A stretch of 63,032 nt of DNA, counting the filler, from Octopus bimaculoides (Eukaryota): assembly GCF_001194135.2 (NCBI RefSeq). It is 5 parts of 5 records of this genome, joined end to end, with 100 filler letters (N's around TTAATTAATTAA, not from the genome) between each part and the next. Parts side by side here need not be neighbours in the genome. Positions count along the whole stretch, not along the records: positions 32,639 to 41,192 come from NC_069001.1; 4 more parts are not named here. One strand, written 5' to 3'. The position numbers and the translations under genes were made by a program. This document shows positions 1-63,032 of the stretch, one piece after another. The notes below the pieces were generated by a model. The model made no database searches and was not told the DNA's origin. It saw only the letters and a list, made by a program, of their open reading frames with translations. Each line of letters opens with the position of its first letter. Position 1 is the stretch's first letter.

Positions 1-507
1 ACCGGTTCGTTTATTTCTGTTGTCAGATTGTTTTGCAGGTTCTGATCTTCGTATTTTTTTCGTAACAAGCTTACAGTACGCACTTCTCGGTTGTTATTCT
101 TGGGTGTAATAATACCGGTGTTATTTAATCTGTTTGTAATTGTTTTGTACATGGTGTTTTTGGGTTCGAAGATGGTTTGGTTTTGATGTAACACGTGTGT
201 TTACGATCGCTGTGCGGGTAGTGGAGGTATCAAGTTAAAATACATCATTATATTTGGAAAAATAGAAATAAATTTCAATGAGTATTACTTACTCGGATAT
301 AGTCCAACCCATTGTCAGCTATTTTTTGGCTCAATGCGATGTCTTTATTTCCGATGTTTTAGGATAAGTTTCGGAGCAGTGATTTATCGTTCTCACATGT
401 TAAACTTCCCCGGTGTCTTCCTTATTATTAAATTCTTTAACAGCATTTTGCCAGCGTTTACCCTGGAACGGTAAGGTGGTACAATCTTTAGAAGGCCGGA
501 CATGATG
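1..507 (-). pseudogene. Possible decayed two-exon coding relic, unidentified
   Basis: An 83-nt GTAAGT...CACAG intron (292-210) links two mostly open frames carrying two stops and one frameshift. Confidence 0.25.
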
Positions 508-695
508 TTAACGGCATTTAGCCCACCTTTATATTCTTAGTTCTATTTCCTTCGCGGTCGACTTTGCTTTCTATATTTCCGGGATCGATGAAATAATTAC
601 CAGTTATGTAATAGAATCGACGTAATTGACGGCCCCCAATACACCACAAATTTCAGGTCTTGTGCCTATACTAGAAAAAATTATTATTATTATTA
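501..695 (+). mobile_element. SINE family A, degraded copy
   Basis: GGTCGACTTTGCTTT...GATCGATGAAATAATTACCAG...TTGTGCCTATACTAGAA followed by an (ATT)n tail. Confidence 0.6.
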
Positions 696-980
696 GCTGT
701 CTGAGAGGAATAGATTTTTATTTTTTAGCTTCACTGAAGCGATATTCAGTGGTGGCCATTTTGTTTAGGAAACCTAATTAGCTACTTATGCAAGCACTTA
801 TAGTGTAATACACCCCACGTCAATACACAGACGTGTGTAACTGCTGATTTATTTGTGGTGTATATTAGTGTAAGTGATTGTCTGTGTTCAAATGTGCATA
901 TGTGTTTTAGCGAGATGCGGTAATGTTTGTTATTTTGTAAGTACGTTTGTACAAAGAAATGCATACGTATATAACTACGA

Positions 981-1000
981 ACATTCATACATACATACAC

Positions 1001-1048
<48 letters not shown>

Positions 1049-1083
1049 GTCTCTCTCTCTCTCTCACTCTCTCTCTCTCTCTC
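981..1083. repeat. Compound microsatellite (CATA)n(ATCT)n(CT)n running into a gap
   Basis: Direct reading. Confidence 0.95.
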
Positions 1084-2379
1084 NNNNNNNNNNNNNNNNN
1101 NNNNNNNNNNNNNNNNNNNNNNNNNNNNNNNNNNNNNNNNNNNNNNNNNNNNNNNNNNNNNNNNNNNNNNNNNNNNNNNNNNNNNNNNNNNNNNNNNNNN
1201 NNNNNNNNNNNNNNNNNNNNNNNNNNNNNNNNNNNNNNNNNNNNNNNNNNNNNNNNNNNNNNNNNNNNNNNNNNNNNNNNNNNNNNNNNNNNNNNNNNNN
1301 NNNNNNNNNNNNNNNNNNNNNNNNNNNNNNNNNNNNNNNNNNNNNNATATATATATATATATATATATATATAGATGTGAGTGAAAGAATATCTACATGT
1401 ATAAATACATACACACATGCATACTTATATACACATATATGCATGAATGTATATGCATGTGTTTGTCCTCATATGTGTCAGCGTATGTATTTGAGTCTTT
1501 GTAAAACCTCATAAAGTCGACAGAAAAGAAAAAAAAAAGAAATACATATGCTTAAGCACGTACGATTGCCGGAGTGTATTACAACGTATTTGTTCTTGCT
1601 TGCGTGTGCTTCTGTGTTTATGTGTGTGTGTGTGTAAATATTAGGCTGGGGAGATATGTGCGAATAAGTGTGCGTATGTTAAGTGCGACGTATGTTTGAG
1701 TTCAGTGATGTGTACGCTTCTATTGGAATCTACCTTACTAATTGCGTTTTGCTAAAACTTACCTAAGCACAAATAATAATGCTTAATGGTAAAGCAATAA
1801 AACAGCGATGTAACATAACAGATTAATTTCGACACTTCGTAAAGTAATGACCAATGAAGGACAAAAAAGAAGTGAAAATGAGACAGCAAACGGTAGAAGG
1901 AGGACTTTTAAAAAGAAGGGAAACTGCATTGTATATTGCGAGAGTGAGGCCAGAGGGAGAAAGTCTATGATATAGAATGTTTGTTTATTACATCTCTTGT
2001 TAGCACGAGATTTTTTCTTTCTTAGTTATACATAAGTGAATAACAATGGAAGTAAGAAAGAAAGAACATATAGAAACAGACTAATTCTAACATAAAACAT
2101 GAAGAAATCTATATAAAAACACGAAAAAAAAAGAACATGTGGAAATGAAGTAACTCCTTAAAAGTTTCACTTACTAATATAGGTATTTACCTTTTCTTCG
2201 TGAATCTGGCTAATTCCATTGTTAATGTAAGATGTAAGAACTTTTTTTTTGTTAAAAGCAATACTTTAATCGTAGAAAAGTTATCGATCTTGTACCGGTG
2301 AAGGAGTGCGAGAAAAATAGGCCAATGTTTGTTCCAACCATTAATCGAATCGAAAATTTTTCAATTAGTTGTGATACGT

Positions 2380-2768
2380 GTATATTTATGTTTATCTGTG
2401 TTTGTGTATATATGTGTGTCTATGTGTGCGTGTACGTGTGTGTGTATGTATATATGTGCGTTTGTGTGTGCGTGTGCGTGTGTTTGTATGTATGTGTGTA
2501 TTTGTGTGTGTGTGTGTGTATGTGTGTGTGCGTGTGTGGACTTCCATAAATACATATGTGTGTAAACGTTTCTGTTGGTATTTGCATGTGAATAGATAAA
2601 TATAGATGTATGCGTGCGCATATATCTCTCTGTATCTCTGTCTCTCTTTTTCTCACTTTCTCTTTATATATATATATATATATATATNNNNNNNNNNNNN
2701 NNNNNNNNNNNNNNNNNNNNNNNNNNNNNNNNNNNNNNNNNNNNNNNNNNNNNNNNNNNNTATATATG

Positions 2769-2822
<54 letters not shown>

Positions 2823-2870
2823 ATACATACACACACATATATATGTATGTATGTATATACGTATGTATGC
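2380..2870. repeat. Degenerate (GT)n and (TA)n microsatellites around a gap
   Basis: Direct reading. Confidence 0.9.
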
Positions 2871-3959
2871 GAGTCTGTGTGTCTGTGTATAGCGAGAGAC
2901 AAACACAGACAAACAAACTGGTACCGGCAGACAGAGACATTGATGGAGATAGATATACACACATTAAAAATGCATATATATATTTGCATATGTGTTTCAA
3001 TGGACGTGTATGCATAAAATTGTAGACGTGTTTATAAGCAACTATTGCGTAGCCTAAATAATAGTGATTTTAATGAAATATTGACTTAATTTTCTTTCTA
3101 ATTACTTTTCGTTTTTATTTTATGCTATCAGGTACTTTAGTTATGTAACTATAGTGAGAGCGACGTTTATGTGTAGGGGAACAACATAACGTCTAGATTA
3201 TTTTCTAATACAGGAATCCTTCGCTTTACACGCTTTATGCATTAGTGAAACATATCGTATCCAGAAATGGAAAAGAAAATTAATTATTCCTATTATTTTC
3301 ACATTATTAAGTGATAATGCATTCCTACGGATTTTTTTTTCCCAAACACGACTGTTTTATACATGAAAATAAGTTGGAGAATAAATGATAATCTTTATAA
3401 TGTAATAAGGCATGTTCTTAACATAAAATATATTAGCAACTCTGTGAGGAACAGTTGTGTTGGAATGAATGTTTGTGGGAATATGAGGGACACTGTTTTC
3501 CGTCATATAGTTACATCATAAACGACATATGCTGGAGAAGAAAAGAAATTCTGGGCAATATTTTAGCATTGTTACTCTTAATGTAATTGTGTGCGAAATT
3601 AATTTGGTTTCAGTCAGAAGTTAGTATAGAAGACACTACCACAAACACATCAGAAAAACACAGTCGAAAACTTTATATTGTTTAATTTCCTCCTAATCAG
3701 GAGTGCAGCGATCATTCGAATCCTTCCAAATTTGCCAGCCCCTCCCAGGAATCGAACACTTGCTAAAAGCCGCTTTGCATCCAAATGCTTTTCTCACAAA
3801 CTATCCTAATCTTTTGTACATGTACCACTTTTATTCCGCAAGGGCCCTTAATATGCATCACTAATAACGTATTCAAATTCTATTCAAATTCAAATTCTAT
3901 AGAATATAGCCAATTCTATATTAGTTTCAAATTTTGGTACAAGGTCAGCAACTACCAGG

Positions 3960-4136
3960 GAGGGTTAAGTCAATTACATCAATCTCAGTGATGTATTGGT
4001 ACTTGTTTCATCAACCCCGAAAAGATGAAATGCAAATTAACCCCAGTAGCATTTGAAATCAGAACGTAAGGTCGTCAGAAATACTGCGAAGCGTATAGTC
4101 TGGTGCGTTAACGATTCTGCCAGTTCGTCGCCTTAA
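3960..4136 (-). mobile_element. SINE family A copy
   Basis: Reverse complement of the head TAAGGCG.CGA.CTGGCAGAATCGTTA at 4105-4136, plus body remnants. Confidence 0.7.
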
Positions 4137-4579
4137 AGTCTACATATATATTGAACCCATTTTTTTCGGTGTTCAGCTGCTGTTCTTAATTTTAAAATAT
4201 CAACATATTTGTGTGTATACCTGTACTTGTACATCTGTGTCAAAGTATGTTCTGTGTTTCATAAATTCTCATGACACAAGTACCAATTGCAATCAGAATG
4301 TATCTCCAGTATTTGCTTTTCACACGGATGATGGAAGATGACTATTTGTGATATACACAGAAGTAAAGAATCAGCCACTATTCTATAAGTGTTTGCTAAG
4401 CTGATTTGTCGTTCTCCTTGTTTAGTATCGACCTGAGGCAGATCGAACAGAACTCGCTTTCTATAATAATTCTAGGCATGGATTTACGATAATACATTAG
4501 CCATTGTTTTGTCCTCATTTAAGGCGACTAGATGTAATTTAAAGGGTATATAGTGGATCTCTCCTGCAAGACGACTTAC

Positions 4580-4633
4580 TGTGTAGAGACGTCACCGTTT
4601 TCTTGTGTTTGAGTAGACATGGTATCGTTTAGC
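4580..4633 (-). CDS. Candidate small exon (54 nt)
   Basis: Acceptor CATATTTTCAG|, donor CA|GTAAGT. One frame is fully open (LNDTMSTQTQENGDVST). Chance occurrence is not excluded. Confidence 0.3.
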
Positions 4634-5106
4634 CTGAAAATATGAGAAACATGTGCTGGTATATTAGAATTCCGAAAGGATCGTCAATAATGACCTAATT
4701 ATAATTTTGCATTCACTCAAGCTCAAAATCTCTATATCATCATCTAGTAGACAGAAATTAATAACAGATTTCAAACATTACGTGCTTTGGATCAAACATA
4801 GTCGTTCGACCGATTCCTTACAGACCTAAGTGCATTCTAAGAGGTCCGATGTAGTTCAAAACAACACATATATAGCAAATGCGTATAACATCAAAACGGT
4901 TAACAATTCATTGTATTTCTGGCTATTGGGATTTAAATGTTACGAAAAACTGAATAGGACTGGTGTAACTATTCATTGAAGTTGTTAGACATAGCAGGCC
5001 AATTTACTTTCAAACCAAACAGTATCTTCTTAGATCATTGCGTTGGGAAATGCAGTCTGGAATACATTAATATCTGAAAAAAAAATACCACTGTTACAAT
5101 ACTTAC

Positions 5107-5135
5107 CATCGAATCTCTGTTAACTGCAGCCCGAT
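5107..5135 (-). CDS. Candidate micro-exon (29 nt)
   Basis: Acceptor TTAAACCCCAG|, donor TG|GTAAGT. Splices in frame to 4580-4633. Confidence 0.22.
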
Positions 5136-5807
5136 CTGGGGTTTAATAACAACAGTTTATGAGAGGGATCAAAGGGCATTAATGAGAGATGGAAGTTGTG
5201 AATGAATTATTAAAGATTATGTAAGCATGTAAAAGAAAATGAGGTACACTGAAAACGAGATGAGTTACTTTACCTATTGTTTAAATGAACGCTAGCTAAC
5301 AGTCGTCTAATGGGACATAGGATGTTTTCAGACACGTAGAAAGTTTAATACATATGTGAAAAATGAATAGATCACGGAGACATTGAGAGATGAGAATACA
5401 TTCTGGTGGGACTAATTGCCGATATGTTACCTGGTAGTCTGAAAGCTATATGTCACAGACAGTGCGAACAATACTTTTCAGTATAGAGAAATATTATTTA
5501 TCTCCAGCTGTCAAAAAGAGAAATATGTTACACTGTAAGCCATTATTATTGCTGTAGTATTATCAATAGGAAACGACTGTGGATTGATAGAAATGATAAA
5601 TCGCAAGACAAAATGATTTTAACAGCAAGTGTGTCCCTTGATGTTTTGTGCTCAAATCTCACCAATGTCTGCTCTACACACTGCCAAGGAAAAATAAGTT
5701 AACAATTCGAGTACTGAGATACTACTAATCAAAATCACTGGAATTTAGGCTAATATTATCATGATTTTAATCATCATTAACATTATAATTATTATTATTA
5801 TTATTGA

Positions 5808-6030
5808 TAAGGCGGCGAGCTGGCAGAATCGTGAGTACGCTGGACGAAAAGCTTAGCAGTGTTTCGTCCGTTGCTATGTTCTAAGTTCAATTTCCACCGA
5901 GGTCGATTTTGGCTTTCATCCTTTCGGGACGATGAAATAAGTGCCAGTCGGATACTGGGGACGATGTAGTCGGCTAATCCCCTCCAACCAAACTTCAGGA
6001 ATTGAGCCTTTAGTAGAAAGGATTATTAAT
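5808..6030 (+). mobile_element. SINE family A copy (tRNA-derived head, ATT tail)
   Basis: Head AAGGCGGCGAGCTGGCAGAATCG (A-box-like), GTTCAA (B-box-like), body GCTTTCATCCTTTCGGG, tail TAGTAGAAAGGATTATT. Confidence 0.85.
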
Positions 6031-6033
6031 ATT

Positions 6034-6093
<60 letters not shown>
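6034..6093. repeat. (GTT)n microsatellite
   Basis: About 20 perfect units. Confidence 0.97.
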
Positions 6094-6310
6094 AAAGCGG
6101 TGTGCTGGCAGAATCGCATCACGCCAGGCGAAATGTTTAGCTACAACGTTCTGAGTTCAAATTCTGCACAGGTCGACTTCGCCTTTCATCCTTTCGGGAA
6201 CAATGAATTAAGTACCAATGAAACACTGGGATCGATCTCATCGGCTAGTCCCCTCCTCAAAAATTTCAAGCCTTATACCTATAGTAGAAATGATTATTAT
6301 TATTATTATT
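6094..6310 (+). mobile_element. SINE family A copy
   Basis: Same head, body and tail; follows a (GTT)20 tract. Confidence 0.8.
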
Positions 6311-6354
6311 ATTATATTCTTTGTGTCACATGTTTTCTTGGAATCTTGGAGTTT

Positions 6355-6545
6355 GCATGGCAGAATCGTTAGGACACCGGGCTAAGTGTTTAGCGTTATT
6401 TCGTCCGTCTCTACCTTCTGAGTTCTAATTCCGCCGAGGTCGACTTTGCTTTCATCCTTTCGAAGTTGCTAAAATAAGTACCAGTTGAATACAGAAGTCG
6501 ATTTCATCGATTACCTCTTTCTCCAAATTTCAGGCCGTGTGAATT
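6355..6545 (+). mobile_element. SINE family A copy
   Basis: TGGCAGAATCGTTAG...CCGCCGAGGTCGACTTTGCTTTCATCCTTTCG...AAATAAGTACCAG. Confidence 0.8.
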
Positions 6546-6720
6546 AGAACCGTTATGTTTAACAGCATTTCGTCCACCTCTACGTTTTGTATTCAAATCC
6601 CGTCTAGCTATCATCTTTTCGGAGTCGATAAATCAATAGCAATGAAACATTCAAGTCGATGTACACTCCCACAAAATTTCAGGCTTTGAGCCTGCCTGTT
6701 GTAGAAGGAATCATCATTAT
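6546..6720 (+). mobile_element. SINE family A, 5'-truncated degraded copy
   Basis: TCATCTTTTCGGAGTCGATAAA...AAAATTTCAGGCTTTGAGCCT...GTAGAAGGAATCATCATT. Confidence 0.6.
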
Positions 6721-6722
6721 TA

Positions 6723-6786
<64 letters not shown>

Positions 6787-6810
6787 CATCATCATTATTA
6801 TTATTATTGC
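6716..6810. repeat. (ATT)n microsatellite
   Basis: About 30 units with ATC interruptions. Confidence 0.97.
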
Positions 6811-6930
6811 TGATGTTGTTGTTGTATGCTTGGGTTTTGTTTTGTGTTTATACATGTCGACTCCAATTCTCGTACAGAAATGGCAAGAGACAAGAAGATA
6901 GAAGTTCAAGTCATTGTTATGACTAGTATG
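6810..6930 (-). mobile_element. 3' tail of an R4/Dong-like LINE ending in (TAA)n
   Basis: Reverse complement aligns by eye with 23745-23850 (GAACTTCTA.CTT.TTGTCTCTTG...CAAAACAAAA). Abuts the ATT tract at 6716-6810. The family assignment rests on recall and on the TAA tail. Confidence 0.6.
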
Positions 6931-6940
6931 GAGGGCAGCC

Positions 6941-7090
6941 AGCAGGCAGAATCGTTAGAAATTTACATTTCATCCTTTCGGGGTCAATGCAATAAGTACC
7001 AGTGGCGCACTGTGGTCGATGTAATCGACTAAACCCCATCCGCAAAAGATTTTCACAGCCTTGTGCCTAGAGTAAAAATAATTATTATGA
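6941..7090 (+). mobile_element. SINE family A, internally deleted copy
   Basis: GGCAGAATCGTTAG is joined directly to TTTCATCCTTTCGGGGTC...GTCGATGTAATCGAC...CTTGTGCCTAGAGTA. Confidence 0.7.
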
Positions 7091-7251
7091 TTAGTATGGT
7101 TGATAACTGTTATGATTCTGGATTTGTACAAAGAATTGTTCTAGAGAATGATAAAACTATAAGAAACTTAGAAGTTTGTTTTAAAAGTAGGTTGCTGATA
7201 AGATTTGAGTGTAATTTTCTCATGACAGTAGAAGGTATTTTTATTATTACT

Positions 7252-7441
7252 GTAAGGCGGCGAGCTAGTAGATACGTTAGCACGCCGGGCGAAATGTTTA
7301 GCGGTATTTCGTCTGGCGTTACGTTTTGAGTACAAATGCCGCCTCAGGTCGACTTTGCCTTTCATCCTTTCGGCGTCGATAAATTAAATACTAGTTGCGT
7401 ACTTAATTTCGGGCCTTGTGCCTAGAGTAGAAAAGATTATT
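7252..7441 (+). mobile_element. SINE family A copy
   Basis: TAAGGCGGCGAGCT...GTTAGCACGCCGGGCGAAATG...GTCGACTTTGCCTTTCATCCTTTCGG...CCTTGTGCCTAGAGTAGAAAAGATTATT. Confidence 0.85.
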
Positions 7442-7451
7442 AATGTAAGTA

Positions 7452-8695
7452 TTGGACCATCCTATAAATAATGCGGTTTTCTCAATTGCGTGAACTGAAA
7501 GTCGGAGGGGGACGGGATAAACTACCTGCATCCACTTGCTATAAAAGGAGGTAGTAATTTTACGTTCTACTTCTTCTTAGTGCAAGCATTGAAGAGTGCA
7601 GTTCGAACTTGACAGTTATTTTTCCAAAACTAATATGGAAGTGACAAAGGAGCATATTCGGCATATTTTGCTTTATGAGTTCAATAAAGGCAACAACGAA
7701 ATGGAAACTGAGAAGAATATTGATGCAGTATATGAGGATCAGACAAGTAGCGTAAGCTAGTGTCAACAGTGGTTCCAGAAATTCCGAGTCGAAAACTACA
7801 GCCAAGAGTACGAGCCTCGTCCTGAAAGAGCTCGGAAAGGACGTCCTGCAAACCCTGGTGGAACAAAATCCCAGAGAAGCTTGAATATTGTCATTCAATC
7901 ATTCATCGACACTTGCGTGCCATCGTAAAAGTTAGCAAATTGGGTCAATGTGTCCCTCACAATCTTTCCGAATCTAATTGTGCGTAGAGAATGAATGTGT
8001 GCTCTTCTTTGCTGTCACGTCTCACGAATGAACCTTTTTTGGACCGAACAGTGACTGGTGACAAGGGTTTTCTATAGAACTGTCAAGCGCCGAAGACAGT
8101 GAGTAGGGAAAGGAGAAACAGAATGACTTCACCCACGTAAGGTGTTGTTCACTGTTTGGTGGGATATGAAATACTTAGTCCACTTTGAACTTTTAAACCC
8201 AAATCAAACGATAACAAAGTAGATCTACTGGGACCTGCTTGAATGGCTTAAGTTTGCGCTAGAAGAAAAACGACCATCTGTGGTTTCAAGATGAAAGGTG
8301 TTCTTCCATCAGGACAAAGCTCGACTATATACAAAGAGGATGACATTCTAAAGGAATGTCATCCTCTTTGTGTATAGTTTGAATGGGAAACGATGCCCCA
8401 CTCACCATATTCGTCGGACATTGCCCCACCTGATTATCATTTATTCCACAGTCTTCAAAATCACATTAGACGGAAAAATATATGAATTCTGTATACGAGA
8501 TCAGATCAATAATGGAGGAGTAATTTTCGTCACAGGTAAGTGGATTATGGGAGAGGGTCCTTTCAAGTTTGCCACATAGATGGAAGAACATTGTAGAAAA
8601 TGAAGGAGTGTATATTTTAGATTAAAAAATAACATTATCTTAATTTTCAAAAATAAAAGAAGTAAAAAAAACGCATTATTTATGGGATGACTGAA
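7452..8695 (+). mobile_element. Near-full-length mariner (DD34D) DNA transposon, inactive
   Basis: Imperfect ~30-bp TIRs: left TTGGACCATCCTATAAATAATGCGGTTTT; right end reverse-complements to TTCAGTCATCCCATAAATAATGCGTTTTT. TA dinucleotides at 7450-7451 and 8696-8697. Length ~1.24 kb. Confidence 0.95.
7635..8625 (+). pseudogene. Mariner transposase pseudogene
   Basis: Manual translation gives MEVTKEHIRHILLYEFNKG (HTH region), CVPHNL (WVPHEL motif), FLDRTVTGD (Asp1), FFHQDKAR (Asp2) and PHSPYSSDIAPPDYHLF (YSPDLAPSD motif, Asp3). Many stops and frameshifts. Confidence 0.95.
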
Positions 8696-8698
8696 TAT

Positions 8699-8916
8699 AA
8701 AGACGGGTGGCAGAATCGTTTAGCACGCCGAGTGAAATGCTTGACAGAATTTCGTCTGTCTTCACGGTCTAAGTTCTAATTCCACCGAGGTCAAATTTGC
8801 CTTTCAACATTACGGGGTCGATAAATTAAGTAGCAGTCACGTACTGATGTCGATGTAATCGACTTCTCCACTCCCTAACAATTTCAGGACCTGTGCCTAT
8901 AGTAGAAATATTTATT
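8699..8916 (+). mobile_element. SINE family A copy immediately downstream of the mariner
   Basis: TGGCAGAATCGTTTAGCACGCCG...GGGGTCGATAAATTAAGT...GTCGATGTAATCGAC...GTGCCTATAGTAGAA. Confidence 0.8.
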
Positions 8917-9134
8917 GCTGTATGTACGTGCCTGTAAGTTGAAGATGGACAAAGTGAAGATGGCCCTTGCTTTACTGGTGAGGGCAACCTCGGTTATTTT
9001 CGGGTCTCCTCGAGCAGCACTAAGAAGTCTGCCTCATTTGGGTATTATTCAAATCATTTTGTATAATCCCAAATTGTATTGCCCTGCACTGTCACCAATG
9101 TTTTTGTTAACCCTTACTGGTTAATAAGGAAAGG

Positions 9135-9158
9135 TTATTATTATTAGTAGTGGTAGTG

Positions 9159-9195
<37 letters not shown>

Positions 9196-9230
9196 ATGTA
9201 ATGTTATTGTTGTTGTTGTTGTCATAGTAG
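9135..9230. repeat. Compound (ATT)(TAG)n(GTT)n microsatellite
   Basis: Direct reading. Confidence 0.9.
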
Positions 9231-9239
9231 TAATTCATA

Positions 9240-10305
9240 TTGAAATGTGAAAAACCGCAAGGAGGAAATTAATATTTTGTATGTATATATTCTCATGGTT
9301 CCTGGTATATCGTTCGGTCTTGTTTGTTCTGGTAAATTCTGTCAGAGCGGACAGTAGCCTGCTGTCAGCGGTCTCACGTCATAAGCTTTGATACTTGGTT
9401 GTTAATTAGCGTGGGAGAATTCAACATTCAAGTATCATTCTCAAAATTGTAGCTGTCCCCAACAGCGCCGTTTTCGCGGCTTGCTCTGGTCTCATGTCAA
9501 TTCCGATTTGTTTCACATACTTTTCGAACTTGGTTGTTAGTGCTATCAGTTCCCTTACAGCTAATGGAATGACAGACACTCTCCTTATAGTCCACGTTCT
9601 TGCAATTTCATCTTTTAGTAGTCTGTACTTTTCAATATATTCTACTTCTTTGTCACTTAGGCGGACATCTCCAGGTATTGCAATATATATGATCTTGGTT
9701 CCCTGTTTTCCTTTATGTATCACAACATACCTGGTCTCCCAGCATCGATTAGGAAGTCACACTGGATTATAACATCCCACACTATTTTATGTTCTTTGTG
9801 CTTAGTGACGCCCACTGGTTCATGTTCGTACCATTTCTGTACTCTATTCAGGCGGTACGTATCCACCTTATCGTGCTTCAGTTTGTAGTGCTTTTGGGCC
9901 AACTTGCTACATTCACTCACAGTATGCGAGATTGTTTCGTTTCTACTGCCGCACATCCTACAAAGTGGCGATTCGCTACTCATATCTGTAAATACTTCGG
10001 CGAACGTGTTCCTGGGCGCTGCATATCAATGCCACAGTGTATCGTTTCAGATCAATTTTTCTTAGCCATCTCTAAGTGTTAATTTTGTCTTTTCCTTCGA
10101 TTTGTCGATATGTGCATCTCTGATCACGTGCTGAAGTAGCCATGTGTTGAGAGGAAGTCTTTGGTGTTTGGATAGTTCACCTTTGGAAACATTAGACTCT
10201 CAGATGGAGAATCTTTGGAATGCGTTATAATTTTTCCGTGTGTCACTAACAGATTGTGGTTGGAGATCCATGTTTCGTTTGCTCTTTATCGTGAAACCGA
10301 GTATT
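9240..10305 (-). mobile_element. R4/Dong-clade non-LTR retrotransposon, 3' part (restriction-like endonuclease type)
   Basis: WLRKIDLK..ALICSAQE, CCHC knuckle CRMCGSRNETISHTVSEC, KIVWD..RP, K.EKY and KTALLGTATILR. Followed by a 3' UTR running into (AAC)n/(TAC)n/(TAA)n repeats. Confidence 0.9.
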
Positions 10306-10420
10306 TCATGGCTTTGTCTGTAAATTTCTTGGTACATAACCTAATGCACCTATGATGATAGGTACAAATGAGCATTCATAGTCAGAGTACAAGACCTTAA
10401 AGTTTTGTACCAGTGTACAA
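10306..10420 (-). mobile_element. Separate R4/Dong-type endonuclease C-terminal fragment
   Basis: LVQNFKVLYSDYECSFVPIIIGALGYVPRNL contains the VPIIIGALG motif. It lies upstream of, and so is not colinear with, the 9240-10305 element. Confidence 0.7.
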
Positions 10421-10480
10421 GACCTTATGTATGTATGCATGCAAGTGTGTATGTATGTATATATGCATGTATGTATGTAT

Positions 10481-10807
10481 GTGAAGGCGCGTGGCTTAAT
10501 GAGGTGCGTATCCGGCTCACCATCGTAGGGTCGTAAATTTGATTCCCACCCGCATGTTGTATCCTTGATCAAGTCACTTTATTTCACGTTGCTCCAGTCC
10601 ACTCAGTTGGCAAAAATGTGCGGTAGCTGCATGTCAAAGGGCAGGTCTTGTCTCACTTCGTGTCATGCTGAATCTCACTAAGAACTAAGTAAAAAGTACG
10701 AGTGTCTGTGGAGTGCTCAGCCACTTGCATGTTAATTTCACGAGCAGGCTGTTCTTTTGATCCGATGAACACGGGCGCTCTTCGCAGTAATTGACCGAAT
10801 GCCAGTT
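10481..10807 (+). mobile_element. SINE family C (tRNA-Val(CAC)-like head, CORE-like body)
   Basis: GTGAAGGCGCGTGGCTTA..., anticodon-like loop CTCAC, body TCCTTGATCAAGTCACTTTATTTCACGTTGCTCCAGTCCACTCAG (resembles the MIR CORE). Colinear with 49176-49492. Confidence 0.85.
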
Positions 10808-10842
10808 ATACATGTATGCGTGGATGGATATGCGACTGGAGA

Positions 10843-10930
10843 GATGGATGGATGGATGGGTGGATGGATGGATGGATGGATGAATGAATGGATCGATCGA
10901 TCGACCCATCCATCCATCCATCCATCCATC
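10843..10930. repeat. (GATG)n-(GATC)n-(CATC)n inverted microsatellite
   Basis: Direct reading. Confidence 0.9.
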
Positions 10931-11473
10931 GACAGATGTATGTATGCACATAGGTGTGTATGTATTTATATAGAAATAGCATATAAAACGTTCCTTTTAT
11001 TCTATGTATGCGTTTTGTTTAATGTCGTTGTTTCTGTCTTTGTATAATGCCCACATGGCATATGATTCACTTCAGCAACAGTACATCTATACTGAAACTT
11101 ACATTTATCATCATAAATGACGTTCAGCCTAGTTTAACTACATATCATTTTTTACTCTGTTTTACTATTATTATGATATATATTTTATTTTGGCTTTATC
11201 TGTGTAAGTGCCATTGACATTTTCAAGTCATTCTGACTCATTAGATTACTGATATTTTGTACATTTGTAAGTTGTTTTTTTCCTGCTAGGCCTGGCGACT
11301 GCAAAGTAGACATAGAGAGCATGTTTTCACGAGTTAAGTACAATGTTATAGTGCAGGCTATGTTACAGTATTTAAATGGTTATATACCTATAGCTTTCCT
11401 CACTTCCTCTCTTCATATATAGAAACACATGCATAAATGTATGTGTGTATATATATATATGTATATATATAAA

Positions 11474-11516
<43 letters not shown>

Positions 11517-12106
11517 AAAGAGAGAAGCAAAGTCATCTATACAAAAACACACAAATATACATACACACACATACTACATGGGGTTTCCGATGAGAATTTA
11601 ATAATAGTTGTTGACATTCAAATTATTGTTTTACGTTTCTTTTTTAAACTTAGACAAGCACTAAATTTCCTCTTCTATAATTTGTTTAAATTGTATGCGT
11701 TCGTTTATTCCTTGTTTTTATAGGTTAATACAAATTAGCAGATTCTTTTGTTTTGATGAAATTTTCGAAACATAAATATATGATTTCGCGGCTCACATTT
11801 TTTTTTTCTTTTTTATGTGAGCGGTAGCGTTTCCAAAGTATTCCTAGAGTATTCGTTTATTAATATTATTCCCAGTAGGAAACGTGGGATAATATCATTG
11901 TCTTCGCGTTGTTAAATATTAATTCTATAAAAACTCTGCGAATTAAGATATATCCAGTTCATAATCGCTAAATATTTTGGGCATACCATTTTATTTACAC
12001 AGCTATATGCTCATAACTACTTTCCTCTGTCTATTCCCTATCCCTTTTCTCTCTCCTGTCCCTATGTTTCTCTCTGTATGTGCATATATGTATGTATGTA
12101 TATATA

Positions 12107-12141
<35 letters not shown>

Positions 12142-12277
12142 NNNNNNNNNNNNNNNNNNNNNNNNNNNNNNNNNNNNNNNNNNNNNNNNNNNNNNNNNNN
12201 NNNNNNNNNNNNNNNNNNNNNNNNNNNNNNNNNATATATATATTTTATTTATATATATATATGTATATGTATGTATA

Positions 12278-12310
<33 letters not shown>

Positions 12311-12338
12311 ATGTGTGCGCAAATGAATACATATGTGT

Positions 12339-12381
<43 letters not shown>

Positions 12382-12399
12382 TGAAAAGAAGCATCAAAG

Positions 12400-12600
12400 T
12401 TCGTTCCCGAGTCACAGGCTTATAAGACTGATTTCGTGGATTTTTTTGTCGTCAAAGTTCTCTCAGAATGAGACGCCTAGCTACCGCAGGATTACACGGT
12501 TTCGACAGTTGAATGGACTGGAGCAACTGGAAGTGAAGTGTTTTGCTCAACAAACACAGCGTATTTCTGTTCCAGGAATATAAACCAAAATTGTACCGTC
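12400..12600 (-). mobile_element. SINE family C-related degraded copy
   Basis: GGACTGGAGCAAC.GGAAGTGAAGTGTTTTGCTCAA is the reverse complement of the CORE-like body. Confidence 0.5.
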
Positions 12601-12682
12601 AAGAACTGATCCATGTGTCTACACACACACGCACACGCACGTATGTATTCCCGCGGTTAAAATTTAGAATGCAGAAACTGTT

Positions 12683-13888
12683 TACGATGTTGGGCTGAAC
12701 TGTTCATAGGCTGACAAAGATACTCTCATGTAATGGGACCAAATGAAGTTTATTTCGCAAAATAGTCCATCTTGCGCTTCAGATATGTCTTCTGTCTTTG
12801 TTGCAGTGATTGGAACCCATTGGTGAAGAGGCTTTCAAACTGTTGGTCAAAAACGTCAGCAGATATGACGCCATCGTCACTGTAATTCTAGTTTCAATTG
12901 TTTTTGCACTCATGTTGGAGAATAGATGATAGATAGATGAGCTCAAATTAGGAGAATACCGATGTTGATCAATCAGTTCAAACTACAAACACGCACAGTG
13001 CCATTGAGACGAGGGACTTGTGTATGCTAGAGCATCGTTTGTTGATGCATTGTCCAGATGAAGCAACGGCAATCTCGTCAGTTTTCCTGGGTCTGTGTTC
13101 TGGATAGCCTTTATAACTGCCTTATCAATTTGGCATTGTTAATATGACCTTTTTGAAAATAGTCAATAGACACAATGCCTGTTGCATCCGAACACAATAA
13201 ACTAAGGCCATTGCCTTCTTTGCAGATGAAATGACATCGGCATTCTTTGGAGCAGGGGAAGAGGTGTTTCCATAGCATGGATTTTTTTTACCTTATATCT
13301 GGATTAAACACTCATCCTAGGTTATGGAACTTTCAAAGAAATCAGCAGGATCTGCTTCAAACAAGGTCGGATTTCCCTGTGACGTTAGAAGCTTGATGCG
13401 TGTCTGACCAGCTGTCGTGCAAAATATTTTCAACTATCTTATGAGATATGCTAATAGCATTGGTTATGTGAATTACAGTCAGTTGCCTCTCATCCGTCAC
13501 CATATTGGTGAATACCAATATTTTCCTCCCTGGTAACAGTTGTAAGACATATAAGCCTTGGGCTATTTTCAAGCCTCCCCCTCCCCTCCTAAATTCAGCA
13601 TCCCAGTTTAGTACCGTTGATAAAGCTACAGCGTCACCTATTAATATAGTGACTATATCTGCATCAATATCCTTGGAGCTTTTCTTTCAAGTACTTCTCA
13701 ACTCCACGATGCCAAATTTTGTCCACTTTCAGGAGAAGTCGCTAGCAGTTACCTTTGAAATATTCTTTGAACAGTAGTGAGATGAGAGTCTACTTGAAAG
13801 GAAACGATGCAATTGTTAATAAAGTGTGGTAAAGCACTTGTATTACTCCTACATAGTCAGCCTATGAAATATTGTATCCGCGCTTGTA
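12683..13888 (-). mobile_element. Second near-full-length mariner of a different subfamily, inactive
   Basis: TIR core TTCATAGGCTGAC at 12703-12715, with its reverse complement at 13856-13868 and TA at both ends. Minus-strand peptide relics: DKIWHRGV, LSTVLNWDAEFRRG, ITxDE, LLHLDNA, HRYSPNLSSS. Confidence 0.9.
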
Positions 13889-13904
13889 CATCGATGTATG
13901 TAAG

Positions 13905-14110
13905 TAGGTAAATAGGAAGGTAGTTAGTTAGTTAGGTAGATAGTTAGTTAGTTAGGTAGGTAGGTAGGTAGGTAGGTAGGTAGGTAGGTAGGTAGGTAGG
14001 TAGGTAGGTAGGTATGCAGGCAGGCAGGCAGGTAGGTAGGCAGGCAGGCAGGCAGAGAGGTAGATATGTAAGTAGGTAGATAGGTAGGTAGGTCTATATG
14101 TCGGTAGGTG
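13905..14110. repeat. (TAGG)n/(TAGT)n/(CAGG)n tetranucleotide microsatellite
   Basis: Direct reading; begins just after the mariner's right end. Confidence 0.92.
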
Positions 14111-14321
14111 AATAGGTACGTATGCACGTGTTTTTACAAACTGATATACAGAGGTGTATATGTGTAATTGCATGTATGTGTATGTGTATGTTATTCACTG
14201 TGCGTATGTATATACACGCGTGCAAATGCACATATACTTTCCGTAATGATATATATGTATACATGTATACACACGCGCGCATACACACTCACACACACAC
14301 ACACACACACTCTCACGTACC

Positions 14322-14362
<41 letters not shown>

Positions 14363-14863
14363 TCATACACACATATATATACCTTGATATGAAGAGAGAA
14401 ATTAGAAAGAAAGCTGTAAGAGCTGAGAGAGGCGATAGATATATAGATACATCGTTATATAGACAAACAAGTATCCATGTATCATACGCACATTTACGAT
14501 AAATAGATTGGAATGATTCATTCATTCATTCTTCATTCAATACCTTCCTATTTCATGAAAGCTTGGCTAATTGCCTTCATTTATCGCATCAATGGTTAGG
14601 ATAAATATATATTATTTTATCTTCGTTGGCAATGCAAGAAAACATTCACAAATAGGCGGAATCTCAATATCAAAAATCAGTAGGGAATTAAAATCAAACA
14701 CCTTAAATGTAATGAGCTAGCAGCGCGTATACCCTATCCTCGGAATATACATTTGCAATACGAATGTCTTAACCCCTAATCAAACCCACACTGACCTTTA
14801 GCATCCTGTCCATTGACCTTTTACCTTCACGTCAATACAATTATATTTCTTCGTCTAACTCAC

Positions 14864-14968
14864 CGATATCCCACCTACAATGAACTTTGTCACCGTATCC
14901 GTTGACCAATTGCAACACGCCAATGTAATTATGTTTCTTAACTTTTTCACTGATTTGCAATAATTTTG
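14864..14968 (-). CDS. Candidate coding exon (105 nt, phase 1-1), product unknown
   Basis: Acceptor ACTGTGCAG|, donor G|GTGAGT. Open frame (P)KLLQISEKVKKHNYIGVLQLVNGYGDKVHCRWDI(G), in frame with the exon at 15059-15345. Confidence 0.45.
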
Positions 14969-15058
14969 CTGCACAGTAACTACAACTACTCCACCAAAGT
15001 TATATAATATTGGTACTATAAAACCTTTCTCTTGAAAAAAAAAACATATCTTTTTTAC

Positions 15059-15345
15059 GTAGGGGCATCTCAAAGATCTCAGTTCCTCCATCTTCCCTTT
15101 GTTCTTCATCGTATAATTTACGCCAACGCGGACCACTGCTAGCTTCCATAGTTATTGTTTTTACTTCCTCTTTAATCTTATTACGTGTAAGATCAAGGAT
15201 CAACATGTCAATAATGGATTGCAATCCAAATTGGGATCCTCTACAACATCCTTTATATTCTATACAAAGATCAGCAAAATTTTCTTGGAATTTACTTCCA
15301 GCTGCTTTCACAATGAAGAACAAATTAGGTAATATATTACATTGT
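15059..15345 (-). CDS. Candidate coding exon (287 nt), product unknown
   Basis: Acceptor TTTTCTTATTAG|, weak donor AC|GTAAAA. Non-repetitive 95-codon open frame with coding-like composition: QCNILPNLFFIVKAAGSKF...GPRWRKLYDEEQREDGGTEIFEMPL. Confidence 0.45.
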
Positions 15346-15663
15346 CTAATAAGAAAATATAAGGGCTGAAATATCATTACACAGCTTTTGATCGCGTCTA
15401 CTGGGTCAGGGCAAAGTTAAATCTAAACAAAACACTTCGATGAAAGAATATATTAAGAGTAGATTCTTTCATAGCAGAGAACGTGATTTTCCATTGTATC
15501 GTTCAGTTGCCGAACGAATATTTGAAGTGCTTCTCGAGGAGGTAGACATTCATACCCTTTGCCTGATCTCATTGCCGGGAATTAATGAAGCATTCTTTAG
15601 CACTAACAGAATTACTACTGCTACAGATTTTGCCACTTGGAACTATAAAACTTGTAATACATA

Positions 15664-15760
15664 GGAGACTCTGTATGGTCGAGCAACTTGCTAAAAATAG
15701 TAGCAATATATTTCTCAAATCACAATCCATTATCTAAATGAGAAAAGGATGGGATATTCA
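15664..15760. mobile_element. Family D fragment in the opposite orientation
   Basis: Reverse complement reads GTGATTTGAGAAATATATTGCTACTATTTTTAGCAAGTTGCTCGACCATACAGAGTCTCC. Confidence 0.55.
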
Positions 15761-17308
15761 TAGTTTGAATGATTTTGATCAGAGTTATACTATATCAGAA
15801 TTCTACGACAGCAGCCATAGCAACAACAGCTACAACAACAACACCAAACAGCATGCAAAACTATAACGACGATACTTATAGGATATAAAGATATAATTAG
15901 CAATAGCATGAGAGCGTGTAGAAATGTATTTCTGTTATGTTTATTTTAAAACCTTGTTTTCTGAGTACAAATAAGTCCGCAGATAGCTTTGCTTCTCATG
16001 CTTGTGGAGGCCAAAGATAACAGTTAAACCAGACTCTTTGAATTATTATATCTTAGGAGATGCTCCCTGCTCTTTGTGGTTTGGTTTCAAATAAACCATG
16101 GCCTGTATGTGTGCTACATTTCTTTCTTTGCCTAATTTCACGCTACCACCAGGTTCTTGGTTGCCTTTAGTCAAATTCGGACCGCTGCAAGCATTCCAGC
16201 CAGGCCATTGGTTTGCGGATACCTTCGTCTTGTCATCTCAACCACATCGAGAGAAATGCCACAGATCTAGACACTGCTTCTTTATCTTGAGAAAGCTTTT
16301 AAAACGAAGGGAAATGCATGTGCTCGGTTTTCGATACAATAATAAAACTTTGTCCCTATGTACCCGGCAAAAATTCAATTATTTAATCGATTCTAAAAGT
16401 TTTCTCATAATCATAAATTTTTCAGCGTATTTAATCTATAAAAAAAATATTCTATCATTTTGAATTGGTTCTTTATTTCATCGACCCAAAGGGTACAACC
16501 AAACTTACCCTCCTTGTCATTTAAACCATCGATTCACAGCTACCTTAGTTCTTTCATTTGTATACTATAACTTGAATGCCCAATTCTCTTCTGAATAGGA
16601 TGTTGGCAGATTACTCACCATTATTCATCTACCAGTTCACACATCACTATTTTGTTACGCTACTCTAACACACAATACATATTTCAATCAATCCATTGAG
16701 AAAATATGAAATTTCTGAACTTTTTAAAATTTTTCATGAGGTTTTCACCGACAGATGTTAAATCATAAATCGCGTCTATTCTATAACGGTACCAATGATC
16801 ATGCCCTTTCTCTAGAAAACTTACAGATACTTATAAAATAAATAACTATTTTAAAAACTGTATTTGCACTAATTATTCAAAACCATCTGATTCAATCTAA
16901 TGTGAATTGTTCCGGATCAAATCCTTCTCTGTATAAAAGAATTTGCGTTTCCGAAATCATATGACGAGGCGAAAGATATACAAGAAAACAAGCGGCAGCA
17001 GCCCAAAATGAAAACTATGTTCCTAAGGAGTCAGTCAGGAAGACTGGAAGTCAGTCTTCTAAGGAAGACTGACAGAATTATAGAGAGTACAATCCAGTCT
17101 CGTAAATCCAAATGTCACTTGGTACTGTAAACAGAAATTATACATTTGGCTATGCTTATATTTTTCGATATTCCGATTGATAACGAGCAAATGATAANNN
17201 NNNNNNNNNNNNNNNNNNNNNNNNNNNNNNNNNNNNNNNNNNNNNNNNNNNNNNNNNNNNNNNNNNNNNNNNNNNNNNNNNNNNNNNNNNNNNNNNNNNN
17301 NNNNNNNN

Positions 17309-17355
<47 letters not shown>

Positions 17356-17374
17356 TAGGTAGATAGATAGATAG

Positions 17375-17407
<33 letters not shown>

Positions 17408-18644
17408 CATACATATCTATTTGTTTGTATGTTATGTGTGTATACAAATATAGGAAACAATTATTGTCTATTTGTTTTTCTCTTGCAATACAATCAAACA
17501 AACAAATAGGCAAATAATCGGCACGTGAGTAGATATGTCTTTGATCGTTTTCTCACCTTTTAATATCTCTTTAACATTTTCGTAGAGTATTTTGCCACGT
17601 GCTGCAAGCTATTTGCTTCCGACTCATTTAGCGTTCTTTGAACACTTTGTAACAAATATCTGATTGTAGTAAAAGGTAGTAAAATCTCGTTTTGCTACGT
17701 TTCTGTATTGATCTTACTAGGGTTTCTTTCTGGTCATGCGTATTATGTTTTAGGATCACAAGAATCGGCAATTGCTTAGATACGCATGACTACTACTGTG
17801 TACACTGTTGTTTTCTTAGAAATTAATGTATTCCTCTAAGTACTAATTTATGTGCATACAGAAATTCCGTTAGCCTATGGATATTTTCTTATATATCATC
17901 TTAGCACATTAGTATACATAACTTATGTTCCTTAATTCATTGGCTTATTTTGGTTTAGTTCCTGTTGTTTTCCTTTCCATTATTTTTATCCTTTTTATTC
18001 TTTATATATATATATTTTTTTTTTTGGTCTGTTATAAGTGTGCGGATTGCTTTACACTTTCTCGGTGAACTGAAAGATTTGCTTCTCGCAGATGTTGTTT
18101 TAGAATAGTTTTCTGCAACATAGCTTACCAAAATTGCCTTTCTTCTGACACATTAAGCATTTACTAATACAAAGTTTCCCTCCTTTCTTCTTTTTCATCT
18201 GGCGTGGTGTGGTCTCCCCCCCCCTCACGTTTTTTTTTCGCTGGTTTCCTATACAAATGTTTACAGGTGCGTACAAAATAAATTTTAAATACATTACATT
18301 GATTTTTTTTTTTGTAGTTTTATCTCTTTAGATTCTGTTTGAAAGCTTTTACTATGATTTTATTTCTTTTGTTTCATTTTTATCTTACAAAATATCTGAT
18401 CCTTTCTTTACAGACGCATCCATAGAAATACACGCACACGCACACGCTCTCTTTCTCTCTTTCTCTCGCTCACACGCTTGCAGACACACACACACAAATA
18501 AGCAGACATGTTTACTCACGCACAAGCTAAAAAGTAACTGAAACATATACGAATAAATAAAGGTATAAACAGAGATATGATCGGTAGCAAATTACTCAGT
18601 AAAGTTTAACTACACATACATAAGTACATGCGCATCTCTCTCTA

Positions 18645-18692
18645 TATGTGTGTGTGTGTGAGTGTGTGAGTATGCATATATATGTGTATATG

Positions 18693-18730
<38 letters not shown>

Positions 18731-18776
18731 CGTGTGTGTATGTACATATATATATGTATGTACATATATATATATG

Positions 18777-18812
<36 letters not shown>

Positions 18813-19383
18813 TGTATATATNNNNNNNNNNNNNNNNNNNNNNNNNNNNNNNNNNNNNNNNNNNNNNNNNNNNNNNNNNNNNNNNNNNNNNNNNNNNNNN
18901 NNNNNNNNNNNNNNNNNNNNNNNNNNNNNNNNNNNNNNNNNNNNNNNNNNNNNNNNNNNNNNNNNNNNNNNNNNNNNNNNNNNNNNNNNNNNNNNNNNNN
19001 NNNNNNNNNNNNNNNNNNNNNNNNNNNNNNNNNNNNNNNNNNNNNNNNNNNNNNNNNNNNNNNNNNNNNNNNNNNNNNNNNNNNNNNNNNNNNNNNNNNN
19101 NNNNNNNNNNNNNNNNNNNNNNNNNNNNNNNNNNNNNNNNNNNNNNNNNNNNNNNNNNNNNNNNNNNNNNNNNNNNNNNNNNNNNNNNNNNNNNNNNNNN
19201 NNNNNNNNNNNNNNNNNNNNNNNNNNNNNNNNNNNNNNNNNNNNNNNNNNNNNNNNNNNNNNNNNNNNNNNNNNNNNNNNNNNNNNNNNNNNNNNNNNNN
19301 NNNNNNNNNNNNNNNNNNNNNNNNNNNNNNNNNNNNNNNNNNNNNNNNNNNNNNNNNNNNNNNNNNNNNNNNNNNNNNNNNNN

Positions 19384-19438
<55 letters not shown>

Positions 19439-19545
19439 CATTCATATATATATATAAATATATATACATATATACACACATATATATCAATATATATATA
19501 TATTTAATTATGTATGTATGTATGTATGTATGTACATTTGTATAT
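18645..19545. repeat. (GT)n/(TA)n compound microsatellite flanking a 562-nt gap
   Basis: Direct reading. Confidence 0.9.
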
Positions 19546-20278
19546 GCAAATTCCTGTATAAGTGCAAATCAGAAACAAGATTAGAGCTTAGATTGAAAGA
19601 TTTTGTTTAAGACGTAAAAGATGACAAGGATTTTATCGTTCTTCTGTGCTCTATTTATTTTTACCACCTCTTAAACATATCGTTTTGCTATAGCTCTCTA
19701 TGCGCACATGTATACATTTATACGGGCATAACCACACACAAACACAGACACACAAACACACACACACACTCCAAAGATCAATTACAGTTTTCGAAAGTTT
19801 CACTCGTATAGTTTACTTTTTAATGAAATTTTGTGAATACCACTGACGTAATACAATTCTTTGTAGTGATACTAAAGATTCTCATAAACTACATCCATGT
19901 TTGTTTTGCGTTCTTCTTTGATGGAATACTCGAAGGGATCTGCTAATATAACCAGATATCGTAATGTTATTATATTCTCTCACTCATTTTAACAGATTTT
20001 GCACATTCTATAAATGGTGGATGTAAAAGTACACTTGTTATAATTTATAAATGTTCGTTTGTTATTTCTTTCAAGGGCGATATTCTTTAAACATAAAAGC
20101 ATTTGTTGATTCGCTATGGGAACCTAACCTTCCCTGATATTGTATTTCTACAAACATTATTTACGAACAGGTACATATATACACGCACACACAGGCTCAC
20201 GGCAAGTATACGCACACAAAACAAAAATCAGCTAGTTCTGTTTCTCCTGTCTCCAGTACCACTCTACACCTCCCCGTG

Positions 20279-20310
<32 letters not shown>

Positions 20311-20360
20311 GTACATATATATGCAAATACATGTGTGTATGCGCGTGTGTGTGTAGGTAC

Positions 20361-20403
<43 letters not shown>

Positions 20404-20519
20404 GTATATGTGTGCGTGTGTGTGTATACGTACACAGAAACAAACACGCGCACACACACACACACACACACGCACACACACACACACACATNNNNNNNNN
20501 NNNNNNNNNNNNNNNNNNN

Positions 20520-20590
<71 letters not shown>

Positions 20591-20857
20591 ATTGCTTTAA
20601 TCATATAGATCAAGGTAGTTAAATCGATATTTTCCAGCATGCATTTGACTGGCGATTTACACTGTAGGAAAATTATTAAATAATTAATTAATTAATTAAT
20701 AATATTCACATTTTATCTTTCAGATACAGAACATCAATTCAATGATGTCACGTACTCCACGTTTCCAATCTCAGTAGTTACTTACGTTAAGTTTGTTATG
20801 CACAAAAATGAATATTGCGTTCAATCAAATATTATATAACATTTTGGTAACGTAACA

Positions 20858-21300
20858 TGGTGAGCTGGCAGAAACTTTAGCACGTCGGCCAAACTGCTTA
20901 GCGGAATTTCATCTGTCTTAACGTTCTGAGTTCAAATTCCACTGAGGTCAACTTAGCCTTTCATCCTTTCGGAGTCGATAAATTAAGTACCAGCAACGTA
21001 TTGGAGTCTATCTATTATACTGGACTCCCTTCCGACAAAATTTCGAGCTTGAGCCTCGTGCAGAAAAGAATAGTTTGGTAACGTAAGGCGTTCGCAAAAT
21101 TGTTAGCACGCTGGGCAACATACTACGCGTCATTTTGTCTGTCTTCATGTTCTTATTTCAAATTCGGCCATTGTCTACTTTGCTTTTCATGCTTTTAGAG
21201 TCTATAAAATAAATACCAGTTGAACGATTGGTTCGAGTTCATCGAGTTACCCCATCTCCCGAAATTACTGATCCTGTGACAAAATCCGAATCATTATTTT
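20858..21300 (+). mobile_element. Two head-to-tail SINE family A copies (20858-21072 and 21083-21300)
   Basis: GAGCTGGCAGAAAC...TTCATCCTTTCGGAGTCGATAAATTAAGTACCAG, followed by a second, more degraded copy starting TAAGGCG. Confidence 0.75.
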
Positions 21301-21319
21301 GGTCATTTATTTGCTTTAT

Positions 21320-21480
21320 TCACCAACTTAAAACAAAAAACACGTGTTGCATCGTCTGGAAACACCTTTCTGCCAGTTCTTTGATCCCACGCTGATATCG
21401 GTTCTTGTCCTTCGAGGCGAAGGAAATCCTTCACTGAAGCTTCCAACTCCTCTTGGTTAATGAAGCATTGGAGCATTGCA
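21320..21480 (-). mobile_element. Mariner transposase C-terminal fragment
   Basis: Minus strand reads CFINQEELEASVK..FASKDKNRYQRGIKELAERCFQTMQH (one frameshift), typical of the region after the third catalytic Asp. Confidence 0.75.
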
Positions 21481-23139
21481 AGATAATTAAGAATTATGCC
21501 CTCAGAAATATTAAGTTAAGCAAAATTTGTATATGTAAAAATATTCTAAAATATTTAAATAAATCCTCAAATAGAATTTAACAGGTAGAATATTATCCAA
21601 TACAAGTTTGGATAGAAAAATAAAATAAATCCTTCGGTTCTGTGGTTCGACTCCAATAGCAGCCGATTTTTGGTTGCTAGAAGTCGGGTTCCTTCTGTAA
21701 AGGACGGATGTTTTTGTATAACATAGCGAAAGAATTACGAAGAAAATGCGCATGCTATTGAAATATATGTAGCATAGATTAAATTACTATTGTCCATTCA
21801 GCCACTTTTATCATGTATGTGTGTGTGTGTATATTTGTGTAAATATCTACGGAAATTTTCCCCGTAACTTTCATTTTATTCATGGGTTTTCAAGGTCTTC
21901 AAGCTTTCTCATTTCAACTTGTTATTACTATCTGAAATTTATACTATATATACGTAATCAGCATTAAAACCGATACATATAATTTACAACTGGAAAAAAA
22001 GCTTCTTTTCTTTTTTTTTTTAAACCGAAGTGTATATATATTGTGATTCTTTTACTACTTTTTATTAGATACATGGCTATTTTGTATTTTGATTGATGTG
22101 TGTTTGTGTTTGTGTGTGTGTGCGTGCGTGCGTGCGTGCGTGCGTGCATGCGTGTGTGTGTGCGCACGCTTGTGTTTGTGTACATGCATGTGTCTATGTA
22201 TGTATCTCTTAGGTCATCGTTTAACTTTCTAACAGGATGGCATTACCCAGTAATTGAGTTTCAGGTGATACCTAAAACATTAACGCTACATATGTTAGAT
22301 CGAACCGTTCTTTTGAGTTTATATTTAGTGACTGCATACATTACGTTCTGGCAGTTCATACCTCATTATAACAGTTCCTATGACGGGAGATTGCGAATTT
22401 GCCATTAACCAAATCTTCTTTAAAACGTGTCCGCAATAAACAAACTCAACAGATAACACACACTTAAGTTATATTGACATTACATTTACAAACTTTTATT
22501 GTATCGAACCGAATCCTGTCGAAGTTTACATTACATTTTATTTATTCATTTCTTAACAGTCAATAAAATAAGTACGGATATTTGCATCTTCGACCATACA
22601 CTATCGTATCATTTAGGATAGTGCATTCGGAGAATGTTTGAGTGAAAGACAAATACGTGTTATTTCTCCTGTCAGTACCTATTCCTGTTACAGTAGTTTA
22701 CTTGATGAGATATGTCTAACTGATATACTACCAAATTTTCTTAGAAATGTGTGCGCCAGTAGCAAAATCAACAAAAAGCACTCTTCAACGCCGTCATGAT
22801 TGTTATTTCAAAAACTTCGTATAATTTGCTAACAATTATCAAATAATAATTTTAGGCAACTAATGTGTAGATTATATTTCAGTCAGTAATGCAGTGGGTG
22901 CGTAGTTCTATATGAAAGACCTCCGAGAATAGTGGAATAGAGAGAAGTTGGTATACTGAAACCTTCGCCCGAAATATTTACGAAGAACTGGACTTCGTGA
23001 TAGCCACCAGGTGATAGTCTGAACTGGTTGACGGATTAAATCAAACGTCAAAGGGTGTTATATCTCCCAACCATGGCGAGATTTAAAGTCGGAACACAAA
23101 AGGCGAAAACAAATACTTACTTATATCGTTACGACTCCA

Positions 23140-23275
23140 CCAATCCACTACCCTGTATTGGTACGTCGTTCATCGACCTCAAAAGAATTCAAATAAAGTG
23201 GAATTTGAACTCAGTACGACGAGACCTAGAAGAAATATCGGGAGAATTCTAGCCGATTCTATGACGATGCTGCCC
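23140..23275 (-). mobile_element. SINE family A, highly degraded copy
   Basis: Reverse complement shows GAGTTCAAATTCC and GGTCGATGAAC..GTACCAA remnants. Confidence 0.45.
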
Positions 23276-23539
23276 GATTTGCAGAGTATGTGTTGCTGTA
23301 GCTTTATTGCATTGTTCCTTAGGCTATTTGAAGGATGATTGAATGCGAAAACATATACATCTTCACTTGATCTGTTAGAAATATCAACCAGATTCTGAAA
23401 TCACACTATAATGTCTCAAAAATTGTAATTGAAACATTCGTTAAAGTAATCCTAGGGGCATTATTCTTTAGAGAAAAAAAAAACGAAATACAAAATGCTC
23501 AGTGATAGTATTTTGAATATATATATAAATATATATATA

Positions 23540-23639
23540 NNNNNNNNNNNNNNNNNNNNNNNNNNNNNNNNNNNNNNNNNNNNTTAATTAATTAANNNNN
23601 NNNNNNNNNNNNNNNNNNNNNNNNNNNNNNNNNNNNNNN
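23540..23639. other. Synthetic 100-bp assembly spacer N44-TTAATTAATTAA-N44
   Basis: 44 N, a palindromic six-frame-stop 12-mer at 23584-23595, then 44 N. Confidence 0.95.
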
Positions 23640-23845
23640 AATACTGTCTATGTGATCTCAAATTTTAAAGCAAACATAATTTTCTTATGGTTTCTTAAAC
23701 ATTCACTTGAACAAAACTGTACAAATCCAAATATATGGTACCCTAGGCATAACACCTACATGAACTTCTAACTTGTTGTCTCTTGAGGTCTCTGGGTGAG
23801 ACTTGGATCCAACTTGTACAAATGCAAAACAAAAGTCAAACATAA

Positions 23846-23895
<50 letters not shown>
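23640..23895 (+). mobile_element. 3' end of an R4/Dong-like LINE with (TAA)n tail
   Basis: Homologous to 6810-6930 and ends in about 16 TAA units. Confidence 0.65.
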
Positions 23896-23896
<1 letters not shown>

Positions 23897-24019
23897 TCCC
23901 TAATGACATTGGAACTTTACAGCTGCATTTCACGAAACATATTTTTCAAAACTTAATCAAGGACACCCCATAAGCCATACCTGGAGGGTAAATAATTTCT
24001 TTTATCTCACCTCAGGCTT

Positions 24020-26365
24020 TTGTTCAAGCTTCGCAGTGTGAATGTGCGTGGCCTGGGATCGTATTGGAAGCAAGTACGCTTGCTAAACGATTTCGGGCCA
24101 TGGGATTTGGATGCCATAGCCACCAGTGAAACCGGGCTGACCGGGCCGCAAGCCCTTCTTCCCCTCTTCAATGGCTACGATATATACTTATCTCCATGCC
24201 AGCCCAGAAGGGCGGGGGAACTGTGGTCTTATTCTGGAAAGGCCTGGATTTAGAAATCGAGACAATCTTTGTGGATCGAGAGGGCAAGCTGGTCGTCCTT
24301 GACGTGACGCATAGCAGCGGCAGCGCTTTCAGACTGGTTGCTGTCTACGCTCCAAACAACACAGGGCAATCCGACTGTTTCAGGTGCCTAGATACTTTCC
24401 TTGGGACGTCGCGCACGTTAGTATTAGTAGGTGTCTTTAACACAATTCTGGATGCACGGGTGGATTGTGTTGGCTCAATACCAAATAGCAAAGGGAACAC
24501 TTGCCTCACTAACCTGCTCAGTCAATTCCAGCTGGCTGACAGGTTTAGAATGGATCACTCGAATGATCCTATGTGAACACGGACTAACAACATCGGGTCT
24601 TCCAGATCTTACTTAGATAGAGTATTCATTAGGTTAGGCGATAAATCTAGCGTTAGTTGTCCACAATTTCAGATCGTCAGGTATATGGATCACAAATTTG
24701 TGATTTGTAAGCTTGATCTTGATAGATTTTGAAGACAAGGCTCGACATACTGGAAGCCAAACACGTCACTCTTTGCGAGCAAAGCCAACAGTTACCGGAT
24801 TAGAGAATTAGTGAATAGGGCGCTTACGGGTGCCATCATTAACAACAGCTGGTGGTACACCCTAAAAAAGAGCCATTAAATTTGAGTCACGTAGATATAG
24901 CAAAGTTTTAGCATTAGAGAAAATAGAATAGAAAGGGACTTAGTTAGCACACTAGAAGAGGCACTAAAATCTGGCAATGCTTCTAAAGTAATGACAGCGA
25001 GATTCGCCCTCAACCAACACCTCAATGCCAAGCGCGGAGGTTGCATTGTCAGGGCCAAGTCACGTGCTATGAGACAAAAGGGAATCAACGCCGTGCGTCG
25101 GGCCCCTGTGGTAGAAGCCCAACGTGGCAACAAAGCCCCCATGCGGTCTTTGATCGACCAAAAGGGGTGCACGGTTAACGAACCCGACAAAAAGTGTTAG
25201 GTCCTTCACCAGCATTTCGATCAACTGTTCGGGACGAGTGGTGGGCCAGATCGGGATGGACTTCTCGGACTTCCTGGCTGGCCTGCTGCAACCCTCGGCG
25301 CAAGAGGCGGAGTGCTGTGAAGGGCCGATCACAGCTGCGGAGATAGAAGAGACCTATCGGGCTGTGTTGGGGGAAAATTTGCCGAGTCTAGATGGTCTGC
25401 CTTACCAATTCCACTATAATATGCCAGGCTTGTTTGGGCACTTACTGGCAAATATCTACGCCAACTGGCAGCAGAATAGCATTCCTAGCTCTGTGGTTCT
25501 GCTAAGAAAGGATGCAAACAAGGGGGACGTAATAGATAACTTCAGGCCCATCACTCTGCTTAATGCAGAGCTGAAGACTTTGACCAAGGTGCTAGGCATG
25601 AGTTTGGCGCTTGTCGTCGACAAACTAGTTGGGGGAGGGGGGGCACAAAAATGCGCCATCCCATCCAGAACAATCGCCAGCATCCTCCACCTCATACACT
25701 ACACCACAGACAGGGTGGTTAACAATCCTGGCATGAGAGGGGCACTGATACATTTAAATTAGTTTAAAGCGTTCGATAGGGCTGACCAGCTCTACTTGGC
25801 GGCAGTCCGCGAAGCGGCCGGGTTTGACCCAGACTTCCACGGTTGGATCACCGCCTTATACGGAAACATTAAATCGGCAGTACGGATGAGTGATCATCTT
25901 CCAGAGCCATTCAGTACCGTGCGTTCGGTCCGCCAAGGATGTCTCCTATCCTCCCTCCTGTACGTTCTGGCCTTTGAGCCATTACTGCAGAAATCGGAGG
26001 CCTTGAGGGGAATCCCACGTGATCTGGAGTGCGAGAGTCGGTGTCAGCGTATGCAGACAACATCAGCGTCATCGTATCATGTGACAGACACCTGCATCTA
26101 GTAGGTGATGCCATTACGGAGTACGGAGCGGTATCAGGGGCAAAAATAAATCGTGATAAGTCGGTCAACCTGCAGCACGCACCTGGAGAGGCAGGTCGAT
26201 GCCACCCAACAACGTCGAAGGACGTTGGACGGGTGGCCTCGTGAAATTGCTCGGGGTGTGGTTTGGTCCAGACCTCCAAAGAGAAACTGGGGTGAGGTTA
26301 CGAGCATGGTGGCTAATCTCACCCAGAAATAGCATGAGGAGCTGTCCCTGAAAGGGAGGGTGGAG
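24020..26365 (+). mobile_element. Tx1/L1-clade LINE ORF2 relic (APE endonuclease plus reverse transcriptase), many stops and frameshifts
   Basis: APE motifs: SVNVRGL, IATSETG, RLVAVYAP, LVGVFN, SRSYLDRVF. RT motifs: LDGLPYQF, NFRPITLLNAELK, KAFDR, SVRQGCLLSSLLYVLAFEPLL, SAYADN, GAKINRDKS. Confidence 0.95.
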
Positions 26366-26612
26366 CTAGCGAGTACAGGTGTGAGTGTTGGTGTATCTGT
26401 AATTGTTAGTTAGATAATATGAAAGTGTATGTGGGAAGAGGAGTGAGTGTGTAGGGGGATACAGATGTCGGGGAAGCATACAGGATAGCAATATATACAT
26501 ACATACACACATACATATAAATATATACATAACTTTATACATATTTATATATATATATTTGTATTGTGTGTGCGTGCGTGTGTGTGTGTGTCTATATGCA
26601 TGAATATGAGTA

Positions 26613-26658
<46 letters not shown>

Positions 26659-26770
26659 NNNNNNNNNNNNNNNNNNNNNNNNNNNNNNNNNNNNNNNNNN
26701 NNNNNNNNNNNNNNNNNNNNNNNNNNNNNNNNNNNNNNNNNNNNNNNNNNNNNNNNNNNNNNNATATATA

Positions 26771-27171
26771 GACGTGGCTGTGTGGTTAGAAACTTGCTTC
26801 CCAACCACATGGTTCCGGGTTCAGTCCTACTGCGTGGTACCTTTGGCAAATGTCTTCTACTATAGCCTCGGGCCGACCAAAGCCTTGTGAGTGAATTTGG
26901 TCATCGGAAACTGAAAGAAGCCCGTCGTGTCTATATATATGTGTGTATGAGTGTGTGTGTGTGCGTGTGTGTGTGTTTGTTCCCCCACCATCGCTTGACA
27001 ACCGATGTTGGTGTGTTTATGTCCGCGAAGCTCAGCGTTTCAGCAAAAGTGACCGATAGAATAAGTACTAGACTTACAAAGAATAAGTGCTGGGGTCGTT
27101 TTATTCGATTAAAAGCGGTGCTCTAGCATGGCCGCAGTCAAATGACTGAAACGTGTAAAAGAGTAAAAGAC
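26771..27171 (+). mobile_element. SINE family B (tRNA head, CORE-like 5' body, internal TA/TG microsatellite, AAAAGAGT tail)
   Basis: A-box GTGGCTGTGTGGT, B-box GGTTCAGTCC, CCTTTGGCAAATGTCTTC, internal (TG)n, 3' AATGACTGAAAC.TGTAAAAGAGTAAAAGA. Confidence 0.9.
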
Positions 27172-27173
27172 TA

Positions 27174-27207
<34 letters not shown>

Positions 27208-27239
27208 CATGTATGTATGCATGTATGTATATCTTAAAA

Positions 27240-27720
27240 AGATCAATGCCGGTGCTAATACCTGGAAATATATTGCATCAGCTAGGGGGCTGTTGTGGAA
27301 GAATTTGCTTGCTACTGGTGTTTGAAAACATGTATTTGAAAACAAGTGTCGCATACACTGAGTGAAAACATGCTGATAAATACATAAAGGATGTGAACCA
27401 TCTTCCTGAGAAGGGCACAAAACAGTTTCTGTTGTGTGACTAGTGTGATCGTGTCTTCTTCTCAAAGGCAGGCATACTCAGTCACAAGTGTGGTCACGGA
27501 GGTAACCCTGTCTACCAGTGTGATGCGCAGCATGTTCTCTCGTGCACTTTGCGTAGCAGAGTAAGTCAGCCAGTGAACTCACTCAGCATTGTAGGTACCA
27601 ACATCCAGATGGCCTGGCTTTTGCTGTAGGAGTGCTGACTTCTGATGGGTATGGAATGACTTATAGGTCTGTTGCAGGCCTGTATGAGCCATATGAGACA
27701 TCTTCAGCGGTGAAGAGACC
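27240..27720 (+). mobile_element. RTE-clade LINE 3' fragment with C2H2-like zinc fingers
   Basis: TWKYIASARGLLWKNLLATGV (RTE C-terminal W..LA..R..W motif), CD*CDRVFFSKAGILSHKCGH at 27435-27497, and a frameshifted ..RSVAGL.SHMRH near 27640-27702. Confidence 0.7.
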
Positions 27721-28124
27721 AAATCTGAGGCTTTTCATCGAGTGAAATGCGTCACGATTTAACTTCGACCATATATGTAGACATAGCAATCATTCACAAG
27801 CAATTATGATCTGATACCAGATACAATGATTTCGTTAATTATTTTAGGCGTTTGAGTTGTCGCAAGCAGACACAGATGCCCCCTCTCGTCAACCTACATC
27901 CCCAGATTTTTGTACACGTTTCAAATTAGCTTATTTCTCATTTTGCTTTTGATAAGAGACTTTTATGGCCGAAATATTGAAGTGTAAGTTAAAACTGTAA
28001 ATTGTTGTTTTTGTTTTATTTTTGTTTTTACTGTTGTATTTTCAACTTGCAATGTAGTGATTTTAATTCTATTTCACATTGATTCTTATAAACTATACTA
28101 TTTTAATAAATGTAGAGAGAAAAG

Positions 28125-28299
<175 letters not shown>

Positions 28300-28519
28300 G
28301 ACAAAGAGAGACAGACTGAGAGGCTTTGTGTACGACTTCATTTCACGCTTCATTATATTATAGCAATAACAAACACCAATGTTATTCTGAAATAAAAATG
28401 TCAAAAAAATAACAACAATATAATACTATAAATTGCTTGAAAATTTTAATAGAAAAATCACGGGTAAATTTCATATGAAGTGGCACTATCAGTTGCAAAC
28501 AATTGCTTGTTGTAGTTCG

Positions 28520-28980
28520 TGTGCTTGTAAGTGGTGTGGTGTAGTGTGTGTATGTGTATGTGTGTGTGTGCGCGCACGTGTATGTGTTGTTTTGTAATAT
28601 AGTATATGAACTTGTGTCTTCGTGAGAAGTATGGTGTTGTGCGATGTTATATGTGCGCTGTGTGAGTGGGGTGGCATGTAATATGCTGTGTTCGTGTTGT
28701 AGTACAGTCTTGTGTCTGTGTTTATGAGTGTGTAACGTGTGTTTATGCATGGTGTATGGTACATGTGGTGTGGTGAGTATATTGTGTGGCATATGTTTGT
28801 GGTTGTATCTATGTGATGTGTGGTTTGTCGTGTGGTTATTCTTGCGTGTACGTGGTACGTGTGTACTGTTTCCCTGCATACAAGCGTGCATGTGTGTGTG
28901 TATTTGTCTGTTTGTGCTATATATGTTTTTGTCTGTAGAATTTTCCACGTATATATGTATATATATATATATATATATNN
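28520..28980. repeat. Cryptic, highly degenerate GT-rich simple-sequence tract
   Basis: G/T-skewed sequence of GTGT, GTGGT and TATGT variants ending in (TA)n. Confidence 0.7.
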
Positions 28981-29734
28981 NNNNNNNNNNNNNNNNNNNN
29001 NNNNNNNNNNNNNNNNNNNNNNNNNNNNNNNNNNNNNNNNNNNNNNNNNNNNNNNNNNNNNNNNNNNNNNNNNNNNNNNNNNNNNNNNNNNNNNNNNNNN
29101 NNNNNNNNNNNNNNNNNNNNNNNNNNNNNNNNNNNNNNNNNNNNNNNNNNNNNNNNNNNNNNNNNNNNNNNNNNATATACATACATATATGTATGCAAAG
29201 TGCGTGTGTATATGTATATGTATTTGTGTGCATCTACGTAAGTGCTTGTGAGTGTTTGATGGTGGAATGTCTTTCTTATTCTCTCTCCTTATATTTCAGT
29301 TTCTTTAATTCCACTTCAAAACTTTTATTCTGTTGAACGATACAAAGAACGTTTTGACGGAATCTGTCATATTGATTTCGTTTGTACTATTTTTCTTTTT
29401 TGTATTGTGTATATATGTGTATATGTACGTGTGCGTGTGAACTAGGTGTGTTTGAGAAAAAATACATGTATTTATATGTATATGTATACATACATATACA
29501 CACACATACACACACAAACACACACATATATATTTATAGATATACACACACAGAGATTCTAGAAACGGTGGTAGTATTTTGCGTGGACTAAAAGTGTATT
29601 GGTAGAGTTTTAAAATTCTTTAAGTTTTCTGCTTTTCGAAGAAGTCCGACGTTTCAGACAAAGTTCTTCTGCATGGAATGAAAGGAGTTTTACTTCGTTA
29701 TGATTTTGTAAGATAGCTGTGAATGAACAGCAAA

Positions 29735-30165
29735 CATTGATCTAAGGCATTCCAACCATGAGCATTCTGTTCCTTTTCAAACAATAGGCTACGTTATACT
29801 CTCTGTCAATATCTCCATCATTTTTTTAAGACACTAAGTTGAGCGGCAAGGGTAGTTTGACTGCTATTTCTAATAAGTCAACGACCACATAGGGTTTCCT
29901 TCATTGGCTTGTGAAGAAAGTGAGTGTTGTTGTTGTTGTTATTGTTTAGCTTTAAGTCAGCCCTTATAAACCAAATGACATGCTAAAAGACATTCCAGTC
30001 GTGACCATCCTATATATCAGAGATATAGTGCAGCCGTAACTTTCCCTTCTTATTTTCAAACAATTTATATTGAGAATTGCATTATCAGACACCTCCTTCA
30101 CTTTTAAAGTAACGAGAGGAGATCTTTACTGTTATCTCTACTTGAGCGAATGATCTCATAGAGCC
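29735..30165. mobile_element. Two tandem degraded family D copies
   Basis: GATCTAAGGCATTCCAACCATGA...TTTGACTGCTATTTCTA..GACCACATAG, then GTTGTT..GTTTAGCTTTAAGTCAGCCC...CATTCCAGTCGTGACCATCC. Confidence 0.55.
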
Positions 30166-30264
30166 TCTCTTGCTGGTCCATGAAGCAAATGGTTTTGTAC
30201 ATTTTTGACTTAACACGTTTTGATTTGGCGAAAAAGCGAAAATCTTTCTCTTTTTATTAACTAC

Positions 30265-30301
<37 letters not shown>

Positions 30302-30552
30302 TCTTCCTCCCCCTCTCTCTCTCTCCTTCTTCCTCCTCCCCTCTCTCTCTCTCTTCCTCTCTCTCTCTCTCTCCCCCTCGCACTGACACGACATCCTTAT
30401 AGGTGATATTTTTTTCTGCGAATTACACATTTAAAGAATAGAAAGACTAACTTCTAGTTAGAGTTATGATTGTAAAAATGTTCAATTACAAGAAAATTCA
30501 ATTATTTCTTTATTTTATTATGCTTCGTATTTTCAAGTTAGTTAACTTTTAC

Positions 30553-30660
30553 ATCTCAGTCTAACGTTGGACATGTATTTCTGGAGTGAATATGCACTAT
30601 ATTTAGTTCCAGAATAATCACCCGAACTTCCTTCGTTTTGAGGCAATTGAACGCTATCGC
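30553..30660 (-). CDS. Candidate exon (108 nt, phase 1-1)
   Basis: Acceptor TTATTCTGTAATAG|, weak donor AT|GTAAAA. Reads GDSVQLPQNEGSSGDYSGTKYSAYSLQKYMSNVRLR. Confidence 0.2.
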
Positions 30661-31139
30661 CTATTACAGAATAACATTTTTTTTCTCTTTGAAAGCAGGG
30701 TAATGAAACAGTTGCATTTTTGTGGAGGGGTTTTCTGATAAAAATTCGGGTTTCTCTTTGTTTGTTTTCTGCATTCTTTAGCAAAAATTTCTATTCAGCG
30801 ATATATTAATATAATACAATCAATGTAAAATCTCAGAAAGATAGAATGGTTGCCGAACTAACCAAGAGTCCATCACGAATATAATACAAAAAAAATCTTA
30901 TAAATAGACACACAAATATATGTAGACGCATGCACACATACAGATACATGCACATACATATATGTGTCTGCGTGAGTGTACTTAAGTATGTATCCAAGTG
31001 TGTACGTATGTTCTGTGCTGGTGATTTTCTGTATGGGTGTACGATTCTGGATTGGCTGGCTGAATTGTCGTTCACGTCAGAGAGACAGACAGTTAAGCAG
31101 AAAATCACAGACAAACAATCACGGATAGAGAGAAGACAG

Positions 31140-31173
31140 AGCGATCGATCGACTGACTGATTGACTGAGTGAA

Positions 31174-31226
<53 letters not shown>

Positions 31227-31255
31227 AACTGACTGAACGATTGACTGATAGACGA
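31140..31255. repeat. (GATT)n/(GACT)n microsatellite
   Basis: Direct reading. Confidence 0.92.
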
Positions 31256-31557
31256 CGCAAGAAAATATAGAGAAATAGACTGACAACAATGCCATACAAG
31301 AGAGAAATCTAAGTGAAGCATAAATTGACAAGCAGAAGGAAATAGAAAAACAGAATGAGCGATAGGGAGATCAAACAAGTTTATCCGGCGTTTATCCACA
31401 GGTTCGCATAAAATAAAATGTATCTACAAATATATGTGTGTGTGTTTGTGTGCGTGTGTGTTTATTTATATGTGTATCTATGCATGTATTATGACTAGAC
31501 TGATTAAAACGTTAAACCAATATATGTATTATTTTAAAAACATTTTTATGCATTAAT

Positions 31558-31650
31558 AGGCGCAGACGCAGTTGTGTGGATAAACGTCTGCTCCTCAGTC
31601 ACATGGTTCTGAGTTTAACTAATGACTAAAACAAGTAAAAGATAAAAGAT
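31558..31650 (+). mobile_element. Miniature SINE family B (head fused to tail)
   Basis: AGGCGCAG..GCAGTTGTGTGG...ACATGGTTCTGAGTT is joined directly to AATGACTAAAACAAGTAAAAGATAAAAGAT. Confidence 0.65.
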
Positions 31651-31805
31651 ATACGGATCATGATTTTTTTAATTTTTAGAATTTATCCCAGAAATGAGTG
31701 GAAGTGCATTACAATTCCCTAAGTACGGAATTTCATAACCCGAGTCTCTGTAATTCAGATGTTGTTCGTATAGGTGTGCTAATATGTTTATATGCATATG
31801 CAAAT

Positions 31806-31806
31806 G

Positions 31807-31867
<61 letters not shown>

Positions 31868-31925
31868 GCATACATACATACATACATACATACATACATA
31901 CATACATACATACATACATACATAC
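31806..31925. repeat. (TAGA)n(CATA)n compound microsatellite
   Basis: Direct reading. Confidence 0.95.
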
Positions 31926-32538
31926 AAAAATACCCTGTTGTTGATGTTGGAATTCCAATGAAGGAGCCTTGGATCTAGGTTAGAAACCGGTTCTTTCTCT
32001 ATTGGCAAGAAATCTGGATATAAACTGAATAATGACATACGTACATATTGATATGGATATAAATGTATGTGTGCATGTATAAACACTCACAGACACACAT
32101 ATTTGAAAGGAAATATCGCTTGCTAATATAGGGATGAATATACTGCGTATACTGTAGGTTTTTAAAGCCCCCTCACAGTTCATTTTTTTTTTCCTATATA
32201 TGAACAGCTTATTTAGTGAAGAAGGATTCCGAAGAGGTGAAACTGTTATTAGATTATTTGAAAGATCACGTTGTATTCAACGCGAAAAACGAAGAACACA
32301 ACAAATAATCTAATTTCAAGTTAAATCAAAAGAATAATTAAACGTACAGATAATTAAGTTTTCAGCTTTACTGTTACAAAAATATCTGTAATAATAATAT
32401 AATGTATTACGCAGAACAAGATAGCGTAATTTCTTTTTTGTTTTTGTAAACCAAGTTTTTGTTTTACAAGGTTATTTCCCCTAAAATAACATAGAGCCAC
32501 ATGTAGATAGGTGTATATATATATATATATATATATAT

Positions 32539-32638
32539 NNNNNNNNNNNNNNNNNNNNNNNNNNNNNNNNNNNNNNNNNNNNTTAATTAATTAANNNNNN
32601 NNNNNNNNNNNNNNNNNNNNNNNNNNNNNNNNNNNNNN
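32539..32638. other. Synthetic 100-bp assembly spacer
   Basis: Same structure; 12-mer at 32583-32594. Confidence 0.95.
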
Positions 32639-35600
32639 CTTCGTAGGTACGTACGTACGTTCCTACGTTCGTTCATTCGATCGTTCGTTAGTGCGTTCGT
32701 TCTTGCTTACGTACGTTCTTTCTGCAGTCCGTCCGTTCGGTCGTTCGTACGTACATACGTTCGTTCGTTATTTCATTCGTACGAACGTACGTTCCCACGG
32801 TCGCACTTGCGTTCGTTCGTTCAATCGCCCGTTCGTACGTACGTGTGTACGTATGTTCGTTCGTTCGTTCATTCGTACGTACATACGTACGTATATACGT
32901 TGGTTCGTTTGTACGTACGTACTTACGTACATGCGTGCGTACGTACGTACGTTCGTTCGTTCGTTGGATCGTTCGTTTGTTCTTTTGTGCATTCGTACGT
33001 ATGTACATTCGTTCGTTAGTTCGTTCCTCGATCGTTCGTACATTCGTAGATACGTACGTACGTCCCTACCTTCGTTCGTGCTTACGTACGTACGTTCGTT
33101 CATTCGTTCGTACGTTCGTTCGGTTGGTCGGTCGTTCGTACTTACGTATGAACGTACGTTCGTTCTTTCGTTCATTCGTACGTATATACGTACGTTCGTT
33201 TGTACGTACGTACTTACGTACGTACGTTGGTTCGTTTGTCCGTTCCTTAGTGTGTTCCTACTTTCGTAGGTACGTACGTACGTTCCTACGTTCGTTCATT
33301 CGATCGTTCGTTAGTGCGTTCGTTCTTGTTTACGTACGTTCTTTCTTCAGTTCGTCCGTTCGGTCGTTCGTACGTACATACGTTCGTCCGTTCGGTCGTT
33401 CGTACGTACATACGTTCGTTCGTTCGTTATTTCATTCATACGAACATACGTTCCTACGTTCGTTCGTTCGTACGTACGTACGAACGCACTAACGAATGAA
33501 GTTACTTACGTACGTATTTACGTAAGAGCGAACGAAATATAGTACGTACGTAATTACGTACATTCTTACATTCGTTCGTTCCTTCAATCGTTCTTTCTTT
33601 TTGTGTTCGATTGATCGTTCATTGGTGCGTTCGTACGTACGTACTTTTGATCGTTCTTTCGTTGGATCGTTCGTTCATTCGTACGTACGTAGTACGTTCG
33701 TTCTTTCGTTCGGTCGGTCTTTCGTACTTACGTATGTACGTACGTTCATTCGTACGTACATACGTACGTACATACGTACGTACGTACATACGTTGGTTCG
33801 TTTGTACGTACGTGCGTTCGTTGGACAGTTCGTTTTTTTCTTTTGTGCATTCGTACGTACGTACGCTCGTTCGTTAGTTCGTACGTTCGTAGCTACGTAC
33901 GTACGTTCTTTCGTTCGTACGTTCGTTTATTCGTCCGTCTGTCCGGTCGGTCGTTCGAACATACGTATGTACTTTCGTTCGTTCGTTATTTCATTCCAAC
34001 GAACGTACGTTCCTACGGTCGCTCATGCGTTCGTTCGTTCGATCGCTCGTTCGTTCGATCCTAAATACTTAATTACGTACGTACGATATTTCGTTCGTTC
34101 GTACGTACATACGTAAGCACGTAAGTTCAACCGTTAGTTCATTCGTAGGTTCGTTCGTTCGTACGTACGTTCGTTCGTTCGTACGTTCTCTTGCTCCTTC
34201 ATTTCATTCGTTCATTCTTACGTACGTACGTACTTTCGTTCGTTCGTACGTTCGTACATACGTTCATTCGCTCGCTCGTTCGTTCGTTCTTACGTACGGA
34301 GGTACGTAGATGCTTTTGTTCGTTTATTCTGTCCGTCCGTACGTACGTACACAAGTCCATCGTTGGATCGTTCTTTCTTTCGTACCTACATACATACTTA
34401 CACTCGTTCGTTCCTTCAATCGTTCTTTCTTTATATTGTTCTATTGTTCGTTCATTTGTCCGTTCGTACGTACGTTCGTTCGTTCGTCGTACGTTCGTTC
34501 GTACGAAGGTACGTTCATTCGTTCGTTCACACTTACGAATGTACGTACGTTCATTCGTTCCTACATACGTACGTACGTATATATGTTGGTTCGTTTGTAC
34601 GTACGTTGATACGTGCGTACGTACGTTCATTCGTTCCATCTTTCGTTAGTACGTACGTACGTACGTTCGTTCGTTCGTGCTTACATACGTACGTTCGTTC
34701 TTTCGTTCGTACGTACGTTCGTTCGTTCATCCGTCCGTTCTGTCGTTCGTACGTACGTACGTATGTTCGTCGTTATTTCATTCCTACGAACGAAGGTACC
34801 TACGGTCGCTCTTGCGTTCGTTCGTTCGTTCTTTCATACGTACGTACTTATGTACGTTCGTTTCCTTGTTTGTTCGTTCGTTCCTTCGTACAAACATTCA
34901 ATCATTCTTTCTTTTGCTTAATTGGTCCGTTCGTACGTACGCACGNNNNNNNNNNNNNNNNNNNNNNNNNNNNNNNNNNNNNNNNNNNNNNNNNNNNNNN
35001 NNNNNNNNNNNNNNNNNNNNNNNNNNNNNNNNNNNNNNNNNNNNNNNNNNNNNNNNNNNNNNNNNNNNNNNNNNNNNNNNNNNNNNNNNNNNNNNNNNNN
35101 NNNNNNNNNNNNNNNNNNNNNNNNNNNNNNNNNNNNNNNNNNNNNNNNNNNNNNNNNNNNNNNNNNNNNNNNNNNNNNNNNNNNNNNNNNNNNNNNNNNN
35201 NNNNNNNNNNNNNNNNNNNNNNNNNNNNNNNNNNNNNNNNNNNNNNNNNNNNNNNNNNNNNNNNNNNNNNNNNNNNNNNNNNNNNNNNNNNNNNNNNNNN
35301 NNNNNNNNNNNNNNNNNNNNNNNNNNNNNNNNNNNNNNNNNNNNNNNNNNNNNNNNNNNNNNNNNNNNNNNNNNNNNNNNNNNNNNNNNNNNNNNNNNNN
35401 NNNNNNNNNNNNNNNNNNNNNNNNNNAATTGGTCCGTTCGTACTTACGCACGTACTTTTTGTTCGGCGTTCGTCGTTTGTTCGTTGGATCGTTCGTTCAT
35501 TCGTACGTACATACGTACTTTCGTTGTTTTGTTCGTACGAAAATACGTTGGTTCGTTTGTACGTACGTACTTACGTACATGCGTACGTACATACGTTCGT

Positions 35601-38600
35601 TCGTTCGTTGGATCGTTCGTTTGTTCTTTTGTGCATTCGTACGTATGTACATTCGTTCGTTAGTTCGTTCCTCGATCGTTCGTACATTCGTAGATACGTA
35701 CGAACGTTCCTACCTTCGTTCGTGCTTACGTACGTACGTTCGTTCGTACGTTTATTCTGTCGTCCGTCCGTACGTACGCAAGTCCGTACTTTCGTTCGTT
35801 GGATCGTTCTTTCGTTCGTACGTACGTTCGTTTCCTCGTTTTTTCGTTCGTACCCGCGTACGTACATTCGTTTATTCCTTCAATCGTTCTTTCTTTTCTT
35901 GTTCAATCATTCGTTCATTGGTCCGTACGTACGTGCGATCGTTTCTTCGTTGGATCGTTCGTAGGAATGAAATAACGAATGAACGTACGTACATACGTAA
36001 GTACGAACGACCGAACGGACGGACGGGCGAAAGAACGAACGTAGGTACGTACGAACGAACGTACGTAAGCACGATCGAACGAAGGAACGTACGTACGTAC
36101 CTACGAACGTACGAACGAACGAAGGAACGTACAAACGAATGAACGTACGTAGGAATGCACAAAAAACAAATGAACTATCCAACGAACGAACGCACGTACG
36201 TACGTAGTACGCACGTACGTATGTATGTAGGTACGAATGAACGTACGTAAGTCCGAACGAACGAAAGAATTTAATTTCGTACGAACGAAAGAACGAACGT
36301 ACGTACGAACGAACGAGCGAATGATCGTATGTACGTATGTACGAGCAAACGATAGTACGTAAGTACGTACGAACGAACGAACGAAATGAAGGAGCAAGAG
36401 AACGTATGAACGAACTAACGAATGAACTTAAGTACGTACGTATGTACGTACGAAAAAACTATATATCCTAAGTACGTAATTACGTATTTACGATCGAACG
36501 AACGAACGCAAGAGCGACCGTAGGAAAGTACGTTCGTAGGAATGAAATAACGAACGAAATTACGTACGTACGAACGACCAAACGGAAGGACGGGCGAAAG
36601 AACCAAGGTACGTACGAACGAAAGAACGAACGAACGTACGTACGTACCAACGAACGAACGAACGTACGTACCCACGAACGTACGAACGAACGAAGGAACG
36701 TACTAACGAACGAAGGATTGAAGGAACGAACGAATGTACGTACGTAGGTACGAACGAACGAACGAACGGACAGACGAACGAAAGAATAAACGAACGAAAG
36801 CATCTACGAACCTCCGTACGTACGAACGACCGAAAGGACGGACGGGCGAAAGAGCGAACGTACGTACGAACGAACATACGCACTTAAACACGAATGCACA
36901 AAATACAAATGAACGAGCCAACGAACGAACGTACGTACGTACGCATGTTCGTACCTACGAACAAACCAACGTATATACGTACGTACGTACGTACGAACGT
37001 ATGTAGGTACGAATGAACGTACGTACGTACGTATGTAGGTACGAATGAACGTACGTACATACGTAGGTCCGAACAAATGAACGAACAAACAAGGAAACGA
37101 ACGTACGTAAGTACGTACGAAAGAACGAACGAACGAACGTAAGTACGGTCGGTCGGACGGACGGACGGACGGACGGACGACAGAATAAACGAACGAAAGC
37201 ATCTAGGTACCTCCCTACGTAAGAACGAACGAACGAGCGAATCAACGAATGTACGTATGTACGAACGAACGACAGTACGTACGTACGTTCGAAATGGAGG
37301 AGGACGCGAACTTACGGACGAACGTACGTTCGAACGAACGTACGAACGAACTATCGTACTTACGTAATTCTTTCGTTCGTTCGTTGGATCGTTCGTTCAT
37401 CCGTACGTACGTACGTAAGTTCGTTCTTTCTATCATACGAAAGTAGGTTCGTTCGTTCTTTCGGTCGTTCGTACTTACGTATGTACGTACGTTTATTTGT
37501 ACGTACATACGAACGTACGTACGTATATACGTTGGCTCGTTTGTACGTACGTACGTTCGTTGGAATGAATTAACGATCGAAAGTAAGTACATACGTACGT
37601 ACGAACGACTGAACGGACGGAAGGACGGACGAACGAACGTACGTATGAATGAAAGAAGGAACGTACGTACTTGAGCACGAACGAACGAACGATCGAAGGA
37701 ACGAACAAACGAACGAAAACACGTACGTACGAATGCACAAAGGAAAAACGAACGATCCAACGAACGGACGTACGTACAAACGAGCCAACGTATATACGTA
37801 CGTACGTTCGTATGTACGTACAAATAAACGTACGTACATACGTAAGTACGAACGACCGAAAGAACGAACGAACATACTTTCGTATGATAGAAAGAACGAA
37901 CTTACGTACGTACGTACGTACGTACGGATGAACGAACGATCCAACGAACGAACGAAAGAACTATCGAACGTACGTACGCACGAACGGACCAATGAACGAA
38001 CGATCGAACAAAACAAAAAAGAACAAATAAACGAACGAACGAATGTACGTACGTAGGTACGAACGAACGTACGAACAAACGAGGAAACGAACGTACGTAC
38101 GAATGAACGAACGATCGAACGAACGAACGAACGAACGAACGTACGAACGAACTAACGAGTGAACTTACGTACGAACGTAAGTACGTACGGAAGAACGAAA
38201 CATCGTCACTACGTAATTACGTATTTACGATCGAACGAACGAACGAACGTACGTACGTTAGTACGTACGAAAGAGCGATCGAACGAACGAACGCAAGAGC
38301 GACCGTAGGAACATACGTTCGAAGGAATGAAATAAGGAACGAACCTACGTATATATGTACGTACGAACGACCGAAAGAACGAACGTACGTACGAACGAAA
38401 GAACGAACGTTCGTACGTAAGCACGAATGAACGAACGAATGAACGTACGTACGTACGTACGTACGTACGTACGAACGGACCAATCGAACAAACAAAAGTA
38501 AGGATTGAAGGAACGTACGAATGTAAATATGTACGTAGGTACGAATGAAAGAACGAACGAACGAACGAACAAACGTGGGAACGAAAGCACGTAAGTAAGT

Positions 38601-41192
38601 ACGTAAGTACGTACGAAAGAACGAACTATCGAACGAACGATCGAACGTACGTACGGTCGGACGGACGGACGAAAGAATAAACGAACGAAAGCATCTACGT
38701 ACCTCCGTACGTTAGAACAAACGAATGAGCGAATCAACGAATGTTCGTATGTACGAACCAACGATAGAACGTCCGTACGTTCGAATGAACGAGATAACGG
38801 ACGAACGAAATGAAGGAGCACGCGAACGAACGAACGTACGTACGAACGAACGAACGTACGAACGAACATAAGTACGTACGAACGAACGAACGTACGAACG
38901 AACATAAGTACGTACGAACGAACGAACGAGCGATCGAACGAACGAACGCAATAGCGACCGTAGGAACGTACGTTCGTTGGAATGAAATAACGAGCGTATG
39001 TAAGTNNNNNNNNNNNNNNNNNNNNNNNNNNNNNNNNNNNNNNNNNNNNNNNNNNNNNNNNNNNNNNNNNNNNNNNNNNNNNNNNNNNNNNNNNNNNNNN
39101 NNNNNNNNNNNNNNNNNNNNNNNNNNNNNNNNNNNNNNNNNNNNNNNNNNNNNNNNNNNNNNNNNNNNNNNNNNNNNNNNNNNNNNNNNNNNNNNNNNNN
39201 NNNNNNNNNNNNNNNNNNNNNNNNNNNNNNNNNNNNNNNNNNNNNNNNNNNNNNNNNNNNNNNNAACGTCCGTACGTTCGAATGAACGAGATAACGGACG
39301 AACGAAATGAAGGAGCACGCGAACGAACGAACGTACGTACGAACGAACGAACGTACGAACGAACATAAGTACGTACGAACGAACGAACGAGCGATCGAAC
39401 GAACGAACGCAAGAGCGACCGTAGGAACGTACGTTCGTTCGAATGAATTAACTATCGAAATTAAGTACATACGTACGTACGAACGACCGAACGGACGGAA
39501 GGACGGACGAACGAACGTACGTATGAATGAAAGAAGGAACGTACGTACATGAGCACGAACGAACGAACGATCGAAAGAACGAACGTAGGAACGTACTACG
39601 TGCCTACGAACGAACGAATGAACGATCAAACGAACGAACGTAGGAACGTACGTACGTAAGAACGTACGAACGAACGAACGAACGTACTAACGAACGAACG
39701 TACGTACGTACGAATGCACAAAAACAAATGAACGATCCAACGAACGAACGAATGAACGTACGTACGTACGAACGATTGGACCAATCGAACAAACAAAAGA
39801 AAGGATTGAAGGAACGTACGAATGTAAATATGTACGTACGAACAAACGTGGGAACGAACGCACGNNNNNNNNNNATATGTACGTACGAACAAACGTGGGA
39901 ACGAACGTACGTAAGTAAGTACGTAAGTACGTACGAAAGAACGAACTATCGAACGAACGATCGAACGCACGTACGGTCGGACGGACGGACGAAAGAATAA
40001 ACGAAGGAAAGCATCTACGTACCTCCGTACGTTACAACAAACGAACCAACGTATATACGTGCGAATGAACGTACAAACATACGTAAGTACGAACGACGGA
40101 AAGAACGAGCGAACGTACGTACGAACGAACTAATGAATGAAATTACGTACGTACGTATGAACGTACGTAAGTACGAACGAAATATCGTACGTACGTAATT
40201 ACGTAATACGATCGAACGAACGAGCGATCGAACGAACGAGCGATCGAACGAACGAACGAACGCAAGAGCGACCGTAGGAACGTACGTTCGTTGGAATGAA
40301 TTAACTATCGAAAGTAAGTACATACGTACGTACGAACGACCGAACGGACGAACGAACGTACGTATGAGTGAAAGAAGGAACGTACGTACGTGAGCACGAA
40401 CGAACGAACGATCGAACGAACGAACGTAGGAACCTACATAAGAACAAACGAATGAGCGAATCAACGAATGTACGTATGTACGAACCAACGATAGTACGTC
40501 CGTACGTTCGAATGAACGAGATAACGGACGAACGAAATGAAGGAGCACGCGAACGAACGAACGAACGAACGAACGTACGAACGAACAAACGAACGAACAT
40601 AAGTACGTACGAACGAACGCAATAGCGACCGTAGGAACGTAAGTTCGTTGGAATGAAATAACGAGCGTATGTAAGTACATACGTACGTACGAACTTCCGA
40701 ACGGACGGACGGACGAAGGAACGAACGTACGTACGAACGAACGACCGTACGTACCTACGGACGTACGAACGAACGGAGGAATGATCAAACGAACGAGCGT
40801 ACGTAAGTACGAATACAGAAAAGAAAGACGAACGATCCAACGAACGGACGTAAGTACGTACGTAAAAACGAACCAACGTACATACGTGCGTACGTACGTA
40901 CGTACGATTGAACGCACGAACATACGTAAGTACGAACGACGGAAAGAACGAGCGAACGTACGTACGAACGAACTAATGAATGAAATCACGTACGTACGTA
41001 TGAACGTACGTAGGTACGTACGTAAGTACGTACGTACGAACGAAATATCGTACGTACGTAATTACGTAATACGATCGAACGAACGAACGCAAGAGCGACC
41101 GTAGGAACGTACGTTCGTTCGAATGAATTAACTATCGAAAGTAAGTACATACGTACGTACGAACGACCGAACGGACGGAAGGACGGACGAAC
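32639..41192. repeat. Complex CpG-rich satellite built from CGTT/CGTA (AACG/TACG) tetramers, with higher-order structure and inversions
   Basis: Continuous over 8.55 kb (three large internal gaps and one small one). T-rich polarity at 32639-35960 and about 37368-37555; A-rich elsewhere. Recurrent non-tetramer landmarks. Confidence 0.97.
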
Positions 41193-41292
41193 NNNNNNNN
41201 NNNNNNNNNNNNNNNNNNNNNNNNNNNNNNNNNNNNTTAATTAATTAANNNNNNNNNNNNNNNNNNNNNNNNNNNNNNNNNNNNNNNNNNNN
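41193..41292. other. Synthetic 100-bp assembly spacer
   Basis: Same structure; 12-mer at 41237-41248. Confidence 0.95.
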
Positions 41293-41305
41293 ATACTCTC
41301 TCTCA

Positions 41306-41367
<62 letters not shown>

Positions 41368-41627
41368 GTCCTAGACCGGGTTCTGCATTGTGTTGAGCAA
41401 AACGCTTCCTCTCTCTTTGCTCTGTGATCACTTCGAAACCTGACACGTGGTAACACCATGCATCTGTTCAAACAACGTCGATTTGATGGAGAGAGTGAAC
41501 TTGTGTGCAGCAGGGACATTGGATCATTAAAAACGAATCATTTGTGCAGTTCGTTCGGCAAAAGCAGTTCGTTCGGGAGAGTCCATCACACAGACACACA
41601 CACACACACACACACACACACGTATCT

Positions 41628-41708
41628 TGGCACTCCGTCGGTTACGACGACTAGGGTTCCAGTTGATCCGATCGACGGTGTAGCCTGCTCATGAAATTAA
41701 CGTGCAAG
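41628..41708 (-). mobile_element. SINE family C, 3' part, truncated by a gap
   Basis: CACTCCGTCGGTTACGACGACTAGGGTTCCAGTTGATCCGATC matches 49181-49222. Confidence 0.85.
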
Positions 41709-43253
41709 NNNNNNNNNNATATATATATATATACAGATACAGATACTGCTTTGTGCTGTTCGAAATATGAGGACACAGATTTTGTGTTGTATAGCCAGTT
41801 GGAAACGATGTCTCCAGGGGCTAAACAACGGTAGCATTCGTCCCAATCGGGACTGCCACATTGGATTGGCAAGTAATCTTTACTTTAACGTACTGTTACT
41901 TAAATCTCTCATTGAGAGTTTCAGGAACAACAATATTTATATCTATCTAAATATATAGTGAGAATTTACAAAAAAAGAAAAGACGAAGACGGGTGTGTGA
42001 ACAACAGACAGGTGTATTAGTTTAACGCTTGGGAAGTGAGAAAGTCTTTTACGTTTCGAACCTACGCACTTTATTCGACCTTTGTGTGAAATAAAAATAC
42101 ATTGTAGAATACTGATCTTCCTCAGGTACATTTCTTTATGCTTATACCCGCTTCGAATATTTATTTCACGAAATTGGGAAAGGAGAGACAAAAGGAACGA
42201 GATCCTGAGGTTGATATACTCAACCCAAACCGATTGAAGTCGACGCTTCGTCAGACTTGGACCAATCTCCTACGTAGTATGTTCAATCAGTAAACTAAGA
42301 GCGGTAAAATAATAAAAGGATATTCGTATTCTGCATCCAAAATGTGCTATTATCTTCTTCGCTTTCCTACGCCATTTTTGACAAAAATTTCCTACATTCT
42401 TCTGCCATTTATCACAGATTATACGACAGTTTAAACGTATCACCATTATAAATGCATTAAGCATAAGAAAAGACAAATTTGTGACGTTTTGTCTGACACA
42501 GAATGTATTGTAAGTATATTGGTTTCTCTTAGTAACGGAAATCAGATCCCGTTCAAAATTTGAGTCAAATCCCAAAATGGATATGTACGCACACATACAC
42601 ATGGACCTATTGTGTGTGTGTGTACATATATANNNNNNNNNNNNNNNNNNNNNNNNNNNNNNNNNNNNNNNNNNNNNNNNNNNNNNNNNNNNNNNNNNNN
42701 NNNNNNNNNNNNNNNNNNNNNNNNNNNNNNNNNNNNNNNNNNNNNNNNNNNNNNNNNNNNNNNNNNNNNNNNNNNNNNNNNNNNNNNNNNNNNNNNNNNN
42801 NNNNNNNNNNNNNNNNNNNNNNNNNNNNNNNNNNNNNNNNNNNNNNNNNNNNNNNNNNNNNNNNNNNNNNNNNNNNNNNNNNNNNNNNNNNNNNNNNNNN
42901 NNNNNNNNNNNNNNNNNNNNNNNNNNNNNNNNNNNNNNNNNNNNNNNNNNNNNNNNNNNNNNNNNNNNNNNNNNNNNNNNNNNNNNNNNNNNNNNNNNNN
43001 NNNNNNNNNNNNNNNNNNNNNNNNNNNNNNNNNNNNNNNNNNNNNNNNNNNNNNNNNNNNNNNNNNNNNNNNNNNNNNNNNNNNNNNNNNNNNNNNNNNN
43101 NNNATGATGTTTATGATATTTAGAATGAAGTAATGAGTCAGCGTAAGACAGTGAAATACCACTGAGTTAAGCAGTTTAAATAATTTTAAACTAATTGAAA
43201 ATATTTTATGTGCATGTGCAGCTGTATGTATATATATATATATAGATGAATGT

Positions 43254-43319
<66 letters not shown>

Positions 43320-43379
43320 ATGTTCGGGCTAAATTTGACGAGTTTAATGTAATCATCCTGATACATTGCTAAATAGTAA

Positions 43380-44100
43380 ACGACGATGTTGAGGAGGATA
43401 AATGTTAAAGCTGTACTTGAGAAACAGCTACCTGACATGGAGAACTGGAAGCCTTCTAAATATTGGAAAAGATTTAACTGTTGTATCATTATGAATCACG
43501 CCGGATATCAAAATGCCTGCAGCATGATTGCTGCTCAAAGCTCTGTGGCCACTCAATGCTCTACGAGGACGTGACTTGGACTGCTGCAACGGACACTAAG
43601 AAGCCGAGGACGACAAGAGAGGACACAACAAGCATTCTGGCTGCGTTCGCACGCCGGATTTCATCTCCACATCTTTGAACATGGCTGTGATCTCAATGCA
43701 GACAGCTGTATGAAGCTGCTGAGGATTGTGGTCCGTTCCAGCCTGGAAACGGTTACTACTAGAAGGCCATGTGTGGCAGTGGAATTCGGTTCTTTGCCAT
43801 AACTCCGGAAAGAATCAGAAGTGATAGCCAGAGAATTTCAAATAACTTCACGAGCCCCAATTTTTGGCCTCCTAATTCTCTTAGTTGCAATCCCATGGAT
43901 TGCTATGTGCGGGATGCATCTGACAGGGACATCAACTGCTCTACCTGTAACACCAAGGCCGAGGTGGTGACCAAGATCAATGAAGTGTTCGAAGATCTTC
44001 CCAGAGACACAGTAAGTAAAGCATGTGCCAGGTACCGGAGCCGTATTGAGGCGGTGGTCGAAGCTGAGTAGTTGAGAACGACTACATAGAAAAAATTCTT
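43380..44100 (+). mobile_element. Tc1/mariner-superfamily DD37D (maT-type) transposase fragment, degraded
   Basis: VWQWNS...FWPPNSLSCNPMDCYV...ACARYRSRIEAVVEAE. There are 37 codons between the decayed Asp2 position and the PMD Asp after removing one 1-nt insertion. Confidence 0.8.
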
Positions 44101-45431
44101 TGGGCTGAAGTATAAAAATGTAGAATATATATGTATTCTACACACACACATTATACGTATATATATATATATNNNNNNNNNNNNNNNNNNNNNNNNNNNN
44201 NNNNNNNNNNNNNNNNNNNNNNNNNNNNNNNNNNNNNNNNNNNNNNNNNNNNNNNNNNNNNNNNNNNNNNNNNNNNNNNNNNNNNNNNNNNNNNNNNNNN
44301 NNNNNNNNNNNNNNNNNNNNNNNNNNNNNNNNNNNNNNNNNNNNNNNNNNNNNNNNNNNNNNNNNNNNNNNNNNNNNNNNNNNNNNNNNNNNNNNNNNNN
44401 NNNNNNNNNNNNNNNNNNNNNNNNNNNNNNNNNNNNNNNNNNNNNNNNNNNNNNNNNNNNNNNNNNNNNNNNNNNNNNNNNNNNNNNNNNNNNNNNNNNN
44501 NNNNNNNNNNNNNNNNNNNNNNNNNNNNNNNNNNNNNNNNNNNNNNNNNNNNNNNNNNNNNNNNNNNNNNNNNNNNNNNNNNNNNNNNNNNNNNNNNNNN
44601 NNNNNNNNNNNNNNNNNNNNNNNNNNNNNNNNNNNNNNNNNNNNNNNNNNNNNNNNNNNNNNNNNNNNNNNNNNNNNNNNNNNNNNNNNNNNNNNNNNNN
44701 NNNNNNNNNNNNNNNNNNNNNNNNNNNNNNNNNNNNNNNNNNNNNNNNNNNNNNNNNNNNNNNNNNNNNNNNNNNNNNNNNNNNNNNNNNNNNNNNNNNN
44801 NNNNNNNNNNNNNNNNNNNNNNNNNNNNNNNNNNNNNNNNNNNNNNNNNNNNTATATATATATATTTATATATATATATACATAAATACATATCTCTGTC
44901 ATCTTTATTCAATGTACGTAGGAGGAAACCGACACCTTGTTTCTTAACAATCCGTATGCGTTGTGTTAAGTAATTGTCTTTACATATAAATGATATATGA
45001 GAATGCTGATGCAAAATAGGTATTCAATGTATTAATGATATGTTCACAGCGATATCTGCAACTACATAAGCATACCAACATCATCAATAAAAAAATTACA
45101 TTCAAAACATACAGCCGTTTCCCCGTCATCACCGTCAAAGTGTTGTAACATACTAACAATACGTACATGTAACTGTCGTTGGTAAATAAACAAAATAAAT
45201 AGAGAAAAACCATGTAAATATATAATCTAATTAGTATGTTTCAGAATCCGTTAATGAAGAATTTCTCATCAGTTTGTAAAGGGAACACTTTTCTGCATCA
45301 AATGTATTTAGCAAACATTAAAATGGAAAATAAAAATAACACATTAAGATTGATGAATGACGCTGTTCAGTATTATGTAACATATATAAAACAAAACTTA
45401 TTTGTTCAAAATTCTTCTAGTATTCTGGATG

Positions 45432-45570
45432 TGCATTTAAGAAGTTTACTTTGCAACAAAATGGTTTCAGGTTCAATTCCATTGTGTTGCGTCTTGGGCG
45501 CCGACCGCCGACCAATATCTTGTGAGCGAATTTGGTAGACAGAAATTGTGTTGAAACCCGTTGTGTGTGT
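45432..45570 (+). mobile_element. SINE family B, degraded 5' half
   Basis: ATGGTTTCAGGTTCAATTCC...CTTGGGC...TTGTGAGCGAATTTGGTAGAC...CCCGTTGTGTGTGT. Confidence 0.6.
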
Positions 45571-45806
45571 ATACTCTTTACTTGTTTCAGTTATTTGACT
45601 ATGGCCATGCTGGAGCACCGCCTTTAGTCGACCCCATCGACCCTGGGACTTATTCTTTCTAAGCCTAGTATTTATTTTATCGGTCTCTTTCGCCGAACCT
45701 GAGACTATAGTAGAAGACACTTGCCCAAGATGCCACGCAGTGGGACTGAACCCGGAACCATGTGGTTGGTATGCGAGCTACTTACCACAACGCCACTCCT
45801 ACGCCT
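45571..45806 (-). mobile_element. SINE family B with internal deletion
   Basis: Near-consensus tail and head joined at CGCCGAACC|TGAGACTATAG; about 170 bp of the middle is missing. Confidence 0.85.
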
Positions 45807-46723
45807 ATATATATATATATTACACACAAAAATAAGAGGAATGACCAGCAAAAGTGGACTCCTATATGCTAGAAATAGATGCCGAATCATCTAACCACGA
45901 ACAAAAAATATGTTCTCAGTAAAAATTTAGCGACACAACAGACTGTAAAAGGGCAAGACAAATGAAAAAAATACTAAATATTTTTGTATGTAATATAATT
46001 TTAATCTTCGGATTTTTTTTAATATGCTAGACCACTGGTTTTAATTGATTAATATNNNNNNNNNNNNNNNNNNNNNNNNNNNNNNNNNNNNNNNNNNNNN
46101 NNNNNNNNNNNNNNNNNNNNNNNNNNNNNNNNNNNNNNNNNNNNNNNNNNNNNATATATGTAAGTATGTATATATGTATGTATGTATGTGTGTATATATA
46201 AGCGTCTAGTTGGTTTGGCTGCCAGCATTTCAAAAGTTGAAGTTTATCGAAAATTTTAAAATTTGCAACAATGATACACATTTCTAAGTTGATTTGCTGG
46301 AGTTAATTCATTTTTTCCTAAAGAATTGTTTTTTAGAAAGTTATAGAGGCTTAAAGTTTAATCATTTTCATCCAGTCAGAAAAGAGGATCTAGAAACTGT
46401 CATTTTGTGCGTCACTGCGCGATAGCACGAACTTGATAGGTTTATCCAAAAGAGCTGTTAATTTTAGCACACCTCACAACTACCTCAAGGACTAAAAGAA
46501 ATGAGAAAACAAATAGTTTTAAGCATTCAATTTGCATTTAATGCAAATGCGATGAACAACACGTTACATGCGATAAACACATTACAATTTTTCCCCACAA
46601 ATGGTTTCAATACAGTTTAACAGAAAGATTTGGAAGAATTAGATGGAAGTTCTCTGGTAATTTCCTTTCATTTCAATAAATGTTTGTGTTAATTTAGAAA
46701 TTTGATGTACATGTTTACTATAT

Positions 46724-47126
46724 TACTCTTTTACTCTTTTACTTGTTTCAGTCATTTGACTACGGCCATGCTGGAGCACCGCCTTTAGTCGAGCAAATCG
46801 ACCCCAGGACTTATTCTTTGTAAGCGTAGTACTTATTCTATTGGTCTCTTTTGCCGAACCGCTAAGTTACGGGGACGTAAACGCACCAGCATCGGTTGTC
46901 AAACGATGTTGGGGGGACAAACACAGACACACAAACACACACACGCACACATATAAATACATATACATATATACGACGGGCTTCTTTCAGTTTCCCCTAC
47001 CAAATCCACTCACAAGGCTTTGGTCGGCCCGAGGCTATAGTAGAAGACACTTGCCCAAGGTACCACGCAGTAGAACTGAACCCAGAACCATGTGGTTGGT
47101 GAGCAAGCTACATACCACACAGCCAC
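46724..47126 (-). mobile_element. SINE family B, full-length
   Basis: Colinear with 26771-27171 and 62036-62446 along its whole length. Confidence 0.92.
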
Positions 47127-47239
47127 AGTGAACAAAATATGCTTAAAAAGCAAACATATAAGCATGCAATAAGCAACACATTATAAAATATTTTTAAAAT
47201 TTATAACGAAAGTTAGAAATGCATTCAATCAATTTCTCA

Positions 47240-47795
47240 AAAAAATCACGACAGCCTTTGAGAAAGAGGGAAAAACCTCCTCGTCAAAACAAAACTTCAG
47301 AAGAAAACCAAAACTTTCAGATAGGGATCGTCAGACCCTTACGTGAATTGTTAGAAAGGATCACAAAAGTATAGCTCTCAAATTTATTACAGAGCTTAAT
47401 GACCACCTCGAGAACCCAATTTCCACAAAAACTGTTCGCCGAGAACTGCACAAAGGCGGATTTCCCGGGTGGGCTGGAATCAGAAAACCACCACTTTCAA
47501 AAACAAACGTTGCAAAGCGTTTAGATTGGAGTAGAGTAAAAACCTTCAGAATTGGCTCCTAGAGCAATCNNNNNNNNNNNNNNNNNNNNNNNNNNNNNNN
47601 NNNNNNNNNNNNNNNNNNNNNNNNNNNNNNNNNNNNNNNNNNNNNNNNNNNNNNNNNNNNNNNNNNNNNNNNNNNNNNNNNNNNNNNNNNNNNNNNNNNN
47701 NNNNNNNNNNNNNNNNGGGCGAGGATCAGTGATGATCGGGGGGGGCTGTATCTTGGAAATCCGCCAGCCCAATGGTTTCCCTTCATGGCAGTAGT
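47240..47795 (+). mobile_element. Tc1-like transposase fragment spanning a gap
   Basis: RKPKLSDRDRQTLT*IVRKDHK...ISTKTVRRELHKGGFPGWAGIRKPPLSKTNVAKRL (Tc1/Tc3 HTH and linker), then GRGSVMIGG..SWK after the gap. Confidence 0.85.
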
Positions 47796-60997: not shown

Positions 60998-61428
60998 AAG
61001 GCGGCGAGCTGGCAGAATCGTTAGCACGCCGGGCGAAATGCTTAGCGGTATTTCGTCTTCCGTTACGTTCTAAGTTCAAATTCTACCGAGGTCGACTTTG
61101 CCTTTCATCCTTTCGGGGTCAATAGATTAAGTACCAGTTATGCACTGGGGTCGATATAATCGACTTAATCTCTTTGTCTGTCCTTGTTTGTCCCCTCTAT
61201 GTTTAGCCCTTTGTGGACAATAAAGAAATAAGAAACGTTAGCACGCCGGGCGAAATGCTTAACAGTATTTCGTCTGTCTTAACGTTGAGTTCAAATTCCA
61301 TGGAGGTCAACTTTGCCTTTCATACTTTTGGGGTCGATAAATTAAGTACCAGATGCATACTGGGGTTGGTCTAATCGACCGATCCCCTCCCAAAATTTTT
61401 TGAGCCTTGTGCCTAGAATAGAAAATGA
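60998..61428 (+). mobile_element. SINE family A dimer: full copy with long tail (60998-61233) fused to a headless copy (61234-61428)
   Basis: Best-preserved copies in the window. The second unit starts at AACGTTAGCACGCCGGGCGAAATG. Confidence 0.9.
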
Positions 61429-61496
61429 TGGCAGAGGCGTAGTAGTAGTAGCAGCAGCTGTCATAGTCATGAATATGTTAGGGTTATGTCCAAACT

Positions 61497-61715
61497 GTTG
61501 TGGTTTAGCCCAAGGTCAGCTTTGGCTAGGCAGAATAATGGTCAAAATATATTTCAAAGTAAAAGCCATTCCACACCATTTTTGTTTCGATTTTAGCCCA
61601 TGGACTGCGCATACAGGACCACTTAATCCAAAATGTCCTTTTCTGATTACAGCAGTAGGATGTGATTTGAGAATGTTTTGGCTGCTATTTCTAATCATTT
61701 CCAACAAATACATAG
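61497..61715. mobile_element. Dispersed repeat family D copy
   Basis: GTTTAGCCCAAGGTCAGC...GTGATTTGAGAATGTTTTGGCTGCTATTTCTA. Confidence 0.6.
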
Positions 61716-62035
61716 AAGGTAGTGGACTCGGCCAGCGGCCAAGCTGGGGCACTATCTTGAAGAATTTTAACTAAACAAATTAACCACAGCACTTCATATT
61801 ATTAACGTTTGGTTACTTATTCATTCAGCCTCTTTTTGCCAAACTGCTAAGTCACATGGATGTAAACAAAACGACAACCATTAAATGATAATGATCGTTA
61901 CTGTCCTTTGCTAATACGAAGAACAAAACCCATCGTTGAATATTTTTCAAGAAACACTCAGGTCACAGGTGAATGATAAGCAAGAATTAGATTTAAGAGG
62001 TACCAACAGCTTTGCACTTAGCACACGTTTATGTG

Positions 62036-62446
62036 TACTCTTTTACTTGTTTCAGTCATTTGACTGCAGCCATGCTGGGGTACCGCCTTTTTTTTAGTCG
62101 AGCAAATCGACCCCAGGACTTATTCTTTGTAAGCCTACTACTTATTCTATCGGTCTCTTTTTGCCGAACCGCTAAATTACAGGGACGAAAACACGCCAGC
62201 CTCAGTTGTCAAGAAAAGTTGGGGGGACAAACACAGACAAAGAAACATATAAACACACATACATATATATAAATACATATATAGGACGGGTTTCTTTCAG
62301 TTTTCGTGTACCAAATCCATTGACAAGGCTTTGGTCGGCCCGAGGTTATAGTAGAAGACACTTGCCCAAGGTGCCACGCAGTGGGACTGAACCCGGAACC
62401 ATGTGGTTGGTAAGCAAGCTACTTACCACACAGTCACTCCTGCGCC
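62036..62446 (-). mobile_element. SINE family B, full-length
   Basis: Complete from tail to head, ending in CACAGTCACTCCTGCGCC. Confidence 0.92.
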
Positions 62447-62664
62447 ATGTGTGTGCACTTTTATACACTCACACACACACACACACATATATATATGTAT
62501 GTATATAAATATATATATTATGTATATACACACATCAATGTATACATTAAGTATTATGACATACAGACCCCCCACATAGATTAACACCCTAATATAAGGT
62601 TGAATAACTAAAATTCTTCGAGTCACATAATTATCGTCATACATAACGATCATCATCCAGAAAC

Positions 62665-62675
62665 AACGATGATGA

Positions 62676-62709
<34 letters not shown>

Positions 62710-62730
62710 GATGATGATGATGATGATGAA
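62665..62730. repeat. (GAT)n(GGT)n(GAT)n microsatellite
   Basis: Direct reading. Confidence 0.95.
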
Positions 62731-63032
62731 TCCATGGCTGCAAATACATTAAAAGCTAGAAATATGTTCTTAGTGTTATTGCTTCGCATATTTGTACAGG
62801 TCCTCTTTATTGGTCGTAAAATGCAGGGACTTCGAGTTCACGTGGAGTTAAGGGCGTAAAAGTGGAATAGAGGTGAGCGTAACTGACTGTTGGGAGGGTT
62901 GCAGTGGGGGGGGGGGAAATAGAGGAGACAGAGATGACGTAGCAACGATTGGAAGCGGAGTAGGGAGCAAAGAGTGGGGAAGGGGATGGCAGTCGTGGTG
63001 GCGTGTAGGATTTGTCCCGGGTGGGATGGAGG

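What the first reader, a model, noticed from the sequence alone, without database searches (positions are those of the whole stretch)
32639..41192. 8.55-kb CpG-saturated satellite built from self-complementary tetramers
Seen: nearly the whole block consists of CGTT/CGTA/CGAT/CGGA-type tetramers, with a CG roughly every 4-5 nt by inspection, in an otherwise AT-rich, CA/TA-repeat genome. CpGs are not decayed to TG/CA. (TACG)n is both palindromic and strictly alternating purine-pyrimidine. Inference: a distinct satellite class, possibly heterochromatic or centromeric, that is unmethylated, young or homogenised, and is prone to Z-DNA and cruciform formation. I do not recognise it as a described family, but cannot exclude that it is.
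Basis: partly seen in the sequence, partly recalled or inferred. Interest (0 to 1): 0.78.

Follow-up and report, generated by a model that had tools for sequence, protein, structure and literature searches.

The report
Degenerate CpG-rich tetranucleotide (WACG)n repeat array
This 8.5-kb piece is non-coding DNA made almost wholly of worn copies of a four-base unit (AACG or TACG), a simple-sequence satellite whose unit happens to contain CpG; that is uncommon but ordinary in kind, and its assembled layout is unreliable.

Summary
The block is real. All 7,804 read bases form a period-4 array: CpG observed/expected is 3.12, and 96% of CG-to-CG distances are multiples of 4. On one strand the unit is WACG: AACG 30%, TACG 23%, and 89% of units lie within one mismatch. 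Several details are overstated. Mean CpG spacing is 6.3 nt, not 4-5. One third of units have lost their CG. Only about a quarter of units are self-complementary; the main unit AACG/CGTT is strand-asymmetric. Perfect (ACGT)n runs reach only 31 nt.

On top of the tetramers lie 100-330-nt blocks that recur at 81-100% identity, in both orientations and in variable order, with no regular long period. Indels between copies are mostly multiples of 4, and unit types cluster. This fits in-register slippage followed by block duplication. CpG transitions are only 1.9 times non-CpG transitions, which argues against heavy germline methylation.

All three N gaps are flanked by duplicated sequence, so the layout and length are not trustworthy. 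There is no gene, no RNA family and no tRNA. No relative turned up in prokaryote, viral, plasmid or protein collections, and I found no published description.

Copy number, chromosomal location and source organism could not be tested. It is a new member of a known kind, of modest interest.

The parts
32639..34945 (-). Contig 1. The WACG array reads on the minus strand (CGTT/CGTA on plus).
   Evidence: TRF: period 4, 559.8 copies, 67% matches. AT skew about -0.4 to -0.5. Orientation map.
33479..33545 (+). Short island of opposite orientation inside contig 1. It is entered through a palindromic bridge, (CGTT)3-(CGTA)3-(CGAA), at 33457-33494.
   Evidence: Orientation map. Near-palindrome of 17 matched pairs over 38 nt, with at most 2 mismatches.
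34946..35426 (.). Assembly gap 1 (481 N), flanked by a 26-nt duplicate.
   Evidence: 34920-34945 against 35427-35452: 26 nt, 1 mismatch. Chance is 17 in 200,000.
35427..35962 (-). WACG array on the minus strand, up to the main orientation switch.
   Evidence: TRF 35467-35962, period 4, CGTT. Orientation map. Junction sequence.
35963..37358 (+). WACG array on the plus strand (AACG/TACG).
   Evidence: TRF 35974-37139, period 4, AACG. AT skew turns positive. Orientation map.
37145..37179 (+). Local (ACGG)n variant run.
   Evidence: TRF: 8.8 copies, 93% matches.
37368..37564 (-). Left arm of an inverted duplication. It is a block of minus orientation inside the plus-oriented array.
   Evidence: 197 nt, 94% complementary to 37756-37952, with 191 nt between the arms. 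BLAST gives 95%. Folds at -271.6 kcal/mol, z -35.
37756..37952 (+). Right arm of the inverted duplication.
37561..39005 (+). WACG array on the plus strand, to gap 2.
   Evidence: TRF 37593-38948, period 4. Orientation map.
38443..38473 (.). Longest perfect (ACGT)n run in the piece: 31 nt, self-complementary and alternating purine-pyrimidine.
39006..39264 (.). Assembly gap 2 (259 N). The right flank repeats the last ~240 nt of the left flank.
   Evidence: 38768-38892 equals 39265-39389 at 100% over 125 nt. The gapped alignment has one 36-nt indel.
39265..39864 (+). WACG array on the plus strand.
   Evidence: TRF 39320-41044, period 4, CGAA. Orientation map.
39865..39874 (.). Assembly gap 3 (10 N), flanked by a 37-nt duplicate.
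   Evidence: 39828-39864 against 39875-39911: 37 nt, 1 mismatch.
39875..41192 (+). WACG array on the plus strand, running to the edge of the piece with no unique flank.
38933..38993 (+). One of ten copies of a ~100-nt landmark module with a nearly invariant core, consensus CGAACGAACGAACGCAAGAGCGACCGTAGGAACGTACGTTCGTTGGAATGAAATAACGA. Landmark A of the other copies starts near 36508, 38293, 39409, 40262, 40619 and 41089 on plus, and near 32791, 34009 and 34796 on minus.
   Evidence: Landmark map. Ten-copy alignment with 84% mean column identity and a largely invariant core that stays in 4-nt register.

Best explanation
The piece is a non-coding, degenerate compound tetranucleotide array. It is a microsatellite-derived simple-sequence satellite whose unit on one strand is WACG (AACG or TACG, with minor GACG, CACG and ATCG).

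Proposed history:
1. A pure tetramer array grew by replication slippage or unequal exchange, in steps of whole units.
2. Point substitutions wore it down to about 54% exact units without disturbing the 4-nt register.
3. Worn stretches of 100-330 nt were then copied as blocks by unequal crossing-over, gene conversion or segmental duplication. The resulting modules recur in variable order.
4. Because (TACG)n reads the same on both strands, such runs can act as hinges where orientation flips.
5. CpG survives because germline CpG methylation of this DNA is low, as is usual for intergenic and repeat DNA of invertebrates with mosaic methylation. No special protection is needed.

No cellular function is needed to explain it.

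Shown here: the register, the unit spectrum, the clustering of unit types, the indel lengths, the block copies, the palindromic hinge and the weak CpG-specific decay.
Inferred: the mechanisms (slippage, unequal exchange, template switching), the methylation state, and that the array is long or abundant in the real genome.
For: - Register: 96% of CG-CG spacings are multiples of 4, with 1,778 in-register units against 45 breaks.
- Periodicity: 68% self-match at lag 4, decaying over about 100 nt, with no long-lag peak.
- Unit spectrum: position 1 is A 54% / T 39%; position 2 is A 87%; position 3 is C 76%; position 4 is G 86%.
- Unit-wise dynamics: 40 of 64 indels between paralogous copies are multiples of 4, against about 25% expected by chance. 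Unit types cluster: P(TACG after TACG) is 0.67 against P(TACG after AACG) 0.30, chi-square 65, p = 6e-16.
- Block copies: 214 self-HSPs, the best 95-100% identical over 125-217 nt, in both orientations. Landmarks recur as four modules in variable order. Ten copies of one module share a largely invariant core that is still in 4-nt register.
- Hinge: the strand switch at 33457-33494 lies in (CGTT)3(CGTA)3(CGAA).
- Weak CpG decay: CpG transitions are 4.65% against 2.47% at non-CpG sites, with equal transversions. TG plus CA make up 214 of 599 lost-CG units.
- Non-coding: ORFs are long on both strands only because AACG and TACG units carry no stop codons. Nothing in Pfam exceeds its cut-off. Protein searches return only low-complexity FVRS-type hits at 61% identity or less, with none at E <= 1e-30. 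All Rfam hits are far below gathering scores and fall on both strands. There are no tRNAs.
- Context, only if the source is an octopus: in O. bimaculoides fewer than 10% of CpGs are methylated, and repeats and transposons are nearly unmethylated (PMC9476566).
Against: - No read depth, long reads or other scaffolds were available, so copy number and true array length are unknown.
- All three gaps have duplicated flanks. The module order is irregular and there are orientation switches. Part of the 'block shuffling' and the inversions could therefore come from the assembler rather than from biology.
- Substitution counts are not independent, because blocks were copied.
- The same paper reports relatively higher methylation on octopus 'satellite' repeats than on other repeats, so the low-methylation inference is not secure.
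- Lost-CG changes are strand-asymmetric: C to A 145 against G to T 40. The model does not explain this.
Confidence: 0.7

Rival explanations
1. The layout is an assembly construct. The genome holds many short or medium WACG arrays, or one array of quite different structure. The 8.55-kb scaffold, with its orientation switches, inverted duplication and shuffled modules, would then be a chimeric walk through a repeat graph, stitched by scaffolding. This rival concerns the layout and length, not the nature of the repeat.
For: - Every gap is flanked by duplicated sequence.
- 125 nt are identical across gap 2.
- Module order is irregular.
- Orientation flips lie at palindromic runs or at module-internal inverted stretches, where a graph can switch strand.
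- The 197-nt, 94% inverted duplication looks like a fold-back.
Against: - Contigs contain exact internal repeats of 66-106 nt and were still assembled through them.
- Non-simple landmark modules recur ten times with a shared core. That requires a real family of longer units, not independent microsatellites.
- No unique sequence appears anywhere in the piece. The only CG-poor stretches are copies of one worn module.
Confidence: 0.25
2. The piece is a high-copy heterochromatic or centromeric satellite whose CpG density and palindromic or alternating units give it a structural role (Z-DNA, cruciforms, binding of CpG-reading proteins).
For: - The whole piece is repeat with no unique flank.
- Near-identical copies confuse the assembler.
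- CpG density is very high, 15.8 per 100 nt.
- Alternating purine-pyrimidine tracts of 12 nt or more cover 20% of bases.
Against: - There is nothing on location, copy number or chromatin.
- Three quarters of units are not self-complementary.
- Perfect (ACGT)n runs reach only 31 nt.
- Ordinary stretches fold only a little better than shuffles.
- There is no regular long period of the kind common in centromeric satellites.
Confidence: 0.12
3. The piece is the internal tandem-repeat region of a transposable element. Many mollusc satellites sit inside Helitron/Helentron-like or MITE-like elements (my own knowledge).
For: Recurrent non-simple modules in both orientations would fit dispersed element copies that have been merged.
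Against: - No terminal structures, no unique element body and no ORF with a transposase, helicase or reverse-transcriptase domain.
- The modules themselves are in tetramer register, so they derive from the array rather than from an element.
Confidence: 0.07
4. The piece is a contaminant (prokaryote, virus or plasmid) or a sequencing artefact.
For: No relative was found anywhere, so the origin is unproven.
Against: - Landmark and generic 20-24-mers have no match in 185,579 prokaryote species genomes or in IMG/VR.
- The only metagenome hit is a chance 20-mer in a GC-rich soil contig.
- There is no plasmid match.
- Multi-kb degenerate tetranucleotide arrays are a eukaryotic feature (my own knowledge).
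- Worn units and structured modules are not what a chemistry artefact looks like.
Confidence: 0.03
5. The piece is a protein-coding gene for a low-complexity repeat protein (FVRS/YVRT or NERT/YVRT repeats).
For: There are ORFs of up to 324 aa without gaps.
Against: - Long ORFs occur on both strands and in several frames at once, because the units lack stop codons.
- There is no Pfam domain.
- No homologue was found beyond translated microsatellites and unrelated repeat proteins.
- The exact ORFs are absent from the 15-billion-protein collection.
Confidence: 0.01

Closest known systems
(AACG)n and (ACGT)n simple repeats, i.e. ordinary tetranucleotide microsatellites
   Same: The unit and the period-4 head-to-tail structure are the same. 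Examples seen here are a (CGTT)n array of 197 nt at 81% matches in an ENA contig, and a (TTCG)n array of 404 nt at 83% in a JGI contig.
   Different: This array is about 20-40 times longer as assembled. It mixes two main unit types, is more worn (64-69% matches), has a superimposed block-repeat layer and orientation switches, and shows no unique flank.
Tetranucleotide simple-sequence satellites: hermit crab Pagurus pollicaris (TAGG)n satellite, and snake Bkm (GATA)n/(GACA)n (my own knowledge, not tested here)
   Same: These are also multi-kb arrays of a 4-nt unit with variant units interspersed. They are non-coding and are thought to grow by slippage and unequal exchange.
   Different: Their units contain no CpG and are not partly self-complementary. 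Their abundance and location are established experimentally, whereas here they are unknown.
Drosophila dodeca satellite and other CpG-containing simple satellites (my own knowledge)
   Same: A CpG-bearing short-unit satellite in an invertebrate with little or no CpG methylation, so CpG is retained.
   Different: The unit is 11-12 nt and G+C-rich, with a known pericentromeric location. There is no sequence relation to this array.
Higher-order-repeat satellites such as primate alpha satellite
   Same: Longer blocks are re-amplified on top of a basic unit.
   Different: There is no regular long period here, and the blocks occur in variable order and in both orientations.
CpG islands
   Same: CpG observed/expected is far above 0.6 (3.12), and CpG density is higher than in typical islands.
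   Different: G+C is only about 45%. The piece is tandemly repetitive and has no gene or promoter context. The high ratio follows from the unit sequence rather than from escape within a methylated background.

Membership tests
Simple-sequence (microsatellite-derived) satellite DNA | Head-to-tail tandem repetition of a short unit (2-10 nt) | tested here: met
   Period 4 across all four contigs. 96% of CG-CG spacings are multiples of 4. Self-match at lag 4 is 68%.
Simple-sequence (microsatellite-derived) satellite DNA | Array length well beyond microsatellite scale (over 1 kb) | tested here: inconclusive
   The piece has 7.8 kb of read bases and no unique flank. But three gaps with duplicated flanks make the assembled length unreliable. 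The longest gap-free contig is 3.58 kb.
Simple-sequence (microsatellite-derived) satellite DNA | High copy number or long arrays in the genome | not testable with these tools
   No reads and no eukaryote assemblies are available. The protein and DNA collections gave no relatives.
Simple-sequence (microsatellite-derived) satellite DNA | Non-coding | tested here: met
Centromeric or heterochromatic satellite | Location at centromeres or in heterochromatin; CENP-A or H3K9me3 association | not testable with these tools
   The piece has no flanks and there are no chromatin data.
Higher-order-repeat satellite | A regular long period made of diverged monomers | tested here: not met
   In three of the four regions tested, no lag above about 100 nt stands out; the short 35963-37358 region has weak bumps at 539-579 nt. 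TRF finds no long period. Modules recur in variable order.
Self-complementary (palindromic) repeat able to form cruciforms or Z-DNA | Units identical to their reverse complement, and long uninterrupted alternating purine-pyrimidine or palindromic tracts | tested here: inconclusive
   Only 26% of units are of a self-complementary class. The longest perfect palindrome is 30 nt and the longest alternating tract 43 nt; such tracts cover 20% of bases. Folding z-scores are -3.8 and -4.6 for ordinary stretches. Whether the structures actually form was not testable.
CpG island (Gardiner-Garden and Frommer criteria, my own knowledge) | G+C above 50% and CpG observed/expected above 0.6 over at least 200 nt | tested here: not met
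   Observed/expected is 3.12, but G+C is 42-48% in every 500-nt window free of N.
Protein-coding repeat gene | One preferred reading frame and strand, with homologues or domains | tested here: not met
   ORFs lie on both strands and in several frames. No domain. No true homologue.
Structured RNA gene or miRNA cluster | A match to an Rfam family at its gathering score | tested here: not met
   The best hit scores 42 bits against a gathering score of 81-101. Hits fall on both strands and are caused by TACG hairpins. No tRNA.

The most novel reading that the evidence does not exclude
The WACG array could be a major, high-copy satellite of its host genome, for example a centromeric or pericentromeric landmark of a cephalopod. 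It would be kept CpG-dense and unmethylated over megabases, giving a natural platform for CpG-reading chromatin proteins. Its palindromic TACG hinges would drive frequent inversions.
Probability: 0.1. Interest if true: 0.6.

Novelty: new member of a known kind. Interest (0 to 1): 0.27.

Why it matters
CpG-containing motifs are among the rarest microsatellite classes in most eukaryotes. CG dinucleotide repeats are rare in every genome surveyed, and the motifs never found at all are mostly CG-rich; methyl-CpG decay is the usual explanation (PMC3397955). A multi-kb array of CpG-bearing tetramers is therefore uncommon.

It also carries an internal clock. The non-CpG A of the unit is 13% diverged, while the C and G of the CpG are 24% and 14% diverged. 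This argues, from sequence alone, that the DNA has not been heavily methylated in the germline.

In practice it marks a place where the assembly cannot be trusted. If it proves abundant, it would give a simple FISH or k-mer marker for a chromosome domain. Otherwise it is an ordinary simple repeat.

Tried and rejected
- Coding gene: rejected. ORFs lie on both strands, Pfam finds nothing above its cut-offs, the exact ORFs are not in the collection, and the two protein searches gave only low-complexity hits.
- RNA genes: rejected. All Rfam hits are far below threshold, and there is no tRNA.
- Telomeric repeat: no tandem TTAGGG repeat (two or more units) is present.
- Foreign inserts or unique sequence inside the block: none. 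The only four CG-poor stretches are copies of one worn module.
- Regular higher-order period: not found.
- Relatives by DNA: none. One metagenome scan gave a single chance hit. Two prokaryote-genome scans gave 0. Three viral scans gave 0. Plasmid BLAST gave 0.
- Literature: eight full-text searches and several papers gave no description of a WACG, (AACG)n or (ACGT)n satellite. The 2015 octopus genome paper is not held.
- Source organism: I could not identify it.
- Longest exact repeat per contig, as a test of assembly reliability: 66, 106, 21 and 68 nt. This was not decisive.

Full report
**Scope.** The piece has 7,804 read bases in four contigs (32639-34945, 35427-39005, 39265-39864, 39875-41192) and 750 N in three gaps.

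**Gaps, tested first.** Each gap is flanked by duplicated sequence.
- Gap 1: the last 26 nt before the gap (34920-34945) recur as the first 26 nt after it (35427-35452), with one mismatch.
- Gap 3: 39828-39864 recurs as 39875-39911 (37 nt, one mismatch).
- A suffix/prefix match of that quality arose in only 17 of 200,000 random pairs of places within this same repeat.
- Gap 2: the first 188 nt after the gap (39265-39452) align to 38768-38991 before it, with one 36-nt deletion. The two are identical over 125 nt.

The contig ends therefore overlap, or are neighbouring repeat copies that the assembler could not merge. The N lengths, the continuity and the tetramer register across the gaps are all unreliable. 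No conclusion below depends on them.

**The observation.** The block is real and far from chance.
- CpG occurs 1,234 times, observed/expected 3.12. AC and GT are at 2.0. CA, TG, GC, CC, GG, AG and CT are at 0.28-0.44.
- CG-to-CG spacings are 4 (764), 8 (308), 12 (62) and 16 (35). In all, 96% are multiples of 4.
- Self-match is 68% at lag 4, against 11-21% at lags 1-3.
- TRF reports period-4 arrays of 124-560 copies at 64-69% matches.

With each stretch turned to one strand, the unit is WACG. Position 1 is A 54% or T 39%, position 2 is A 87%, position 3 is C 76% and position 4 is G 86%. The counts are AACG 539, TACG 417, GACG 48, ATCG 38 and CACG 24. There are 1,778 in-register units against 45 register breaks. 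Of the units, 54% are exact WACG and 89% lie within one mismatch.

**What is overstated.**
- Mean CpG spacing is 6.3 nt, not 4-5.
- One third of in-register units (599) have lost the CG.
- Only 26% of units belong to self-complementary classes (TACG, ATCG). The commonest unit, AACG/CGTT, is strand-asymmetric, which is why the AT skew sits near -0.5 or +0.5.
- Perfect (ACGT)n runs are at most 31 nt and cover 6% of bases.
- Alternating purine-pyrimidine tracts of 12 nt or more cover 20% of bases, the longest being 43 nt. The longest perfect palindrome is 30 nt.

**Anatomy above the tetramer.**
- Orientation changes along the piece. It is minus from 32639 to 35962, with a small plus island at 33479-33545. 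It is plus from 35963 to 37358, minus from 37359 to 37560, and plus from 37561 to 41192.
- Self-BLAST finds 214 pairs of longer copies. The best are 95-100% identical over 125-217 nt and others are 81-90% over up to 339 nt. They lie in both orientations at irregular distances.
- Non-simple landmarks recur as about four modules whose order varies.
- Ten copies of one module align at 84% mean column identity. They share a largely invariant core, consensus CGAACGAACGAACGCAAGAGCGACCGTAGGAACGTACGTTCGTTGGAATGAAATAACGA, which is itself still in 4-nt register. The modules are therefore worn pieces of the tetramer array that were later copied as blocks.
- There is no regular long period.
- The only CG-poor stretches (four, 62-69 nt each) are copies of one worn module. 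There is no unique sequence and no tandem telomere repeat.

**Evidence on how it grows.**
- Indels between paralogous copies are multiples of 4 in 40 of 64 cases, against about 25% expected by chance.
- Unit types cluster. P(TACG after TACG) is 0.67 against P(TACG after AACG) 0.30, p = 6e-16.
- Both results point to gain and loss of whole units (slippage or in-register unequal exchange), continuing after the blocks were copied.
- One orientation switch lies inside a palindromic bridge, (CGTT)3(CGTA)3(CGAA), at 33457-33494. The switches at 35962 and 37560 use the short inverted stretch CGTTCGTTGGAATGAA, which is native to a module.
- Because (TACG)n is its own reverse complement, such runs are natural hinges for inversion. 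That could occur by recombination or template switching, or equally by a strand switch in an assembly graph.
- A 197-nt inverted duplication (37368-37564 and 37756-37952, 94%) would fold into a very stable hairpin (-271.6 kcal/mol, z -35). Ordinary stretches fold only modestly better than shuffles, z -3.8 and -4.6.

**CpG decay.** Three measures agree that CpG-specific decay is weak.
1. Of the 599 lost-CG units, TG plus CA make up 214. Among single changes the counts are AG 145, TG 135, CA 79, GG 64, CC 51 and CT 40. The methyl-CpG products are therefore about 42% of single changes, an ordinary transition share.
2. Between paralogous copies, transitions are 4.65% at CpG sites and 2.47% at other sites (1.9-fold). 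Transversions are equal at 6.2% and 6.3%. In heavily methylated genomes the excess is roughly ten-fold (my own knowledge).
3. Within the unit, the non-CpG A is 13% diverged, against 24% for the C and 14% for the G.

The array is old at the tetramer level yet keeps most of its CpGs, which suggests low germline methylation. Two caveats apply. The counts are not independent, because blocks were copied. The changes are also strand-asymmetric (C to A 145 against G to T 40), which I cannot explain.

In O. bimaculoides fewer than 10% of CpGs are methylated, and repeats and transposons are almost unmethylated. Annotated 'satellites' are somewhat higher, however (PMC9476566).

**What it is not.**
- Not a gene. 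Long ORFs occur on both strands and in several frames only because AACG and TACG carry no stop codon.
- Pfam finds nothing above its cut-offs, and the exact ORFs are not in the 15-billion-protein collection.
- The word-indexed protein search returned only translated short (CGTT)n-type microsatellites at 54% identity or less.
- The exhaustive search of 1.84 billion representatives gave no hit at E <= 1e-30. Its best hits are unrelated NYVRNYTRNF-type repeat proteins.
- Rfam hits are all miRNA hairpin families at 20-42 bits, against gathering scores of 55-101, and fall on both strands. They are artefacts of TACG palindromes. There is no tRNA.

**Relatives and contamination.**
- A conserved landmark 20-mer gave one chance hit in a GC-rich soil contig.
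- It gave nothing in 185,579 prokaryote species genomes or in IMG/VR. A generic 24-mer and a second landmark also gave nothing. Plasmid BLAST gave nothing.
- Two contigs behind the weak protein hits carry ordinary (CGTT)n and (TTCG)n microsatellites of 197 and 404 nt. These show what the common form of this motif looks like.
- Full-text searches found no description of such a satellite. A survey of 154 species notes that CG dinucleotide repeats are rare in every genome studied, that the motifs never found are mostly CG-rich, and that methyl-CpG decay is the usual explanation (PMC3397955).
- None of the collections holds eukaryote genomes as DNA. The absence of relatives therefore says little about abundance or taxonomic spread.

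**Verdict.** The piece is a degenerate compound tetranucleotide array, (WACG)n, a microsatellite-derived simple-sequence satellite. It grew by in-register slippage, wore down, was re-amplified in blocks, and flips orientation at palindromic hinges. It retains CpG because CpG-specific decay has been weak (confidence 0.7).

The main rival concerns the layout rather than the nature of the repeat: the 8.55-kb arrangement may be partly an assembly construct (0.25).

It is a new member of a known kind. The unit is unusual because it carries CpG, but the architecture and the likely mechanism are ordinary. Interest is modest.

Noticed in passing
window 34920-34945 / 35427-35452; 39828-39864 / 39875-39911; 38768-38991 / 39265-39452: All three N gaps are bracketed by near-identical duplicated sequence (26 nt, 37 nt and about 200 nt). 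The contig ends overlap, or are adjacent repeat copies, and the stated gap lengths are probably meaningless.
   Followed up: yes
window 37368-37564 and 37756-37952: A 197-nt inverted duplication, 94% complementary, with a 191-nt spacer. As a single strand it folds at -271.6 kcal/mol (z -35). It is either a real fold-back or an assembly artefact.
   Followed up: partly
window 33457-33494: An orientation switch lies exactly in a palindromic bridge, (CGTT)3(CGTA)3(CGAA). The self-complementary TACG run acts as a hinge between CGTT-strand and AACG-strand arrays.
   Followed up: partly
whole piece, on the WACG strand: Lost-CG units are strand-asymmetric. C to A (xxAG) occurs 145 times against G to T (xxCT) 40, and C to T 135 against G to A 79. 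This is unexplained. It may reflect copied blocks or a strand-biased mutation process.
   Followed up: no
window 37145-37179: A clean (ACGG)n run, 8.8 copies at 93% matches. It is a local variant unit that expanded on its own.
   Followed up: no
window 38823-38892 / 38859-38928: A 36-nt (nine-unit) tandem duplication at 96% identity. The same 36 nt are missing from the copy after gap 2.
   Followed up: partly
window 34382-34449, 34860-34928, 35862-35924, 39774-39835: These are the only CG-poor stretches (3 or fewer CG per 60 nt). All are copies of one worn module containing CCTTCAATC / GGATTGAAGG.
   Followed up: partly
window 33719-33800, 32837-32956, 36965-37068 and others: There are dozens of sub-threshold Rfam matches to repeat-derived miRNA families (mir-1277, mir-297, mir-466, mir-3149, mir-5014) on both strands. 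They are artefacts of TACG/TATG hairpins, not genes.
   Followed up: yes
L001 968-987: The only metagenome match to the landmark 20-mer lies in a GC-rich soil contig with no tetramer repeat. It is a chance match.
   Followed up: yes
L002 2552-2883: In an unrelated 1.23-Mb ENA contig fetched for comparison, a very clean 16-nt tandem repeat (TGCTGTCGTAAAGCTT, 20.8 copies, 97%) lies beside a 197-nt (CGTT)n microsatellite.
   Followed up: no
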